Below, one piece after another: positions 1 through 64,000 of a stretch of 64,000 nucleotides of DNA. How positions within the stretch are numbered: position 1 is the stretch's first letter; every line of letters begins with the position of its first letter. The position numbers and the translations under genes are program-made. The stretch covers positions 1,856,001-1,920,000 of the forward strand of contig CBDEUK010000002.1 in assembly GCA_965243205.1 (NCBI GenBank), in the 5' to 3' direction. This stretch comes from Gammaproteobacteria bacterium. Its GTDB lineage: Bacteria > Pseudomonadota > Gammaproteobacteria > Eutrophobiales > Eutrophobiaceae. Under the pieces are notes generated by a model. It had not been told where the DNA came from and did no database searches. It saw nothing but the letters and a program-made list of their open reading frames with translations.

Positions 1-1543
1 CTGCCACCATAGCTTCAGTCTTTGCCAGTTCTTTAGCGAACGTATCCTGACGCAGTTTTTCATTGGCCTCAGCTTGGGCCTGCATTTTTGCATCATATTC
101 CTCTCGCTCAGCTTTCATTTTAGCGTCACGTGTCTCTTGTTCAGCCTTTCTTTTTTCAGCAGCAGCCTTGGCATCGGCTTCGCGTTTGGCTTTGGCGAGT
201 TCTTGAGGGGATGGGCCTTTATCAGGTTCTGGAACAAATTCTGGAGCAGATGGTACTGGCCAAGGATTACCAATTTCAGGCACTTTTTTCGCCAATTTTT
301 TCATTGAACTGGATTTCCATTTCCAACCGTAAAAACCGCCCTCTTTAACTTTATCAGGAACAATACGAGCATCGTATACTGCGCCATCTTCAGGTATATA
401 GGTATCAACCAAAATAGCACCAGGGTTCAATGTTAAGCCTTTCTTTTGTTCTGGATGAGGTACTAAGCTGCCATCTTTGTCGACATCCCACGCGAAGGTA
501 CGCATAAGCTTTCCATTATCTAACCACTGACATTCCCATCTTCCAGGAAAGTCGGCTAAGGATACATTTGCATTAGAGTTTTGATCTAAATCTGTCGGTG
601 GATAATCATCGGTTTTATCGTTGAATGGTAATACTGTGTGGTTTTGATAAAAGATCAAATACTCTCGATAATCTGTTCCACTGCGATATTCGAGCGAATT
701 ACGATCAGCATGTCGGACGACAACAGAACGCTCACTATTGCGATAGTATGGTCTTGTACGAGTACTATCCAGCCCTTTCATATTAGGAGCTTGTTCATTA
801 TTTGCGTTATATAGAGCCACAGGTTCACCATCAACCGTACAACGCATGTATTGACTACTCGATGTTTGAGTGCCGATATCATCTGGAGAACTGTTCCAAA
901 GCAGAACATAATTTCCACCTGCATGATCAGCATTGTAGTCAATCCATGAAGACATAATGGTGCTGAGAGATTCTTGATGACGTGAGACAAAATATTTAGG
1001 GGCGCGTACTACTTGTTGATTAGCAATAGCGTCTAATTTATCAACTTTGCCTATATAGATTTCATATGTGTGTACGAAATATTCTTTATCATTCGTGCCA
1101 TCAACATAATAAACATCGACTTCATAGTCACCAGTGCCAGCCGTAACAGGATCTAAAGCTCCTTGGTGTTTGTAACCCGACAACATATGTGGTTGTTGGC
1201 TTCCAGCAGATGTATTCATAACCGCTTTGTTTAGTTTTGGGTCACCTTTTTTTAGTACTTGAGTAACAGTACGACGCTTAGCAACTACGTCTCCGTCTTT
1301 TTTTAACACCAGCTTGATGCTACTTCGATCAGGAGCATCACCATAGATGCGTATTTCACCACTAAATTTAAACCCCTTATCAACTTGTTTGCCATCTATT
1401 GGTTCGGAGACACTTTCAACAGTAAAGAAGGTATAGCCATGATCGATGAACCAACCATCAGGCAGATCATTAGCAAGTGAAATAGGTGAAAGTAAACTAA
1501 GAAATACGATACATAGTAGGCGCGATGATTGGACAATAGTCAT
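1..1543 (-). CDS. Secreted hypothetical protein, >=514 aa, 3' end runs off the window (absent from ORF track)
   Basis: ATG at 1543 preceded by GGGG; hand translation gives an open frame to the window edge: MTIVQSSRLLCIVFLSLLSPISLA-NDLPDGWF (Sec signal peptide), then a globular region, a Pro-rich linker (WPVPSAPEFVPEPDKGPSP) and an Ala/Glu/Lys coiled-coil. Confidence 0.85.
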   Translation of the reverse strand, partial: MTIVQSSRLLCIVFLSLLSPISLANDLPDGWFIDHGYTFFTVESVSEPIDGKQVDKGFKFSGEIRIYGDAPDRSSIKLVLKKDGDVVAKRRTVTQVLKKGDPKLNKAVMNTSAGSQQPHMLSGYKHQGALDPVTAGTGDYEVDVYYVDGTNDKEYFVHTYEIYIGKVDKLDAIANQQVVRAPKYFVSRHQESLSTIMSSWIDYNADHAGGNYVLLWNSSPDDIGTQTSSSQYMRCTVDGEPVALYNANNEQAPNMKGLDSTRTRPYYRNSERSVVVRHADRNSLEYRSGTDYREYLIFYQNHTVLPFNDKTDDYPPTDLDQNSNANVSLADFPGRWECQWLDNGKLMRTFAWDVDKDGSLVPHPEQKKGLTLNPGAILVDTYIPEDGAVYDARIVPDKVKEGGFYGWKWKSSSMKKLAKKVPEIGNPWPVPSAPEFVPEPDKGPSPQELAKAKREADAKAAAEKRKAEQETRDAKMKAEREEYDAKMQAQAEANEKLRQDTFAKELAKTEAMVA

Positions 1544-1623
1544 TTTTTCCCCCAGAAAATGCCAATTGAAACGTTTTTATATTAACATGAATCAACTAAA
1601 CACCTATAAGCCTTAGGTATTAA

Positions 1624-1908
1624 TTAATCGATAATTTCAACCCCTTTCCAAAATGCTACGCGGTTTTTTATATGTAAGGCTTTTTCGTAGGGTTGTTTGT
1701 AAAACCAAGCCGCATCAGGATTCGTTTTACCATCTACAACGATATTGTAATAACTAGCGTTGCCTTTCCAATGACAGAATGTTTCTGTAGCGCTGGGTTG
1801 GAAAAATTCTTGATTGATAGTTTCATGAGGAAAATAGTAGTTACTTTCTACAATTTCAATATTGTTCGATTCAGCTAAAACAACATTATTCCAAAGTGCC
1901 TTTGCCAT
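1624..1908 (-). CDS. DUF427 family protein
   Basis: MAKALWNNVVLAES..IVESNYYFP..TFCHWKGNASYY..AAWFYKQP..RVAFW; start moved to ATG at 1908 because the ORF-track extension runs through a terminator. Confidence 0.85.
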   Translation of the reverse strand: MAKALWNNVVLAESNNIEIVESNYYFPHETINQEFFQPSATETFCHWKGNASYYNIVVDGKTNPDAAWFYKQPYEKALHIKNRVAFWKGVEIID

Positions 1909-1941
1909 AAGAATTGTTCTCGAAATGTAGCTATAGAAAAG

Positions 1942-1963
1942 AAAAAACCGGGGAAACCCCGGT
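1942..1963 (-). terminator. Rho-independent terminator of mscL
   Basis: ACCGGGG-AAA-CCCCGGT hairpin followed by a U-tract on the minus strand. Confidence 0.8.
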
Positions 1964-1995
1964 CTAAAGATACAACATCTCACATGATGTTTTAG

Positions 1996-2394
1996 TTATT
2001 TTTTTAATAAATCGCGTATTTCTGTTAACAGAACTTCTTCATTAGAAGGTTTAGGAGGCTCTGATGGTGCCTCTTCTTCTTTTTTCTTCATTGAATTCAT
2101 CGCTTTAACAGCAACGAATATTGCCATTGCAATAATTAGGAAGTCTATCACGGTTTGTATGAACGAACCATAGTTAATCGTAACAGCAGGTGTTTCACCA
2201 ACGGCTTCTTGTAGCACAATGGCCAGGTCGCTGAAATCGACACCACCAATCGCCACGCCTAAAGGCGGCATGATGATGTCATTGACGAAAGAAGATACGA
2301 TTTTGCCAAACGCAGCACCGATGATAATACCTACTGCCATATCGACGACATTGCCTTTGATAGCAAAATCCTTAAATTCAGAAAGCATTCCCAT
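1996..2394 (-). CDS. mscL: Large-conductance mechanosensitive channel
   Basis: [32 protein letters not shown]...YGSFIQ...LLTEIRDLL. Confidence 0.97.
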
Positions 2395-2483
2395 AGTAGT
2401 TTCCCCTAGATGTGTAATAAGTGAATATTATTTTTATAAGGATTTATACAACGATGAAATTATACCGAAAGTTTAGACTTTCT

Positions 2484-2903
2484 TCACTTTTCACCATAGA
2501 TGGTCAGCATAACGCGCCTTTCATGAGCTTGGTATCGATGCTCCCAGAGATAAATTCCTTGCCATGTTCCCAGGTTAAGTCGTCCATTTGAAATGGGGAC
2601 TGTCTCACTATTATTCGTCAAAATAGTTCTTATATGAGCCGCCATATCATCAGGACCCTCGGTATCATGTCGATAGTTGGGATCACCATCGATAACTAGT
2701 TTTTGAATGAAGTTTTCTAGATCGATACGCACAGTGGGATCGGCGTTTTCACACAAAATAAGTGAGGCACTGGTATGTTTTAAGAAAACATTACAAATGC
2801 CGGAATTTATAGAGTGATTATGGATGCAAGAAGAAATTTGTTGCGTGATCTCAATTGTGCCTCTTCCTTGAGTTTGAATAATCAATTCTTCTTGAATGAC
2901 CAT
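2484..2903 (-). CDS. yjbQ: YjbQ / UPF0047 family protein
   Basis: HTSASLILCENADPTV, HDTEGPDDMAAH, LGTWQGIYLWEHR. Confidence 0.9.
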   Translation of the reverse strand: MVIQEELIIQTQGRGTIEITQQISSCIHNHSINSGICNVFLKHTSASLILCENADPTVRIDLENFIQKLVIDGDPNYRHDTEGPDDMAAHIRTILTNNSETVPISNGRLNLGTWQGIYLWEHRYQAHERRVMLTIYGEK

Positions 2904-2918
2904 CGATAAGGATTTGTA

Positions 2919-4232
2919 TTACTTCTCAGGATTTAAAATACGCACTTCACGTTGAGGGAATGGCATTTGGATACCATTTTCTTTGAATGCATCCCAAATC
3001 ATCAAGTTCAGATCAGCAGCAACGCGATTAACGCCATCATCGATACCTTCCATCCAAAACTCTACTAGGATGTTGATGCCAGAATCACCAAATCCATCGA
3101 TTTCTGCATCAGGCTGTTCTGCAATCGTGGCTTCATCACCAGATAATACTTGTGGGTGCTTGGCGACTGTTTCTCTAACTACTTCTACCATTTTATGTAT
3201 ATCAGTAGAGTATGCGACTGAGAACTCTAAATCATAGCGTTGTTTTTTATTTTTATGTGTCCAGTTAGTAAAAGCAGTTGTAATGAATTGTTCATTAGGC
3301 ACCATGATGTCTTTACCATCATAGGTTTCCAAGGTTGCAGAGCGCATCTTGAGTTCACGTAAGGTACCTGTTCTGCCATCTTCCAGCTCTATGTAATCAC
3401 CAACCGTGATTGAACGATCCAATAAAATAATAATGCCAGAGATAAAGTTAGCCGCGATTTGTTGTAAACCAAAGCCAAGTCCAACACCTAACGCACCACC
3501 AAATACTGCCAACGCGGTTAAATTGATTCCCACAATCTGTAATAACAGCATGAACAGCACAATGAAGAGTAGGATCTCGAATAATTTCGCGAATACTTCA
3601 CGTGTCCCTGTATCAAGGCTGGCTTGATTACGAATCACTTGTTGGCCAGCAGAATTAGAAATTCGGCCTAACCAAAATAACACGCTACCAAATATGAGTG
3701 CTCTGGCTAATACATAAGCAGTAACATTAATATTACCAAGGCTTAAAGAAATACTGTCAAGAAAACCCGTAACGTCATCGAGCCAGCCAAATACATGTAG
3801 AGTGGCAAGAGGAATCCCAACCCAACGAAATAAACCATTAATAAAAGGATCTTTGATAAATCGTTTGATAACAGAAAATAAGAAAAAGACTACGGCCAGA
3901 CTTTCCGCAATACGTACAATCCAACTTTGACCTACTGAGGCTACGCAAACTTCGATAGCAACGGACAATAAGAAGATACATAAAGCCGGGAATATTAGAT
4001 CTTTGATTTCAAATAAAAGTTTTCGAATACCTAGAAAATTACCTTCATTTCCAGGTTCGTTAGCAAAAACAGGAATACGTTTTTTGAGTAGTTTGGAAAT
4101 GATCGATGCTAATAAAATAGCCACGAATATTGAACCGATCTGCATATAAAACTTAGGACTCGTAGCCCATTGACTGACGATTTCAAATAATTCAGTTGCT
4201 TTGACTTTGAGATCTTCTACGGTCATATTCAT
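2919..4232 (-). CDS. MscS-family mechanosensitive channel with extra N-terminal TM helices
   Basis: GALGVGLGFGLQQIAANFISGIIILLDRSITVGD, IMVPNEQF, GIQMPFPQREV. Confidence 0.92.
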   Translation of the reverse strand: MNMTVEDLKVKATELFEIVSQWATSPKFYMQIGSIFVAILLASIISKLLKKRIPVFANEPGNEGNFLGIRKLLFEIKDLIFPALCIFLLSVAIEVCVASVGQSWIVRIAESLAVVFFLFSVIKRFIKDPFINGLFRWVGIPLATLHVFGWLDDVTGFLDSISLSLGNINVTAYVLARALIFGSVLFWLGRISNSAGQQVIRNQASLDTGTREVFAKLFEILLFIVLFMLLLQIVGINLTALAVFGGALGVGLGFGLQQIAANFISGIIILLDRSITVGDYIELEDGRTGTLRELKMRSATLETYDGKDIMVPNEQFITTAFTNWTHKNKKQRYDLEFSVAYSTDIHKMVEVVRETVAKHPQVLSGDEATIAEQPDAEIDGFGDSGINILVEFWMEGIDDGVNRVAADLNLMIWDAFKENGIQMPFPQREVRILNPEK

Positions 4233-4263
4233 AAGCTTACCCTGGTTATCATTTATCAGTTTT

Positions 4264-5589
4264 TTATTCGCCTGCGATCGTCATCTCTTCGATGAGTATT
4301 GAGCCTGTACGAATGTTACCGCGTGTATCGACATCATTACCAATATCAAGGATCCGTTTATAAATATCTTTTAGATTCCCTGCTACCGTGATTTCTTCTA
4401 CTGGATATTGTAACTTGCCGTTCTCTACCCAATAACCTGAAGCCCCGCGTGAGTAATCACCAGTCACTTGGTTAACACCGAAGCCGATCATGTCTGTAAT
4501 CAGTAAACCAGTATCCATTTGCTTTATCAGTGTTGATAAATCATTTTTTCCAGGTTCGATAATTAAATTATGTACACCACCAGCATTGGCTGTCGGTTGC
4601 ATACCAAGTTTTCTAGCAGAGTATGCACTTAGGATATAGGTTTCTAACACACCATCTTTAATGATGCTTTTCTGCTTCGTGGCAACGCCATCATTATCAA
4701 ATGGTGCGCTACCCATCGCACGTTTAATATGCGGTTGTTCTGTGATATTAATAAAATCTTGAAACAGTTGTTGGCCTAAACTGTCTTGTAAGAAGGTTGC
4801 TTTGCGATACAAGGCACTGCCAGAAATGGCCGTTAATAATGCAGAGAACAAACCGCTCGCTACAGGCGCTTCATAAATGACAGGGCAGTTTCGTGTAGAA
4901 AGTTTTTGTGCGCCCAATCTTTCGACAGTTCTTCTTGTAGCTTCCTCGCCTATCTGTTTTGCATTTTGTAAATCTTCTGCGGCTCTGGTTTTGCTATACC
5001 AGCCATCGCGTTGCATACCATTTGTATCTTCAGCGATCACAGTACAATCCAACATGTGACTCGACCAATCCCACGTGCCCATAAAACCATGGGTGTTGCC
5101 ATAAACACTCTGCCCTGCGTAACTACTGAGCATGCAGCCATCCGAGTTTTTAATACGACTATCTGCATCAAAGGCATAACTTTCACATTCAATGGCTAAT
5201 TTAGTCGCATCTTCAGCACTGATGTCCCAAGGATGATAAAGATCCAGTTCGGGAAACTCAGTCGCCATTAATTCTGCATCAGCTAAACCGGCAGCAGCGT
5301 CTTCACTGGCATATCGTGCGATGTCACAAGCAGCACGTACCGTATCTTTAATAGCTTGTTCAGATAAGTCTGAGCTACTGGCATTACCTTTTTGTTGATT
5401 AATATAAACAGTAACGCCAAGCCCTTTTTCCCGTTCATGCTCGACTTTTTCAAGTTCTTTGACCCTTGTAGTAACGGTTAAGCCAGAGCCCATACCGATA
5501 TCGGCTTCAGCTGCAGTCGCGCCTTGCTTTTTTGCTTCGTCTAAAGTTTGTTCAACTAATTTGAACAGATCTTGATTTTGATTATTCAT
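4264..5589 (-). CDS. pmbA: PmbA/TldE metalloprotease subunit
   Basis: SAPFDNDGV, YILSAYSARKLG, GFGVNQVTGDYSRGASG, PVEEITVAGNL. Confidence 0.93.
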   Translation of the reverse strand: MNNQNQDLFKLVEQTLDEAKKQGATAAEADIGMGSGLTVTTRVKELEKVEHEREKGLGVTVYINQQKGNASSSDLSEQAIKDTVRAACDIARYASEDAAAGLADAELMATEFPELDLYHPWDISAEDATKLAIECESYAFDADSRIKNSDGCMLSSYAGQSVYGNTHGFMGTWDWSSHMLDCTVIAEDTNGMQRDGWYSKTRAAEDLQNAKQIGEEATRRTVERLGAQKLSTRNCPVIYEAPVASGLFSALLTAISGSALYRKATFLQDSLGQQLFQDFINITEQPHIKRAMGSAPFDNDGVATKQKSIIKDGVLETYILSAYSARKLGMQPTANAGGVHNLIIEPGKNDLSTLIKQMDTGLLITDMIGFGVNQVTGDYSRGASGYWVENGKLQYPVEEITVAGNLKDIYKRILDIGNDVDTRGNIRTGSILIEEMTIAGE

Positions 5590-5682
5590 TGAGTGTTATT
5601 ACGTCAGAGTGTTTTTTGTAGATTCTATCATTACTAATTTAAGTTTGATTCGAAAATCCATCACCAATGCTAAATTGGCTTA

Positions 5683-5697
5683 TGGTAAAATCGCCTG
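5683..5697 (+). promoter_or_regulatory. Extended -10 promoter directly upstream of the uvrD ATG
   Basis: TG-G-TAAAAT (5683-5691), 6 nt, then ATG at 5698; no SD motif. Confidence 0.5.
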
Positions 5698-7860
5698 ATG
5701 GATGTTTCTGCGATATTAGATCCCCTAAATGATGCTCAACGTAATGCGGTTGGTGCCGAAACTGGCAATATGCTGGTCTTAGCTGGTGCAGGTAGTGGTA
5801 AAACCCGAGTTCTAGTCCATCGTATTGCTTGGTATATCGAAACAGGCCAATCGAGCCCGTTTGGCATTCTTTCCGTTACTTTTACAAATAAGGCCGCAGC
5901 TGAAATGCGTGGTCGTATTGAATCGTTATTGGAACGACCACTGGGCGGTATGTGGGTTGGTACCTTTCATGGTTTAGCACATCGTATTTTACGTGCGCAT
6001 TTTCAAGAAGCCGGTTTACCTAATAGTTTTCAAATTCTCGATAGCGATGATCAATATCGATTACTCAAACGCGTGATTCGTGGCTTACAGTTGGATGACT
6101 CACAATTTCCTCCGCGTGAAGCACAATGGTTTATCAATGCGAAAAAAGATGACGGTTTAAGGCCGCAACATATTGATGACAATAATGATCATACTTTGTA
6201 TCAAATGGTAAGAATTTATACGGCTTATCAAGAGCAGTGTGAGCGTTCGGGCCTAGTTGATTTTGCTGAATTACTACTTAGAGCCTTTGAGTTATTTCGA
6301 GACAACGAAGGTTTATTAAAACATTATCAAGAGCGCTTTAAACATATCTTGGTGGACGAATTTCAAGATACTAATAGTCTGCAGTACGCTTGGTTGAAAA
6401 TGTTGGTCGGTAAAAGCGGTAATTTATTTGCGGTGGGCGATGATGACCAATCCATTTATTCATGGCGTGGTGCACGAATGGATAATATGCAACGTTTTGA
6501 ACATGATTTTAAAGATACGCAACTTATTCGTCTTGAACAAAACTATCGTTCAACTGGGAAGATTCTTAAAGCAGCAAATACATTGATTGCCAATAATGTT
6601 GGACGTTTGGGTAAGGAATTATGGACCCAAGGTGACGATGGTGAAAGCATCAATGTGTATAACGCCTATAACGAACAAGATGAAGCACGGTTTGTTCTGA
6701 ATCGTATAGGCAGCGATCATGGTGTTGGTAAACGTTATGAAGAAAATGCGATTTTGTATCGAGTCAGTGCGCAGTCACGTGTATTTGAAGAACAACTCAT
6801 GCAGTCGGGAATTCCTTACCGAGTTTATGGTGGTATGCGATTCTATGAACGTGCTGAGATCAAAGATGCCCTAGCCTATTTACGTTTAGTAATGATTCGT
6901 GACGATGATGCTTCATTTGAACGTATTGTGAATACGCCGACACGAGGTGTAGGTCAAAAAACCATTCAAGAGTTACGACAAATTGCAAAAGCAGAGCAGA
7001 TTTCTTTATGGAACGCTGCCATGCATTTAATTCAACATAAACTATTAAGTGCTCGTGCGATTAATGCATTGGAAGGTTTTGTGCATTTAATCCAGACAAT
7101 GGATCAAGCCATTCAATCGGAACCTTTGGATCAAAAAGTTGATAAGGTTATTAAACTCAGTGGCTTAATAGAACATTTCCAAAAAGAAAAAGGTGAGAAA
7201 GGACAAGCACGTATAGAAAACTTGGATGAACTTGTTAGTGCGGCTACAGGTTTTGAGGTGCAAGAAGATATTCATGGTGACATGGAACCATTACCTGCAT
7301 TCTTATCGCATGCAGCATTAGAGTCAGGAGAAACTCAAGCAGATGCCCATGCTGATAGTGTGAATCTCATGACGTTACATGCGGCCAAAGGCTTAGAGTT
7401 TCCGACTGTATATTTAGTTGGTATGGAGGAAGGTTTATTTCCACATCAACGCAGTAATGAAGATATTACGCAATTGGAAGAAGAACGACGGCTTTGCTAT
7501 GTTGGTATAACTCGAGCTGAGGAAAGTTTAACCTTAACACACGCACAACATCGCCGTATGCATGGTAGTGATTATTACCCCCAACCCTCACGATTTATCA
7601 GTGAATTACCTAAAGAGTTACTCAATGAAATTCGTTTAGGTGGAGCGGTTCAACAAAATTATTTTTCTAAAACAACAGGTGCCAATTCTGCAAATGATGG
7701 CGAGTTTCAATTAGGTCAACGCGTATCGCATGCTAAGTTTGGTGAAGGTGTTGTGTTAAATCTAGAAGGACAAGGTAGTCATCGACGAATCCAGGTTAAT
7801 TTTGAATACGAAGGTACTAAATGGTTAGTTTTATCGTATGCAAATTTAACCGCAGCTTAA
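5698..7860 (+). CDS. uvrD: DNA helicase II
   Basis: LAGAGSGKT, TFTNKAA, VDEFQD, VGDDDQSIY, LEQNYRS, EERRLCYVGITRA, C-terminal Tudor-like domain. Confidence 0.97.
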   Translation: MDVSAILDPLNDAQRNAVGAETGNMLVLAGAGSGKTRVLVHRIAWYIETGQSSPFGILSVTFTNKAAAEMRGRIESLLERPLGGMWVGTFHGLAHRILRAHFQEAGLPNSFQILDSDDQYRLLKRVIRGLQLDDSQFPPREAQWFINAKKDDGLRPQHIDDNNDHTLYQMVRIYTAYQEQCERSGLVDFAELLLRAFELFRDNEGLLKHYQERFKHILVDEFQDTNSLQYAWLKMLVGKSGNLFAVGDDDQSIYSWRGARMDNMQRFEHDFKDTQLIRLEQNYRSTGKILKAANTLIANNVGRLGKELWTQGDDGESINVYNAYNEQDEARFVLNRIGSDHGVGKRYEENAILYRVSAQSRVFEEQLMQSGIPYRVYGGMRFYERAEIKDALAYLRLVMIRDDDASFERIVNTPTRGVGQKTIQELRQIAKAEQISLWNAAMHLIQHKLLSARAINALEGFVHLIQTMDQAIQSEPLDQKVDKVIKLSGLIEHFQKEKGEKGQARIENLDELVSAATGFEVQEDIHGDMEPLPAFLSHAALESGETQADAHADSVNLMTLHAAKGLEFPTVYLVGMEEGLFPHQRSNEDITQLEEERRLCYVGITRAEESLTLTHAQHRRMHGSDYYPQPSRFISELPKELLNEIRLGGAVQQNYFSKTTGANSANDGEFQLGQRVSHAKFGEGVVLNLEGQGSHRRIQVNFEYEGTKWLVLSYANLTAA

Positions 7861-7880
7861 AATGTTTGAATGAGGAAATG

Positions 7881-8981
7881 ATGAAAAAACTATTTTTAAA
7901 TGCCATTTTATTATTTGGATTTTTAATTCTGAATGCTTGCGGACAAGGCGGTCAAACAACATCAACGGGTAGTGGTGTAGATACATCAAAAGTTTATAAC
8001 TGGAAGATGGTAACAACTTGGCCTGCTAACTTTCCGATTTTTCAGGAAGGTGCGCAAAAATTTGCGGATGAAGTAAAGGTTATGAGTAGTGGTCGATTGA
8101 ATATACAGGTCTACGCTGGTGGTGAGTTAGTGCCGCCTTTGCAAGTGTTTGATGCAGTCTCTCAAGGATCCGTCGAGATGGGGCATGGTTCTCCGTATTA
8201 CTGGGCCGGTAAAGTGCCTGCAGCACAGTTTTTTTCATCGGTTCCATTTGGTATGACAGCTAGAGGTATGAACGCTTGGCTTTATGGCGGCGGTGGTTTA
8301 GAACTGTGGCAAGAGATTTATCAGCCATTCAATTTGATTGCATTTCCAATGGGCAATACTGGTATTCAAATGGGCGGTTGGTTTAATAAGAAAATTGAAA
8401 GTGTGGATGATTTACAAGGGCTACGTATGCGTATCCCCGGTTTGGGCGGTAAGGTATTCAAAAGAGCTGGCGGTAATCCTGTGTTGATGGCCGGCAGTGA
8501 AATCTATACAGCTTTAGAGCGCGGTACGATCGATGCCACTGAATGGGTCGCACCATTTCATGATTTACGTTTAGGTTTAAATCGCGCGGCTGAATATTAT
8601 TATTTTCCAGGTTGGCATGAGCCGGGTACTGAGTTTGAATTAATGATTAATTTAGCAAAGTGGAAAACCTTACCTGAAGATTTACAAAAGATTGTAGAAG
8701 TGGCCGCACGTGCTAATAGTGAATGGATCTATGGTGAGATGGAATTTCATAATCAAGAGGCTTTAAAAACATTAAAAGAACAACAAAATATTCAAGTGTT
8801 ACCTTTCCCTGATGATGTAACCCAGACCTTAAAGCAAATGGCCAAGGAAACATTTGATGATGAAGCAGCGAATGATCCTGAATTCAAGCGTGTTTACGAT
8901 GCGTATACTGAATTCATGCAAAGCTATGCGGATTGGGATGAAATGTCAGAACGGGCTTACCAAAAGATTATTAACGAATAA
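7881..8981 (+). CDS. TRAP transporter substrate-binding protein (DctP/TakP-like), predicted lipoprotein
   Basis: WKMVTTWP, YYWAGK, GNTGIQMGGWF, LRMRIPGLGG, PGWHEPG; RBS GAGG upstream of ATG 7881; lipobox LNAC. Confidence 0.9.
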   Translation: MKKLFLNAILLFGFLILNACGQGGQTTSTGSGVDTSKVYNWKMVTTWPANFPIFQEGAQKFADEVKVMSSGRLNIQVYAGGELVPPLQVFDAVSQGSVEMGHGSPYYWAGKVPAAQFFSSVPFGMTARGMNAWLYGGGGLELWQEIYQPFNLIAFPMGNTGIQMGGWFNKKIESVDDLQGLRMRIPGLGGKVFKRAGGNPVLMAGSEIYTALERGTIDATEWVAPFHDLRLGLNRAAEYYYFPGWHEPGTEFELMINLAKWKTLPEDLQKIVEVAARANSEWIYGEMEFHNQEALKTLKEQQNIQVLPFPDDVTQTLKQMAKETFDDEAANDPEFKRVYDAYTEFMQSYADWDEMSERAYQKIINE

Positions 8982-9007
8982 GCATATTTAAATTTCGATT
9001 AAAGACT

Positions 9008-9265
9008 ATGGCAGACTGGTATGTCTACATGCTTCATTGTAATGATGACAGTTTGTACACAGGCATTACTACTGAATTAGAACGACGAGTCGAAGAGCAT
9101 AATTCTTCTAAAAAAGCAGCAGCTTATACCCGAGCGCGAAGACCCGTTAGATTGGTGTATTCTGAATTACATAGCTCTCGTTCCAATGCCTTAAAGCGAG
9201 AATACGAAATAAAGCAATTATCTCGACAGGAAAAAATCAAATTACAGAGTAATTTTAGGCAATAA
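9008..9265 (+). CDS. GIY-YIG nuclease (YhbQ/UPF0213-like)
   Basis: WYVYMLHC..SLYTGITT...RVEEHN...YTRARRPV...ALKREYEIK. Confidence 0.92.
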   Translation: MADWYVYMLHCNDDSLYTGITTELERRVEEHNSSKKAAAYTRARRPVRLVYSELHSSRSNALKREYEIKQLSRQEKIKLQSNFRQ

Positions 9266-9291
9266 AAAAGGAGGCTTATGCCTCCTTTTTT
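9264..9291. terminator. Bidirectional terminator
   Basis: AAAAAAGGAGGC-TTAT-GCCTCCTTTTTT between convergent genes. Confidence 0.9.
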
Positions 9292-9308
9292 GTTCGTCTA
9301 CATGAAAA

Positions 9309-9830
9309 CTATTTACTGTTTTCTACCATGTAATCTACAGCGGCTTTAACTTCTTCATCAGAAAAGCTACCACCACCACGGGCTGGCATCATAAAACCGC
9401 CAGGTCCTGTAAAACCATTGATAGCATGGTCATAAAGGGTGTTCATGCCTTGTTCTAAACGTGCTGTCCAATCATCAGCATTACCGACTACAGGGGCACC
9501 AATGCCTGGTACGCTATGGCACGCAACACACATACCGTTATAAACTTCTTCGCCACTTTTTCCAGCTCCTTCAGCTGCAGCAACGGTATCGCCTTCAGGC
9601 TCGGAAGAATCGTCTTCTTCACCATGAACACTGACTTCGGCCATTGGGGCTGTTTCTTCTGTGACCATGCTAGAGCGTTTTTCTTCTAGTGCTGCGGCTC
9701 TTTCTGTATTCAGTTCATCGTTAGAACCGTAGTTTTGAGCTAATACAAAAAACACCACCATAGCGATTGCCAAAATGACAATTACGTATGTGTAATTACG
9801 AAAAAAGATTTTATCTTGTTCTTCACTCAT
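9309..9830 (-). CDS. Membrane-anchored cytochrome c5
   Basis: N-terminal TM helix, CVACH, GAPVVGN, MMPARGG. Confidence 0.92.
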   Translation of the reverse strand: MSEEQDKIFFRNYTYVIVILAIAMVVFFVLAQNYGSNDELNTERAAALEEKRSSMVTEETAPMAEVSVHGEEDDSSEPEGDTVAAAEGAGKSGEEVYNGMCVACHSVPGIGAPVVGNADDWTARLEQGMNTLYDHAINGFTGPGGFMMPARGGGSFSDEEVKAAVDYMVENSK

Positions 9831-9948
9831 CGGATATTCCTCTATTCACCCGTTTTAAGGTTTACTTTTTATAATGTTTGAAAACAGCGTCGCAGTATAC
9901 CGATTGCAATCGTTTCTGGAAACTCTGTTTTCTAGCGTATTTTTAGAG

Positions 9949-10497
9949 TTATTTTAAAAATTTACCTAATAAATCATCGACCATACTGCCGTCACCGTCT
10001 TCATCCAGGAAAGAAGTTAATAGGCCTTCTATGCCAGAACTTTGATTCTGACTGCCACCTAGTAACTGTGCTAGGTTACCACCAGCAGAAGATTGCTTAC
10101 TGAGTCCTCCCATGACCATGGTGGCAACTATAGGCAGCATTTTCTTTAATAAAGACGAATCTATACCCGTACTATTTGACGCTCTTCCAGCCACTTCTCG
10201 GCTGACTTCTTTCGAGCCAAATAAATGACCCAAAATAGCATTGCCATCTAAAGCCGTTTCTTGGTTCGCTAGCTGGCTTGGGTTATCTAAATATTGCTGA
10301 TGATTACCTTTATTAAGGGCAGAAATTAACGAACCTAAGCCTCCCTGATTAACATTATTTTTCAAACCGCCAGCTAAAGCAGGAATTAACTGGGCTAAAG
10401 CTGAGTTAGTCTGGCTAGAGTCAAGTCCAAACTGTTTGGCTAATTGCCCAACGGATGCACCGCCTTGAGCTTCTAAAATCGTTTTTAATAGGCTCAT
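9949..10497 (-). CDS. DUF937-like protein
   Basis: GQLAKQFGL, GNAILGHLFGSK, LLKKMLPIVA, acidic C-terminus LDEDGDGS. Confidence 0.8.
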   Translation of the reverse strand: MSLLKTILEAQGGASVGQLAKQFGLDSSQTNSALAQLIPALAGGLKNNVNQGGLGSLISALNKGNHQQYLDNPSQLANQETALDGNAILGHLFGSKEVSREVAGRASNSTGIDSSLLKKMLPIVATMVMGGLSKQSSAGGNLAQLLGGSQNQSSGIEGLLTSFLDEDGDGSMVDDLLGKFLK

Positions 10498-10518
10498 TAA
10501 TTTCTTCTCCTAAGTAAA

Positions 10519-11019
10519 TTAACCTTCTAAAGGGATGCGGATTTTTTGTCCTGGATAAATTAAGTCTGGGTCCTCGATCACTTCACGGTTGGCTTCGAAA
10601 ATTTTCGGATAGTCCATAGCATTGCCGTAGTATTCTTTGGCTATTTTGCTTAGGCTGTCGCCGGATTGAATGACATAAAATTCAACTTTTTGATCGCTTT
10701 GTGGTACCAATTGGTTTTCGGTGTCCTCTGCATCATCGGCAGCCACCATTTCAGTATCCTTAACTTTTAGCCCTGGGGTAATAACATCTTTAACGCCTTT
10801 GACGTTACCCGCCATTAAAATACATTTTTGGTGGGCTTCTACTGAATCACAAACCCCACGTAGGCCGACATAACCACTATCGTAAGTTACATGTAAATCT
10901 TCTACACCAGGGTTATTGGCTTCGATATGAGCCTTAATTCTTTCAGCTGCTTCTTCCGGTTTTTCTTCATTGTCGAATAGTTTTTTACCGATGTCTTTCA
11001 CGAATCCAAATAAACTCAT
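10519..11019 (-). CDS. BON-LysM protein (Kbp/YgaU-like)
   Basis: MSLFGFVKDIGKKLF, AGNVKGV, LysM YVIQSGDSLSKIA...IFEANR...IYPGQKIRIP. Confidence 0.9.
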   Translation of the reverse strand: MSLFGFVKDIGKKLFDNEEKPEEAAERIKAHIEANNPGVEDLHVTYDSGYVGLRGVCDSVEAHQKCILMAGNVKGVKDVITPGLKVKDTEMVAADDAEDTENQLVPQSDQKVEFYVIQSGDSLSKIAKEYYGNAMDYPKIFEANREVIEDPDLIYPGQKIRIPLEG

Positions 11020-11248
11020 ATGTCTTCTCCTAGAGGGTTATTATTATAAAACCCAAACAGATTCTTATGTTTCTTGGATGCTGTCAATGCAGATCGGTTA
11101 AAAATCAATCAAAATTAGGTTTTTTTAAAGAGTTTTTTATATTTGTTTTCGATAGAGGTTTTATTCTTAATTTGATTGGGCTTTAATTTATACTAAACCT
11201 ATCGGTGGTGTGAGACATCAAATTAAATTATTAACAGGAATCATTGTT

Positions 11249-11410
11249 ATGGCGAAAAGTACCCTTATGAAAATTGCAGTTATATCAGGTGCCGTAGCGG
11301 TTGGGTTGGTTGGCGCGATGATGAATGGGTGGGTAGGTTTATTTTGGGGTGTTCTGTTAGGAGGTACTTTGGCTGGCGCCATTACATCTTCATTTATTCA
11401 TAACGCCTAA
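11249..11410 (+). CDS. Small Gly-rich membrane protein (~53 aa)
   Basis: AGGA upstream of ATG 11249; two hydrophobic, GxxxG-rich helices. Confidence 0.6.
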   Translation: MAKSTLMKIAVISGAVAVGLVGAMMNGWVGLFWGVLLGGTLAGAITSSFIHNA

Positions 11411-11427
11411 AACTTAGGTCGCTTAAA

Positions 11428-12339
11428 CTAAGCGACCAATAAACTCATAGTCTCTTCAAATTTAATTTCGATTTCTTCAAAATTAAATTGTTTTTCAAAA
11501 CCCTGTTCCAGTTGTAAAAAATTAATGACTTCAGGTTGAATTTCATCTGTTACCGAGAGAGTTTCACAAAAGCTGCCAACACACGAGCGGTTAGCAAGAA
11601 CATTGCTCACATGCAGTATGCAAGCATCCATTTTGGCAAATTCGGATTTTAAAGGTTCATGGTGATAGCGAACAGACTCACATAAAGTTAACGGCAGTTT
11701 CCATTCTTCCATCATGAGAGCGCCTAAAACGGCATGGTTGAATCCAATGAGTTTTTGTTCCATTTGATATAAATGCTCTTCCTCGCCACCAGCATCTTCA
11801 ATAATGTCTTTGGCGAGTTCCGGAAAACGAGTATTGATAACTAATGTACCTATGTCATGTAACAAGCCTGCAACAAATAATCTTTCAGGTTGTAGAACAT
11901 TTAGTTGCTTAGCTAATGATTTTGCGACCAAGCCTGTATATACCGCATGTCTCCAAAAGGTACTCATATTGGTTAGCTTATCAGGAATACGAGAAAACGA
12001 TTCAACTGAAGTAATCGCATAGACTAAATTAGTTAATTCATTAATTCCTATAATTGTGACAGCTCTAGAAACGGTATCGATTTTTGTGCTTAAACCAAAA
12101 TATGAACTATTAACCAGTCTTAACAGACGGGCAGTGAGATTCGGATCATGGATAATGACATTGGCTAGGCTTTCAGAAGAGCTATTTTGATCTTGTAAAA
12201 CCTCGTGTACTTTATGACAAACTTCAGGTGGAGAGACTAGCGCTGATAAGTCTTTAACAATACTTTTGGCGACAATTTCTCTTACGTCAGAGTTTTCAGT
12301 ATGTTTTAAATTGTGATCTGTGATTAAGTTTGCAGTCAT
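11428..12339 (-). CDS. Stand-alone HDOD domain protein
   Basis: DPNLTARLLRLVNSSYFG, FWRHAV, AGLLHDIG, IGFNHA, WKLP, RYHH. Confidence 0.93.
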   Translation of the reverse strand: MTANLITDHNLKHTENSDVREIVAKSIVKDLSALVSPPEVCHKVHEVLQDQNSSSESLANVIIHDPNLTARLLRLVNSSYFGLSTKIDTVSRAVTIIGINELTNLVYAITSVESFSRIPDKLTNMSTFWRHAVYTGLVAKSLAKQLNVLQPERLFVAGLLHDIGTLVINTRFPELAKDIIEDAGGEEEHLYQMEQKLIGFNHAVLGALMMEEWKLPLTLCESVRYHHEPLKSEFAKMDACILHVSNVLANRSCVGSFCETLSVTDEIQPEVINFLQLEQGFEKQFNFEEIEIKFEETMSLLVA

Positions 12340-12370
12340 CGGCTATTTTTTTATTTGTGATGTATCAACT

Positions 12371-12397
12371 TTAACGACAAAACAAAAAAAAACTTGA
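12371..12397 (-). promoter_or_regulatory. Sigma28 (FliA)-type promoter of the HDOD gene
   Basis: TCAAG-N14-GTCGTTAA on the minus strand, ~30 nt upstream of the start. Confidence 0.6.
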
Positions 12398-12443
12398 GTA
12401 AAATTAGTGATATGGTTGTAAGAAGGCAAAACTCAAAAATAAT

Positions 12444-13280
12444 ATGAATCAAGATAGAGTCTATTTAATCATTGGTTGTGGATACCTCGGTAGGTATTTG
12501 CTAGAAGAGTTGGATGAAGAAAAAGTCATTGTGACATCAAGAAATCAAACCAAGCTTGAGAATTTTGAGCAAGAAGGTTTTGAAAACTTATATTTTGATA
12601 TTAATGAAGATCGCGATGAGTTTTTTCAACAACTAACAACCCATAATAACATTACAATATTTTTTTTATTGCCACCCAGTAAAGTTCAACTTGAAGGTTT
12701 AGAAAATTTTTTACAAAAAATAAAAGATTTATCTATCCATAAAGCTATTATGATTTCTTCAACGGTTGTCTATGGTAATGAACCTAGATTAGTCGATGCT
12801 GATAGTTTAGTGATGCTTGATTCAGAGCGTGCAAAAAAACAATATTCGATTGAGAAATTATGGTTAGAAATATCTAGACAATTTTATTCTGTTCGTTTAG
12901 CGGGAATTTATGGAAAAGAAAGAGTGATAGGAATTCGAAATTTACAGCAGCAAAAACCTATAAGTTCTGATCCTGACGCTTGGTTGAATTTAATCCATGT
13001 TGAAGATGCTGCAAAATTAGTTTGTAAAATTGCTGAATCAAGCACAACAGAAAGAGTTGAGTTAGGATGTGATAATCATCCAGTTAAGCGACGAGAATAT
13101 TATTCTTGGTTGGCTAGTCAGCTTAATTCTCCGCAGCCGATATTTGAAAATAAAAATGAAGCTAGAGGTGCTAATCGACAATGTTCAAGTCAAATCACGC
13201 AACAACGAACAGGCTGGCAGCCATTTTATAAAAATTACCAAGAAGGTATTCGGGCGGCTTTAAGAACAACAAGTGATTAA
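12444..13280 (+). CDS. NAD-dependent epimerase/atypical SDR (YeeZ-like)
   Basis: [32 protein letters not shown]. Confidence 0.85.
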
Positions 13281-13780
13281 AGATTTTTATTAATATCTTT
13301 ATCTTTCTTTCTAGATTCTTTTTGTAAATCTAATTTGTATTGTTCTAGTTTGGTTCTGATTTTTTGATCATGAGTTGCTAAGATTTGTACGGCGAGTAAT
13401 CCTGCGTTTTTTGCGCCATCAATTGCAACAGTAGCAACTGGTACGCCGCCAGGCATTTGCACAATAGATAATAAGGAATCCATACCATCCAGCGAACGAC
13501 TCTTTACTGGAACTCCAATGACCGGTAATGTCGTCATACTAGCTACCATTCCTGGTAAATGTGCTGCGCCTCCAGCGCCTGCAATAATAACTTTTAAACC
13601 TTTCTGAACGGCTTGCTTGGCATACTTTGCCATATCCATAGGTGTGCGATGAGCTGAGACAATATGTACTTCGTGGGCAACGGAAAAACTTTTGCAAATT
13701 TCTGCAGCGGCTTGCATTACTGGCCAGTCAGAGTCACTGCCCATAATAATTCCCACACTTGGATTGTTTGATTTAGCCAT
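13277..13780 (-). CDS. purE: N5-CAIR mutase
   Basis: [38 protein letters not shown]. Confidence 0.97.
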
Positions 13781-13782
13781 AT

Positions 13783-14958
13783 CTATTCTGCTCCAAACTT
13801 TATCAGTTCTGCTGCGGTTTTAGCGGTATTAAGAACGGATTCCAGTTTATTACCAATGACGGTTATATGTCCCATCTTGCGCCCTATTTTACTTTCTAAT
13901 TTGCCATAACTGTGGATATGCACGCCAGGGAGTTTTAAAGCTTGTTCAATGCCTGTAGGAAAGCCGGAGCCATTTTGGTCACCAAGCAAATTAACCATCA
14001 CTGCAAATTTACTGCGCATATCGGTTGAACCTAAAGGCCAATTAAATAATGCACGAACATGATTTTCAAATTGTGAGCATTCACAGGCTTCTATTGTGTA
14101 ATGGCCAGAGTTATGAACTCTTGGTGCCATTTCGTTTAATAAGATTTCATTATCATTGCTTAAAAACATTTCCACGCCTAAGGTGCCGACACCATCGACA
14201 GCTATGACGGCTTGTTTGGCAAATTCAGTTGCTTTAGCTGCAAGTTCGGTCGGGATGTTTGCTGGCGCAATTACAGTATGGCAAATATGATCTTTTTGAA
14301 TGGTTTCAACCACTGGGTAAGTGACTATCTCACCGTCCCTCGAGCGTGTTACCATCACAGCAAGTTCTTTTTGAAATGGGCAAAAGGCTTCAACGTATAA
14401 GGTGCGACCTTTATTACCTTCTAGTTTCAACCACGCTGCTTCTACATCTTTTTCCGATTCAATCGTTGCATTACCTTTGCCATCGTAACCATTGCGTCTG
14501 GCTTTTAATACTAATGGCCAAGCTAACTCTTCCGCTGCTTCTGTTATATCCTCAGGATTTGAAACAGACATAAATTTCGGCATTGCAATACCAGCTTGGG
14601 CCAAGGTTTGTTTTTGAATATATTTGTCTTGAATAAGGCCTATGGTTTTTGAGCTGGGGATGAGTTGAAAGCCTGCGGCTTCTAATTCAGAAAGTGCGTT
14701 TGCATCAACAAATTCATTTTCTAAACTAACGATGTCTGATTTTTCACCTAGGGCAATCAAGTTTTCCGCTTTATCCCAATCACCAATGAAATAATCTTTT
14801 GCAAGAGGAAGGGCCGGGCTGATATCGCTGCGTTCAAGAATCACAACTTCTGCACCTAAGGCTTGAGCTGAATGCGCTGTCATTTTGGCGAGTTGCCCAC
14901 CACCAACAATACCGAGTCGGTAGCTTGCAGGATTATGTTTTCGTGTTAGTTTTTGCAA
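13783..14958 (-). CDS. purK: N5-CAIR synthase (ATP-grasp)
   Basis: [38 protein letters not shown]; TTG start uncertain. Confidence 0.95.
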
Positions 14959-15085
14959 AATTTATTTTTTGTATAGCCGTGAAAAAACGGGCGACTTTAG
15001 CATAGAATAGGTAATAAAGCTTGCTATTTTAAAGCAAAAATAGCTAAAAAAATAATTGGAAATGTTAGCTTAAATAATTAGTAGA

Positions 15086-16813
15086 TTATTGAGTTACACA
15101 ACGGTTTTTACCAGAATTCTTTGCTTCGTAAAGTGCATTATCGGCACGGTTAAATACCGTTTCAATATCGTCTTCTTTGGCAAACTCTGCTATGCCAATG
15201 GATACGGTGATAGGAACTTTCTTTTTGTTATATTGAAAAACACATTTGCTGACGGTGTTGCGTAGGTTTTCTGCGGCGACTAATGATTGTTCTAAGTTAG
15301 TATTTGGGAAGACCAATACAAACTCTTCACCACCATAGCGCGCGATAAAATCAATATTGCGAATTTTATCATCACAAAGTTTAGCGACCGTTTTTAATAC
15401 TCTATCGCCTGCTGTGTGACCATATTGATCGTTAATTTTTTTAAAATCGTCAATGTCAATAATACCTAAACTCAAAGATTGTCCATAACGTTCACAACGT
15501 GAGAATTCTTCTTGAATTTTATCTTCATAGGCATGTCGATTTGCAATACCTGTTAAAGCATCTTTTAATGCTTTGTTTCTTTCTTCGATGATGGTTTTTT
15601 GTAAACGTTGGCTTTCGTTTTCTATCTGTACTACGCGTTTGGCTAATGATTCTATGGCTTTTTGTGATTCATGTTGTTTTTCTTGTTCAGATTTTAAGTG
15701 GATATCTAAGTTAGCATCGATGATTTCAAGATGGGAATCTAAAGTGATTTTTATTTCATCAATATCATTACAAGAATCAATATCATTTTTTAATTGCTCA
15801 GCTGACTCTTTCATTTGCGTATTAAATTGTTCGGCTTTTGATAAGCTATTAGCTTGTTGAGATTGACTGCCTACTAAATGTTCTTCGAATTCTTTAAGAC
15901 GCAGGATAACTTTGGATAAATAGTTTTGAATTTCTCCTAACTCTGCTTGCAAACTACGATTTATCTGGCTGATAAAATCGCTAATGTTTTTTAACGCTTT
16001 TTGCGGATTTAGTTGAAACGATTCTTCAGTAAACTCATCTTTAAGTTGAGAGAACTCTTGTTTAAAATTTTCTGGTATGCTTATCCATTCTAATAGTTGA
16101 ATGAAAAGTTCATAAGTATTGTTAAGGTCAGAAGAAGTTTCGTTTGGTTCATTAAGTAACTCATTTAATAAAAAGATAATTTCTTCAATTGTTTTTAACT
16201 GTTCTTGATGTTCAGAGACGCTTTGCAGACGCGAACTGAGTTGCTTTAATTGATTATTTGAATTGGCTGGCAGATGAAGTTTCGAGAGAACTGGGATGAG
16301 ATTATCTTGTTTGTTTGAAAGCGGAACTACATTATCTGATCTTTCTTGGAGTAGTTCATTCATATAACTACTGAGTTGTTGAATAAGTTTGTTGTTTTGC
16401 TCAGCGGTAGGTTGCTCAGATAGTTTTTGTTTTAAACGACTTATACCATGTTGATGTTCAGAGTTAGTTTCTAGTTGATCCAGAAAAACAATTAGAGGGT
16501 TATCATTAGCAGAGTTTTTATTATCTAGTACAGGTTCTTCATTATTCGCTAAAATTTGATCTAGAACGGTCTGAATAAGTTGTTCACGTAGCTTTCTATC
16601 TTTTGTATTGCGAATTTTTTTTCTAAATGTGCTGATGCCATTATCAAGTGTTTTATTATGGCCTTGATGAGAAATACATAATTTAACAATGAAGCTTATT
16701 AATGAATCTTCGCTGGACTCAAGAAGGCTTTCTTGAGCATCGAGTTGATCAAGGAGTTGATAATATTTCTCCTTCCAGTCTTTCTCTGATTTTTTTAATT
16801 CAACTGCAGACAT
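15086..16813 (-). CDS. Diguanylate cyclase with long coiled-coil N-terminus
   Basis: DALTGIANR, DIDDFKKINDQYGHTAGD, RNID I-site, RYGGEEF, ADNALYEAK. Confidence 0.93.
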   Translation of the reverse strand: MSAVELKKSEKDWKEKYYQLLDQLDAQESLLESSEDSLISFIVKLCISHQGHNKTLDNGISTFRKKIRNTKDRKLREQLIQTVLDQILANNEEPVLDNKNSANDNPLIVFLDQLETNSEHQHGISRLKQKLSEQPTAEQNNKLIQQLSSYMNELLQERSDNVVPLSNKQDNLIPVLSKLHLPANSNNQLKQLSSRLQSVSEHQEQLKTIEEIIFLLNELLNEPNETSSDLNNTYELFIQLLEWISIPENFKQEFSQLKDEFTEESFQLNPQKALKNISDFISQINRSLQAELGEIQNYLSKVILRLKEFEEHLVGSQSQQANSLSKAEQFNTQMKESAEQLKNDIDSCNDIDEIKITLDSHLEIIDANLDIHLKSEQEKQHESQKAIESLAKRVVQIENESQRLQKTIIEERNKALKDALTGIANRHAYEDKIQEEFSRCERYGQSLSLGIIDIDDFKKINDQYGHTAGDRVLKTVAKLCDDKIRNIDFIARYGGEEFVLVFPNTNLEQSLVAAENLRNTVSKCVFQYNKKKVPITVSIGIAEFAKEDDIETVFNRADNALYEAKNSGKNRCVTQ

Positions 16814-16875
16814 GTAATCTTCTCAAAATCGTTAAGTAATATAACGACAGAGAAAATTTAGTTAGAAATAGAAGA

Positions 16876-16902
16876 ATGACCAGGTTTAATTAACCTGGTC
16901 AT
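16876..16902 (-). terminator. Hairpin/terminator after dsbA
   Basis: ATGACCAGGTT-N5-AACCTGGTCAT followed by a T-rich tail on the minus strand. Confidence 0.65.
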
Positions 16903-16912
16903 ATTACTGTCG

Positions 16913-17527
16913 TTATTTAGATTCTTTATCGACGAGTTGATCGGTAACCTTTAGCATATTTTCAAAGCTACCAGCGATTGATGAACCAGTTAGATATTTA
17001 CCTTCAATAACAATTGAAGGAACGCCCCGGACTTGATAACGTCTGCCTGCTACAAAAGCTTTTTTTACTTTGTCATTGACGGCATCAGACTCATAGGCAT
17101 CATTGAATTTATCTTCATCTACACCATGTTCAGCATAAAATTTAGCTAAACTTTTTTGATCGTTAAGGTGACGTTTTTCTTTGTGAATCGCGTTGAATAG
17201 GGCTTGGTGGGTTTTCTCTACAACACCAAGTTCTTCAGCAGCGTAATAAGCACGCCCTAATGGGATCCACTCATCGCTGAAAATACCTGGCATACGACGG
17301 AATTCTACGTTCTCTGGTTTTTTATTTTCCAACCAATCTTCTAGGTAAGGCTCGAACTCATAACAATGAGGGCAGCCATACCAAAAAATTTCGACGACTT
17401 CGACTTTCCCATCCGCTACTTGCGTAGGTTGGGCGGGGTCGATCATTTTATATTGGTCTTCGGCATTGGCAAATAAAGCAAAAGCCATTAAAGAAAAGAT
17501 AAAAATAGTTCGAGCAAAAGAGTTCAT
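16913..17527 (-). CDS. dsbA: Thiol:disulfide oxidoreductase
   Basis: Signal peptide, EIFWYGCPHC, cis-Pro motif GVP. Confidence 0.95.
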   Translation of the reverse strand: MNSFARTIFIFSLMAFALFANAEDQYKMIDPAQPTQVADGKVEVVEIFWYGCPHCYEFEPYLEDWLENKKPENVEFRRMPGIFSDEWIPLGRAYYAAEELGVVEKTHQALFNAIHKEKRHLNDQKSLAKFYAEHGVDEDKFNDAYESDAVNDKVKKAFVAGRRYQVRGVPSIVIEGKYLTGSSIAGSFENMLKVTDQLVDKESK

Positions 17528-17712
17528 ATAAGAATAGTTCCTATGTTTATTTAATTCTTTAGAGCATTCATTTGGATGAAGGTTTCATTTGGGCTCCACC
17601 GCAGGCCGAGTATTGTACACAGTTGAATGTCATTTTAATGACAATTTTTAAGCTACGATATTCTAAGAAAGTTGATTCTACTTTCTTTCCTAGAAGATGC
17701 TTTATACTGGAA

Positions 17713-18309
17713 TTAATGTAGGCCTTGGACGAAATCTGCTACGGCTTTAATTTCTTCGTTGCTCATCTTACCTGCGATGGTATGCATAACTGCATTTTCT
17801 CGTTCGCCATTACGAAAGGCATTCAATTGTGTTTCAACATATGTTGCATGTTGACCACTTAATGATGGATATTGAGCAGCTGGGTTACCAGCACCACGTG
17901 GTCCATGACAAGCCATGCAAGCAGGGACTCCTGTATCGGCATTACCCGCACGATACATTTTTGCACCTTGTTGTACTAACTCAGGATGCGCTTTACTAGG
18001 TTTAGCTTTTTGTGAACTGAAATAAGCGGCAAGGTCTGCTTTATCTTGATCCGTTAAATCCTTTACCATTGGCGCCATTTGCGCATTGGTACGAACGCCT
18101 TTTTGGAAATTATTGATTTGCAATACTAGATATTGTTCGTGTTGCCCGGCTAACTTTGGCCAAGCAGGGTTATTACTATTACCATCTGCACCATGGCAAG
18201 CGGCACATTTTTGAGCTTTTTCGCGCCCAGCAGCAATATCACCTTGGGCATGAGTGGTTAAGCAAACAAATGTAAAGGCAAAAACAGCAACTATTTGATT
18301 GATTTTCAT
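17713..18309 (-). CDS. Di-heme cytochrome c4
   Basis: Signal peptide, CAACH and CMACH, WPKLAGQH/YPSLSGQH. Confidence 0.95.
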   Translation of the reverse strand: MKINQIVAVFAFTFVCLTTHAQGDIAAGREKAQKCAACHGADGNSNNPAWPKLAGQHEQYLVLQINNFQKGVRTNAQMAPMVKDLTDQDKADLAAYFSSQKAKPSKAHPELVQQGAKMYRAGNADTGVPACMACHGPRGAGNPAAQYPSLSGQHATYVETQLNAFRNGERENAVMHTIAGKMSNEEIKAVADFVQGLH

Positions 18310-18416
18310 CGTTTCCGGGTATCCTAAGTTCTTCTCATACAGGTCATTGGAAATGCAGGGATTATACCGATATCAGCCAATGGGTTAAGCGATCATTAAA
18401 AAATAATAGGTGAAAT

Positions 18417-19013
18417 TTGATAAAAAATAAATTTAGGGCAAGCCGATACATCAAGAATGCGGAATTATGTGAGCAATTACCAACTGATACTGGTATCGAA
18501 GTTGCGTTTGCAGGGCGTTCAAACGCCGGTAAATCCAGCTTGATTAATGTACTTACAGATCAAAAATCATTAGCTAGAACCAGTAAATTACCAGGTCGTA
18601 CCCGTCATTTAGTATGTTTTGAGGTCGAACCAGAGCGACGATTGATTGATTTGCCAGGCTATGGCTATGCAAGCGTGAGTCTTCAAATGAAAGATAAATG
18701 GGGTAAGACATTAGATAAATACTTTCAAACTCGTCAGTCATTAGCAGGCCTCATTCTAATCATGGACATACGACATCCGCTAAAACCAGATGATTATCAG
18801 ATGATTCAGTGGTGTGACGCTAGTTCTTTGCCATTACATATCGTGTTGAATAAATCAGATAAGTTATCTCGTGGAGCTGCTAGCCAACAGTTGTCGTCTG
18901 TAAAAAAGCAATTATCAGATGATGCTTCAATACAGTTATTTTCAGCCTTAAAAAAGCAAGGTTTAGATCAATTATTGGAAAAATTGAATATTTGGTTTGG
19001 ATTCGACAAATGA
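18417..19013 (+). CDS. engB: Ribosome biogenesis GTPase EngB/YihA
   Basis: GRSNAGKSS, DLPGYGYA, DIRHPL, NKSDKL. Confidence 0.96.
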   Translation: MIKNKFRASRYIKNAELCEQLPTDTGIEVAFAGRSNAGKSSLINVLTDQKSLARTSKLPGRTRHLVCFEVEPERRLIDLPGYGYASVSLQMKDKWGKTLDKYFQTRQSLAGLILIMDIRHPLKPDDYQMIQWCDASSLPLHIVLNKSDKLSRGAASQQLSSVKKQLSDDASIQLFSALKKQGLDQLLEKLNIWFGFDK

Positions 19014-19135
19014 AAAAAGTGGCCTCAGGAACATGAGAGGGGGGAGGATCCTGAGGCCATTTATAGTATTCCCGGCTATTGGGTAACCGGTAGAAAAAGT
19101 ATCACCCAGGGAGTAAGGGTGATTATTTTTTTCTT
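19013..19135 (-). ncRNA. Candidate three-hairpin sRNA at the Spot42/ErsA position, convergent with engB
   Basis: Three hairpins with C-rich loops, the last followed by CUUUUUU; sigmaE-like promoter upstream; ends approximate. Confidence 0.6.
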
Positions 19136-19140
19136 GTTAG

Positions 19141-19168
19141 TTAGTATTTTTTACTTGCAAAAAGTTCC
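19141..19168 (-). promoter_or_regulatory. RpoE/AlgU-type promoter
   Basis: GGAACTT-N16-ACTAA on the minus strand. Confidence 0.6.
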
Positions 19169-19282
19169 AGCTTCAGGATCAAAATTATTTGATCCGCGTT
19201 TTTTATACACAATTTTATTCATTGTTGCCTAGATCACAGATTATTGTTTAATCACTCCTTCTAAAAGCCGCGTATTATGGTG

Positions 19283-19497
19283 TAAGTTATTGATATTTAT
19301 AGATAAGCACAACGTTGGTTAAATTTTAACAAATTTGTCATATAAGCCTTAAAAAAAGGCTTTTTTATCGTTTGTACGCTATTTATCCCCAAAGTTATCC
19401 ACTGAAAATGTGGATAAAAATCGAAAGGTTTATTGTGCAATATCTTAGATAAAGTTCATCGAATAAAGAATTAAAAGCTTACGCTAAGTGTTTGATT
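19283..19497. promoter_or_regulatory. DnaA-box trio flanked by two IHF consensus sites (DARS-like)
   Basis: TTATCCCCA-3nt-TTATCCACT-5nt-TGTGGATAA (19383-19417); WATCAANNNNTTR matches on the minus strand at 19283-19295 and 19485-19497. Confidence 0.65.
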
Positions 19498-19519
19498 GTC
19501 GCGTTGCAATATATAGATT

Positions 19520-20983
19520 TTATTGAATCACTTTTAATAGTTGTCCTGAGTTTGGACGACCATCTGGATAGTGATCATTTAAGAGGCGTAGCGTTTCTTC
19601 CGACATTTGTAATAAAGGTGAGCTTTTCGCGAGTTTCTCATAATCCGTTGTGGTATCGGCTTGAATAATTTTCAATGCTAATGGTGCTGATAAGATCTTT
19701 TCATTAGGAGTCAGAGAATGAAAGCTTTGCATGGTATCCATGAAATCTGGGTCGAATCGTGAAATGGTAGCGGATTCTTTGGTTGTTCCTGCAAGGATAT
19801 AGGCCATCTGGTTTTGATAAATGACAGTAAATCGAGTTTCTCTACGACCAAATTCCGTACGGATTTTTGTTGTTGCAGTATGGGCTTCGAACCCATGAAT
19901 ATTTAAAGATTGCTCATTAGCTAACTCATTTAACCCTAGGCGCTCTACCATAAATTGACGCGGTGAGATGCGCTTATTGATGTCTTCAGCGGTTAATTGA
20001 ATAACCGCTTCACCTTTTGGGGCTGAAAATAAAAGTCGATCGGGTTGGTTTGTCACTTGCCAGCCTTTAGGGAAACGTAAGGCAAAGTCCAAATCTTGAT
20101 GATAAAAATGATTACCGCGAGTAATTCCCTCCTTGGGGCTATCACCAAATACCATACCATCAATATTAGAAAAATAGTCTTCTTGGGCGATTTTAGGGGA
20201 GCTTGAGCGTTGTAGTTCGGTGGCAAGTCCAACTACTTCTTGCAAGCGTTTATCATTGCTTGGATGTGTTGAAAATAAACCATGATACGTATTGGGTTCT
20301 CTGCCTTCTTGTTTAGCACGCTGGGTTTCAAACGCTTCTTGATTTTTCAGTACGGAGATAACATCAATCATGGCAGTAGGTTTATATCCAGTGATAGCCA
20401 AATATTCTGCGCCTAACCGATCCGCTTCGAGTTCATGATCTCGTCCGTATCCGCGTAATAATGCGGTACCAAAAATATTCGTAAGCTGACTACCCGCATA
20501 AGTATTCATTCCAGGAATAAAAATAGAGCCGATAAGAGCGCCAATGTTCGCAATCGATGCAGCACTGTGTTGTCGAACACTGTGACGGGCAGTGACATGG
20601 CCGATTTCATGTCCTAATACGGCTGCTAACTCTGCTTCACTATTCAAATATGCCATAAGCCCGCGGGTGATATAGATATAGCCACCCGGTAAAGCAAAGG
20701 CATTAACTTGATTGCTATCAAGCACTGTAAATCTGAATAATAAGTCTTTACGATGGCTATTACGGGCTAGTTTATCCCCGATCTGTTGAACATACTGTTG
20801 TAGCTTTTGATCATCATAAATACCGTATTGTTTGAGTACTTGTTGGTGGGCTTTGCGACCAAGTTCGATTTCTTCTTGTTCTGACATTAGAACCAGGTCT
20901 TGTCCTCCGGTTGCAGGATTACTTGAACAAGCGCTAAGAAATAGTAAAAAGCTAGTTATAAATAGGGTCTTTTGAATTTTCAT
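19520..20983 (-). CDS. M48 family zinc metalloprotease lipoprotein with C-terminal extension ending in a LysM-like motif
   Basis: Lipobox LSAC, NAFALPGG, HEIGH, ELEAD, STHP; C-terminus LRLLN...GQLLKV. Confidence 0.9.
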   Translation of the reverse strand: MKIQKTLFITSFLLFLSACSSNPATGGQDLVLMSEQEEIELGRKAHQQVLKQYGIYDDQKLQQYVQQIGDKLARNSHRKDLLFRFTVLDSNQVNAFALPGGYIYITRGLMAYLNSEAELAAVLGHEIGHVTARHSVRQHSAASIANIGALIGSIFIPGMNTYAGSQLTNIFGTALLRGYGRDHELEADRLGAEYLAITGYKPTAMIDVISVLKNQEAFETQRAKQEGREPNTYHGLFSTHPSNDKRLQEVVGLATELQRSSSPKIAQEDYFSNIDGMVFGDSPKEGITRGNHFYHQDLDFALRFPKGWQVTNQPDRLLFSAPKGEAVIQLTAEDINKRISPRQFMVERLGLNELANEQSLNIHGFEAHTATTKIRTEFGRRETRFTVIYQNQMAYILAGTTKESATISRFDPDFMDTMQSFHSLTPNEKILSAPLALKIIQADTTTDYEKLAKSSPLLQMSEETLRLLNDHYPDGRPNSGQLLKVIQ

Positions 20984-21047
20984 TACTATCCTTTATGAAG
21001 CTACTATCAACAGTTTAGAGTGTTTTACAGCAAAAAATATCCCAGGC

Positions 21048-21078
21048 AAAAAAAAAGCGCTTTAATTAGCGCTTTTTT
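21048..21078 (-). terminator. Terminator of rpmE
   Basis: AAAAAAGCGCT-N6-AGCGCTTTTTT. Confidence 0.85.
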
Positions 21079-21097
21079 ATATAAATACAGTGGTAAA

Positions 21098-21298
21098 TTA
21101 CATACCGTATTTCTTACGGAATTTATCCACGCGACCTGCTGTATCTAATATTTTTTGTTTGCCAGTATAGAAAGGGTGGCATTCTGAACATACGTCTATC
21201 ACCATATCTGAGGTATGGGTTGAACGGGTTTTGAATGTGTTACCACAACTGCATTTCACAGAAATTTCTTCGTAAGCTGGATGTATGTCTGTTTTCAT
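21098..21298 (-). CDS. rpmE: 50S ribosomal protein L31 (Zn-binding type)
   Basis: [29 protein letters not shown]. Confidence 0.98.
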
Positions 21299-21391
21299 GG
21301 TTCAAGCCGTAAAATTAATAGCAATTACAAGGAGGCGGGAGTCTAGAGCAATCAGTCAGCTTACGCAATAGCCAGATGGTTATTGTGGATT

Positions 21392-21763
21392 TTAATCGCT
21401 TTCTTTATCGAGATTATTGGGAAATTGGATGACATCGGCTGAATTTGCGATGGTTTTCGGGTGTTGAACAGGCTCAGAATCTGACGATTGCAGTTTTTCT
21501 ATAGCTTCGACCAAGCCATTATCACCCAAAACGTTATCCCACATCATTGAGGAGATTTTGATGCATGCCGCCATTGGCGTTTTTGAAGTTTGACGAATTT
21601 GGTCTATTTGCCATTGAATACCTTGCATTCGTTTTTGCATGTCTTCGGGGCTTTCTTCAATAATTTTATCGATTTGCTCTTTTCTTAGGCGTTCGAATTC
21701 TTCTGGATCGTTTTTAGCGAGCTCTGCCCAGTATTCAAAGTCAAAGTCGGTTTCTATTTCCAT
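21392..21763 (-). CDS. DUF3135-like protein
   Basis: FEYWAELAKNDPEEFERLR...RMQGIQWQID...PMAACIKISSMM; ADVIQFP tail. Confidence 0.8.
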   Translation of the reverse strand: MEIETDFDFEYWAELAKNDPEEFERLRKEQIDKIIEESPEDMQKRMQGIQWQIDQIRQTSKTPMAACIKISSMMWDNVLGDNGLVEAIEKLQSSDSEPVQHPKTIANSADVIQFPNNLDKESD

Positions 21764-21840
21764 GTTGCCTATGCAGATCGATTGGTTAACTCAGTTTGTC
21801 GGGTAATTCTAGAAAAAGCTTTAAAAATATTATTGCAGTA

Positions 21841-22611
21841 CTAGAGTTTAAACTCGGCAACCACAGGCGCATGATCCGATGGTCTTTCGAGTTTTCTTGG
21901 GTTTTTATCGACGTAACAAGCCTTACAACTCTTGGCTAGAGGTAAGCTGGCTAGAATATGATCAATTCGTAGACCTAAATTTCTTCGAAAACCGGCTGCA
22001 CGGTAATCCCACCAGGAAAAAGTGCCTGGTTCTTGATTGAACATGCGGAAGCAATCAATAAAGTCTTTTTCAATCAGTGCATTGTAATGTGAACGTTCAG
22101 GCTCGCTACAATGAACTTTATCTTTCCAGGCTGCAGGGTCATGAACATCATCATCCGTTGGAGCGATATTAAAGTCGCCCATGATGATGATTTCTTCATA
22201 TTGATCGTTCAGTGATTCAACCAATAGTTGCAGATTATCAAGCCAATCCAATTTATAGTCATATTTTTCAGAACCGACTTCTGATCCATTAGGAATATAT
22301 AAATTCAGGATAAAGATATCATTGATGATAGCGCCAATAACTCTACGCTGCGGGTCATCAAAATCTGGAAGATCTGTGATGATGTCGCTAGCAGAGGTTT
22401 TACTTAACAGCGCAACACCGTTATAGGTTTTTTGACCATTGAAAATTGCTTGGTAACCAGCAGCTTCTATTTCTTCGAGTGGAAATTGATCGTTCGTAAG
22501 TTTGAGTTCTTGAAGGCCTAATACGTCGACGGGGTTTTGTTCCAACCAATCTAAAACATGAGGTAGTCTCACACGTAGAGAGTTGACGTTCCAACTAGCG
22601 ACTTTAAACAT
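21841..22611 (-). CDS. xthA: Exodeoxyribonuclease III
   Basis: SWNVNSLR, LQELK, YNGVA, GDFNIAP, SWWDYR, LRIDH, SDHAPV. Confidence 0.96.
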   Translation of the reverse strand: MFKVASWNVNSLRVRLPHVLDWLEQNPVDVLGLQELKLTNDQFPLEEIEAAGYQAIFNGQKTYNGVALLSKTSASDIITDLPDFDDPQRRVIGAIINDIFILNLYIPNGSEVGSEKYDYKLDWLDNLQLLVESLNDQYEEIIIMGDFNIAPTDDDVHDPAAWKDKVHCSEPERSHYNALIEKDFIDCFRMFNQEPGTFSWWDYRAAGFRRNLGLRIDHILASLPLAKSCKACYVDKNPRKLERPSDHAPVVAEFKL

Positions 22612-22640
22612 TATTTTTTATGAAATTTAATTAATTAAAA

Positions 22641-23351
22641 TTAGACTCTAAACCCGCCGTGTTGACGACGTTTATAAAAATCAAGCAATACCATTCCCAA
22701 TACGATTCCGATTACTATAGCGAACAAAATTATCCAGAGCAGAGTCTTTGAAATATTGACTGGAGTTTGAGCTCTTGGGTTTGAATTAGCCGTTTGATTT
22801 TTAAGATCAGAAACGATTTGTTCCAGTTCCATGTTCCTTTGTTTTGTAGCTTCCAGTTCAGCAGACAAATGAGAGGAATCGGTGGTATTAGTTGATTTAG
22901 TCGATTTTTTTTGTTTACTTAGTTTTGCTTCCAGTTCAGCAACTTTAAGTTTCATCGATTTGAGTTCTTTACTTTCTTGAATAGTTTTTACGTTGCTTAA
23001 ATCGTGTTTCAATTGTTTGATTTCTGTTTCAGCCCGACTTAACTCAGTTTCAAGCGCTTGGACTTTTTGATTAGCACCATTGTTGGTTTGATTAACAGTT
23101 TGCTCACTTAGATATGCTGTGTTAACCCAGCCAATGTTGCCTTCTTGATCTTTTACCTTTGACATATCAACACCACGTTGTTGAATTTCAAGGGCAGAGC
23201 CAGTTGGTAGAATTTTTATGATGGGACTATTGATCTTGGCATCGGCATGAAGACCTACTTTTATGTTATCAATGATGTTTACCGTTTCAGCAAGGCTGGA
23301 AAACGGTATTAGCAGCATTGATAAGATAGTGAGTAGTAGATATTTAGCCAT
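22641..23351 (-). CDS. SH3b-domain coiled-coil membrane protein (TIGR04211/YgiM-like)
   Basis: Signal peptide, GWVNTAYL SH3b motif, coiled coil, C-terminal TM helix followed by RRQHGGFRV. Confidence 0.8.
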   Translation of the reverse strand: MAKYLLLTILSMLLIPFSSLAETVNIIDNIKVGLHADAKINSPIIKILPTGSALEIQQRGVDMSKVKDQEGNIGWVNTAYLSEQTVNQTNNGANQKVQALETELSRAETEIKQLKHDLSNVKTIQESKELKSMKLKVAELEAKLSKQKKSTKSTNTTDSSHLSAELEATKQRNMELEQIVSDLKNQTANSNPRAQTPVNISKTLLWIILFAIVIGIVLGMVLLDFYKRRQHGGFRV

Positions 23352-23361
23352 TTTATTGTAA

Positions 23362-25398
23362 TTATTTTATTCCTGAGTGTTTTAGTAAAGCATCAATGGT
23401 AGGTTTGCGGCCACGGAACTTAACAAAAAGCTCCATCGGTTCAAGCGATCCACCTTGCTCAAGGATATTATGCAAAAAATTCGCGCCAGTTTCAGGATTA
23501 AAAATGCCTTCTTCTTCAAAAAGTGAAAATGCATCAGCGGAAAGGACTTCGGCCCATTTATAACTGTAATAGCCTGCAGCATAACCCCCGGCAAAAATAT
23601 GAGAAAAACTATGTTGAAAGCGGTTGTAGTCAGGTGGAATGATTACGGCTACTTCATGACGGACGTCATTGAGTAATTTTTGTATATCGAAGTTAGCATC
23701 AGGCTTATAAAGGAGGTGAAGTTTGAAATCGAACAAGGCAAATTCGAGTTGCCTCACCATTTGCATACCCGATTGAAAGTTTTTTGCTGCAACCATTTTC
23801 TCAAACAGTTCATCTGGTAAGGACTTACCCGTTTCATAATGTTTGGCAAATAAATCTAAAGCTTCACGTTCCCAACACCAATTTTCCATAAATTGGCTTG
23901 GTAATTCGACGGCATCCCAGGCTACACCATTGATTCCAGAGACGGCGGCAAAATCGACTTTGGTTAGCATGTGGTGCAAGCCATGACCAAATTCATGAAA
24001 CAGGGTTGTGACTTCGTCATGAGTTAACAAAGAAGGTTTGTCTTTAATCGGTGGAGTAAAATTGCACGTTAAATATGCTACGGGGTTTTGAATTCCCTTA
24101 TCAGTTCTACGACGCACTATGCATTCATCCATCCAGGCGCCACCGCGTTTGCTGTTTCTGGCATATAAATCCAAATAGAAACTGCCTCTAATTTCGCCTG
24201 TGTTGTCTTTGATTTCGAAAAAAGACACATCTTCATGCCAGCGCGGAACATTGTTTATCTCACTAATAGAAAGCCCATAGAGTTTTTCTACAACCGCAAA
24301 TAATCCTTCCAATACCAGAGGCACTGGAAAGTACGGACGCAGATCTTCTTGTGAGAATTGATATTTAGATTGTTTCAGTTTTTCCGAGTAATAAGCGATA
24401 TCCCAGGCATTCAAAGAATCGATTTTATATTCAGCCTGTGCAAATGTTTTTAATTCAGTAAATTCTGCTTCGGCGATTGATTTTGATTGCTGTGCCAGGT
24501 CTTTTAAAAAACCAATAACTTCATCGGTCTCATTAGCCATTTTGGTTGCAAGTGAACGATGTGCGTAACTATCAAAACCCAATAGTTGAGCCAACTGATA
24601 TCGCGTTTCTAAAATATCCAGCATGATTTGGCTGTTATCCCATTTGCCGTTATCTGGTCCTTGTTCAGATGCTCGCGTTACGTATGCCTCATACATTTCT
24701 TTGCGTAATTCTGCATTGTCTGTATAGGTCATGACTGGGTAATACGAAGGAAAATCTAAAGTAAATAGCCAACCTTCTACATTTTGTTGTTCGGCAGTTT
24801 GTTTGGCTAAAGCTTTGGCAGAATCGGGTAAGCCGCTTAATTCATCTTCATCAGTAATAATCTTTTTGAAAGCGTGAGTTGCGTCTAGCAAGTTTTCTTC
24901 AAACTTTGTTTGTAGTGCAGATAATTTTTGTTGCAGTGATTTATACTCAGCTTGTTTTTCTTCTGGCAGATCAATGCCAGAGAGTTTGAAATCACGTAAG
25001 GTGTTTTCAATGATCTTTTTTTGAGCTTGTTCTAAGTTCTTGTAATCAGAGTTCTCACTTAATGATTGGTATAACGAGAATAACTCTTTGTTTTGTCCCA
25101 TCTCTGTGGAGTAAGCAGATAGTTTTGGGATGCATGCGTTATAAGCTTTACGTAGTTCGTCATTATCTGCAACAGAATGTAGATGACTTACAGGAGACCA
25201 TGCTCTATTAAGACGATCATCCAGTTGGTCTAATACGTCAACAGTATTATTCCAATTGATATCTATCGTCGTTTTAAGCAAGTTTTCGATTTGCTTACGA
25301 TTATCTTCTAATAAAAAATCTATAGCCGGTTCAATGTGGTTTGAATCGATATCTTCAAATTTTGGTAATCCAAGAGCGTTTAATAAAGGGTTCGTCAT
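23362..25398 (-). CDS. prlC: Oligopeptidase A (M3)
   Basis: GGAWMD, HEFGHGLH, AVELPSQFMENW, GGYAAGYYSYKWAEVL. Confidence 0.96.
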   Translation of the reverse strand: MTNPLLNALGLPKFEDIDSNHIEPAIDFLLEDNRKQIENLLKTTIDINWNNTVDVLDQLDDRLNRAWSPVSHLHSVADNDELRKAYNACIPKLSAYSTEMGQNKELFSLYQSLSENSDYKNLEQAQKKIIENTLRDFKLSGIDLPEEKQAEYKSLQQKLSALQTKFEENLLDATHAFKKIITDEDELSGLPDSAKALAKQTAEQQNVEGWLFTLDFPSYYPVMTYTDNAELRKEMYEAYVTRASEQGPDNGKWDNSQIMLDILETRYQLAQLLGFDSYAHRSLATKMANETDEVIGFLKDLAQQSKSIAEAEFTELKTFAQAEYKIDSLNAWDIAYYSEKLKQSKYQFSQEDLRPYFPVPLVLEGLFAVVEKLYGLSISEINNVPRWHEDVSFFEIKDNTGEIRGSFYLDLYARNSKRGGAWMDECIVRRRTDKGIQNPVAYLTCNFTPPIKDKPSLLTHDEVTTLFHEFGHGLHHMLTKVDFAAVSGINGVAWDAVELPSQFMENWCWEREALDLFAKHYETGKSLPDELFEKMVAAKNFQSGMQMVRQLEFALFDFKLHLLYKPDANFDIQKLLNDVRHEVAVIIPPDYNRFQHSFSHIFAGGYAAGYYSYKWAEVLSADAFSLFEEEGIFNPETGANFLHNILEQGGSLEPMELFVKFRGRKPTIDALLKHSGIK

Positions 25399-25466
25399 TG
25401 TTATCTTACTGAAGGTTAAATTTAGTTACTTAAGGTACGTTTTTTTAAGGTTAATCTTAGCTTGTT

Positions 25467-26417
25467 TTAAATCCCATTGCTGATTCGTATTTGTATCAAT
25501 GTAATGCTAATAATTGATAGTGCCAGACTAAGTCCAAATTTCCATAATAATTCTAGGTTAAGTTGTTTTAGAAAGTCTGACTGGGGTTTAGCCGATAAAA
25601 TATATGGACGTCGTCGGTCTTTAGTTTGTTCCATCATGTGTGTAGGTAATGATAAGGACAAATCTTGATGGCGCATTAATACCTCTTGATAAGCAGTTTT
25701 TCTAGCGGTTTGCCATTCTTCCATATCAATCTCTCCATCACCATTGGCGTCAAATCGTTCGAGTAGCTGCACGCTGTCTTTTTTCCACTCGCTGAGTAAC
25801 TCTTTGACATCAGCATTGATATCAACATATTCACCACCACCGATACTATGGAAAAAACCTACAGCATATAATGGTGCGTTTAATTCGATTCGATGTTCAG
25901 TATATTTATATTTGTTAAAACCGTTTGAACCTTGAAAACGTTTTGCTCTTGGAATAGTGCCGAACATAGGTGAAGAACTCATTGAGCTGCTATACCATGT
26001 TTCTTTTGAATTAGGTGTTACCACAGCATTTTCAGGATCAATAACACATTCGCCTGTACCATCATCTAATAAAAATAGGTCATCACTGGAGCCACTATTG
26101 ATCGTTTGCCAATATGTTCCGTCGGAATCATTTTTTCGTTCCTCGACTTTAAAATAATACCATGCGCAGTTAACGCCACTGTAAGGTGCAACAATCGGGG
26201 TGCCTTGCATTAATTTAGCCTTTCCTTCGAGCTCTATATAACCTTGGGCGGCAGAATGAATTCGTGAGGTAGGTAAGTCTTCAATCAACCGTTTACGATA
26301 AAATGTTTGGAAACATAAATAGATCACATACAAGGTCGATATGACTAATACAGAAAGTGCTATATAAACATGTGGGGTTGACCCAAATTTCACCCACCCC
26401 AAAAAGTTATCCAACAT
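25467..26417 (-). CDS. GIDE-domain-like membrane protein with an EF-hand
   Basis: TM helix, IEDLPTSRIHSAAQGYIELEG, DDGTGECVIDP, EF-hand loop DANGDGEIDMEEW, C-terminal TM helix. Confidence 0.75.
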   Translation of the reverse strand: MLDNFLGWVKFGSTPHVYIALSVLVISTLYVIYLCFQTFYRKRLIEDLPTSRIHSAAQGYIELEGKAKLMQGTPIVAPYSGVNCAWYYFKVEERKNDSDGTYWQTINSGSSDDLFLLDDGTGECVIDPENAVVTPNSKETWYSSSMSSSPMFGTIPRAKRFQGSNGFNKYKYTEHRIELNAPLYAVGFFHSIGGGEYVDINADVKELLSEWKKDSVQLLERFDANGDGEIDMEEWQTARKTAYQEVLMRHQDLSLSLPTHMMEQTKDRRRPYILSAKPQSDFLKQLNLELLWKFGLSLALSIISITLIQIRISNGI

Positions 26418-26423
26418 GTAAAA

Positions 26424-27002
26424 TTAGCTGAATAAATCTTTCACATTAACGTCTTTGATTTCCTCTTCAGCAAATTCAAGTAATTCTCTTGGTCCAAAGT
26501 TAAACATATTGGCAATGATCACATCAGGAAATTGTTCAATACGAACGTTATTGTTATTCACTGATTCGTTATAAAATTCTCGACGATCAGCAATCGAGTT
26601 TTCTAATCCTGTGATTCGACTTTGTAGATGAGTAAAGCTTTCATTAGCTTTAAGATCAGGATAAGCCTCAGCAACAGCGAATAAACTGCCGAGTCCCAAT
26701 CTAAGTTGTGATTCTGCTTGGCCTAATGCACCTATATCGCCACTTTCTCTGGCTTGAGAAACCGCTGAACGAGCTTGCATCACTTTTTCTAAGGTTTCTT
26801 GCTCGTACTTCATGTATTGCTTACAGGTCTCAACCAACTTTGGAAGTTCATCGTGTCGTTGTTTGAGTAAGACATCGATATTAGCCCAAGCTTTATCAAC
26901 ATTATGTTTAAGTGTCACAAGGTTGTTATAGATTGTGACGCCGTACAAAGCGATGATAACGATAATGGCCAAAAATACGATGAGGCTAAGGCTGAAATCC
27001 AT
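26424..27002 (-). CDS. lemA: LemA family protein
   Basis: YNNLVTL, WANIDVLLKQRHD, AEAYPDLKAN, RREFYNESV; start placed after RBS GGAG. Confidence 0.95.
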   Translation of the reverse strand: MDFSLSLIVFLAIIVIIALYGVTIYNNLVTLKHNVDKAWANIDVLLKQRHDELPKLVETCKQYMKYEQETLEKVMQARSAVSQARESGDIGALGQAESQLRLGLGSLFAVAEAYPDLKANESFTHLQSRITGLENSIADRREFYNESVNNNNVRIEQFPDVIIANMFNFGPRELLEFAEEEIKDVNVKDLFS

Positions 27003-27071
27003 AGTCTTCTCCATTTAATAATTGATTAAGGCTTAATTAATAACAAAGTCTTGTTGAAATTGAGTCCTAAT

Positions 27072-27141
27072 GCAAATGAGAATAATTCATATTAAAAATC
27101 AATCACTTATAGCTTGACTTGCTATAATCTAAGCATAGTAT
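27072..27141 (+). promoter_or_regulatory. bfr promoter with upstream Fur-like box and IHF site
   Basis: GCAAATGAGAATAATTCAT (27072-90), AATCAATCACTTA (27097-109), TTGACT-N16-TAGTAT. Confidence 0.55.
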
Positions 27142-27183
27142 TCAGCTATTATAAATTAGTAACGCACGCTTGGAGAAATTGAA

Positions 27184-27654
27184 ATGAAAGGCGATAGTAA
27201 AGTTATCGAACATTTGAACGTTGTTTTAAAAAATGAGCTAACAGCTATTAATCAATATTTTTTACACGCCAAGATGTACAAAGATTGGGGGTTAAAGGAG
27301 TTAGCCGAGCATGAGCATCATGAGTCCATCGATGAGATGAAGCATGCAGATAAATTAGTCGAGAGAATTTTATTTTTAGAAGGTTTGCCAAACTTACAAG
27401 ATTTGGGTGCTTTAATGATCGGTGAAAAGACCAAGGAAATGTTGGAGTGCGATCTAAAATTAGAAATGATGGCACATGTGGACTTAAAAGCAGCTATTAC
27501 TTATTGCGAAGAAATTAAAGATTTCGTATCACGTGAGTTATTTGAAGAAATCTTAGAAAGTGAAGAAGAACATATCGATTGGTTAGAAACACAATTATCA
27601 TTGATAGATAAAGTTGGAATCGAGAATTATCAGCAATCTATGATGAGTGAATAA
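27184..27654 (+). CDS. bfr: Bacterioferritin
   Basis: [22 protein letters not shown] (heme Met52), EEEHIDWLE. Confidence 0.97.
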
Positions 27655-27675
27655 AAATCCTATAAAACTCTTTAT

Positions 27676-27711
27676 AAAAAGCCTTGTTAAATTCTTATAC
27701 AAGGCTTTTTT
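27676..27711. terminator. Terminator after bfr (symmetric A/T tracts)
   Basis: AAAAAGCCTTGT...ACAAGGCTTTTTT. Confidence 0.8.
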
Positions 27712-28058
27712 ATTAGTTATTAGAATTCGTGATCAATAAACACAACTCAAGAGTTAAAAATCTAATTGCCCACTTCAATTATTATTTGAATACAGTCATT
27801 TTTAGTCATAACTATCGTTTTAAAACAACAGAAAACCATGTTTCTATGCCAGCTAGGGCATATTAATGATATTTCAATGTTTATGTCTTCGATAGGTAAA
27901 ACACCCCCTCAAATATTCAAAAAATCCTCAGATATGCCGAAAAGAATATACTGGCATTTTTGAGTTTATTTGCTGTAATTTTTCTATCTTATTGATTTAT
28001 TAGTGAATTTCATGTTTTTTTATAAGAAGTAGCAAAATAAACACTTATAAAATATATA

Positions 28059-28087
28059 TTGATAATGGTTCTCATTTGCCATATCAT
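28059..28087 (+). promoter_or_regulatory. Fur box overlapping the sigma70 promoter of bfd
   Basis: GATAATGGTTCTCATTTGC (14/19 to the Fur consensus) inside TTGATA-N17-TATCAT. Confidence 0.75.
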
Positions 28088-28119
28088 TATTATTAAGTAA
28101 AGATTTTGGATAAAACGCG

Positions 28120-28317
28120 ATGTATGTATGTATTTGTAATTCTGTCACTGAATCAGATATTAAAGATGCTGTGAGTAATGGCGCCAACTGTATGCCTCAT
28201 CTGAAGGCGAAACTTAAGTGCTCGACTCAATGTGGCAACTGTTCTGACCGCGCGCAGGAATGTTTGAGCAATGAGTTGGCAAAGCAAGTTACTATCACTG
28301 AGCCAAAAGTAGCTTAA
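28120..28317 (+). CDS. bfd: Bacterioferritin-associated ferredoxin
   Basis: MYVCICNSVTESDI...CSTQCGNC. Confidence 0.93.
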   Translation: MYVCICNSVTESDIKDAVSNGANCMPHLKAKLKCSTQCGNCSDRAQECLSNELAKQVTITEPKVA

Positions 28318-28471
28318 TATATACTGACGACGGCCATTTCTTTCTTCATACCTAGACACGTATAAAACACGTAACCAAAAATTAATTAATTTTTAAAACT
28401 TTTCTATTATAAGCTTCCAGTCTTATTTAGCATTATGTCATTTGTACCTCTGATTACGTATTAAATTTATT

Positions 28472-29479
28472 ATGAACAAACACATCGTATTATTTAGTTT
28501 ATTATTTTTCACACTCAATATTTTTGCTGCTGAAGTCAATGTATATTCAGCACGAAAAGAAGCATTAATTAAACCTCTGTTAAAAGAATTTACAAAAGAA
28601 ACTGGGATTAAAGTCAATTTAATCACTGGAGAAGCGGATGCTTTGATAAAACGCATGGAGGTTGAAGGAACCTATAGTCCTGCTGATGTATTAATTACAG
28701 TCGATGCAGCAAGGTTACATAGAGCAAAAGAAAAAGGTTTGTTACAAACTATTGAGTCTGATTATGTGAATACCAGAGTCCCAGAAGTTTATACAGATCC
28801 TGAAAATAAATGGGTAGGTTTGTCTTTACGCTCAAGAGTGATCGTATATGCAAATGAGCGAGTTGATTCAAAGCAATTATCTACATACGAAGATTTAATT
28901 AGTGAGAAATGGCATAAAAAGCTATGTGTTCGGTCATCATCGAATGTATACAATCAATCGTTATTAGCTAGCATCATTCATCATTCAGGAAAACAAGCCG
29001 CGCAAGAATGGGCCAAAGGGTTAGTGAATAATTTTGCGCGAAACCCAAAAGGTGGAGATAAAGATCAAATCAGTGCGGTTGCTGCTGGACAATGTGAAAT
29101 AGCGTTGGTGAATACATATTATGTAGGTGGCATGATTCATTCACAGTCTGAAAAAGAACAAGACATAGTTTCGAAGGTTTCAGTATTTTGGCCAAACCAA
29201 GAAGACAGGGGCGCACATGTAAACTTAAGTGGTGTAGGTATTACGAGTTCATCAAAAAATACTCAAGAAGCTGTTAAGTTGATTGAATATTTATTAAATG
29301 ATGAATCACAAGCTTGGTACGCCAAAGTGAATATCGAATATCCTGTTGTAGGAGGCATTGATCAAACAGAATTAGATAAATTCTGGGGGCCGTTTAAAGC
29401 TGATAGTATGCAGATCGAACGATTGGGTCACTATAATAAAGATGCTGTTATAATTATGGATAGTGTTGGATGGAAATAA
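28472..29479 (+). CDS. Fe(III) ABC transporter substrate-binding protein (FutA/FbpA-like)
   Basis: VNVYSAR, SPADVLITVD, RSSSNVYNQSL, NTYY. Confidence 0.92.
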   Translation: MNKHIVLFSLLFFTLNIFAAEVNVYSARKEALIKPLLKEFTKETGIKVNLITGEADALIKRMEVEGTYSPADVLITVDAARLHRAKEKGLLQTIESDYVNTRVPEVYTDPENKWVGLSLRSRVIVYANERVDSKQLSTYEDLISEKWHKKLCVRSSSNVYNQSLLASIIHHSGKQAAQEWAKGLVNNFARNPKGGDKDQISAVAAGQCEIALVNTYYVGGMIHSQSEKEQDIVSKVSVFWPNQEDRGAHVNLSGVGITSSSKNTQEAVKLIEYLLNDESQAWYAKVNIEYPVVGGIDQTELDKFWGPFKADSMQIERLGHYNKDAVIIMDSVGWK

Positions 29480-29494
29480 TTATTTTAAATATAG

Positions 29495-31186
29495 ATGCAA
29501 GCTACGATTCCTCAAAGAGTTTCGAACGATAATAACTACAAGATACAGAATATAAACTTGTGGAAGATAGCCGCTATTTTTATAGCGGCTATTTTTTTTA
29601 TTCCAACCGCTACAATCATTGCTAGTTTATTTATTCCCAATCAAGAAATTTGGCAACATCTCTATCAAACAATTTTAGATGAATATCTTATCAATTCGTT
29701 TGTCTTAGCAAGCGGGGTTGGAATTATCACAGTTGTTTTAGGAGTAAGTACTGCTTGGTTAGTAACCATGTATCAGTTTCCTATGAGCGCTGTATTTAAA
29801 TATGCATTGTTATTACCGATGGCATTTCCTGCCTATATCGTTGCTTATACCTATACCGGCATATTGGATGTTAGTGGACCATTTCAGGAATGGATTCGTA
29901 TGACATTTGAGGTTGGCTATGGTGAGTACTGGTTTCCTGAGATACGTTCAATGCAAGGCGCTATATTCGTAATGTCATTAGTGTTATATCCCTATGTTTA
30001 TTTATTAACACGAGCCGCATTGTTAGAGCAATCGATATGTGTTTTGGAAGTTGCAAGGACATTGGGCTGTCGTCCATTGAACGTTTTTATTAGAGTTGCT
30101 TTGCCATTATTAAGACCGGCAATCATTGTTGGATTGTCTTTAGTATTAATGGAAGCCTTAGCGGATTACGGTACAGTACAATATTTTGGTGTTAATACGT
30201 TTACTACAGGAATTTTTCGTACTTGGTTTGCTTATGATAATAGTTTAGGAGCTACTCAATTATCAGCATGCTTATTATCCTTAATCATTATATTAATTTA
30301 TGTGGAACAATATTCACGAAAGCAATCAAAGTATTTTCATAGCAGTAATCGTTATTCAAAAATCATAGCTAAAAAGCTTCATGGTAGTCATGCTTGGTTG
30401 ACAATGCTTTATTGCTTGCTGATATTAATATTAGGTTTTTTATTACCATTGTTTTTTATCATTCAATGGTCATTCATAACGTATCATCAAGTCATTGACG
30501 AAGAATTTGTACGTTTGGTATGGAATAGTTTTGTTTTAGCAATAACAACAGCTGTGATTGCAGTCGTGGTTTCTTTATTTCTTGTATATGGTAAGCGTCG
30601 TTATAAAGGATTTATAATGCCTACAATATTAAAAATATTGAGTTATGGTTATGCAGTGCCTGGTGTTATTATCGCGGCGGGTGTGATGACACCGGTAGTT
30701 TGGTTCGATAAAAATCTGAACGTTGTCGTTAAGCAATTATTGAATTTGGAAATTGGATTAATATTTTCGAGTGGTGTTTCCATATTGGTCTTTGCGTATC
30801 TTGTTAGATTTCTAGCAATTTCATTAAATACACTAGATACTTCTATTCAAAAAATAAAACCATCTATTGATGAAGCTACAATGTCATTAGGGTTTCGATC
30901 ATTTTCTATGATAAAAAAAATTCATATACCTATGATGAAGAGCGGGTTGTTAACCGCTTTATTGATGATTTTTGTTGATGTGTTAAAAGAGTTGCCAGCA
31001 ACTTTAATACTTAGACCATTTAACTTTAATACATTGGCAGTTAAGACATATGAATTAGCTAATGAAGAACGTTTGTACGATGCAGCAATACCATCATTAG
31101 CTATTGTATTAGTAGGATTAATACCCGTCATTATACTCAGTCTATCAATTAATCGCTCCAGGCCAGGTGACCATGCCGCATCTTGA
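29495..31186 (+). CDS. Fe(III) ABC transporter permease
   Basis: Duplicated permease domains, PMAFPAYI, EALADYG, KELPATLILRPFNFNTLA. Confidence 0.92.
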   Translation: MQATIPQRVSNDNNYKIQNINLWKIAAIFIAAIFFIPTATIIASLFIPNQEIWQHLYQTILDEYLINSFVLASGVGIITVVLGVSTAWLVTMYQFPMSAVFKYALLLPMAFPAYIVAYTYTGILDVSGPFQEWIRMTFEVGYGEYWFPEIRSMQGAIFVMSLVLYPYVYLLTRAALLEQSICVLEVARTLGCRPLNVFIRVALPLLRPAIIVGLSLVLMEALADYGTVQYFGVNTFTTGIFRTWFAYDNSLGATQLSACLLSLIIILIYVEQYSRKQSKYFHSSNRYSKIIAKKLHGSHAWLTMLYCLLILILGFLLPLFFIIQWSFITYHQVIDEEFVRLVWNSFVLAITTAVIAVVVSLFLVYGKRRYKGFIMPTILKILSYGYAVPGVIIAAGVMTPVVWFDKNLNVVVKQLLNLEIGLIFSSGVSILVFAYLVRFLAISLNTLDTSIQKIKPSIDEATMSLGFRSFSMIKKIHIPMMKSGLLTALLMIFVDVLKELPATLILRPFNFNTLAVKTYELANEERLYDAAIPSLAIVLVGLIPVIILSLSINRSRPGDHAAS

Positions 31187-32216
31187 AATCAATTCAATCA
31201 ATGTGGACATAGAAGGCCACGAAATATTAAAGAACATCAGTTTAAATGTTGAAACTGGAGAGATTGTTTGCTTGCTTGGTTTAAGTGGTGAAGGAAAAAC
31301 GACTTTACTAAGGACCATTGCAGGGTTTTTACAACCTAAGGTCGGCGAGCTAACAATATTAAATCAATTAGTTGCTAATTCATCAATGAATATGCCCGTA
31401 GAACAACGACAGTTAGGTATGGTGTTCCAGGATTTTGCGTTATTTCCTCATCTAAGTGTAAAGAAAAATATTTTATTTGGTATTCAAGCTCAATCACACT
31501 CTGAACAACAGCAAAAACTTCAAGAACTCACGGAACTATTAAATATGAGTTCATTTGTTGATTTATATCCGCATCAATTATCAGGCGGCCAACAACAACG
31601 AGTTGCTATTGCACGTGCTTTAGCCCCTGGACCTAAACTTCTTTTAATGGATGAGCCATTCTCAAATTTAGATACAGAATTAAGAGAACGACTTGCTTGT
31701 GAACTTCGAGAGGTTTTAAAAGCGACTAACGTTACAACGATCATGATTTGCCACAATCAACATGAGGCTTTTGCGATAGCGGATAGAATAGGAGTTTTGA
31801 ATAAAGGGTGTTTAGAGCAAGTTGATACAGCATTTAATTTATATCATCAGCCGAAGACAATGTTCATTGCTGATTTTATTGGTGAAGGCATGTTAATAGA
31901 TGGCATTGTGAAAGACAGTCATAGTATTGAGACTGAATTAGGTATAATAAATGATCAAAAAGCACATGCGTATGCAGAATCTGCACAAGTAAAAGTATTG
32001 ATCCGTCCTGATGATATCATTCATGATGATTCGAGCAATCTACAAGCCTTAGTTCGAGATAAAGTATTTAGAGGAGCGGAATTCTTATACACTTTAGAAT
32101 TAAATAATGGTGAGCAAGTACTGAGTTTAGTTCCTAGTCATCATGACCATGCAATTGATCAGCCAATTGGTATTCGATTAGAGATTGATCATATGGTCGC
32201 ATTTGATGATAAATAA
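31173..32216 (+). CDS. Fe(III) ABC transporter ATPase
   Basis: GLSGEGKT, VFQDFALFPH, LSGGQQQR, LLMDEPFS, TOBE-like C-terminus; ATG at 31173. Confidence 0.92.
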   Translation: MPHLEINSINVDIEGHEILKNISLNVETGEIVCLLGLSGEGKTTLLRTIAGFLQPKVGELTILNQLVANSSMNMPVEQRQLGMVFQDFALFPHLSVKKNILFGIQAQSHSEQQQKLQELTELLNMSSFVDLYPHQLSGGQQQRVAIARALAPGPKLLLMDEPFSNLDTELRERLACELREVLKATNVTTIMICHNQHEAFAIADRIGVLNKGCLEQVDTAFNLYHQPKTMFIADFIGEGMLIDGIVKDSHSIETELGIINDQKAHAYAESAQVKVLIRPDDIIHDDSSNLQALVRDKVFRGAEFLYTLELNNGEQVLSLVPSHHDHAIDQPIGIRLEIDHMVAFDDK

Positions 32217-32289
32217 TGAGAATTTTTATCTACACTTCCTAATATGCCTGCTACAATTTTAAAAAAATGTTTACAGTGAGAATTGATTT

Positions 32290-32676
32290 ATGAGTGATAT
32301 CCCTGGTGATTTACAGTATTCCCCTAACCACACATGGCTTGAAGAAAACAGCGAAGGTTATAAGCGAGTTGGCATTACTGACTTTGCTCAATCAGAACTT
32401 GGTGATGTTGTTTTTATAGAGTTACCCGAGGTCGGTCGGACTTATTCTGAAGGAGAAGAATGTGGGTTGGTTGAATCAGTAAAATCAGCTTCTGATATTT
32501 ATGCCCCAATTACTGGAGAGATCATTGCAGTTAACGAAGCCATTGTCGATGATCCCGAAAAGATCAATCAAGACCCATATGGCGACGGTTGGTTATTTCA
32601 TATTAAGCCTGAAAGTGATGAAGCCTCTGAGGTAGTTTCGGCTGATGAATACGAAGAATTAATTCAAGAAGATTAA
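32290..32676 (+). CDS. gcvH: Glycine cleavage H protein (lipoyl carrier)
   Basis: VGITDFAQSELGDVVF, VESVKSASD (lipoyl Lys), NQDPYGDGW. Confidence 0.95.
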   Translation: MSDIPGDLQYSPNHTWLEENSEGYKRVGITDFAQSELGDVVFIELPEVGRTYSEGEECGLVESVKSASDIYAPITGEIIAVNEAIVDDPEKINQDPYGDGWLFHIKPESDEASEVVSADEYEELIQED

Positions 32677-32681
32677 TAATT

Positions 32682-33179
32682 ATGGCTGAAGTAAAACTAC
32701 AAGGTACTCCCTGTCAGACTAATGGTGATCTACCTGCGATCGGAAGTAATGCTCCCGAGTTTGTATTAACGGATAAAGCATTAAAGGATATTGGTTTAGC
32801 AAACTTTATTGGAAAAAAGAAAGTATTAAATATAGTACCTAGTTTGGATACACCCACTTGTGCTAAATCAACTAAACAATTTAATGATATTGCGCAACAA
32901 AATTCTGAAGTTGCTTTTTTAATTATATCGGCTGATTTGCCTTTTGCGATGTCACGATTTTGTGGTGCAGAAGGGTTAAAAAACGTTGTTACACTTTCGA
33001 TGATGCGATCACGTAATTTTGCAAAAGATTATGGTGTTTTATTACAAGATGGGCCATTAGCAGGTATTACTAGTCGAGCTGTCCTAGTTTTAAATGAAGA
33101 AAATAAAGTCTTACATGCCGAATTGGTAGAAGAAATCGCTAATGAACCAAATTATGATGCGGTAGTATCTAAACTATAA
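32682..33179 (+). CDS. tpx: Thiol peroxidase
   Basis: PSLDTPTC, SADLPFAMSRFC, EIANEPNY. Confidence 0.95.
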   Translation: MAEVKLQGTPCQTNGDLPAIGSNAPEFVLTDKALKDIGLANFIGKKKVLNIVPSLDTPTCAKSTKQFNDIAQQNSEVAFLIISADLPFAMSRFCGAEGLKNVVTLSMMRSRNFAKDYGVLLQDGPLAGITSRAVLVLNEENKVLHAELVEEIANEPNYDAVVSKL

Positions 33180-33201
33180 TAAATTATAAAGATTTTTACA
33201 T

Positions 33202-33564
33202 ATGGCCATAAAAGGCAACACAGGTATAAAACGAATTTATAATGCCTTCTTTTTTTCTATGAAAGGATTTAAGGCAACCTATCAAAATGAAGTATCATTT
33301 CGACAAGAAGTTTTTCTAAGTATTTTTTTACTTCCATTGGCTTTTTGGTTAGGCGATACAGGTTTTGAGAAAGCATTGCTTATTTCTGTCATTTTATTAG
33401 TCCTTATAGTTGAAATGCTGAATACTTGTGTAGAAGCTGTTGTTGATCGATTTGGTGGCGAACATCATGAGTTATCTGGTATGGCAAAAGATGTTGGCTC
33501 AGCAGCAGTTTTAATGTCTCTACTGAATGTTATTATTGTATGGACTCTTATCCTGTTATTTTAG
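33202..33564 (+). CDS. dgkA: Diacylglycerol kinase
   Basis: SFRQE, VEMLNTCVEAVVDR, SGMAKDVGSAAV. Confidence 0.95.
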   Translation: MAIKGNTGIKRIYNAFFFSMKGFKATYQNEVSFRQEVFLSIFLLPLAFWLGDTGFEKALLISVILLVLIVEMLNTCVEAVVDRFGGEHHELSGMAKDVGSAAVLMSLLNVIIVWTLILLF

Positions 33565-34497
33565 ATGCAGTAAAGCGTAATAGGCTGCGCCATGAGTACC
33601 GATTTCATCTTTCTTATTCAATTTTATTGTAATGTTTTCTAATAGTGGCTTATAAGCTTCAGCTGTTAAAAACATAAACTCTTCTAAGAAAATATCCGAT
33701 TGAACTATTTGAGGATTTTTCGCAGCTAAACCACCAGAAATAATTAATTCATTATCGATAACATTTGTTAAACAGTAATTTCTTGCTGTTCTTGCATAAT
33801 AACGACTGAATAAATTAATCGTTTCTTTATGTTTGTTATCATTAAATATTTCTTCAGCGCTTAACCTTTCTCCAGTTAAAAATTCATGAATGAAGCAAAT
33901 ACCTCGGCCGTTAACGATATTGTCTGTAACACAATAATCCACGTTTAGTTTTTGTTTTAAAAATTCTTCAAATGTTTTTTCTTCTTTGTTTATAAAACTA
34001 AATGTTGCATGCCCTGCTTCTGAAGGAAAGATTTGATTATTAACGATTGTACAGTGCCCTATCCCAGTTCCTGCACCAATAATACCGATGGTATTACCAA
34101 ATAAATTCGTTCCTTCTTTAATAGTAATAAGCTGTTTGGATACTTCAGGAATCAAACAGGCGTAAGCTTGTGCTGCAAAATCGTTGATCATAAAAACCAT
34201 TTGTTTTTCGCGTAAGTGTTTAACATTGATTTCCCAAGGAATGTTAGGCGGCAAACAAATATCATTATAAACTGGTCCTGGCACGGAAAAGCTTAATGTC
34301 TCGTATGATTGTATATCTAGGAATGATGAAGGTTTTTTCGATCGATAGTGATCTAATAGATCATTAAAGCAATGTATATCATTTGATTGAGTTTCTAATT
34401 TAAATATTTCAATATCATCTAAGTCTTTAAATGAATCTTGATGATATTGTGCAAAACGTGTTTTAGTACCACCAATGTCAATTGCAAGGGTTTTCAT
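33556..34497 (-). CDS. glk: Glucokinase family protein
   Basis: DIGGTKTRFA, INDFAAQAY, GAGTGIG, SEAGH, ISGGLA. Confidence 0.85.
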   Translation of the reverse strand: MKTLAIDIGGTKTRFAQYHQDSFKDLDDIEIFKLETQSNDIHCFNDLLDHYRSKKPSSFLDIQSYETLSFSVPGPVYNDICLPPNIPWEINVKHLREKQMVFMINDFAAQAYACLIPEVSKQLITIKEGTNLFGNTIGIIGAGTGIGHCTIVNNQIFPSEAGHATFSFINKEEKTFEEFLKQKLNVDYCVTDNIVNGRGICFIHEFLTGERLSAEEIFNDNKHKETINLFSRYYARTARNYCLTNVIDNELIISGGLAAKNPQIVQSDIFLEEFMFLTAEAYKPLLENITIKLNKKDEIGTHGAAYYALLHLK

Positions 34498-35168
34498 TGA
34501 TTGTCAATGTAAGGGTTAGAATTACCTTGTAAGGATTTTATTTTTTTATTCCGAGCCTTTTCTTCTACGGTGACAGGGTCTTGTTTATCCCACTGTTGTA
34601 AAGTTTGGTATTGTTTTTCACGAATTTCTAAATCGTATCGATTTGCCATGTAAAACATAGCGCGAGCAATATCACCACGTATTTCTTTGCGTGGCTCAAC
34701 AATTTTCTTTTGATAGTCGATTTCAAAATCACATGCGCCATATTTTCTTTTTTCGCCTTTCACATTGCCAAATGGATGACTACGCCTAGCTTCATTTATA
34801 TTTTCGCGAGATGGAAATAGATTGTGTAAATCAGCCTCTATGCGATTAAACTCAGCGCTGTTTTTACGACATTGTTTTCTTTCTCCGCAATTCAATGACC
34901 AAGCAACCCATGACATAGGAAATACATGTTCAATGTTAATATGGTCACGATTGTGATCAGAAAAAGTTTCACCACAATAAAGTGTTGTACCTCCATTAGG
35001 ATATAACTCATCCCAAAATATCCCACGCGCTTCGTAATAATTCTCAATGGCCATTGTATTATTGACTAGCTGCGTTGTAAGTTCTTCAGGCTTCATACCA
35101 AGATAAGAAGCAATGATTGCAATAATGAGTGCAACTAAAGTAGTGCCTTGTTTCGCTTGTTTATTCAT
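34494..35168 (-). CDS. Endonuclease I family nuclease
   Basis: YCG, NIEHVFPMSW, ADLHNLFPS...IN..R, EPR..RGDIARAMFYM, QGNSNPY; N-terminal hydrophobic anchor/signal. Confidence 0.9.
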   Translation of the reverse strand: MNKQAKQGTTLVALIIAIIASYLGMKPEELTTQLVNNTMAIENYYEARGIFWDELYPNGGTTLYCGETFSDHNRDHINIEHVFPMSWVAWSLNCGERKQCRKNSAEFNRIEADLHNLFPSRENINEARRSHPFGNVKGEKRKYGACDFEIDYQKKIVEPRKEIRGDIARAMFYMANRYDLEIREKQYQTLQQWDKQDPVTVEEKARNKKIKSLQGNSNPYIDNQ

Positions 35169-35188
35169 TTTTTTACGAATCCAGATTG

Positions 35189-36268
35189 TTAAAACGATTC
35201 ATGTTGCTCTAAGGCCCAAACGATATGTTCTTTTACCATATCAGAAACCATATTTAATTTAGTCTTTAATGCATTAATGATTTGTTCAGATGTTTTTGCA
35301 TTACCTAATGCAATGGCGATATTACGTAACCAACTATCATAACCAATCCTACGGATTGCACTGCCTTCAGTATTAGATAAAAACTCTTCTTCACTCCACA
35401 TGAAAAGATCAATTAACTCTGGCGCATCCAGACCGTTACGAATTCTGAAATCTTGTTCTTCTGTATTTTTAGCGAACTTATTCCAAGGGCAGATTAACTG
35501 GCAATCATCGCAACCATATATACGATTGCCTATGGCTTTACGAAACTCAATTGGAATGGACTCTCGTAACTCAATAGTTAAATAAGAAATACATTTTCGA
35601 GCATCAACACGATAAGGTGCAACAATCGCATCAGTAGGGCAGATATCAATACAGGCTGTACAAGAACCGCAATGATTAGTGGTAAAAGGTTCATCTACAG
35701 GTAATGGTAAGTCAGTATAAATTTCACCAAGAAAAAACCATGAACCAGATTTAGGGTGAATCAAGTTGCTGTGTTTACCGATCCATCCATTGCCGGCATT
35801 ACGTGCTAGGGCTTTTTCTAAAACAGGTGCACTATCAACAAAGGCGCGATAACCAAATTCACCAATAGTTGCCTCGATATGATTCGCTAATTTTTGCAGC
35901 CGTTGTCGTAATAGCTTATGGTAATCACGTCCCATAGCATAACGTGAAACATAGGCTTTGTTTGAATCATTTAACACGGTACTTGGATGAGTTGCATCGG
36001 GTGGTAAATAATCCATGCGTAAAGAAATTACCCGATGCGTACCAGGCAATAATTCTGCAGGACGTGAACGTTTCGTACCGTGACGTTGCATATAATCCAT
36101 TTCGCCATGAAAGCCATCATCTAACCAATTTAATAGATATTGTTCATCTTTTGTTAAATCAATATCTGTAATGCCACAGGCTTGAAAACCAAGTTGTTCC
36201 GACCATTTTTTAATGGATAGACTAAGCATTTTATAGTCAATAGATTGGTTTTGGCTTGAATTTGGCAT
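35189..36268 (-). CDS. queG: Epoxyqueuosine reductase
   Basis: SRYAMGRDYH, VDSAPVLE, CGSCTACIDICP, CISYLTIE, GCDDCQLICPWN. Confidence 0.96.
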   Translation of the reverse strand: MPNSSQNQSIDYKMLSLSIKKWSEQLGFQACGITDIDLTKDEQYLLNWLDDGFHGEMDYMQRHGTKRSRPAELLPGTHRVISLRMDYLPPDATHPSTVLNDSNKAYVSRYAMGRDYHKLLRQRLQKLANHIEATIGEFGYRAFVDSAPVLEKALARNAGNGWIGKHSNLIHPKSGSWFFLGEIYTDLPLPVDEPFTTNHCGSCTACIDICPTDAIVAPYRVDARKCISYLTIELRESIPIEFRKAIGNRIYGCDDCQLICPWNKFAKNTEEQDFRIRNGLDAPELIDLFMWSEEEFLSNTEGSAIRRIGYDSWLRNIAIALGNAKTSEQIINALKTKLNMVSDMVKEHIVWALEQHESF

Positions 36269-36357
36269 TATTTGCGAATGTTTCGTATGTGATTGCTATG
36301 TTCACTGCGTTAATATGTTTACTATTATGACCTTAGAATGTTGCGACGGAAACTTTG

Positions 36358-37431
36358 ATGTTTGAATTTATTAAAGCTTGGTATCAACGCTACTTTACTG
36401 ATCCTCAAGCTGCTTTATTAGCAGTATTGATCGTTGTTTTTTCCATCACCATTTTTTACTTTGGAAAAATGTTAGCGCCATTGATGGCGGCGATGATCAT
36501 TGCTTATTTACTTGAAGCTTCTGTACAAAAATGCCAGCGATACAATTGCCCTAGAATTATTGCGGTTAATGTGGTGTTTTTGTTATTTGTCGCATTCATG
36601 TTGTTTATATTGATTGTTTTATTACCAATCTTAACCAGACAAATTACTCAGTTTTTCCAAGAAGTCCCAGAGATGCTGAATAACGGTCAGACTTTATTGT
36701 TGACCTTGCCGGAAAAATACCCTGAATTAATTTCAGAATCGGCAGTATCGCAGTTTATAGGGACCATACGTAGAAGCTTGAGTGATTTGGGCAGTAATGT
36801 GTTTTCATTTTCAGTCGCATCCATACCAGCTTTAATATCCGCATTAGTTTATTTGGTGTTAGTGCCGTTAATGGTGTTTTTCTTTTTGAAAGACAAAGAA
36901 CTTATTTTATCTTGGTTAGGGCGTTTTTTACCTGCTGACAGACGTTTGGTTGATGAAGTCTGGCAAGAGATGGACGACCAAATTGGTAACTACATACGTG
37001 GTAAAGTTTACGAAATTATTATTGTTGGAGCGGTTTCATATATTACATTTCAGATTCTTGGATTAAATTATGCGCCGTTATTAGCTTTAATGGTGGGCTT
37101 GTCTGTATTGATTCCTTATATAGGTGCTGCAGTTGTTACATTACCGATTGCGATTGTGGCTTATTTCCAATGGGGGCTGACCAGTGATTTTTATTGGTGC
37201 ATTGGCTCTTACCTAGTCATTCAATTTCTCGATGGTAATGTTTTAGTGCCTATTTTGTTTTCAGAGGCCGTCAATTTACATCCCGTTGCGATTATCGTTG
37301 CTATTTTAGTTTTCGGGGGACTATGGGGGTTTTGGGGTGTGTTCTTTGCTATTCCATTAGCAACATTAGTTAAAGCCGTTATCAATGCATGGCCGATGAC
37401 GTCTGAAGAAGAACAGATTATAGAAGGATAA
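36358..37431 (+). CDS. AI-2E family transporter (PerM-like)
   Basis: GNYIRGK, IPYIGA, IQFLDGNVLVP, LHPVAII, GGLWGFWGVFFAIP. Confidence 0.9.
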   Translation: MFEFIKAWYQRYFTDPQAALLAVLIVVFSITIFYFGKMLAPLMAAMIIAYLLEASVQKCQRYNCPRIIAVNVVFLLFVAFMLFILIVLLPILTRQITQFFQEVPEMLNNGQTLLLTLPEKYPELISESAVSQFIGTIRRSLSDLGSNVFSFSVASIPALISALVYLVLVPLMVFFFLKDKELILSWLGRFLPADRRLVDEVWQEMDDQIGNYIRGKVYEIIIVGAVSYITFQILGLNYAPLLALMVGLSVLIPYIGAAVVTLPIAIVAYFQWGLTSDFYWCIGSYLVIQFLDGNVLVPILFSEAVNLHPVAIIVAILVFGGLWGFWGVFFAIPLATLVKAVINAWPMTSEEEQIIEG

Positions 37432-37434
37432 GTT

Positions 37435-38880
37435 TTATAAAATATCCGAAGCGATATCGGCTAAACGTGAACGTTCTCCACGTTGTAAGGTGATATGTCC
37501 ACTGTGTTCCCAATGTTTAAATCGATCCACTACATACGTTAAGCCTGAAGTTGTTTCAGTCAGATAAGGTGTATCGATTTGGCTGATATTACCTAAACAA
37601 ACGATCTTACTACCAGGCCCAGCACGGGTAATTAAGGTTTTCATTTGCTTTGAAGTTAAATTCTGCGCTTCGTCGACAATAATGAAGCGATTAAGGAAAG
37701 TACGGCCGCGCATGAAATTCAAAGAGCGGATTTTAATGCGTTTGGTTAATAAATCAGAGGTTGCTGCCTTACCCCAATCGGTTTCATCTTCAGAATTGGT
37801 GAGCACTTCTAAGTTATCGAGTAAAGCGCCCATCCACGGTGCCATTTTTTCTTCTTCAGTTCCTGGTAAGAATCCAATGTCTTCTGCTACTGGTACCGTG
37901 ACTCGAGTAATAATAATTTCTTTATAAATTTTGGTTTCCATACATTGATGTAAACCAGCTGCTAGAGCCAATAAAGTTTTTCCGGTTCCAGCAACACCGA
38001 GTAGAGACACTAAATCTATTTGTGGATCCATTAATAGGTTTAACGCAAAATTTTGTTCCATATTGCGAGCATTAATTCCCCATATAGCACCGCCATTGCG
38101 ATAATCAGTAGCAACTCGAAGTGTCGTTTTATCATCATCGGTTTTTTCCACCATGGCTTCAAAGCCATCGTCTGAATGCAGACACATATATGGATAGCAA
38201 TCGTCGAATAACTCAGAGTTTATTTCATAATAGGATTTTCGTTCGTCTTGCCATGACTTGAGTTGATTGTTTTCTTGATCCCAAAAACCTTCTGCCAGTT
38301 GGTACATTCCAGAGTAAAGTAAATCTGCATCGTCCAATACTTTGTCATTGAAATAATCTTCTGTCGGAATACCAATAACATGGGCCTTAATGCGAAGGTT
38401 AATATCTTTAGAAACAACGATAACATGAGAATCAGAATATTTTTCACGTAAGGACAAAGCTGTCGCTAAAATCGAATTATCAATATTTTTACCCGGCAAA
38501 CTATCAGGGAGATCATTAGTTAATACTTCGGTTTGTAAAAACAATCGGCCACTTGGTACGACTTTCCCAGACATTTGTTGTAAATCAGATAAAGGTAGAC
38601 CTTGTTGAATGGCTTCATGGTCAGCATCGGTTAGCAATGAGTCTAAAAAACGGCTGACTTGACGAACGTTTCTGGCAACTTCCGAAGTGCCTTTTTTTGC
38701 AGCGTCTAATTCTTCAACTACCGCCATGGGTATGAATAAATCATGTTCATGGAAACGAAAAATAGCACCAGGATCGTGCATCAATACATTGGTATCGAGT
38801 ACAAACAAGCGTTTTTTATTATCGTGAGGCCGTTCTATCAAAGGATCGTTTTCTGTATTTTCAATAACTTTTTCAAGCAT
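37435..38880 (-). CDS. PIN-domain PhoH family ATPase
   Basis: FVLDTNVLMHDP (PIN), SKDINLR, GVAGTGKT, GFLPG, RGRTF, DEAQN. Confidence 0.93.
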   Translation of the reverse strand: MLEKVIENTENDPLIERPHDNKKRLFVLDTNVLMHDPGAIFRFHEHDLFIPMAVVEELDAAKKGTSEVARNVRQVSRFLDSLLTDADHEAIQQGLPLSDLQQMSGKVVPSGRLFLQTEVLTNDLPDSLPGKNIDNSILATALSLREKYSDSHVIVVSKDINLRIKAHVIGIPTEDYFNDKVLDDADLLYSGMYQLAEGFWDQENNQLKSWQDERKSYYEINSELFDDCYPYMCLHSDDGFEAMVEKTDDDKTTLRVATDYRNGGAIWGINARNMEQNFALNLLMDPQIDLVSLLGVAGTGKTLLALAAGLHQCMETKIYKEIIITRVTVPVAEDIGFLPGTEEEKMAPWMGALLDNLEVLTNSEDETDWGKAATSDLLTKRIKIRSLNFMRGRTFLNRFIIVDEAQNLTSKQMKTLITRAGPGSKIVCLGNISQIDTPYLTETTSGLTYVVDRFKHWEHSGHITLQRGERSRLADIASDIL

Positions 38881-38980
38881 AGGAATAAGTAAAATGAGTG
38901 AATAATCGGATAAATGGAAATAGCTTGGTTTTTTATTCTTCTAAACATTGCCTGCCTAGTATGCACAACTTTTCTTAAAT

Positions 38981-39508
38981 TTATTTTACAGGTTCTAAGA
39001 TTGCGTCGAGGTTTAGTTTTTCACAAAAGTCCATAAAATCACCTCTAAGTGAAGCGATAGAGATATCCACTGGGATATTGATAGTCATGTGTAGCGTGAA
39101 CATTGGAGTACCAGTATTCGCAGCAGTATAGCTATTTGTATTCATATCTTGAATGCTGATGTTGTTATCAGCGAGGAATTTTGCGATATCACTCACCACA
39201 CCAATATGATCATATGAGACTAAATCGATAGCATAAGGCATTAATTCTGTTTCAAGAGTTTGATTCTCAGTACGTTTTTTAATGATGCTCAGATTCAAAC
39301 GATTTTCTAGCTTTTCGAACTGATTTTCCATTTTAGCGATGGTATCCCAAGTGCCAGATAGCATCATGAGCATTGCCATTTCTTGGCCTAAGTTGTTCAT
39401 TCGTGCATCCACAATATTACAACCGCAATCTTTGATTACTGTCGATATTTGTTCTACAAGGTTATCGTTATAAGTACCGAGGATAGTTACGACTAAAAAG
39501 TTTTGCAT
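38981..39508 (-). CDS. gcvR: GcvR-like tandem ACT-domain regulator
   Basis: GCNIVDARM, LSGTWDTIAK, DHIGVV, two ACT domains, divergent from dapA. Confidence 0.88.
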   Translation of the reverse strand: MQNFLVVTILGTYNDNLVEQISTVIKDCGCNIVDARMNNLGQEMAMLMMLSGTWDTIAKMENQFEKLENRLNLSIIKKRTENQTLETELMPYAIDLVSYDHIGVVSDIAKFLADNNISIQDMNTNSYTAANTGTPMFTLHMTINIPVDISIASLRGDFMDFCEKLNLDAILEPVK

Positions 39509-39733
39509 GGATTTAACTTAAAATAACGAGCAAAAAGATAGGTACGAAATGAAATTTCAATATATACAGTGAATATGAATAGTCTTGTCATGTCTTCTAC
39601 AGATAAGTACCATACCTTACCCTGCATTTAGTGCCAAGCCACATTCACTGTTTGGCGCGAAATTTCACTAAATTAATCGTGATCTTAGAAAAATATAACT
39701 CCTATGGTTTTGTAGACTAGAGAAGAATTATTA

Positions 39734-40639
39734 ATGGCGGAAGAAAAACACAGCTTAAAAGGCAGTATGGTTGCTGTTGCAACACCAATGAAAAAAGGTG
39801 TCAAACCTGATACCGAGTTGGATATAAAGGCTTTAGAAGCGTTAATAGAATTTCATATCGAGAATGAGTCTGATGCATTGGTGGCTGTTGGCACTACAGG
39901 TGAGTCAGCCACACTCAATATGCAAGAACATACTGAGACAATAGAACGGTTTGTGGCCATAGCCAAAGGCCGAATCCCTATTATCGCAGGAACCGGTGCT
40001 AATTCGACCACTGAAGCGATTGAATTAACGGAAAATGCAAAAAAAGCTGGTGCGGATGCCTGTTTGTTGGTGACACCTTACTATAATAAGCCGACCCAAG
40101 AGGGCTTATACCAACATTATAAGGCGATTGCTGAAGCCGTTGAGATTGATCAAATACTCTATAATGTGCCGGGTCGTACAGCTTGCGATATGCAGCCTGA
40201 GACGATTGGCCGTTTGGCAAGTGTTGATAACATAGTGGGTGTCAAAGAGGCTACAGGTGATTTAAGTCGTGTTGCTGAAATTCGTAAATTATGTGGAGAA
40301 GGTTTTCTCTTAGTAAGTGGTGATGATGCCACAACCTGTGATTTTATCTTACAAGGTGGCGATGGGGTGATTACTGTCACGGGTAATATCGCACCTAAAT
40401 TAATGCACGATATGTGTGTGGCAGCGAGTGCTGGCGATGAAGTAGAAGCTAAACGTATCGACAAACTCATTTCTGGACTGCACGAAAAGTTATTTGTGGA
40501 GTCCAATCCTATACCTACTAAATGGGCCTTGAATAAAATGGGCTTAATTGACAGTGGGATTCGTTTACCATTGACTTGGATGTCAGAAGAAAAAGAATCA
40601 GAAGTTATCGAGGCAATGAAACAAGCAGGTGTTATATAG
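39734..40639 (+). CDS. dapA: 4-hydroxy-tetrahydrodipicolinate synthase
   Basis: GTTGES, PYYNKP, YNVPGRT, KEATG, SGDD, ESNPIP. Confidence 0.97.
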   Translation: MAEEKHSLKGSMVAVATPMKKGVKPDTELDIKALEALIEFHIENESDALVAVGTTGESATLNMQEHTETIERFVAIAKGRIPIIAGTGANSTTEAIELTENAKKAGADACLLVTPYYNKPTQEGLYQHYKAIAEAVEIDQILYNVPGRTACDMQPETIGRLASVDNIVGVKEATGDLSRVAEIRKLCGEGFLLVSGDDATTCDFILQGGDGVITVTGNIAPKLMHDMCVAASAGDEVEAKRIDKLISGLHEKLFVESNPIPTKWALNKMGLIDSGIRLPLTWMSEEKESEVIEAMKQAGVI

Positions 40640-40662
40640 ACGCACCTCTAAATTGAATTATT

Positions 40663-41715
40663 ATGAAATTAACAACAATAAAATCGTTCATTCTAGCAAT
40701 ATTATTTATTAGCATTTCTGCTTGTGAATACATCCCAACCTTGGATGAAGTAGTTCCTGACAAACGTTCGGAATATCGAAAAAGTCGTTCACTTCCTGAT
40801 CTAGAAGTGCCACCTGACTTAACCATCGAACGTGAAGATGATTTAGTGATCCCGGGCGAATCAGAGCCAACAACTTTAAGTGCTTATGAGTTGCAGAAGA
40901 AACGTGGTGGATTGTCTCAACTAGAGGCGCTAGAACAACAATATCCTGGTGAAAAAGTTTTGCCAGTTGCAGGTGGTACAGTTGACGTATGGCCTGATTT
41001 AATCGGTTATTTTAAAGACAAAGGCTATGAGATAGATTTAGAGGATGCCGAATTAGGCGTGCTGGAAACAACATGGTTAGCGACTGGTGATAGTTCGCGA
41101 GATAAATTCAAAATTTTTGCTGAACCATCGGAAACCGGTAATAACACCATATTATTTATCTCCAGTGAACGCCAAGAAAAAATTGGTTTAGGGGATACCA
41201 ATGTTGAATGGTTGGAGCAGGAAGCCGACGAACGAAAAACCAATCGTTATGTTGCTGAAATCAAAACTATGTTCTATGGAACCAGTGATGTGATTGCTGC
41301 AACTCCTGCTGGTTCAAGCACTAGCCCAGAGCCTATCAGACCACAAGCGATTTTAGAAAGTGCTGGTGATAAGAAATATTTATTACGTTTACCTGAAAGT
41401 TTTGATTCTGGTTGGTCGCAAACAGCAGAATTATTAGAACGTGCTGGTGCTAGAATCGAAAAGACCGACTCATCCAAAGGTATTTTCTATGTGTTGTATC
41501 AACCTCAAGTCACTCAGCCGCAAGAGGAAAAAGGATTCTTCAGTAAATTAAAATTTTGGGGTGATGATGAGCCTGATACTTCTGAGTTTCAGATCAGTGT
41601 TACTGGGCTTGAAGGCAATACGGAAATTGTTGTGTTAGACGATGATGGGGATTGGAATGCGGATCCTGTTGCTGATACTTTACTCAGTGCGATGTTGGAT
41701 GCCTATAATCGATAA
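40663..41715 (+). CDS. bamC: Outer-membrane assembly lipoprotein BamC/NlpB
   Basis: Lipobox ISAC, LEVPPDL, GVLETTW, KLKFWG; follows dapA. Confidence 0.88.
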   Translation: MKLTTIKSFILAILFISISACEYIPTLDEVVPDKRSEYRKSRSLPDLEVPPDLTIEREDDLVIPGESEPTTLSAYELQKKRGGLSQLEALEQQYPGEKVLPVAGGTVDVWPDLIGYFKDKGYEIDLEDAELGVLETTWLATGDSSRDKFKIFAEPSETGNNTILFISSERQEKIGLGDTNVEWLEQEADERKTNRYVAEIKTMFYGTSDVIAATPAGSSTSPEPIRPQAILESAGDKKYLLRLPESFDSGWSQTAELLERAGARIEKTDSSKGIFYVLYQPQVTQPQEEKGFFSKLKFWGDDEPDTSEFQISVTGLEGNTEIVVLDDDGDWNADPVADTLLSAMLDAYNR

Positions 41716-41743
41716 TCACAACTTTAACATATCTTTATAATTG

Positions 41744-41768
41744 AAAGCCTACAGTTTAGTAGGCTTTT
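41744..41768 (+). terminator. Terminator after bamC
   Basis: AAAGCCTAC-N6-GTAGGCTTTT. Confidence 0.75.
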
Positions 41769-41776
41769 AACTTTAA

Positions 41777-42904
<1,128 letters not shown>

Positions 42905-42959
42905 TAGCGCGCTCGAAAATTAACAGAACATTATAAAACAACAGAGAAAACGGTAAGTC

Positions 42960-43289
42960 ATGGATTTTTTTATAAATAATGCTTGGGCTCAAGCTGCTCC
43001 AGCCCCTGGAGGCAGTGGAATGGCGAATATTATTTTCATCGTTGTTATGTTCGCGGTGTTTTGGTTTATTTTAATTCGCCCGCAAATGAAACAACAAAAA
43101 GAACATAAAAATATGGTCTCAGCATTGGCAAAAGGCGATGAAGTTGTGTCTGCTGGTGGCATACTTGGCAAAATTACCAAAATCGGCGATAACTTTGTTG
43201 AGTTAGAAATTGCCGATAATGTTGTTATAAAAATACAAAAAAACAGTATCTCCAATGTGCTACCTAAAGGCACATTGAAGACCATGTAA
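42960..43289 (+). CDS. yajC: Preprotein translocase subunit YajC
   Basis: FILIRPQ, GDEVVSAGG, LPKGT. Confidence 0.96.
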   Translation: MDFFINNAWAQAAPAPGGSGMANIIFIVVMFAVFWFILIRPQMKQQKEHKNMVSALAKGDEVVSAGGILGKITKIGDNFVELEIADNVVIKIQKNSISNVLPKGTLKTM

Positions 43290-43327
43290 TCCTAGGAATT
43301 TATTGTCACACACTTAAGATAAGTACT

Positions 43328-45181
43328 ATGAATCGTTACGCACTTTGGAAATACATCTTGATCTCGCTGGTCGTGATTTTTGGTGTGCTCTACTCTTTAC
43401 CTAATCTATTTGGCAGTGACCCTGCTCTTCAAGTGACGTCCGCTCGTGGTTCCGAGTCAGGTCAGTTAACTGAGTTTGCTGTTAGCGTTGCTTTGGATGA
43501 AACAGGTGTAAAGGCGAAAGCTATCGAGCCGTTTGAGAATCATTTAATTGTTCGTTTCAATGACGAAGAAGCACAGTTAAAAGCACAAGAAGCCATACAA
43601 AAACAATTGGGTAATGATTATGTAGTCGCTCTCAATTTAGCACCAGCAACACCTAAATGGTTAGGACAGTTAAATGCTGAACCAATGTTTCTAGGATTGG
43701 ATTTGCGTGGCGGTGTGCACTTCCTGATGGAAGTGGATATGAAAGCGGCAATAGCGAAGGCAGAAGATAGATATGTTGCCGATTTAAGAACGTTATTACG
43801 TGAAAATAAAGTTCGATATAAAACCATTACTCGTCAAGACAATGGTGGATTGTTAATGCGTTATAAGGATGAAGCGCAAAGACAACAAGCAATAGAAGTG
43901 ATTAACGATGAATTCCCGGAATTGGTATTAACTGAAACCGATACGGACGGCATTGCTACCACAGCGGTTTTTTCCGAAGAACATGTTAAAGATACACGTG
44001 GAAATGCAGTAAAACAAAATATTACGACCTTACGTAACCGTGTTAATGAATTGGGTGTAGCTGAGCCAATCATTCAACAGCAAGGTCAAGATCGTATTGT
44101 AGTGGAACTTCCTGGTATTCAAGATACAGCTGCAGCAAAAGATGTTTTGGGTGCTACCGCCACACTTGAATTTCGTATGGTTGATGAAGTAAATAATGTT
44201 AACGATGCTGTTAATGGCAGAGTACCTATAGGATCAAAACTATATCGAATGGATACAGGCGAACCAATATTATTGAAGAAACAAATCATTATTACAGGTG
44301 ATTGTGTTACTGATGCTTCATCGGGTTTAGGTCAGCAAGGCGGTCCAGTGGTTAATATTCGCTTGAGTGGCCCTTGCGGCAAGATCATGAGCAAGCTTAC
44401 CGCTGAAAATATTGGTAAACGCATGGCAGTAGTGTTCATTGAGAACAAAACAGAAACGATTTTTAATGACGATGGTTCTCGCGATAAAAAATCATTTACG
44501 GAAGAAAAAGTGATCAGTGCTGCAGTTATTCGCGGTCAGTTTGGTAATCGTTTTGAAATTTCTGGTCTCGATTCCACTGAAGAAGCGAGAACTTTAGCCT
44601 TACTATTACGTGCGGGTGCTTTAGCAGCACCAATCGAAATCGTTGAAGAGCGCACTGTAGGCCCTAGTTTAGGAAAAGATAATATCGAGCGAGGCTTTAA
44701 CTCAGTAATGATTGGTTTTGTCTTAGTATTAATCTTTATGGTTATTTACTATGGTATGTTTGGTTTGTTTGCGGATATTGCTCTAACCCTGAACTTGGTG
44801 TTACTAGTTGCATTGTTATCATTGCTGCAAGCTACTCTTACTTTACCGGGTATTGCGGGGATTGTATTAACCGTTGGTATGGCGGTGGATGCAAACGTAC
44901 TAATTTTTGAGCGTATTCGTGAAGAGCTACGCAATGGTAACTCCCCACAGGCGAGTATTTACGCAGGCTATCAGAAGGCTTTCTCAACCATTGCTGATGC
45001 GAATATAACAACATTGATTGCTGCAATCGTTTTATTCAGTTTTGGTACTGGTCCGATTAAAGGGTTTGCTGTGACCTTATCACTGGGGATTATTTGTTCT
45101 ATGTTTACTGCGATTATGGTGACACGTGCATTGGTCAACTTGTATTACGGTGGTCGTAAGATAGAAAAATTGAGTATCTAG
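43328..45181 (+). CDS. secD: Protein translocase subunit SecD
   Basis: LGLDLRGGVHF, RVNELGVAEP, GMAVDANVLIFERIREE. Confidence 0.97.
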   Translation: MNRYALWKYILISLVVIFGVLYSLPNLFGSDPALQVTSARGSESGQLTEFAVSVALDETGVKAKAIEPFENHLIVRFNDEEAQLKAQEAIQKQLGNDYVVALNLAPATPKWLGQLNAEPMFLGLDLRGGVHFLMEVDMKAAIAKAEDRYVADLRTLLRENKVRYKTITRQDNGGLLMRYKDEAQRQQAIEVINDEFPELVLTETDTDGIATTAVFSEEHVKDTRGNAVKQNITTLRNRVNELGVAEPIIQQQGQDRIVVELPGIQDTAAAKDVLGATATLEFRMVDEVNNVNDAVNGRVPIGSKLYRMDTGEPILLKKQIIITGDCVTDASSGLGQQGGPVVNIRLSGPCGKIMSKLTAENIGKRMAVVFIENKTETIFNDDGSRDKKSFTEEKVISAAVIRGQFGNRFEISGLDSTEEARTLALLLRAGALAAPIEIVEERTVGPSLGKDNIERGFNSVMIGFVLVLIFMVIYYGMFGLFADIALTLNLVLLVALLSLLQATLTLPGIAGIVLTVGMAVDANVLIFERIREELRNGNSPQASIYAGYQKAFSTIADANITTLIAAIVLFSFGTGPIKGFAVTLSLGIICSMFTAIMVTRALVNLYYGGRKIEKLSI

Positions 45182-45183
45182 TT

Positions 45184-46116
45184 ATGCAATTAATTAAAAC
45201 CAATACAAATATTAATTTTATGGGGCAGCGCTCTATGGCTGCCGTTATTTCAGGTCTATTAATCCTGGCTGCTATTGCCTCATTATTTATGCAAGGCTTG
45301 AATTTCGGCATTGATTTTACAGGTGGTACTGTGGTCGAGATGGGTTACTCAGAAGATGCCGATATTAAAGCGATTCGTTCCAGCTTAGAAAATTCTGAAT
45401 TCAGTGATGCAACAGTACAATATTTTGGTTCGGCCAAAGATGTTTTATTTCGAGTAGCACCAAAAGAAGGGTTAAACAGTGCTGATATCAGTACCAAGTT
45501 GATGGAATCACTTCAAGCTTCAAGTTCATCTGAAATTGAAATGCGTCGGGTTGAGTTTGTTGGGCCGCAAGTAGGTGAAGAATTACGTGAACAGGGTGGC
45601 TTGGCCATGTTAGCAGCCTTGGCCTGTATCTTTGTATATATTGCCATTCGCTTCCGTAGCCATTTTTCCGTTGGCGCTATTGCTGCATTAGTCCATGATG
45701 TAATTATCACATTAGGTGTTTTTTCGCTTACGCAAATGGATTTTGATTTGACTGTTTTAGCGGCTATTTTGGCGGTTATAGGTTATTCATTAAACGATAC
45801 CATTGTTGTATTTGATCGTATTCGAGAAAACTTTCGTAAGTTGCGTGGTAAAACATCTGAGCAAGTCATTAACACTTCTTTGAATCAAACTTTAAGTCGT
45901 ACGTTGATGACATCAATCACAACGCTACTCGTATTATTTGCATTATTTTTCTTCGGCGGCGAAACAATTCATTCATTTTCTCTGGCATTAATCGTAGGTG
46001 TATTAATTGGTACTTACTCATCATTGTTTGTAGCAAGCCCGATTACCTTATTGATGGGGATTTCCAAACAAGACTTAATGCCTGTTGAAAAAGAAGGAGC
46101 GCAAGACGTCGTTTAA
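45184..46116 (+). CDS. secF: Protein translocase subunit SecF
   Basis: GIDFTGG, VGPQVG, GYSLNDTIVVFDRIRE. Confidence 0.97.
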   Translation: MQLIKTNTNINFMGQRSMAAVISGLLILAAIASLFMQGLNFGIDFTGGTVVEMGYSEDADIKAIRSSLENSEFSDATVQYFGSAKDVLFRVAPKEGLNSADISTKLMESLQASSSSEIEMRRVEFVGPQVGEELREQGGLAMLAALACIFVYIAIRFRSHFSVGAIAALVHDVIITLGVFSLTQMDFDLTVLAAILAVIGYSLNDTIVVFDRIRENFRKLRGKTSEQVINTSLNQTLSRTLMTSITTLLVLFALFFFGGETIHSFSLALIVGVLIGTYSSLFVASPITLLMGISKQDLMPVEKEGAQDVV

Positions 46117-46147
46117 GGAATTGTCGCCAACCCTCAATAATTTTTCT

Positions 46148-46169
46148 GATGGGAGTATTCACTCCCATC
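46148..46169 (+). terminator. Hairpin between secF and pdxB
   Basis: GATGGGAGT-ATTC-ACTCCCATC, no U-tract. Confidence 0.45.
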
Positions 46170-46190
46170 GAATCAATCAGCAAAACTTTA

Positions 46191-47339
46191 ATGAATATTC
46201 TTGCTGATCAACAAATCCCCTTTGCAAAACAAGCCTTTCAACAGTTTGGTGATGTAGAGCTGATACATGGCCGAGATATTACTCATAACAATTTAGATAA
46301 TGTCGATATCTTGTTAGTACGTTCCATAACCAAAGTTAATGAAGAATTATTAGATGATACCGCTGTAAAATTTGTAGGAACAGCGACCAGTGGTTTTGAT
46401 CATATTGATCAAAGTTATTTAAAATCACATAAGATTAAATTTGCTTACACACCAGGAAGCAACGCTCGATCAGTCGCGGAATATGTTTTAAGCGCATTGT
46501 TGGTTTTATTTGATGATGAACTTGAGAAACTACAAAATTCAACAGTAGGTATCATTGGATATGGTCATGTAGGTAGTAAAGTTGCTAGGTTTTTGGAAAT
46601 ATTAGGCCTTCGGTGTTTGCTTAATGATCCGCCGTTGGCTAGGCAACAAGCAAGTTCATTATTTGTTTCTTTAGATGAAGTGCTTGATGCAGATATCATT
46701 ACTATACATGTGCCGTTGATTAAAGAAGGTTTAGATCCAACCTATCATCTCATTACTGAGACTGAACTAAAAAAGGTAAAAGATGAAGCTGTATTGATTA
46801 ACACGGCTCGCGGTGGTGTAGTAGATGAGTTTGCTTTATTGAATAAAATCAAAGAATCGTCAATCAAAACAGTGATAGATGTTTGGGAAGGTGAGCCAAA
46901 CATTAATCAAGAATTATTACAAACTGCTAATATCACAACATCGCATATAGCAGGTTATAGTACAGATGGAAAATTACGTGCGACAGAAATGTTGTATCAA
47001 AAAGCATGCGAATTTTTTCAACAAACACCTGTTTGGACTGCTTTGGATACAAATACCGTGAAAAAAAACGAAATGGAATTGGTCAGTTCTTCAATGACAC
47101 TATTAGAAAGCATTAATAAATTAGTTAAAAACTCATATGATATTCTGCAAGATCACGATTTGTTGCAAGCTTCTTTAAAAGTAGTATCCGAACAAAGAAG
47201 TTCCTATTTTGATGAGTTGAGAAAACATTATCGGGAACGTTTTGAATATATACATACTCAATATTCTATCTCAGAACAATCAGATATTGATGTTACGGTA
47301 TTGGATAAATTAGGGTTTAATAGAGTGCTGAATTCATGA
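46191..47339 (+). CDS. pdxB: Erythronate-4-phosphate dehydrogenase
   Basis: MNILADQQIP, LLVRSIT, GTATSGFDH, PGSNARSVAEY, DVWEGEP, HIAGYS. Confidence 0.93.
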   Translation: MNILADQQIPFAKQAFQQFGDVELIHGRDITHNNLDNVDILLVRSITKVNEELLDDTAVKFVGTATSGFDHIDQSYLKSHKIKFAYTPGSNARSVAEYVLSALLVLFDDELEKLQNSTVGIIGYGHVGSKVARFLEILGLRCLLNDPPLARQQASSLFVSLDEVLDADIITIHVPLIKEGLDPTYHLITETELKKVKDEAVLINTARGGVVDEFALLNKIKESSIKTVIDVWEGEPNINQELLQTANITTSHIAGYSTDGKLRATEMLYQKACEFFQQTPVWTALDTNTVKKNEMELVSSSMTLLESINKLVKNSYDILQDHDLLQASLKVVSEQRSSYFDELRKHYRERFEYIHTQYSISEQSDIDVTVLDKLGFNRVLNS

Positions 47340-47926
47340 GACTGGGTTTTATGGCATCGGGCCGTGGTTCTAATGCAAAGGCGATTCTTGATGCTTGTCG
47401 TTCAGGAGCGCTTGCTGCTGAACCGGTGCTAATCATAAGTAACAATCGTAACGCTGGAGTTTTTAATCTAGCAGAAGATTATCAACTACAAGGGTTTCAT
47501 TTCAGCAGCCAAACGCATCCAGATTTTGAGGAACTGGATTCGGTCATTACACAAACCATGCTTGATCATAAAATTGATTTAGTTGTTTTAGCGGGTTACA
47601 TGAAAAAAATTGGAGATCAATTACTTAATCAATATAAAAATCGCATAGTGAATATTCATCCTTCTCTCTTACCAGCCCATGGAGGTCAAGGGATGTATGG
47701 TATGAACGTGCATCAAGCAGTTATTGATGCTCGAGATAACATCAGCGGGGCAACGATTCATTTAGTCAATGAAGATTATGATCAAGGACGGATATTAGCG
47801 CAAAAGTCTATTGATATATCTGAACAAGATACGGCTGAGAGTTTGGCTGCAAAGGTGTTAAAAATTGAACACGAATTATACCCAGAAACTTTACAAAAGA
47901 TTATTTCTGGTGAAATCAGTTTATGA
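47336..47926 (+). CDS. purN: Phosphoribosylglycinamide formyltransferase
   Basis: SGRGSNA, LAGYMK, NIHPSLLP, SGATIHLV, YDQG. Confidence 0.94.
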   Translation: MRLGFMASGRGSNAKAILDACRSGALAAEPVLIISNNRNAGVFNLAEDYQLQGFHFSSQTHPDFEELDSVITQTMLDHKIDLVVLAGYMKKIGDQLLNQYKNRIVNIHPSLLPAHGGQGMYGMNVHQAVIDARDNISGATIHLVNEDYDQGRILAQKSIDISEQDTAESLAAKVLKIEHELYPETLQKIISGEISL

Positions 47927-47964
47927 TAAGTTAGCGATGTATATTTTGGGGGTGAAGGAACAGA

Positions 47965-50451
47965 ATGACAAAAATAATAGAGTCGATATATAATAACACT
48001 GTAATCAAATTTCCATTATTAATATTAGTATTGCTTGCCATCCTAGCCGTTTTTTTTCTTGGGCATATAAAGGATTTTAAACTCGATGCATCATCAGATT
48101 CCTTATTGTTAGAAAATGATGAAAGTCTCAGAGTCTTTCGCGAAACCAATGAGCGTTATGAAACCCAAGATTTTCTATTCGTAACCTTTAGTCCAAATAC
48201 AGATTTATTTAGCGATGAGTCATTAAATATTATCGCTGATTTAAAAGCCGATCTTGAACAACTAGACAAAACTGATTCCGTTTTATCGTTAATCGATGTG
48301 CCACTGTTAAAAATAGTGGGTGGTAAGTTAGCTGATGTTGCAGAAAATTATAAAACGTTAACCGATCCTGATATAGATAGAGTAAAAGCAAAACGAGAAT
48401 TATTAGAGAGTCCAATATTTAAGGATCTTGTCATTAGTGAAGATGCTAAAACCACCGCAATGATGGTTAATTTAAAAAATGATCCTGAATATTTAGAATT
48501 ACAAAAACAAAAAAATCGTTTGTTAATTCAAAAGATGCTTGGAGAATTTACTGATGAGCAAGCATTGGAGTTGCAGCAAGTTTTAGAGGATTACACTATC
48601 GCTAAAACCAATGCTGACAAAGCAAATCATGAAAATATCGTTGCGGTACGTTCGGTTATTGATAAATACCGAGATCAAGGTCAGTTGTATTTAGGTGGTA
48701 TAACTATGATAGCTGATGACATGATCAGTTATATACGTAGTGATTTAATTATTTTCGGTAGCGGGATCTTAATTTTTTTAATTCTTTTATTATCGATCAT
48801 TTTTAAGCAAATTCGTTGGGTTGCTCTGCCGCTATTAAGTTGTGTGTTTGCTGGTTTAGTGATGATTGGTTTATTAGGTTTAGTCGGTTGGAATGTTACG
48901 GTTATATCTTCAAATTTTATTTCTTTGATGTTGATATTAACCATGTCCATGAATGTGCATTTAATTGTTCGTTATCGGCAGTTACGTGCAGACCAACCTC
49001 AGCTATCACAAAAAGAAGCTGTGTTTGAAACAACAAGAAAAATGGTTTGGCCATGTTTATACACAGCACTTACTACAATGATTGGTTTTAGTTCACTGGT
49101 CTTTAGTGGTATTAAACCTGTGATCGACTTTGGTTGGATGATGACCTTAGGGTTAATGGTCACGTTCTTAACATCGTTTTTATTATTCCCGTCATTATTA
49201 TTGTTCTTAAACAAAAGTGATAAGGATTTGCAGCGTAGTGATAAAGTTGCTGTAACGGCAGGGCTTGCAAACTTTACGGAACGTCATGGTATTTTTGTAT
49301 TAGCTATTTCTGCAGTCTTGGTAGTACTAAGTAGTTTGGGAATTAGTAAGTTAAGAGTCGAAAATAGCTTTATTAACTACTTCAGTGATTCGACTGAAAT
49401 TTATCAAGGTCTGAAATTAATTGATGATAAATTGGGTGGCACAACACCTTTAGACATCTTAATTACGTTTCCTGGCTATGTTGAAGATGACATAGTTGCC
49501 GAGGAATCAGGGGAAGATGAATTTGATGACTTCGATGACATGTTCGATGAGTTTGGAGGTAGTGATAGCGGAGATACATTTTTTACCACGGAAAACCTAA
49601 ATACGATTTCAAATGTACATGACTATTTAGAAAGCATCCCAGCTGTAGGAAAAGTCTTATCGTTAAAATCGATTTTAACTGTTGCCCAAGACTTGAATGA
49701 AGGCCAACCGTTCGATGCTTTTGAGCTTACTGTGATCAATAAATTAATGCCGGATGAACTACGTTCAAGCATGCTCGATCCTTATATCTCAATTGATAAT
49801 AACGAAGCAAGAATCAGTGTCAGAATCAAAGATTCATTACCCGATTTAAGGCGCAAAGAATTGCTGGATCAAATTCATACTGATTTAGTAAATAAGATAG
49901 GTTTAGAAGCTGATCAATTTCAAGTCTCAGGTTTACTAGTGCTCTATAACAACATGTTACAGAGTTTATTCAAATCACAAATCATGACCTTAGGCGTTGT
50001 GATGTTAGGTATAGCATTGATGCTGCTGTTTCTATTCAAGTCATTTCAGCTTGCTGTAATAGGTATTATTCCGAATATTTTAGCTGCAGCACTTATCTTA
50101 GGCATTATGGGCTTGATGAATATTCCTTTAGATATGATGACAATTACCATTGCGGCTATCTCGATTGGTATCGCTGTGGATAATAGCATTCACTATATTT
50201 ATCGTTTTCGAGAAGAATTTCCAAAACAAAATAAGGACTATATTAAGACTTTGCATGTGTGCCATGCCAATATTGGGCGAGCGGTATTCTATACTGCTAT
50301 AACTATCATCTTTGGATTTTCAATTTTAGTATTGTCGAATTTCATCCCGACCATCTATTTTGGTCTGTTGACAGCATTGGCGATGTTTATTGCTCTGTTG
50401 GCTGCTTTGACCTTATTGCCAAAATTAATCTTATGGTGGAAACCGTTTTAG
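47965..50451 (+). CDS. MmpL/HpnN-like RND superfamily transporter
   Basis: Two RND repeats each with a large periplasmic loop; LDASSDSLL, ENSFINYF, LGGTTPLD, GIAVDNSIH. Confidence 0.9.
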   Translation: MTKIIESIYNNTVIKFPLLILVLLAILAVFFLGHIKDFKLDASSDSLLLENDESLRVFRETNERYETQDFLFVTFSPNTDLFSDESLNIIADLKADLEQLDKTDSVLSLIDVPLLKIVGGKLADVAENYKTLTDPDIDRVKAKRELLESPIFKDLVISEDAKTTAMMVNLKNDPEYLELQKQKNRLLIQKMLGEFTDEQALELQQVLEDYTIAKTNADKANHENIVAVRSVIDKYRDQGQLYLGGITMIADDMISYIRSDLIIFGSGILIFLILLLSIIFKQIRWVALPLLSCVFAGLVMIGLLGLVGWNVTVISSNFISLMLILTMSMNVHLIVRYRQLRADQPQLSQKEAVFETTRKMVWPCLYTALTTMIGFSSLVFSGIKPVIDFGWMMTLGLMVTFLTSFLLFPSLLLFLNKSDKDLQRSDKVAVTAGLANFTERHGIFVLAISAVLVVLSSLGISKLRVENSFINYFSDSTEIYQGLKLIDDKLGGTTPLDILITFPGYVEDDIVAEESGEDEFDDFDDMFDEFGGSDSGDTFFTTENLNTISNVHDYLESIPAVGKVLSLKSILTVAQDLNEGQPFDAFELTVINKLMPDELRSSMLDPYISIDNNEARISVRIKDSLPDLRRKELLDQIHTDLVNKIGLEADQFQVSGLLVLYNNMLQSLFKSQIMTLGVVMLGIALMLLFLFKSFQLAVIGIIPNILAAALILGIMGLMNIPLDMMTITIAAISIGIAVDNSIHYIYRFREEFPKQNKDYIKTLHVCHANIGRAVFYTAITIIFGFSILVLSNFIPTIYFGLLTALAMFIALLAALTLLPKLILWWKPF

Positions 50452-50627
50452 CTAATTTTCTTGTAGAACCATCTTTTTTTGAGGATGTCACAGCATAAAC
50501 AATCTAGGTTAAACAAAATATTCGTTAAAAGGTCATTTACTGATGCTAGATAATCATTACAATGAGCGGCAAATTGTCCATCAGAAGATTATGGTAAGTA
50601 ATCAGTAAATGAGGAAATGAGGAAATT

Positions 50628-51245
50628 ATGATGAGAAGTCAACTACAATTAGCCATTTTCAGCATGTTTTTACTATTCGGAGTGGTAGGTAATAGTTATG
50701 CTGAGGAACCGCTAAAGCCAGCCATTGAGGTCATTGAAGAAACGGCGACCAAAGTAATTGAACGGGTCACACAGGATAAAGAAAAATTAGAAGCTGATCC
50801 GGATTCTGTGCTGGAATTAGTGTACGAAATGATTATTCCTCATTTTGATTTCGTGAGTATGTCCAAATGGGTTTTGGGGAAAAAGCATTGGACGGCAGCA
50901 ACAGAATCGCAAAAAGAGCAGTTTGTTGAGCAATTTAGAGATTTATTAGTTAATACCTACACTAAAGCATTATTACAATATTCGGATAATAAAATTAATT
51001 ATTTATCGGAAAAACCGACAAAAAATGCAAAATTAGTAGAGGTGTTAACTGAAGTAGAACAAGATGGATCCAGTCCTGTGCCGATTAATTACCGAATGCG
51101 TAATAAAGATGGTAAATGGCAAGTGGTCGATGTTGTTGTCAATGGTGCAAGTCTAGTAAGAACCTATCGAGGAGAATTTACTTCTCAGATTCGCAAAAAT
51201 GGAATGGATCATTTAATCGCTAAATTGACTGAGCGAAATAAATAG
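50628..51245 (+). CDS. mlaC: Periplasmic phospholipid shuttle MlaC/Ttg2D
   Basis: Signal peptide, IIPHFDFVSMSKWVLG, FRDLLVNTY, WQVVDVVVNGASLVRTYRGEF. Confidence 0.93.
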   Translation: MMRSQLQLAIFSMFLLFGVVGNSYAEEPLKPAIEVIEETATKVIERVTQDKEKLEADPDSVLELVYEMIIPHFDFVSMSKWVLGKKHWTAATESQKEQFVEQFRDLLVNTYTKALLQYSDNKINYLSEKPTKNAKLVEVLTEVEQDGSSPVPINYRMRNKDGKWQVVDVVVNGASLVRTYRGEFTSQIRKNGMDHLIAKLTERNK

Positions 51246-51371
51246 TTCTTATCTCCGTAATATTCAAAAAATACGGCAACTCTTATCAAGCTAACCTTAA
51301 ATGGTGAGCATGATATTTTTTATATTTTATGGTTAGGGGTTTCTATTGCAGTTACCCCTTAAGAGGTTTTT

Positions 51372-51623
51372 ATGCAAGCAAATGATATTAAAGAGATGAT
51401 TGAAGCATCGTTAATCGGTAGTACTGCTATTATTGAGGGCGATGATGGCACCCATTTTCAGGGAATTATTATCAGCGAAGAATTTATTGGGAAATCTATG
51501 GTGCAGCAACATCAACTTGTTTATAAAGCTTTAGGAACAAAAATGGGTAATGAAATTCATGCGCTTTCAATGCAAACTTTGACACCTGACGAGTGGCAAG
51601 AAAAACAGAATAAAACATTATAA
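51372..51623 (+). CDS. ibaG: BolA/IbaG family protein
   Basis: DGTHF, VQQHQLVY, IHALSM; directly upstream of murA. Confidence 0.88.
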   Translation: MQANDIKEMIEASLIGSTAIIEGDDGTHFQGIIISEEFIGKSMVQQHQLVYKALGTKMGNEIHALSMQTLTPDEWQEKQNKTL

Positions 51624-51643
51624 TAATTATTAAAGAATCATAA

Positions 51644-52906
<1,263 letters not shown>

Positions 52907-52952
52907 AGAATTTCAAGCTAATCTTAGAAGACGGATTAACAATTTTTTTACT

Positions 52953-53585
52953 ATGTCTAAACCATTAACCATTGCTATCTCTAAAGGTCGAATTCTTGAA
53001 GATTTTTTGCCTCTATTGAGTAAGCTCGATATCAATTCTGAAGAAGATCCTTCTTCAACACGTAAATTAATTTTACAGACTGATAAACCTGGCATTCAAT
53101 TTATTATTGTTCGAGCAACCGATGTACCTACTTATGTAGAGCATGGAGCTGCTGATATGGGTATTGCAGGTAAAGATGTGTTACTTGAATATGGCAGTGA
53201 TGATTTATACGAACCAGTCGATTTAAAAATTGCTAGCTGCCGATTAATGGTTGCAGCAAAAAAAGATCAGGGCATACCTCAAGGTCGGCTTAGGGTCGCT
53301 ACCAAATACGTTAATATTGCTCGAGAATATTTTGCTCGACAAGGTCGTCAAGTTGAAATTATAAAACTTTATGGTTCTATGGAATTAGCGCCATTATTAG
53401 ATTTAGCAGATGTGATTGTCGATTTAGTAGATACAGGGAATACCTTAAAGGCAAATGGTTTAGAGCCTTTGGAGTTGATTACTAATATCAGTTCACGTTT
53501 AGTGGTTAACAAAGGGTCCATGAAAATGAAACAGGATTTAATTAAACCACTATTGAAGCAATTAGAAAGTTTGGTTTCAGAATAA
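52953..53585 (+). CDS. hisG: ATP phosphoribosyltransferase, short form (needs HisZ)
   Basis: [31 protein letters not shown]; 210 aa with no C-terminal regulatory domain. Confidence 0.96.
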
Positions 53586-53588
53586 CGA

Positions 53589-54881
53589 ATGAAGATTCAA
53601 CAACTCAATAGTAAAGACGATGATTTTGAACAATCATTGAGCCAACTGTTGGCCAGTAGTGACGAGCCAGATCAAAATATTACATCTACAGTAAGTAATA
53701 TCATTGCAGATATAAGACAAAACGGCGATGAAGCGTTATTAAAATATACGAATCAATTTGATCGACGTGATGCACGTATTAATGATCTCGAAATATCCCA
53801 AGAACGATTAGAGAAATCTTTGTCAGTAATCTCATCTGAGATAAAGACGGCACTTGAGCAAGCGGCTCAACGAATTGAAAATTTTCATCAAAAACAAAAA
53901 GAAGAATCATGGACCTATACCGATGAAACTGGCACTGAGCTAGGTCAACAAGTTACACCGCTTGATCGTGTGGGCGTATATGTCCCTGGAGGCAAAGCTG
54001 CTTATCCTTCTTCAGTGTTAATGAATGTTATTCCTGCCAAAGTGGCAGGAGTAAAAGAAATCATCATGGTCGTACCAACGCCCGATGATGAGATTAATGA
54101 TATGGTAATGGCGGCTGCTAAGATTGCTGGAGTCGATAGAGTATTCAGTGTGGGTGGGGCTCAAGCCGTTGCTGCTTTAGCTTATGGTACTGAATCAGTT
54201 CCAAAGGTAGATAAGATAGTTGGCCCTGGAAATATCTATGTAGCCACTGCTAAACGTATGGTGTTTGGTACGGTGGGTATCGATATGATCGCTGGACCTT
54301 CTGAAATATTAGTTGTTTCTGATGGTGATACTAATCCTAATTGGTTAGCAATGGATCTGTTTGCTCAAGCAGAACACGATGAGGAAGCATGTTCCATTTT
54401 AGTTTCTCCAAGTCAGGAATGTTTGGATAAAGTGGCAGCAAGTATTGATAAATTACTCAATGATATGGAACGTTCCTCGATTATTGAAACGGCATTAAAG
54501 GCCAATGGTGCATTGATTAAAGTAAATGACATGGATGAGGCATGTGATGTTATCAATCGAATCGCGCCAGAACATTTAGAGTTATCTGTTGCCGATCCAA
54601 AAGCCCTATTACCTAAGATTCGTCACGCGGGCGCGATATTCATGGGACGTTATACTGCAGAAGTACTTGGTGATTATTGTGCTGGGCCTAATCATGTATT
54701 ACCTACGGCCAGAACTGCTCGCTTCTCTTCTCCGTTAGGTGTTTATGATTTTCAAAAGCGATCATCGCTTATATTTTGCAGTGAAGATTCTGCAGTTGAT
54801 TTAGCAAAGTTAGCTTCACCTTTAGCAAGAGGAGAAGGTTTAACAGCGCATGCGCGATCAGCAGAATATAGAATTAAATAA
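53589..54881 (+). CDS. hisD: Histidinol dehydrogenase
   Basis: [37 protein letters not shown]. Confidence 0.97.
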
Positions 54882-54895
54882 TTCATCCCTGACAT

Positions 54896-55978
54896 ATGTC
54901 GATAGAAGATAGAGTCAAACGTTGGGTTAAGCCAACTGTTCAATCCATGTCTGCATATAAAGTCGCTGACTCTGCTGGCATGATCAAACTCGATGCAATG
55001 GAAAATCCTTACGCACTTCCAGATGATGTATTAAATTCTTATATAGCAAAACTAAAGACAGCAGAAATTAATCGCTATCCTGATCCTGATTGTGAAACTT
55101 TAAAACCATTACTAAGAGAAACATTCGGTATACCAAACGATTTAGAACTATTGTTTGGTAACGGTTCAGATGAATTAATTCAGCTGATTATTATGAGCGT
55201 TGCTGAATCAGGCAGAGCTATTATGGCACCAGAGCCTAGTTTCGTAATGTATCAAGTGGTTGCTGAGTCTTTAGGTTTAAATTTTATAGGCACACCTTTA
55301 AAAGATGACTTTTCAATTGATTTAGAAAACACACTTAGCTTAATTGAAAAAGAACAACCTGCGGTTATTTTTTTAGCTTATCCGAATAACCCAACAGGAA
55401 ACTGTTTTAATAAATCCGACATTGAGGAAATCATAAATCTAGCTGAAGGTTTAGTTGTTATTGATGAAGCCTATCAAATCTTTTCCAAGCAAAGTTATAT
55501 CGATTCGATAAACAATTATGAAAATATTTTAGTTTTGCGCACTTTATCAAAAGCAGGATTGGCAGGTTTACGGTTTGGTTTTTTAGTTGGCCATCCCACT
55601 TGGTTAAATCAAATGAATAAAATTCGTTTGCCCTACAATATAAATAGCCTAACTCAAGTAAGCTTAGAGTTTTTTCTTAACCATTATCACGTCTTATTGG
55701 AACAAGCAGACCAGATCATTGATGAGAGGAATAATCTCTTTACTCAGTTATCGAATATACAGTCGTTAAAAGTTTATCCCAGTGATGCTAATTTTATTTT
55801 ATTCAAACTGCTAAATGATTCTTCAGATTTAGTGTTTGAGGCATTACTTAAAAATAAGATTCTCATCAAAAAATTTAGCCAATCACAGTCATATTTGTTG
55901 AATTGTCTTCGGGTCAGTATTGGAAAACCAGCAGAAAACAAAGCTTTTATGACATATATGACAAAATATCTATCATAA
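54896..55978 (+). CDS. hisC: Histidinol-phosphate aminotransferase
   Basis: LDAMENP, NRYPD, GNGSDE, PNNPTG, DEAY, RTLSK.GLAGLR. Confidence 0.95.
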   Translation: MSIEDRVKRWVKPTVQSMSAYKVADSAGMIKLDAMENPYALPDDVLNSYIAKLKTAEINRYPDPDCETLKPLLRETFGIPNDLELLFGNGSDELIQLIIMSVAESGRAIMAPEPSFVMYQVVAESLGLNFIGTPLKDDFSIDLENTLSLIEKEQPAVIFLAYPNNPTGNCFNKSDIEEIINLAEGLVVIDEAYQIFSKQSYIDSINNYENILVLRTLSKAGLAGLRFGFLVGHPTWLNQMNKIRLPYNINSLTQVSLEFFLNHYHVLLEQADQIIDERNNLFTQLSNIQSLKVYPSDANFILFKLLNDSSDLVFEALLKNKILIKKFSQSQSYLLNCLRVSIGKPAENKAFMTYMTKYLS

Positions 55979-55990
55979 AAAATCATTAAG

Positions 55991-56083
55991 TATCAATTAG
56001 TTAGATAAACAATCATAATGTAAATGTAATATTTGTCACAATTCTGTAATATTTGTAACATTATTGTAATATTCGTCTATACT
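55991..56083 (+). promoter_or_regulatory. IHF site, 3x 20-bp direct-repeat operator array and -10 element
   Basis: TATCAATTAGTTA (55991-56003); TGTAATATT at 56025, 56045 and 56065; TATACT at 56078. Confidence 0.7.
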
Positions 56084-56177
56084 TTCTTAAATAGTCATTT
56101 TTTTTGACTAACAATTTAGAAAAATAAGCACTTGAGATTTCGTTTATGGAAATGGAGCTCAAGGTTAGGAGACAGCA

Positions 56178-56318
56178 ATGAAGTATATGTTACAAAAATG
56201 GAAAACGTTCATGCATGAGGTTGATCCCAATGAGGTTATTGGCCTATTTTTCATTGGAGTTACCACGATATTTTTTATCTTTTTTTGGATGGTAATCCTT
56301 TCTAATATTATTAAATAA
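56178..56318 (+). CDS. Unannotated 46-aa single-TM membrane microprotein
   Basis: RBS AGGAG (56167-71), ATG 56178, TAA ending 56318; MKYMLQKWKTFMHEVDPNEVIGLFFIGVTTIFFIFFWMVILSNIIK. Confidence 0.7.
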   Translation: MKYMLQKWKTFMHEVDPNEVIGLFFIGVTTIFFIFFWMVILSNIIK

Positions 56319-56334
56319 CCTTTATTTTAAGCAG

Positions 56335-57489
56335 TTATTTAAATTGTGGACGTTGTGAAACCGTCGCATTAAGAATTATCTCATCCCATGCTCGCAGTAC
56401 GGTTAACTTTATATTGCTACCAGGTCTAATCTGAGCAATAAAGTTAATTGCTTGTTGTGGGTTGTTAATTGTTATGTTGTTTATCTTGGTGATGATATCA
56501 CCAGGCATTAACCCAGCCTTGTGAGCAGGGCCATTTTGCATTAATCCAGCTATTAACACGCCACCTTCGAATAAACTCATTTGTCTTTGTACTTCAGGTG
56601 GTATTGCTTGGGCTTCTATGCCTAACCATCCTCTAACAACTTTTCCATAAGCGATAAGTTGCCACATAACATCCAACGCTAAGTTAATAGGTGTAGCTAG
56701 ACCTATACCTTGTGACGCTCCATCACTTGATAAGATAGCGGTATTGATGCCCAATAATCTTCCATAAGCATCTACTAATGCTCCGCCTGAATTACCAGGG
56801 TTAATTGAAGCATCTGTTTGTATGAAATCTTCAAAAGTAGATATGCCTAAGCTCCTACGGCCGGTAGCACTGACAATACCTTGAGTAACCGTTTGACCGA
56901 TATTGAAAGGATTACCAATGGCCAAGACAACATCACCAACTAATAACTTATTAGAATCAGCGATTGGGATAACAGGTAGGTTATCAAGGTCTATTTTAAG
57001 AACTGCTAAGTCAGTATCTGTATCAGCACCGATGATTTTAGCGTCAGATTGGCGGCCATCTTGCAAGGTAACGGTAACAACATCAGCATTTTTGATGACA
57101 TGGGCGTTGGTGAGAACGTATCCAGCACTGTCGAGAATAACCCCTGAGCCTAGGTTATTCGATTCTTTTTGTTCAGGAACAGTAACAGCTTCGCCAAAAA
57201 AACGTCGAAAAGCCGGGTCTTGAAAGAGAGGATGTGAGGCTTGTTGACGGTATTGAATACTGTAGATGTTAACAACGGCTGGCGCTGCAATTTTAACCGC
57301 GCTGTTATAGCTATATGGTTGTTGCAGAGAAAGCGAGTTAACAGTATTGTTCAGGGTTTTGACAATTGGTGAATCAATAGGCTCTATTTGACTAGGATTT
57401 GTTGATGATGAGAAATTCAATTTTTGCAGCAGCAGGATGAGTCCTGCGGCTCCAAGTCCTATCAGAATTGAACGAAAAACAAAATTCAC
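56335..57489 (-). CDS. degS: DegS/AlgW-like HtrA protease (one PDZ domain)
   Basis: N-terminal TM helix, LTNAHV, TDLAVL, IQTDASINPGNSGG, single PDZ. Confidence 0.9.
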   Translation of the reverse strand: MNFVFRSILIGLGAAGLILLLQKLNFSSSTNPSQIEPIDSPIVKTLNNTVNSLSLQQPYSYNSAVKIAAPAVVNIYSIQYRQQASHPLFQDPAFRRFFGEAVTVPEQKESNNLGSGVILDSAGYVLTNAHVIKNADVVTVTLQDGRQSDAKIIGADTDTDLAVLKIDLDNLPVIPIADSNKLLVGDVVLAIGNPFNIGQTVTQGIVSATGRRSLGISTFEDFIQTDASINPGNSGGALVDAYGRLLGINTAILSSDGASQGIGLATPINLALDVMWQLIAYGKVVRGWLGIEAQAIPPEVQRQMSLFEGGVLIAGLMQNGPAHKAGLMPGDIITKINNITINNPQQAINFIAQIRPGSNIKLTVLRAWDEIILNATVSQRPQFK

Positions 57490-57629
57490 TGTTGATTTAA
57501 ACCTTTTTTAAGCTAGGTTTTCAATGGTGTCAGAAAAATTTGTAGAATCAAGGATTAAAGTTTCAGAGTGGTATTAAATTTGAAGTAATAAGTAGTATTT
57601 TTTAAAGTTATCAATGAGAGAGATGTATT

Positions 57630-58223
57630 ATGAGTAACGAGGGGATTGATCAGAGTCGTCGGCAATTTCTAACTACTGCAGCAACTGTTACCGGGGGAGT
57701 CGGTGCAGCTGCAACTGCAGTTCCATTTATTTCAACCATGACTCCAAGCGCCAAGGCTAAGGCTATTGGTGCGCCAGTAGAAGTCGACGTCAGTGAGCTT
57801 CAACCTGGTGAGCGTATGACGGTTAAATGGCAGGGTAAGCCAGTTTGGATATTGCGTCGTACCGATGAAAGTGTTTCTGATTTAGATAAATTGGATAGCG
57901 CTGTTTCCGATCCAGATTCTTCATTAAATCAACAACCAGACTACGCAAAAAATAAACATCGCTCTATAAAATCAGAATATTTAGTCGTCATAGGGCTATG
58001 TACACATTTAGGTTGTTCGCCATCCTTAGTTAATAAAGATGAAGAGCATCAATTAGGCTCTGATTGGCAAGGAGGATTTTTTTGTCCTTGTCATGGTTCA
58101 CGTTTTGACCTTGCTGGTAGAGTATTTTCAGGTGTGCCTGCACCAGCAAATTTAGTGATTCCTCCTCACTACTATATCAGTGATAACAAAATCATGATTG
58201 GCGAAGATCAGGAGGCAAGCTAA
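57630..58223 (+). CDS. petA: Cytochrome bc1 Rieske subunit
   Basis: Tat motif SRRQFL, CTHLGC, CPCHGS. Confidence 0.97.
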
Positions 58224-59482
58224 TGAGTAAGGTTATTGAAGGTTTAACAGGTGTAAGGAATTGGGTAGATGACCGATTTCCATTAATGAGTCTTTGGAAT
58301 GATCATCTAGCAAAATATTATGCCCCGAAAAATTTTAATTTTTGGTATTTCTTTGGTTCGCTTGCTTTATTAGTTCTAGTCATTCAAATCGTTACCGGAA
58401 TTTGGTTGACCATGAATTATAAGCCATCTGCTGATGATGCTTTTGCCTCGGTAGAGTACATCATGCGTGATGTGCCATGGGGCTGGTTAATCCGCTATAT
58501 GCATTCCACTGGCGCTTCTGCCTTTTTCATAGTGATTTATTGTCATATGTTCCGTGGGCTACTGTACGGATCATTTAAGAAGCCAAGAGAACTTGTTTGG
58601 TTAACAGGAATGATTATTTATCTGTGTTTAATGGGTGAAGCATTCTTTGGCTATCTACTACCTTGGGGTCAGATGTCATATTGGGGTGCTCAAGTTATTA
58701 TTTCTTTATTTGGTGCCGTTCCTTTTATAGGTCCTGACCTTGCTGAATTAATTCGAGGTGACTATGTTGTATCAGATATTACTTTGAATCGATTTTTTTC
58801 ATTGCACGTTATTGCGTTTCCATTAGTAATATGTGGATTAGCATTAACACATATCATCGCTTTACATGAAGTGGGTTCTAATAATCCTGATGGTGTGGAT
58901 ATTAAAAAGAAGAAAGATGAAAACGGTGTGCCGTTAGATGGTATTCCTTTTCATCCATACTACACAGTTAAAGATATAGTTGGTGTAGTCGTTTTTCTTA
59001 TCTTTTTTTGTGGCATTGTATTCTTTGCGCCTGAGATGAAAGTACCTGGAACGCATGGCTTGTTTTTAGAAAGCGCAAACTTTGTTCCAGCTGATCCATT
59101 AAAAACACCCGAACACATTGCACCAGTTTGGTATTTCACGCCTTACTATGCAATCTTACGTGCAGTACCTTCTATAGCAGGTTCAGCTTTTCCTGGTGTA
59201 GTAGCTATGGGACTTGCGGTTATGTTGTTCTTATTTCTACCTTGGTTAGACAGAAGTCCTGTCAAATCTGTCCGCTATAGAGGTTGGAAATATAAAACGG
59301 CATTAACCTTATTTGTAATCAGTTTTATTTCGTTAGGTTATTTAGGCATGCAAGTATCAACACCAGTGTTGACTGCCTTAGCAAGATTTTTCACGGTTAT
59401 ATATTTTGCATTTTTCTTATTGATGCCTTGGTATACCAAAGACGATACCGATAAGCCAGTTCCAGAGAGGGTCACAAAATGA
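58223..59482 (+). CDS. petB: Cytochrome b
   Basis: RYMHSTGAS, GYLLPWGQMSYWG, RFFSLH, PVWY. Confidence 0.97.
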   Translation: MSKVIEGLTGVRNWVDDRFPLMSLWNDHLAKYYAPKNFNFWYFFGSLALLVLVIQIVTGIWLTMNYKPSADDAFASVEYIMRDVPWGWLIRYMHSTGASAFFIVIYCHMFRGLLYGSFKKPRELVWLTGMIIYLCLMGEAFFGYLLPWGQMSYWGAQVIISLFGAVPFIGPDLAELIRGDYVVSDITLNRFFSLHVIAFPLVICGLALTHIIALHEVGSNNPDGVDIKKKKDENGVPLDGIPFHPYYTVKDIVGVVVFLIFFCGIVFFAPEMKVPGTHGLFLESANFVPADPLKTPEHIAPVWYFTPYYAILRAVPSIAGSAFPGVVAMGLAVMLFLFLPWLDRSPVKSVRYRGWKYKTALTLFVISFISLGYLGMQVSTPVLTALARFFTVIYFAFFLLMPWYTKDDTDKPVPERVTK

Positions 59483-60219
59483 TTAAGCGTTTAGTACTTA
59501 TTATTAGCTTGTGTCTCCCTTTGATGGCGAGTGCTGCAGGAGGCGGACATTTATATGAATTTAAGCCTGATCTAGGCAATGAAAAGTCTCTACAGCAGGG
59601 TGCGCGAGTATTTATCAACTATTGCATGGGGTGCCACTCGGCGGATTACATGCGTTATAACCGTATCGGCGAAGATTTAAATATCGCAGATGAAGCGTTA
59701 AATGCCAATTTTATGTTTGGTACCGATAAATCAGGTAACACCATGGGGGTCTCTATGAGAAAGCAAGATGGTGAAGCCTTTTTTGGTGTTACCCCTCCAG
59801 ATCTCTCAGTCATAGCTCGTTCTCGTGGCGCGAAATGGTTGTATACCTATTTCATGACCTTCTATATTGACGAATCCAGGCCCTTTGGTGTTAACAATCT
59901 GGTTTTTAAAGATGTTGGTATGCCTCATGTATTGTGGGAGTTACAAGGTTGGCAAAAACCTGTTTATGAAACGGTGACAGATGAAGATGGTCATGATCAT
60001 AAAGTGATCAAAACATTAGAGTTAGTAAAACCAGGTCGTCAATCACCAGAAGAATATCAACAAACAGTTACTGATTTGGTGAACTTCTTAGTCTATTTGG
60101 GTGAACCGGCACAGTTACAGCGTAAAAAAATTGGCCTTTGGGTCTTGTTGTATCTAGCACTTATTTTGTTACCAGTGACGTATTTACTCAAAAAAGATTA
60201 CTGGAAAGACATTCATTAG
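59479..60219 (+). CDS. petC: Cytochrome c1
   Basis: CMGCH, PPDLS, GMPHVL, C-terminal TM helix. Confidence 0.96.
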   Translation: MIKRLVLIISLCLPLMASAAGGGHLYEFKPDLGNEKSLQQGARVFINYCMGCHSADYMRYNRIGEDLNIADEALNANFMFGTDKSGNTMGVSMRKQDGEAFFGVTPPDLSVIARSRGAKWLYTYFMTFYIDESRPFGVNNLVFKDVGMPHVLWELQGWQKPVYETVTDEDGHDHKVIKTLELVKPGRQSPEEYQQTVTDLVNFLVYLGEPAQLQRKKIGLWVLLYLALILLPVTYLLKKDYWKDIH

Positions 60220-60281
60220 CCCAAGAGCGTGTCGATTTGTAGTATAATTCCGCCCTTAATTTGTCTTTAGATGGGGGAAAT

Positions 60282-60917
60282 ATGGTTACTATGGCCAATC
60301 GTCGTTCAATCATGGTGCTCTATTCGGATTTGAGTGATCCATATGGTCATTCAACTCGAATCGTGTTGGCGGAAAAAGATATCAATGTTGAAATCAATTA
60401 CATTGAATCAGGGGAGATTCCACAAGAATTAGCAGAATTGAATCCTTACAATTCAATATTAACGTTAATCGATCGGGACCTTGTGTTGTACGATGCACAA
60501 ATCATTATGGAATATCTAGATGAGCGTTTTCCTCATCCTCCATTGCTACCGGTTGACCCAGTGAATCGAGCCAGTAACCGACAATATCGCCATCGAGTAT
60601 TGAAAGATCTATATAGCTTATTAGACGATCTATACAGTGATAATGATATTGCTTCGACCAATGCGCGAAAAAGTTTTCGTGATCAATTAACAGCAATTGC
60701 GCCAATTTTTTCACAAAAACCATTCTTCATGTCAGATGAATACACGTTGGTTGATTGTTGTATGGCACCGTTGTTATGGCGTTTAGGTGAGTTTGGTATC
60801 AAATTACCACCATCTGCAAAACCGCTTCAAGAATATGCTAAACGAATCTTTGAACGTGAGGCATTTCAAACTAGCTTGTCAGAGTATGAAAAAGAATTAA
60901 ATGTTGCTGAAGCATAG
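60282..60917 (+). CDS. sspA: Stringent starvation protein A
   Basis: RIVLAEK, LNPYN, DRDLVLY, EYLDERFPHPPLLPVDP; ATG 60282 follows GGGG. Confidence 0.95.
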   Translation: MVTMANRRSIMVLYSDLSDPYGHSTRIVLAEKDINVEINYIESGEIPQELAELNPYNSILTLIDRDLVLYDAQIIMEYLDERFPHPPLLPVDPVNRASNRQYRHRVLKDLYSLLDDLYSDNDIASTNARKSFRDQLTAIAPIFSQKPFFMSDEYTLVDCCMAPLLWRLGEFGIKLPPSAKPLQEYAKRIFEREAFQTSLSEYEKELNVAEA

Positions 60918-60927
60918 TTAATCAAAC

Positions 60928-61350
60928 ATGACGCCGAATCGACCCTATTTTCTTCGAGCTATCAACGATTGGATCATTGATAATCAAATGACGCCACATT
61001 TATTAGTTGATGCAACTCAAGAAGGAGTGGTAGTGCCTGAGCAATATATCGATGATGGCAAAATAATTTTAAATATTTCACCCGTTGCAATAGAAAGGGC
61101 TGAGTTTGGAAATGATTGGGTCTTTTTCTCTGCTCGATTTAACGGCAAACAGTTTAATATTGAATTACCTATTTCAGCGATAATTGCAATTTATGCTAAA
61201 GAAAATGGGCGTGGTATGGTATTTCCTGAAGAGGAAGTTGATGATGATGCAGATTCAAAAAGCTTAACTGAATCTGCACCAGATACATCAGGAGATACTA
61301 AACCTCAAACAGGGACGAAAAGTCCTCCACACTTAACAATTGTCAAATAA
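60928..61350 (+). CDS. sspB: ClpXP adaptor SspB
   Basis: RPYFLRA, TPHLLVDA, FSARFNG, YAKENGRG, C-terminal HLTIVK. Confidence 0.96.
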   Translation: MTPNRPYFLRAINDWIIDNQMTPHLLVDATQEGVVVPEQYIDDGKIILNISPVAIERAEFGNDWVFFSARFNGKQFNIELPISAIIAIYAKENGRGMVFPEEEVDDDADSKSLTESAPDTSGDTKPQTGTKSPPHLTIVK

Positions 61351-61351
61351 G

Positions 61352-61933
61352 TTATTGGTATAAAAAGAGTTTAACGACTTTCTGTAAGCCAGCAGTATTT
61401 TGTGCTATCTCTGTGGCTTTATCCCCTTCTTCTCTACTTACCAAACCCATTAAGTAAGCAGTACCACGTTCTGTAAAAACCTTTATGTGAATTCCTGCAA
61501 GCTCTTCATCTGCGATTAATTTTGTTTTTAGTTTTGAAGATAACAAGGTGTCATTACCGCGCGAAGTAAAAGAAGCTGGAGCTGCTATAGCAATCTCATC
61601 ATATACATGTGAAACCTTTTCTACATTTTTCACAATGTTAATAACTCGTTCTCTAAGCTCAGGTGTGGGTGCTTCTCCAGTTACTAGTACATAAGTGTTG
61701 TAACTAGTTACATTAATATGAGTTTTTTCATTTAGTTCAGGATCCTCATCGATAAGGCCATGAGCTTTTAACTCAATTGCCTGATCTTCAACCACAGTGC
61801 CAGTCGTTCGCCGATCATTAGCAACGGCAGCTGCGGTTGCTCCACCACCGATTACTGCTGCGGCACAACCATTTAATAGGAGTAAAATACTGGTTAAAAA
61901 TAGAATAGGACTCAGGTTCTTTTGCATTTTCAT
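61352..61933 (-). CDS. dolP: Double-BON lipoprotein DolP/YraP
   Basis: Lipobox LNGC, DRRTTGTVVED, two BON domains, YLMGLV. Confidence 0.9.
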   Translation of the reverse strand: MKMQKNLSPILFLTSILLLLNGCAAAVIGGGATAAAVANDRRTTGTVVEDQAIELKAHGLIDEDPELNEKTHINVTSYNTYVLVTGEAPTPELRERVINIVKNVEKVSHVYDEIAIAAPASFTSRGNDTLLSSKLKTKLIADEELAGIHIKVFTERGTAYLMGLVSREEGDKATEIAQNTAGLQKVVKLFLYQ

Positions 61934-61940
61934 ATCTCAA

Positions 61941-62528
61941 TTATTGGCCTAGTAAGTAATGATCTATTAAATCACAAATACAATGAATAGAAAGTAAATG
62001 TGTTTCGGTAATTCGTTTTGTATCCCAGCTTGGGACACGTATCTCAATATCTTGTTCCCGTAATAAGTCGGCAATTTGACCGCCATCACATCCAGACAAA
62101 ACAATTAGTGACATATTACGATCATGTGCTGCATCGACCGCATGAATGATGTTATGAGATTCTGCACTAGTAGTAATAATAAACATTACATCACCTTCTT
62201 GTCCTAGAGCGCGAATTTGTTTAGCAAAGATGTCTGCGAATTGGAAGTCAATGGCTATGGAAGACATTAAGGAAGCATTTGAATTCAGCGAGATGGAAGG
62301 CAGACCAGGTCGATCGATCTCAAAACGGTTAACTAAGTAATTAGTGAATATTTCGGCTAAATTGCCTGAACTATTATTGCCACAGCTTAAAACTTTTTTT
62401 TCGTTAAACAAACAATCGGTGATGATTTTTGCGGCGTTAATGTATTGTGGTGTTAATAACTCATTACATTCAGCAAACAATTCAATGCTATTGTTAATTA
62501 TATCATTGGGTTTTTTTGATAATTCCAT
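61941..62528 (-). CDS. diaA: SIS-domain protein, DiaA/GmhA family (GmhA catalytic residues degenerate)
   Basis: NRFEIDRPGLP, FAKQIRALGQEGD; located in the lpoA-yraN-diaA-dolP block. Confidence 0.7.
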   Translation of the reverse strand: MELSKKPNDIINNSIELFAECNELLTPQYINAAKIITDCLFNEKKVLSCGNNSSGNLAEIFTNYLVNRFEIDRPGLPSISLNSNASLMSSIAIDFQFADIFAKQIRALGQEGDVMFIITTSAESHNIIHAVDAAHDRNMSLIVLSGCDGGQIADLLREQDIEIRVPSWDTKRITETHLLSIHCICDLIDHYLLGQ

Positions 62529-62552
62529 GAAGAACAGTCTATTTTTTAATAG

Positions 62553-62918
62553 TTATAGCTGGAACGCGTTCTTAATCCAATTTATTTCTGGCTGGTTTAA
62601 ATTTTGATTTACGATGACAACATCATAGCGAACATTATAATCTTTTATATGTTGATTGTTGAGTAAAAAATATTGGCTGGTGGTGATGATTTTTTGTTGT
62701 TTTTTATAATCTATGGATTCAATGGTCTGCATAAAATCGGCTTTATTTCGATGACGAACTTCAATAAAAACTAGATCCAGATCATCCGTCATGATCAAAT
62801 CAATTTCACCTTGTCGACAATAATAATTTTTTTCGATAAGACAAAGTTTATGACGAGATAAAAATTTATAAGCAATTTTCTCTGCTTCAGCACCACGAAT
62901 CCTTGTGTTTTTTTTCAT
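62553..62918 (-). CDS. yraN: YraN/UPF0102 family protein
   Basis: GAEAE, NYYCRQGEIDLIM, VFIEVR, RYDVV, WIKNAF. Confidence 0.93.
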   Translation of the reverse strand: MKKNTRIRGAEAEKIAYKFLSRHKLCLIEKNYYCRQGEIDLIMTDDLDLVFIEVRHRNKADFMQTIESIDYKKQQKIITTSQYFLLNNQHIKDYNVRYDVVIVNQNLNQPEINWIKNAFQL

Positions 62919-62924
62919 AGAAAC

Positions 62925-64000
62925 TTATTGATATAAAATACCTGAAAGTACTGTTGGTATGCCATCTTTAATCGTAGCCCATTTTAATTTTCGATCTATG
63001 GTTTTGTCTGTTTTGAGTTTTAAAGTACCTGTTGCACCATTTAAATAATAATCAGGGTTTAACATTAATTCTTTAAATTGATTGATGATCATATAACTGT
63101 CATAACCTAATGCGAATAAACGATGGGTTGTAGTAGAGGCGCTTCTCCAATGGCGTTCAAATATAGCTTTACTAGGAGCATATGAATCTTCTGAGCCTAG
63201 CAACCATGGAATATCAGTAAATAGTATTTTTTTCATATCGACATAGTCTTCAGGATCAGATGTAAATATATGAATATTAGACGTTGCATAGATTGGGATA
63301 TTTTTCGCACGTTGAAAATAGATATGTGGCAGGATTAATTTAGCGTGAGGGTGAATAGCGCCCAAGAAAATCATATCAGCATCTTGTCGCGAACGTGTTT
63401 CACTTTCAATATTGAGTCGCAATGTATCTCTTAACTTAATAGCACGCTGACGACTAATATCCGTATTGAGTAGAGATTTAACAGCACTGTCATAATCTTT
63501 CTCGTTCGGGTCATAATTTGAATTTTCTAAAACAGTTCCTCCCAACTCTTCAAACTTTGATTGAAATGACTGACTGAGTCGACGTCCCCAATTACTATTA
63601 GGCGTAATAATTAACGCTGTTTTATAACCTTGTAATTGAGCTTGTTCTGCAATTTGTTTTGCTTCTTGTTCAGGGGATAAGCCAAATTGATATAGCAAAG
63701 GGTTCGTTTGTGAAATGTCATCTTGCTCTACATAATTGAGTAACAAAGTGGTTGTCGTAACTAGTTCAGGTGACTGGGCAAGAATGGTTACATTTTCTTT
63801 TTGTAAAGGTCCAACAACTACATTGGCACCTTCACTCAAAGCAGTTTGATAAACCTGGCGAATATCTTTAGACGATGTATCGTAAACTTTTATTTCAGGT
63901 TTCTCTGATGAGATATTAAGCCAAGATGAGATAAAGCCATCTCGGATAGCTTCAGAGGCTTTTTGAAATTTTCCTGATAACGGTAGTAGTAATGCAATTT
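62925..64000 (-). CDS. lpoA: PBP activator LpoA/LppC, C-terminal part (5' end outside the window)
   Basis: Frame open to the window edge: IALLLPLSG...IRDGF...VVGPLQK...FGLSPEQEA...RLFALGYD...GATG. Confidence 0.9.
   Translation of the reverse strand, partial: IALLLPLSGKFQKASEAIRDGFISSWLNISSEKPEIKVYDTSSKDIRQVYQTALSEGANVVVGPLQKENVTILAQSPELVTTTTLLLNYVEQDDISQTNPLLYQFGLSPEQEAKQIAEQAQLQGYKTALIITPNSNWGRRLSQSFQSKFEELGGTVLENSNYDPNEKDYDSAVKSLLNTDISRQRAIKLRDTLRLNIESETRSRQDADMIFLGAIHPHAKLILPHIYFQRAKNIPIYATSNIHIFTSDPEDYVDMKKILFTDIPWLLGSEDSYAPSKAIFERHWRSASTTTHRLFALGYDSYMIINQFKELMLNPDYYLNGATGTLKLKTDKTIDRKLKWATIKDGIPTVLSGILYQ

What the first reader, a model, noticed from the sequence alone, without database searches (positions are those of the whole stretch)
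19013..19168. Candidate sigmaE-driven sRNA with three C-rich (anti-SD-like) hairpin loops at the Spot42/ErsA locus
Seen in sequence: on the minus strand, GGAACTT-N16-ACTAA is followed by three stem-loops. They are AUCACCC[UUACUCCCU]GGGUGAU, CCGGUUA[CCCAA]UAGCCGG and UGGCCUCAGGA[UCCUCCCCCCUCUCAUGU]UCCUGAGGCCA-CUUUUUU, giving a ~120-nt unit convergent with the engB stop. Established: E. coli Spot42 and the AlgU-dependent Pseudomonas ErsA both lie next to the engB 3' end, and the GGDEF-dsbA-cyt c4-engB synteny here matches Pseudomonas. Inference: this is a lineage-specific envelope-stress sRNA whose exposed CCUCCC loops pair with Shine-Dalgarno sequences. I do not recognise the sequence as Spot42, so it may be a new family. 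Alternative: the plus strand shows G-rich/GGA loops and could be a CsrA/RsmA sponge in the engB 3' region.
Basis: partly seen in the sequence, partly recalled or inferred. Interest (0 to 1): 0.8.

Follow-up and report, generated by a model that had tools for sequence, protein, structure and literature searches.

The report
Envelope-stress small RNA beside engB
This is very probably a real small regulatory RNA gene, a diverged copy of a widespread but barely studied bacterial family that sits next to the engB gene, seems to be switched on by envelope stress and probably silences messages by pairing with their ribosome-binding sites.

Summary
On the minus strand, GGAACTT-N16-ACTAA (19168-19141) precedes a ~123-nt unit (19135-19013) with three hairpins and a U-tract that abuts the engB stop.

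It is not lineage-specific. A covariance model built without the window finds it at 19011-19138(-), 34.6 bits, E=6e-8. The family model matches 108 of 121 genomes of the window's family and 70 of 151 sampled families of the class, two unpublished. Matches usually lie convergent with engB and often downstream of polA.

One match passes Rfam's anti-hemB cut-off (Burkholderia ncS04). sX13, ErsA and, weakly, Spot 42 give collinear sub-threshold cross-matches at the same locus. The window itself passes no Rfam cut-off.

The sigmaE-type promoter is conserved. In this genome the same motif precedes rpoH and degP/Q, and rpoE-rseA is present. SL2 and SL3 covary and SL1 keeps its fold with changing sequence.

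Best reading: a sigmaE-driven trans-acting sRNA whose C-rich loops pair with G-rich ribosome-binding sites, as shown experimentally for sX13. No expression data exist. It is a new member of a known kind.

The parts
19162..19168 (-). -35 box GGAACTT of an ECF sigmaE/AlgU-type promoter
   Evidence: Read. GAAC is kept in 46-48 of 48 non-redundant family promoters (the selection regex required GAA, so this is partly circular). The strict motif lies upstream of 16 of 27 class-level matches against 2 of 932 background windows.
19141..19145 (-). -10 box ACTAA, 16 nt after the -35 box (family consensus TCnnA)
   Evidence: The family has T 43/48, C 42/48 and A 48/48 at the key positions. The window and its congener have A instead of the first T.
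19013..19135 (-). Predicted sRNA transcript, about 123 nt. The start is inferred 6-7 nt after the -10 box and the end at the U-tract.
   Evidence: Fold z = -6.98. CM R2, built without this sequence, matches 19011-19138(-) at 34.6 bits, E = 6.4e-8, and the next best hit in the window scores 8.2 bits. No transcript data exist.
19101..19123 (-). SL1: 7-bp stem AUCACCC/GGGUGAU with loop UUACUCCCU. An outer A/U helix (19134-19128 with 19098-19092) is predicted in this sequence only.
   Evidence: A hairpin is predicted at this place in 48 of 48 family sequences, with 41 distinct 5' arms. 36 of 48 have at least 6 contiguous bp against 662 of 4800 shuffles; median z = -3.0. The loop holds CCC in 27 of 48.
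19072..19090 (-). SL2: CCGGUUA[CCCAA]UAGCCGG, a degenerate form of the family's near-invariant CCCGG-UCUCCCCA-GCCGGG
   Evidence: The helix covaries at class level: 5 of 6 pairs show changes on both sides.
19013..19059 (-). SL3, the intrinsic terminator: 11-bp stem (19059-19049 with 19030-19020), 18-nt C-rich loop AUCCUCCCCCCUCUCAUG (19048-19031) and U-tract 19018-19013
   Evidence: Family SL3 is GGCCCCGG-[C-rich loop]-CCGGGGCC-U run. 5 of 8 pairs show changes on both sides. The window's stem differs from the consensus by compensatory changes.
18417..19013 (+). engB (YihA/YsxC GTPase), the convergent neighbour. Its stop codon overlaps the sRNA U-tract, so SL3 is the first structure after engB and a likely shared bidirectional terminator.
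   Evidence: In 20 family loci where the terminator regex hit (10 of 30 missed), the median gap between the sRNA end and the engB stop was 21.5 nt, and 14 of 20 gaps were 30 nt or less.

Best explanation
Window 19135-19013(-) is a bona fide trans-acting small RNA gene of about 123 nt. It is this AT-rich lineage's diverged ortholog of an old sRNA that lies convergent with the 3' end of engB in a large part of the Gammaproteobacteria (GTDB sense, including Burkholderiales). In many lineages that sRNA sits between polA and engB.

Inferred steps:
1. It is transcribed by the envelope-stress ECF sigma factor RpoE (sigmaE/AlgU type) from GGAACTT-N16-ACTAA.
2. It terminates at SL3, which probably also terminates engB.
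3. The C-rich apical loops of SL1 (ACUCCCU) and SL3 (CCUCCCCCCUCUC, which contains the anti-Shine-Dalgarno core CCUCC) pair with G-rich Shine-Dalgarno or translation-initiation regions of a set of mRNAs. This blocks ribosome binding, as shown experimentally for the related sX13.
4. The expected biological result is lower synthesis of selected, probably largely envelope-associated, proteins under envelope stress.

Shown here: the anatomy, conservation, covariation, family membership and promoter-motif context. Inferred: transcription, sigmaE dependence, the pairing mechanism and the targets.
For: Structure and chance: three hairpins plus a U-tract, z = -6.98.

Family membership, tested without circularity: model R2, built from 47 relatives without the window or its congener, hits 19011-19138(-) at 34.6 bits, E = 6.4e-8. 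The next window hit scores 8.2 bits.

Conservation:
- R1 matches 108 of 121 genomes of the window's family (76 of 81 high-quality; 33 of 34 genera).
- R1 matches 70 of 151 genomes that each stand for a different family of the class. That is 68 of 149 without the unpublished G159 and G261.

Locus: engB lies within 1.5 kb of 22 of 29 best class matches and polA of 15 of 29. Without the two unpublished genomes the counts are 21 of 27 and 15 of 27.

Structure across relatives:
- On a model-fitted alignment of 51 sequences, 97.5% of cells pair, 10 of 14 pairs change on both sides, 0 of 500 shuffles reach any measure, and sliding the partner drops pairing to 20-68%.
- SL1 folds in 48 of 48 with 41 different arms.

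Strand: U-G or G-U pairs occur in 16 and 9 sequences at two positions, and the U-tract and promoter are on the minus strand only.

Promoter:
- Conserved GAAC-N16-TCnnA.
- 16 of 27 class loci carry the strict motif against 2 of 932 background windows.
- ErsA loci carry GAACTT-N16-TCAGA, and ErsA is reported to be sigma22-dependent (PMC8575079, passages).
- This genome encodes rpoE-rseA-rseB.
- It has the same motif 30 nt and 41 nt upstream of rpoH (TIGR02392, 416 bits) and of a Do-family DegP/DegQ protease (TIGR02037, 515 bits).

Mechanism by analogy: sX13 has three C-rich loops that repress mRNAs with G-rich motifs at the RBS, shown by loop and target mutations (PMC3771888, passages). The sX13 model cross-hits 6 family places, and R1 hits the true sX13 locus at 15.2 bits, E = 0.018.

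A crude scan finds G-rich SD sites complementary to loop 3, for example an 11-12-bp match over the SD of an ammonium-transporter gene.
Against: - There is no transcript evidence. No RNA run holds the stretch, so the start, end and strand are predictions.
- The window's -10 box (ACTAA) lacks the family's first T.
- I found no clear copy of the motif in front of rpoE itself.
- The window's SL2 loop has lost the family's UCUCCCCA run (CCCAA). SL1 and SL2 each hold only three consecutive C, against 4C in sX13.
- In one well-sampled genus of the family the SL1 loop is not C-rich.
- The links to sX13, ErsA and Spot 42 are weak (14-23 bits) and owe much to the GC-rich terminator.
- The promoter matrix came from sequences picked with a regex that already required GAA and a -10-like motif.
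- The target list comes from crude ORF calls and RNAduplex, with no control for how common G-rich SDs are.
[quoted passage not shown] Envelope stress proper was not among them.
Confidence: 0.7

Rival explanations
1. It is a real sRNA of this family, but it does not work by anti-SD pairing. The conserved stems and C-rich loops would instead bind and titrate a protein or the ribosome, or the sRNA would act mainly in cis on engB. If the engB mRNA ends at or beyond SL3 it carries the exact complement of the sRNA's 3' part. A duplex with the sRNA could then alter engB mRNA stability and couple envelope stress to 50S biogenesis.
For: - SL2 and SL3 stems are almost invariant in sequence across genomes of very different GC content. 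That is more than pairing alone demands.
- Linkage to engB outlasts linkage to polA: 0 of 30 family loci have polA, while engB is the neighbour.
- The sRNA end lies a median 21.5 nt from the engB stop and overlaps or abuts it in 4 of 20 loci, as in the window.
- ncS04 is reported to bind Hfq (PMC5688073), whereas sX13 is Hfq-independent. This genome has hfq.
Against: - sX13's effect was mapped to loop C-motifs and target G-motifs.
- ErsA acts in trans on algC, oprD, amrZ and anr.
- Some genomes carry extra copies away from engB, which fits trans action.
- Nothing here shows where engB transcripts end.
Confidence: 0.15
2. It is a real sRNA of this family, but in this organism it is not under sigmaE control. 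The GGAACTT-N16-ACTAA match would be a relic or be used by another ECF sigma, and expression would be constitutive or answer another signal.
For: - The -10 box deviates at its first position.
- There is no clear motif in front of rpoE.
- ncS04 showed no significant change in the conditions tested.
- sX13 responds to salt, 37 C and minimal medium, which is not specifically envelope stress.
Against: - The same motif with the same spacing is kept in the congener and across the family and class.
- It precedes rpoH and degP/Q in this genome.
- ErsA, with the same promoter type, is sigma22-dependent.
Confidence: 0.2
3. There is no independent RNA gene. The hairpins would be only the engB 3' UTR and terminator, or a plus-strand G-rich CsrA/RsmA sponge.
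For: - The plus strand also folds well, z = -3.35.
- SL3 directly follows the engB stop.
- Plus-strand terminator-like hairpins lie further on, at 19176-19195 and 19344-19362.
Against: - A conserved promoter motif at a fixed distance on the minus strand.
- A U-tract after SL3 on the minus strand in all 49 aligned sequences.
- G-U pairs that would be A-C on the plus strand.
- Family members are validated independent transcripts in the sX13/ncS04/ErsA orientation: ncS04 and sX13 by Northern blot, and ErsA as studied in the paper read.
- Some copies are not next to engB at all.
Confidence: 0.04

Closest known systems
Rfam RF02837 anti-hemB ('Burkholderia RNA 7') = ncS04 of Burkholderia cenocepacia J2315
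   Same: - Same architecture: SL1 with a CCUCCCUG-type loop, a second hairpin, and a GC-rich terminator with a U run (alignments).
- One class-level match of my model (L117) passes this family's gathering score at the same place, 52.8 against 49.5 bits, and lies polA -> sRNA <- engB.
- By my hand comparison of the two tables, 54 of 84 R1 places coincide with RF02837 places at E <= 0.01.
- 6 of the 8 genomes over its cut-off are hit by R1 at the same place.
- ncS04 is a Northern-validated 105-nt RNA reported to bind Hfq (PMC5688073, passages).
   Different: - The window gets no RF02837 match at all: none at E <= 10 in 18900-19560 and none at E <= 0.01 in the whole genome.
- Typical relatives score 28-29 bits.
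- The Rfam model has an unremarkable U-rich second loop, where this family has UCUCCCCA.
- No function is known for ncS04. In the passages I read, its promoter type and engB linkage are not discussed.
sX13 of Xanthomonadaceae (Rfam RF02232)
   Same: [quoted passage not shown]
- Lies at the polA locus.
- Represses mRNAs through G-rich motifs at the RBS (PMC3771888, passages).
- Its model aligns full-length to a family member at 26.1 bits and cross-hits 6 places also found by R1 at E 1e-5 to 8e-3.
- R1 finds the genuine sX13 locus at 15.2 bits, E = 0.018.
   Different: - There is no significant match to the window.
- sX13 is described as exclusive to Xanthomonadaceae and always downstream of polA. 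The window's upstream gene is an M48 peptidase, and 0 of 30 family loci have polA nearby.
- sX13 loops carry 4C/4C/5C. The window carries 3C/3C/6C.
- The one sX13 locus I saw has GAACCA, but no clear TCnnA -10 box.
- Hfq dependence is unknown here.
ErsA of Pseudomonas (Rfam RF01719 Pseudomon-1/ErsA)
   Same: - Lies at the engB 3' end, convergent.
- Same promoter type, GAACTT-N16-TCAGA.
- Reported to be sigma22/envelope-stress-dependent and to repress, among others, the porin OprD (PMC8575079, passages).
- Has three stem-loops, and its terminator loop is C-rich (CCCUCCCC).
- R1 with filters off hits the ErsA gene in 3 of 4 PrrF-positive genomes at 22.8, 16.9 and 14.4 bits, E = 1e-5 to 5e-3.
   Different: - There is no RF01719 match in the window or in 6 typical relatives.
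- ErsA has a 34-nt U-rich unstructured domain II between SL1 and SL2, which is its main pairing region. The window has about 10 nt there.
- ErsA lies between polA and engB.
Spot 42 (spf, Rfam RF00021) of Enterobacterales and Vibrionales
   Same: - Same chromosomal position: polA -> spf <- yihA(engB) in E. coli K-12.
- Similar size, and the terminator faces engB.
- R1's best hit in that 6.5-kb locus is spf, at 15.6 bits, E = 0.001.
   Different: - Only the terminator aligns.
- There is no RF00021 match in the window or in the genome at E <= 1.
- From recall, not tested here: Spot 42 uses U-rich single-stranded regions, is CRP-repressed and acts in carbon metabolism.
- Spot 42 has no sigmaE-type promoter or C-rich loops.
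SigmaE-dependent sRNAs of enterobacteria and vibrios (MicA, RybB, MicL, VrrA)
   Same: Working logic only, from recall: an sRNA arm of the envelope-stress regulon that lowers synthesis of envelope proteins. The promoter type is the same.
   Different: There is no sequence, structure or locus relationship, and none was found by Rfam. Those sRNAs use 5' single-stranded seeds and Hfq, not C-rich hairpin loops.

Membership tests
engB-adjacent C-rich-loop sRNA family as defined here by models R1 and R2 (it includes sequences that pass Rfam RF02837) | Significant match to a covariance model built without the candidate | tested here: met
   R2 (47 relatives) hits window 19011-19138(-) at 34.6 bits, E = 6.4e-8. 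The next best hit scores 8.2 bits.
engB-adjacent C-rich-loop sRNA family (R1/R2) | Gene convergent with, and within tens of nt of, the engB stop | tested here: met
   The window U-tract overlaps the engB stop. The family median gap is 21.5 nt in 20 of 30 loci measured. engB lies beside 22 of 29 class matches.
engB-adjacent C-rich-loop sRNA family (R1/R2) | (G/T)GAACTT-N16-TCnnA promoter about 35 nt upstream of SL1 | tested here: met
   The window has GGAACTT-N16-ACTAA: 7 of 7 at -35, spacer 16, and C and A kept at -10 with the first T changed to A.
engB-adjacent C-rich-loop sRNA family (R1/R2) | SL1 (variable stem), SL2, then SL3 as terminator with a U run | tested here: met
   for the window; for the family.
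engB-adjacent C-rich-loop sRNA family (R1/R2) | SL2 loop UCUCCCCA on a CCCGG/CCGGG stem | tested here: not met
   The window has CCGGUUA[CCCAA]UAGCCGG. The congener has CCGGCC[UCAC]GGCCGG. This genus has lost the motif.
Rfam RF02837 anti-hemB | Score at or above the gathering threshold of 49.5 bits | tested here: not met
   No match in the window at gathering, at E <= 10 in 18900-19560, or in G000 at E <= 0.01.
Rfam RF02837 anti-hemB | SL1 loop of the type UCuCCUCCCUG | tested here: inconclusive
   The window loop UUACUCCCUGG shares CUCCCUG (against the consensus shown).
Rfam RF02232 sX13 | Score at or above the gathering threshold of 50 bits | tested here: not met
   (G000 has no match).
Rfam RF02232 sX13 | Three stem-loops with apical 4C/4C/5C motifs | tested here: inconclusive
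   There are three stem-loops, with C runs of 3, 3 and 6. The definition comes from PMC3771888.
Rfam RF02232 sX13 | Located directly downstream of polA | tested here: not met
   The upstream gene is an M48 peptidase. polA is not within 1.5 kb in 0 of 30 family loci.
Rfam RF02232 sX13 | Hfq-independent repression through G-rich RBS motifs | not testable with these tools
   This needs genetics. hfq is present in the genome.
Rfam RF01719 Pseudomon-1/ErsA | Score at or above the gathering threshold of 50 bits | tested here: not met
   True ErsA genes score 127-134 bits.
Rfam RF01719 Pseudomon-1/ErsA | Sigma22/AlgU-type promoter | tested here: met
   Met by sequence only.
Rfam RF01719 Pseudomon-1/ErsA | [quoted passage not shown] | tested here: not met
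   The window spacer is about 10 nt. The definition comes from PMC8575079.
Rfam RF00021 Spot 42 | Score at or above the gathering threshold of 80 bits | tested here: not met
SigmaE (RpoE) regulon | Transcription dependent on RpoE | not testable with these tools
   There is only motif evidence and the presence of rpoE-rseA-rseB.

The most novel reading that the evidence does not exclude
One ancient sigmaE-controlled sRNA gene with C-rich loops may have sat at the 3' end of engB since before the Burkholderiales split from the other Gammaproteobacteria. Spot 42, ErsA, sX13, ncS04/anti-hemB and the window's RNA would all be its descendants.

Its stubborn linkage to engB, which outlasts the linkage to polA, would then be functional. 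The two convergent transcripts share SL3, so the sRNA would also act in cis on the engB mRNA 3' end. That would tie envelope stress to 50S ribosome-assembly capacity, on top of its trans anti-SD activity.
Probability: 0.15. Interest if true: 0.7.

Novelty: new member of a known kind. Interest (0 to 1): 0.5.

Why it matters
For this genome it adds a well-supported regulatory RNA gene, and probably a post-transcriptional arm of the envelope-stress response, in a lineage with no sRNA annotation.

More broadly, four sRNAs studied separately (Spot 42, ErsA, sX13, ncS04/anti-hemB) may be linked. They appear connected by a large, mostly unannotated set of intermediate sequences that share a locus, a sigmaE-type promoter and C-rich loops.

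- My model finds this set in 70 of 151 sampled gammaproteobacterial families (two of these genomes are unpublished).
- Rfam's anti-hemB cut-off captures 8 of those 151.
- No paper in the searched library holds two or more of the terms ncS04, sX13, ErsA and 'C-rich loops' except the sX13 paper itself.

If the link holds, sX13's mechanism and ErsA's regulation become working hypotheses for many environmental and pathogenic bacteria. The family would also be a good case for studying how an sRNA changes its seed while keeping its address.

Tried and rejected
- Expression data: the look-up of sequencing runs listed no RNA holder for 18800-19500. Four holders from one study were of unrecorded type, and three possible RNA runs held next to none of the words.
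A parallel call failed on a missing field.
- Rfam at gathering gave 0 hits in the window and 0 in 14 relatives' loci.
- Low-score window hits were judged chance or terminator-only: FtrA 21.4 bits, LhrC, AaHKsRNA82, speF, and STnc220 at 33.7 against 60 bits on the plus strand at 19299-19371.
- BLASTN of the element against 61 relatives found only the congener, so I moved to synteny and covariance models.
- RNAalifold on the two-sequence MAFFT alignment gave a wrong long-range structure and I ignored it. RNAalifold did not recover SL1 from MAFFT alignments. R2's automatic SL2 is mis-specified with 3 pairs, so R2 is largely a sequence model.
- A first attempt to extract SL1 hairpins with a loosened regex failed. 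I dropped a formal pair count on pre-selected hairpins as circular and used shuffles instead.
- rpoE autoregulation: no convincing GAAC-N16-TCnnA motif upstream of rpoE.
- PrrF as a marker found no Pseudomonas in the class sample. It did in the phylum sample's family f156.
- Outside the class, R1 gave only 24-30-bit matches to other C-rich-loop RNAs. In the 7 loci fetched, the 6 from outside the class were not at engB; the seventh, of the same class, was. I did not count these as members.
- oriC reading of the DnaA boxes upstream: dnaA and the cumulative GC-skew minimum lie about 110 kb away. This is left unresolved.
- Target prediction by RNAduplex on crude ORF calls is kept only as a lead.
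- Supplementary files of the sX13 and Burkholderia papers were not seen. Their target tables and sRNA coordinates could bear on motif and locus comparisons.
Full report
**1. The observation**

On the minus strand the window reads GGAACTT (19168-19162), 16 nt, ACTAA (19145-19141), followed by three hairpins and CUUUUUU ending at 19013.
- SL1, 19123-19101, loop UUACUCCCU.
- SL2, 19090-19072, loop CCCAA.
- SL3, 19059-19020, an 18-nt loop rich in C.

The fold has an MFE of -44.2 kcal/mol, z = -6.98, and 0 of 200 shuffles do as well. The plus strand is less exceptional, z = -3.35.

Pfam confirms the neighbourhood:
- GGDEF protein, DsbA and a di-haem cytochrome c on the minus strand.
- engB at 18417-19013 on the plus strand, with its stop codon under the U-tract.
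- An M48 peptidase at 19520-20983(-) upstream of the element. Its best NCBIfam match is BepA, but far below cut-off (132 against 570 bits).

**2. Known families**

Rfam 15 gives no match in the window at gathering thresholds. In 18900-19560 at E <= 10 it gives only low chance-level or terminator-only hits, with none to Spot 42, ErsA, sX13 or anti-hemB. The Spot 42 model finds nothing in the whole genome at E <= 1.

**3. Relatives**

BLASTN found only the same-genus genome G001. There the promoter (GGAACTTTTTGCAA...TACTAAC) and all three hairpins are kept. The stems of SL2 and SL3 differ by compensatory changes, and the loops keep ACUCCCUGG and a C-run.

I then fetched engB loci from 30 genomes of the window's family and read the DNA downstream of engB. 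Nearly all show the same build:
- (G/T)GAACTT-N16-TCnnA.
- A variable hairpin, often with a CCUCCC loop.
- An almost invariant CCCGG-UCUCCCCA-GCCGGG.
- GGCCCCGG-[C-rich loop]-CCGGGGCC-U run.

A pattern taken from SL2-SL3 found 64 places in the species-representative genome collection.
- By my reading, about 60 have the family build. They are Gammaproteobacteria MAGs, Methylohalomonas lacus, a 'Thiotrichaceae' MAG and 'Ectothiorhodospiraceae' MAGs.
- Four are chance hits in high-GC coding DNA.
- engB is present in 48 of the 64 loci.

**4. Covariance models**

R1 was built from 49 sequences including the window.
- It matches 108 of 121 genomes of the window's family at E <= 0.001 (76 of 81 high-quality genomes; 33 of 34 genera).
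- It matches 70 of 151 genomes at E <= 0.01 in a sample with one genome per family of the class (56 of 123 high-quality).
- Two of the 70, G159 and G261, are unpublished. Without them the count is 68 of 149.
- Several genomes carry two to four copies, some in tandem.
- Outside the class only 24-30-bit matches to other C-rich-loop RNAs appeared. In the 7 loci fetched, the 6 from outside the class were not at engB, while the seventh, of the same class, was.

To avoid circularity I built R2 from 47 relatives, without the window and without G001.
- It hits the window at 19011-19138(-) with 34.6 bits, E = 6.4e-8. The next best window hit scores 8.2 bits.
- It hits G001 at 42.9 bits.

The window's RNA is therefore a member of this family, though a diverged one. 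Its R1 score of 56 bits is among the lowest in its own family.

**5. Structure and strand**

I counted pairs on a model-fitted alignment of 51 sequences from the family and the class, leaving out the unpublished genomes.
- 97.5% of cells form standard pairs.
- 10 of 14 pairs of SL2 and SL3 show changes on both sides (35 cells).
- 0 of 500 column shuffles reach any of the five measures.
- Sliding the 3' partner by one to three columns drops pairing to 20-68%.
- The alignment is fitted to the structure, which favours it.

SL1 is too variable for MAFFT, so I folded each sequence on its own.
- 48 of 48 give a hairpin before SL2, with 41 distinct 5' arms.
- 36 of 48 have at least 6 contiguous pairs, against 662 of 4800 shuffles.
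- The median z is -3.0, and 35 of 48 are below -2.
- The SL1 loop holds CCC in 27 of 48 and CUCC or CCUC in 28 of 48. One well-sampled genus lacks a C-rich SL1 loop.

The strand is settled by three things:
- The promoter on the minus strand.
- The U run after SL3 in all 49 aligned sequences.
- U-G or G-U pairs at two positions, in 16 and 9 sequences (29 of 49 sequences). These would be mismatches on the engB-sense strand.

This rejects the plus-strand CsrA-sponge alternative.

**6. Promoter**

In 48 non-redundant sequences the matrix shows the following:
- G, A, A in 48 of 48 and C in 46 of 48.
- T-rich positions 6-9.
- A 16-nt spacer.
- T in 43 of 48, C in 42 of 48, and A four positions on from the T in 48 of 48.

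The sequences were chosen with a regex that already asked for GAA and a -10-like motif, so the invariance is partly built in.

A less biased test used the 27 published class-level loci. The strict motif GAAC[CTA]N-N15-17-TCnnA lies within 75 nt upstream of the model match in 16 of 27, against 2 of 932 background windows from the same loci. By eye, five more carry GAAC...N16...TCTAT.

This matches the sigmaE/AlgU consensus as I recall it (GGAACTT-N16-TCnAA).

In the window's own genome:
- rpoE, rseA and rseB are present.
- The same motif lies 30 nt upstream of rpoH (GGAACTT-N16-TCTTA; TIGR02392, 416 bits against a cut-off of 323).
- It also lies 41 nt upstream of a Do-family DegP/DegQ protease (TGAACTT-N15-TCCTA; TIGR02037, 515 bits against 416).
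- In E. coli both genes are classical sigmaE promoters (recalled).
- I found no clear copy before rpoE itself.

The window's -10 box (ACTAA) keeps the C and the A but not the first T.

**7. Relation to named sRNAs**

(a) anti-hemB/ncS04.
- Typical relatives give full-length sub-threshold hits to RF02837 at 28-29 bits, E = 0.004-0.006.
- One class-level R1 match (L117) passes its gathering score, 52.8 against 49.5 bits, at the same coordinates. It lies polA -> sRNA <- engB.
- Over the class sample RF02837 exceeds its cut-off in 8 of 151 genomes but gives E <= 0.01 in 90 of 151.
- By hand comparison, 54 of the 84 R1 places coincide with an RF02837 place. 6 of the 8 over-cut-off genomes are hit by R1 at the same place.
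- ncS04 is a 105-nt RNA validated by Northern blot and dRNA-seq. It is reported to bind Hfq and has no known function (PMC5688073, passages).

(b) sX13.
- RF02232 is over cut-off in 1 of 151 genomes, but cross-hits 6 places also found by R1 at E = 1e-5 to 8e-3.
- R1 with filters off finds the genuine sX13 gene at 15.2 bits, E = 0.018.

(c) ErsA.
- In a PrrF-positive family (4 of 4 genomes) I fetched four engB loci.
- Rfam's Pseudomon-1/ErsA scores 127-134 bits next to engB in three of them.
- R1 with filters off hits exactly those genes at 22.8, 16.9 and 14.4 bits, E = 1.3e-5 to 5e-3.
- They carry GAACTT-N16-TCAGA and a C-rich terminator loop.
- ErsA is sigma22-dependent, envelope-stress-inducible and Hfq-dependent, and it represses oprD and algC (PMC8575079, passages).

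(d) Spot 42.
- In the E. coli polA-spf-yihA locus R1's best hit is spf, at 15.6 bits, E = 0.001. Only the terminator aligns.

Among the 29 best class matches, engB lies within 1.5 kb in 22 and polA in 15. Without the unpublished pair the counts are 21 of 27 and 15 of 27. In the window's family polA is nearby in 0 of 30 loci.

My reading has two levels of confidence.
- Well supported: the window's RNA belongs to the same family as anti-hemB/ncS04.
- Inference from weak but collinear cross-matches at an orthologous locus: the family is related to sX13 and ErsA, and perhaps to Spot 42.

The sX13 paper already noted that Spot 42 and the alpha-r7 RNAs share the polA locus. I found no paper in the library that holds two or more of ncS04, sX13, ErsA and 'C-rich loops' other than that paper. 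Only Burkholderia survey papers mention ncS04 or anti-hemB.

**8. How it probably works**

Loop 3 contains CCUCC, the anti-Shine-Dalgarno core, inside CCUCCCCCCUCUC. Loop 1 reads ACUCCCU. For sX13, loop C-motifs and target G-motifs near the start codon were both shown to be needed for repression, independently of Hfq.

By analogy I propose that the window's RNA, made when sigmaE is active, pairs through loops 1 and 3 with G-rich ribosome-binding sites and blocks initiation.

A crude genome-wide scan used 2547 home-made ORF calls and RNAduplex of the three loops against -35..+15. The best clean matches over Shine-Dalgarno sites, annotated by Pfam, were:
- An ammonium transporter, with an 11-12-bp match to loop 3.
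- nrdA.
- An NnrU membrane protein.
- A ferredoxin.
- pntA.
- A small OMP beta-barrel protein.
- A DUF4870 membrane protein.
- An autotransporter beta-domain protein.
- A PQQ dehydrogenase.

Many are envelope proteins, which fits a sigmaE sRNA. There is no control, so I give this little weight. hfq is present in the genome. Whether the RNA needs it is open, since ncS04 binds Hfq and sX13 does not need it.

**9. What remains unshown**

There are no expression data. SigmaE dependence, the transcript ends, the pairing mechanism and the targets are all inferred.

This genus has lost the family's SL2 loop motif and changed the SL3 stem. The RNA may therefore work with fewer seeds than its relatives.

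The tight and lasting linkage to engB, with a shared terminator hairpin, leaves room for an added cis-antisense role on engB.

**10. Verdict**

This is a real feature, correctly seen, and largely correctly interpreted as a sigmaE-type sRNA with C-rich loops at the Spot 42/ErsA address. It is not lineage-specific or a new family.

It is a new, diverged member of a known kind. The wider result is that this kind is far more widespread and more uniform in promoter, locus and loops than the separate Rfam families suggest, and that gives it moderate general interest.

Noticed in passing
window 19383-19417 (three DnaA boxes at 19383-19391, 19395-19403 and 19409-19417), within the 19169-19519 spacer: There is a tight triple of DnaA-box-like 9-mers, one perfect and two with one mismatch. 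The first faces the other two. With the fourth box at window 19203 it is the densest cluster on contig C2, and it is one of only two such tight triples there. The arrangement TTATCCACA-N6-TGTGGATAA-N4-TGTGGA is kept in 22 of 30 family loci about 400-480 nt from the engB stop. dnaA and the cumulative GC-skew minimum lie about 110 kb away. It may therefore be a DnaA-binding regulatory or DARS/datA-like site rather than oriC, but this is unresolved.
   Followed up: partly
window 19201-19330, minus strand: Further noncoding blocks are conserved across the family upstream of the sRNA promoter. They include TTGTG(C/T)ATAAA (window 19212-19201, about 35-45 nt before the -35 box), ACAAAnCTGTTAAAATTTAACC, and an AT-rich TATATTTCAATAAGTTA that resembles an IHF site (recalled consensus). 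Their function is unknown.
   Followed up: partly
window 19176-19195 and 19344-19362, plus strand: Two plus-strand terminator-like hairpins with T runs lie here. The second underlies a sub-threshold Rfam hit to STnc220, 33.7 against 60 bits. No plus-strand gene ends there other than engB, further upstream. The second may serve as a bidirectional terminator for the M48 peptidase gene.
   Followed up: no
class-level loci such as L097, L098, L099, L112 and L121; also L041, L055, L073 and L087: Many family members outside the window's family carry an extra 5' hairpin of the type ACGUUC-NNNNN-GAACGU before SL1. 13 of 48 sequences had two or more 5' hairpins.
   Followed up: no
G171:C1:1014047-1014456, G216:C1:41939-43695, G088:C30:1392-1630, G267:C1:904217-904516; G241 and G151 with 3-4 copies: Some genomes hold tandem or dispersed extra copies of the sRNA (sibling sRNAs), not all of them next to engB.
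   Followed up: no
window 19520-20983 (-): The gene upstream of the sRNA, on the same strand, is a 487-aa M48 metallopeptidase. Its best NCBIfam match is the beta-barrel assembly-enhancing protease BepA, but far below cut-off at 132 against 570 bits. That is an envelope-quality-control theme next to a putative envelope-stress sRNA.
   Followed up: partly
G000 C2:1797753 (-) and C2:1251144 (-), outside the window: SigmaE-type motifs lie directly upstream of rpoH and of a DegP/DegQ protease. Further intergenic matches lie before an ABC ATPase, a small secreted protein and an M16-like peptidase. This is a starting list for the sigmaE regulon of this organism.
   Followed up: partly

Follow-up and report, generated by a model that had tools for sequence, protein, structure and literature searches.

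The best explanation that we can offer for the gap between hisC and degS is a young, lineage-restricted gene, presumably activated by PhoB, for an orphan 46-residue tail-anchored inner-membrane protein that would be functionally like YoaI; we put the probability of this reading at about one half. The window, by which we mean the whole stretch of 64,000 nucleotides that was analysed (G000:C2:1856001-1920000), comes from a genome of 2.79 Mb in two contigs with 36.7% GC. The genes leading into the gap are ordered murA-like, hisG, hisD and hisC (54896-55978, plus strand), while beyond it lies a gene encoding a Trypsin_2 + PDZ protease of the DegS/AlgW type (56335-57489, minus strand), followed by Rieske/cytochrome b genes. 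Because hisC and degS are convergent, neither of them requires a promoter inside the gap, which measures 356 bp (55979-56334) and has 27% GC. All the parts that a previous sequence-only reading had noted there (repeats, leader hairpins, an AGGAG ribosome-binding site, a small ORF and an IHF match) are present. The IHF match, TATCAATTAGTTA at 55991-56003 (plus strand), agrees fully with the consensus WATCAANNNNTTR and is probably due to chance: genome-wide the consensus is matched 470 times, 99 of them outside long ORFs, and a gap of 356 bp should contain about 0.13 such matches.

Judged by the spacing of its flanking genes in relatives, the whole gap is a lineage-specific insert. In four of the five relatives compared, hisC and degS are virtually contiguous: -4 bp in the species of the same genus (G001), 1 bp in G014, 4 bp in G007 and 9 bp in G006. 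The fifth relative (G002) has a gap of 321 bp, filled with GC-rich, unrelated DNA. In the source genome itself the convergent gaps have a median of 21 bp; this value, like all genome statistics given here, rests on ORF calls that are crude, with a lower limit of 120 aa. When searched against 41 related genomes, the gap DNA gave only short matches (E >= 0.005), and the locus is single-copy. No match was found in plasmid and phage collections, nor any confirmed match to the locus among viral contigs; in metagenome contigs, none of 527 pattern matches was confirmed, and a pattern back-translated from the C-terminus had no match. The earlier reading had left it undecided whether adjacency to degS is functional; since the entire gap is a lineage-specific insert, the vicinity of degS looks incidental, an accident of where new DNA was tolerable. 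In four RNA runs with the same species label, compared at 80% likeness, the only matches were two to three short pieces within hisC and degS, and the gap had none.

The organism encodes PhoB (330.8 bits against the TIGR02154 cut-off of 296.2), and its Pho cluster is arranged as Porin_O_P-phoB-phoR-pstS-pstC-pstA-pstB-phoU. The phoB promoter carries the box TTGTAAT-ACCT-CTGTAAT and the Porin_O_P promoter the box TTGTCAT-AAAA-CTGTAAT, each followed by 10 nt and then TGTAAT. In turn, the pstS promoter has four units in strict 11-bp phase, i.e., an 11/22-bp register. A comparable organization, in which 10 nt separate the box from TCTAAT or TTTAAT, occurs at phoB in all three other genera where phoB was found (TTGTCAT-GAAG-CTGTAAT in two genera, CTGTCAT-TTGT-CTGTAAC in one); in G001, phoB was not found with the query used. 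A consensus for the organism's pho box, TTGTMATNNNNCTGTAAT, was derived in the present analysis solely from the phoB and Porin_O_P promoters.

Two sites resembling this consensus lie in the gap, both oriented toward the ORF. Site A (TTGTCAC-AATT-CTGTAAT, 56033-56050, plus strand) is composed of two 7-mers at an 11-bp period and differs from TTGTMATNNNNCTGTAAT at one position; site B (TTGTAAC-ATTA-TTGTAAT, 56053-56070, plus strand), placed 20 bp 3' of A, differs at two. Described pho boxes consist of two 7-nt repeats with a 4-nt spacer, have the core CTGTCAT in E. coli and occupy the -35 position, according to the parts of the literature that deal with them (PMC4415409, PMC8601176), and our control promoters fit this layout; site A has repeats and a spacer of these lengths. 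The likeness to PhoB/OmpR-family boxes proposed earlier therefore holds, as the half-sites 11 bp apart match the organism's own phoB/porin box, seen also at phoB in the three other genera, and on these sequence grounds the assignment can be narrowed from that family to PhoB specifically.

The genome scan with TTGTMATNNNNCTGTAAT gave two sites without mismatch, both of them the controls and both intergenic, six sites with one mismatch (three intergenic) and 97 with two mismatches (25 intergenic). Thus, 5/8 of the best sites, those with at most one mismatch, are intergenic, compared with 9.8% of the genome. The intergenic one-mismatch sites are site A itself, one upstream of a type II secretion system (T2SS) protein G gene and one upstream of a gene for a secreted protein without family match; sites with two mismatches also precede a gene for a ShlB-type transporter and a MotA/ExbB gene. 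A homologous locus of P. aeruginosa, made up of the hxc type II system, pdtA/pdtB and exbB2-exbD2-tonB4, is induced upon phosphate starvation, with PhoB-dependent expression of pdtA, as stated in the sections of the source concerned with this locus (PMC7035377). Given that the sites found here precede T2SS, ShlB and ExbB genes, reminiscent of that Pho-induced locus, it is believable from sequence that TTGTMATNNNNCTGTAAT picks out a Pho regulon and that site A is among its best members. Such a first candidate Pho regulon of the organism would include the phosphate porin, phoBR, pst, a type II pseudopilin, a two-partner-secretion transporter and an ExbB-like gene. Within the window, matches with at most two mismatches number 6, compared with 2.11 +/- 1.41 in shuffled sequences. 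Site B, one of the 97, is unremarkable when taken alone, and as the half-sites look like -10 hexamers in AT-rich DNA, some of the pho-box resemblance comes cheap.

For these boxes we identified two candidate -10 elements. TATACT (56078-56083, plus strand; 5/6 matches) is situated 7 nt 3' of site B and has GTAACA 17 nt upstream (9/12 matches in all), so that the GTAACA-17-TATACT promoter match covers 56055-56083. TATTGT (56062-56067, plus strand), a weaker hexamer, lies 11 nt 3' of site A in near-canonical geometry and, if used as a -10, would be overlapped by site B. Two nested promoters with starts near 56074 and 56090 are possible. The 7-nt distance between box and TATACT, already pointed out as unusual, was confirmed: the two control promoters have 10 nt here, as does phoB in the three other genera, and by our own reading most further candidate pho sites are likewise 10 nt from their -10. 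From site A to site B the distance is 20 bp, as against the 11/22-bp register of the organism's pstS. Promoter-like sites number 7, where shuffled sequences give 3.9 +/- 2.2, so that this count alone lacks significance.

The boxes are embedded in three phased 20-bp units (56025-56044, 56045-56064 and 56065-56084, plus strand), each starting with the 12-mer TGTAATATTYGT. Across the units 35 of the 36 letters of the 12-mers are kept, while the 8 nt that complete each unit show essentially no relation to one another; the three 20-bp repeats described before thus exist at exact 20-bp phase, but it is only the first 12 nt of each that recur. Since slippage would duplicate full 20-bp units, this pattern points to a phased motif and not to a slippage product. 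TGTAATA-N13-TGTAATA has no further occurrence elsewhere in the genome, and as the phased form is unique, the triple is far beyond chance. When the region is read as 7-mers, i.e., ATGTAAT (56024), TTGTCAC (56033), CTGTAAT (56044), TTGTAAC (56053), TTGTAAT (56064) and TCGTCTA (56073), steps of 9 and 11 bp alternate, with TGTNAN half-sites 11 bp apart.

This architecture also feeds the strongest of the alternatives, which we consider tentative, at roughly one chance in five or slightly better: the small protein gene is real, and the phased 12-mers serve another regulator or are tandem AT-rich promoter-like elements. A canonical pho operator would not be expected to show a 20-bp phase, a 9/11-bp alternation or a conserved ATT spacer, and the genome encodes five Trans_reg_C regulators and one LytTR regulator. 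The candidates comprise CRP, whose consensus overlaps repeat 1, another of four OmpR-family regulators or the LytTR response regulator. As for CRP, the protein is encoded (334 bits against a cut-off of 266), its consensus is enriched outside genes (5/6 exact and 24/62 one-mismatch sites), and repeat 1 reads TGTAATATTTGTCACA, one mismatch from TGTGA-N6-TCACA. The mismatch, however, falls on the second G of TGTGA, a key CRP contact, and the same is seen in only 1 of the 23 other intergenic one-mismatch sites; moreover, the fit to CRP deteriorates further over repeats 2 and 3. Joint control by PhoB and CRP has a precedent in E. coli ugp and psiE, as given in the corresponding part of PMC4415409. 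What speaks against a separate regulator in general is that the genome-wide motif scan called for by the sequence-only reading defined no regulon for TGTAATATTYGT (nine copies on both strands of the 2.79-Mb genome, three of them in the gap and five of the other six within long ORFs), and that a match of this quality to the pho box of the organism itself is far less common in the genome.

Between the operator region and the ORF we found a leader in which one hairpin, just 5' of the ribosome-binding site (56127-56166, plus strand), is solid, with -13.4 kcal/mol. The leader fold has z = -2.18, 5 of 200 shuffles fold equally well, and the Shine-Dalgarno (SD) sequence is left unpaired. The other of the two hairpins claimed for the leader (56092-56110) proved weak, having 6 bp and a 7-nt U loop. 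A search of positions 55800-56500 against Rfam, at E up to 10, retrieved no family, only chance rows of eukaryotic snoRNA/lncRNA. The strong AGGAG (56167-56171, plus strand) was confirmed at 6 nt before the ATG at 56178 and is unpaired in the predicted fold. AGGAG occurs 4-10 nt upstream in 15 of 947 intergenic ATG small-ORF candidates, as compared with 2-12 for nine permutations of its letters and 2-5 at the same spacing for those permutations that contain no partial SD.

We defined a strong-SD signature as an ATG with AGGAG, GGAGG or AGGAGG at 4-10 nt and 30-80 codons, located outside long genes. Outside long ORFs there are 2412 candidate starts of small ORFs, and 22 of these (21 ORFs) share it. 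Of the 20 other ORFs so marked, 11 match Pfam above the cut-off, represented by L35, S18, Hfq, L32, L33 and TatA as well as CsrA, CSD, Rdx, zf-CDGSH and DUF465.

The ORF (56178-56318, plus strand) encodes 46 aa, predicted to form an amphipathic N-terminal helix, a break at DPNE and a C-terminal TM helix that ends in a final Lys. The polar N-terminus and single TM helix described earlier are borne out by Kyte-Doolittle hydrophobicity, which peaks over residues about 17-46, and by the AlphaFold2 model (mean pLDDT 84.7), with a helix over residues 2-14, a break at D16-P17 and a second helix over residues 17-45. Only the terminal Lys extends past the helix, so the protein would be effectively tail-anchored, and in the model the amphipathic stretch of about 20 residues is its sole soluble part. 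Size and helix number fit those of small membrane regulators, with at most about 50 aa and one predicted TM helix. Against a real gene it counts that Phe/Ile-rich 'helices' arise by chance from T-rich DNA.

When 1.84 billion representatives were searched in full with HMMER, there was exactly one match, P0001, which has 46 aa, is 80% identical (E = 6.3e-18) and is encoded on one 4006-bp assembly contig. The nine differences from the ORF (Y3H, F11I, M12W, V15I, V20A, F24L, T30A, I31M and M38I) are conservative only; there are no indels, and start and end are identical. The check on conservation suggested by the sequence-only reading thus produced a homologue of equal length with conservative changes only. 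In a neutral simulation, in which point substitutions were run to nine differences and indels were ignored, the frame stayed intact in 34% of runs, and 0.9% combined an intact frame with no polar gain in the helix and a mean BLOSUM62 at least as high as observed; given an intact frame, about 0.03 reach the helix and BLOSUM62 criteria. These figures carry an ascertainment bias, since it is as an intact called ORF that P0001 came to light. Codon usage is not discriminating and does not favour the ORF frame, whose log-likelihood ratio is 5.0, while another frame scores 8.9 and one on the reverse strand 5.8. On balance, we regard it as quite probable that the ORF is a real gene.

Apart from P0001, the protein is an orphan in the collections searched. 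Among 61 related genomes its own locus alone was significant, with the next match at E = 0.026, and the two-row alignment, searched against 126 family genomes, found the own locus and one chance-level match of 15 residues. The ORF was thus not found in any of the 125 other family genomes, including G001, which is the only other species of the genus and 89% complete; the order-level search covered the identical 126 genomes. Pfam gave no family at E up to 1. A word-index protein search returned nothing with the ORF alone and only P0001 with the two-row alignment, while in a collection of 15 billion proteins the ORF protein is absent save for this relative. The nearest clusters in the Protein Atlas are unnamed and score at most 0.87, below the meaningful level. 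With phmmer, the small ORFs of 108 related loci (own genome excluded) gave a best E of 0.0047, for L002, which is at chance level. One paralogue candidate, at C2:1485036, was rejected, being located inside a long ORF on the opposite strand.

A further reading, which we hold to be unlikely, is that of a membrane microprotein that is very young and perhaps arose de novo: a T-rich expansion at the convergent junction would have gained a frame, a strong ribosome-binding site and entry into Pho control by reiteration of half-sites at 20-bp phase. If that were the case, the locus would show a new gene in the course of joining a stress regulon, and its product, or an unterminated degS-antisense transcript, might link phosphate starvation to envelope-stress signalling.

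A slightly less probable proposal is that RNA is the functional product, either a structured ncRNA running antisense into the 3' end of degS or an sRNA, and that the ORF is incidental. The terminator scan found none following the ORF, and the degS stop is 16 nt from that of the ORF; the AT-rich hairpin that spans both stops (56310-56341; z = -0.54 on the plus strand and -2.27 on the minus strand) has no U-tract and is therefore no clear terminator. The leader hairpin exceeds its shuffled counterparts in stability, the codon statistics are ambiguous, and hydrophobic ORFs arise easily in an AT-rich region, all of which would suit such an RNA. It is opposed by the strong, unpaired SD at ideal spacing, by the SD signature, since at least 11 of the 20 other ORFs that carry it are known genes, by the equal-length homologue with its conservative changes and by the lack of any matching Rfam family.

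We rate just as low the idea that the gap is functionless, i.e., expanded AT-rich junk with slippage-born repeats and a chance open frame. The absence of the locus from 125/125 other family genomes, the lack of annotation and of a Pfam family and a promoter scan that does not rise above shuffles are what this idea would predict. Yet, slippage would duplicate the 20-bp units, of which 12 of 20 positions are kept, site A is among the eight best pho-box matches of the genome, and a second sequence, with 80% identity, is taken to keep the SD and the ORF.

A type I toxin-like membrane peptide, silenced by RNA structure or antisense RNA, is very improbable, for although the ORF is small, hydrophobic and single-helix, has a long structured leader and sits with patchy distribution in a lineage-specific insert between convergent genes, its SD is not sequestered in the predicted fold, there is no antisense promoter-terminator pair facing it and no promoter-like site from downstream, no Pfam toxin family is matched at E up to 1, the locus is single-copy, and the helix is C-terminal, after a polar N-terminus of 20 residues, while in the majority of known type I toxins it is N-terminal.

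Returning to the PhoB-activated membrane protein gene, we envisage its operation as follows. Upon phosphate limitation, PhoR would phosphorylate PhoB, dimers of which would bind head-to-tail on the TGTNAN half-sites 11 bp apart, at site A and probably at site B. Bound PhoB would recruit sigma-70 RNA polymerase to the -10 at 56062-67 or 56078-83, giving a transcript whose leader of about 90-105 nt would combine a stabilising hairpin with an exposed AGGAG. Translation of the ORF would insert a single helix into the membrane and leave about 20 residues in the cytoplasm. A membrane partner, should there be one, would most likely be modulated by the protein and might be, e.g., a sensor kinase or a transporter, in the manner of YoaI and EnvZ.

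YoaI of E. coli is a 34-aa membrane protein whose transcription is activated by PhoR-PhoB in low phosphate and which binds and activates EnvZ; it has a short cytoplasmic tail after the helix and is widespread in Gammaproteobacteria, with 57 orthologues aligned, as related in the portions of PMC11429745 devoted to it. Both proteins have at most 50 aa and a single TM helix (predicted in the case of the ORF), and the partner modulation proposed above is modelled on YoaI-EnvZ. In contrast to YoaI, where that paper's account places the tail after the helix, the 20 polar residues of the ORF protein precede it, and the ORF has one known relative as against the 57 orthologues aligned there. As to sequence, no relation emerged from the Pfam search, in which the ORF matched no family.

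Small membrane proteins are routinely missed by annotation. Should PhoB control be confirmed, the ORF would represent a second, unrelated phosphate-starvation-induced membrane microprotein beside YoaI, in a poorly studied gammaproteobacterial family, and a tractable lineage-restricted gene with an odd operator, in which pho boxes stand at 20-bp instead of 22-bp phase. Membrane microproteins induced by two-component systems and pho-box promoters are already known kinds; what is new is a nearly orphan member with an unusual operator phase.

With MgrB and SafA, the ORF protein would share a concept, in which a response regulator switches on a very small membrane protein and this in turn acts back on kinases or links them. 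That it tunes a kinase or transporter as they do would be pure analogy: there is no homology, the ORF having no Pfam family at E up to 1, and MgrB acts through a periplasmic region, whereas the ORF protein has essentially no residues past its helix on the opposite membrane face.

The operator resembles canonical pho-box promoters such as E. coli phoA and pstS in its 11-nt units around -35 and a recognisable -10, features covered in the relevant portions of PMC4415409 and PMC8601176. Its half-site TGTAAT/TGTCAC is close to the E. coli CTGTCAT and identical to those of the organism's boxes. It differs in that its -10 spacing is 7 or 11 nt versus 10, in that its boxes are 20 bp apart versus 22, and in the conservation of a 12-mer that spans one half-site and the start of the next. 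A second comparison can be drawn with OmpR. At ompF/ompC, this regulator occupies three contiguous 20-bp sites, each with two half-sites about 10 bp apart and the last ending at -40, ahead of a promoter whose -35 is poor. Similarly, the gap has three contiguous 20-bp units with two half-sites each, about 10 bp apart, and a poor -35. Unlike that arrangement, no protein of the genome reaches the OmpR equivalog cut-off (best 196 bits vs. 331), the units in the gap extend into the -10 region, and their half-site matches the organism's own pho box.

Outside the window, a gene cluster of the source genome (G000:C2:1697832-1720181) comprises an ExbB/MotA+DUF2341 gene, a 3933-aa ORF, a ShlB-type two-partner-secretion transporter and a T2SS protein G gene, and three of these four are preceded by pho-box-like sites. 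The cluster resembles the hxc/pdtAB/exbB2 locus of P. aeruginosa, which phosphate starvation induces (PMC7035377). Such sites also lie upstream of the genes for two secreted proteins, both without a Pfam family (C2:1455074-1455900 and C2:1285003-1285819). The C-termini of the two are alike: a Pro-rich motif comes first, then a hydrophobic helix and finally a basic tail, an arrangement that, judged by eye, is similar to a PEP-CTERM sorting signal. A further good pho-box-like site, TTGTCATAAATATGTCAT (C2:1018953-1018970), is not followed by any long ORF in the same orientation and may mark another unannotated small gene or RNA.

Within the hisC/degS gap, the top promoter-like match in a promoter scan falls on the minus strand (GTGACA-16-TATGAT, window 56012-56039; 10/12 matches). 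This match, which overlaps the first of the three 20-bp repeats, is directed into hisC at the 3' end of the gene and could be a source of antisense RNA or a by-product of the half-site sequence. Immediately 5' of the phased 12-mers, two more direct repeats of 18 nt each, ATAAAAAATCATTAAGTA and ATAAACAATCATAATGTA, lie 30 bp apart (window 55975-56022), and the hisC stop codon falls within the upstream copy.

Inside the leader hairpin, an 11-codon upstream frame, MEMELKVRRQQ (window 56147-56182), can be read, its TGA overlapping the ATG of the 46-aa ORF (ATGA). As read from the sequence, this frame lacks a separate ribosome-binding site, and it probably arose by chance.

At the same junction in the related genome G002, the gap (locus L107, G002:C34:100189-100509) is 321 bp long, very GC-rich and unrelated to that of the source genome; the hisC/degS junction may be a recurrent site of DNA gain.
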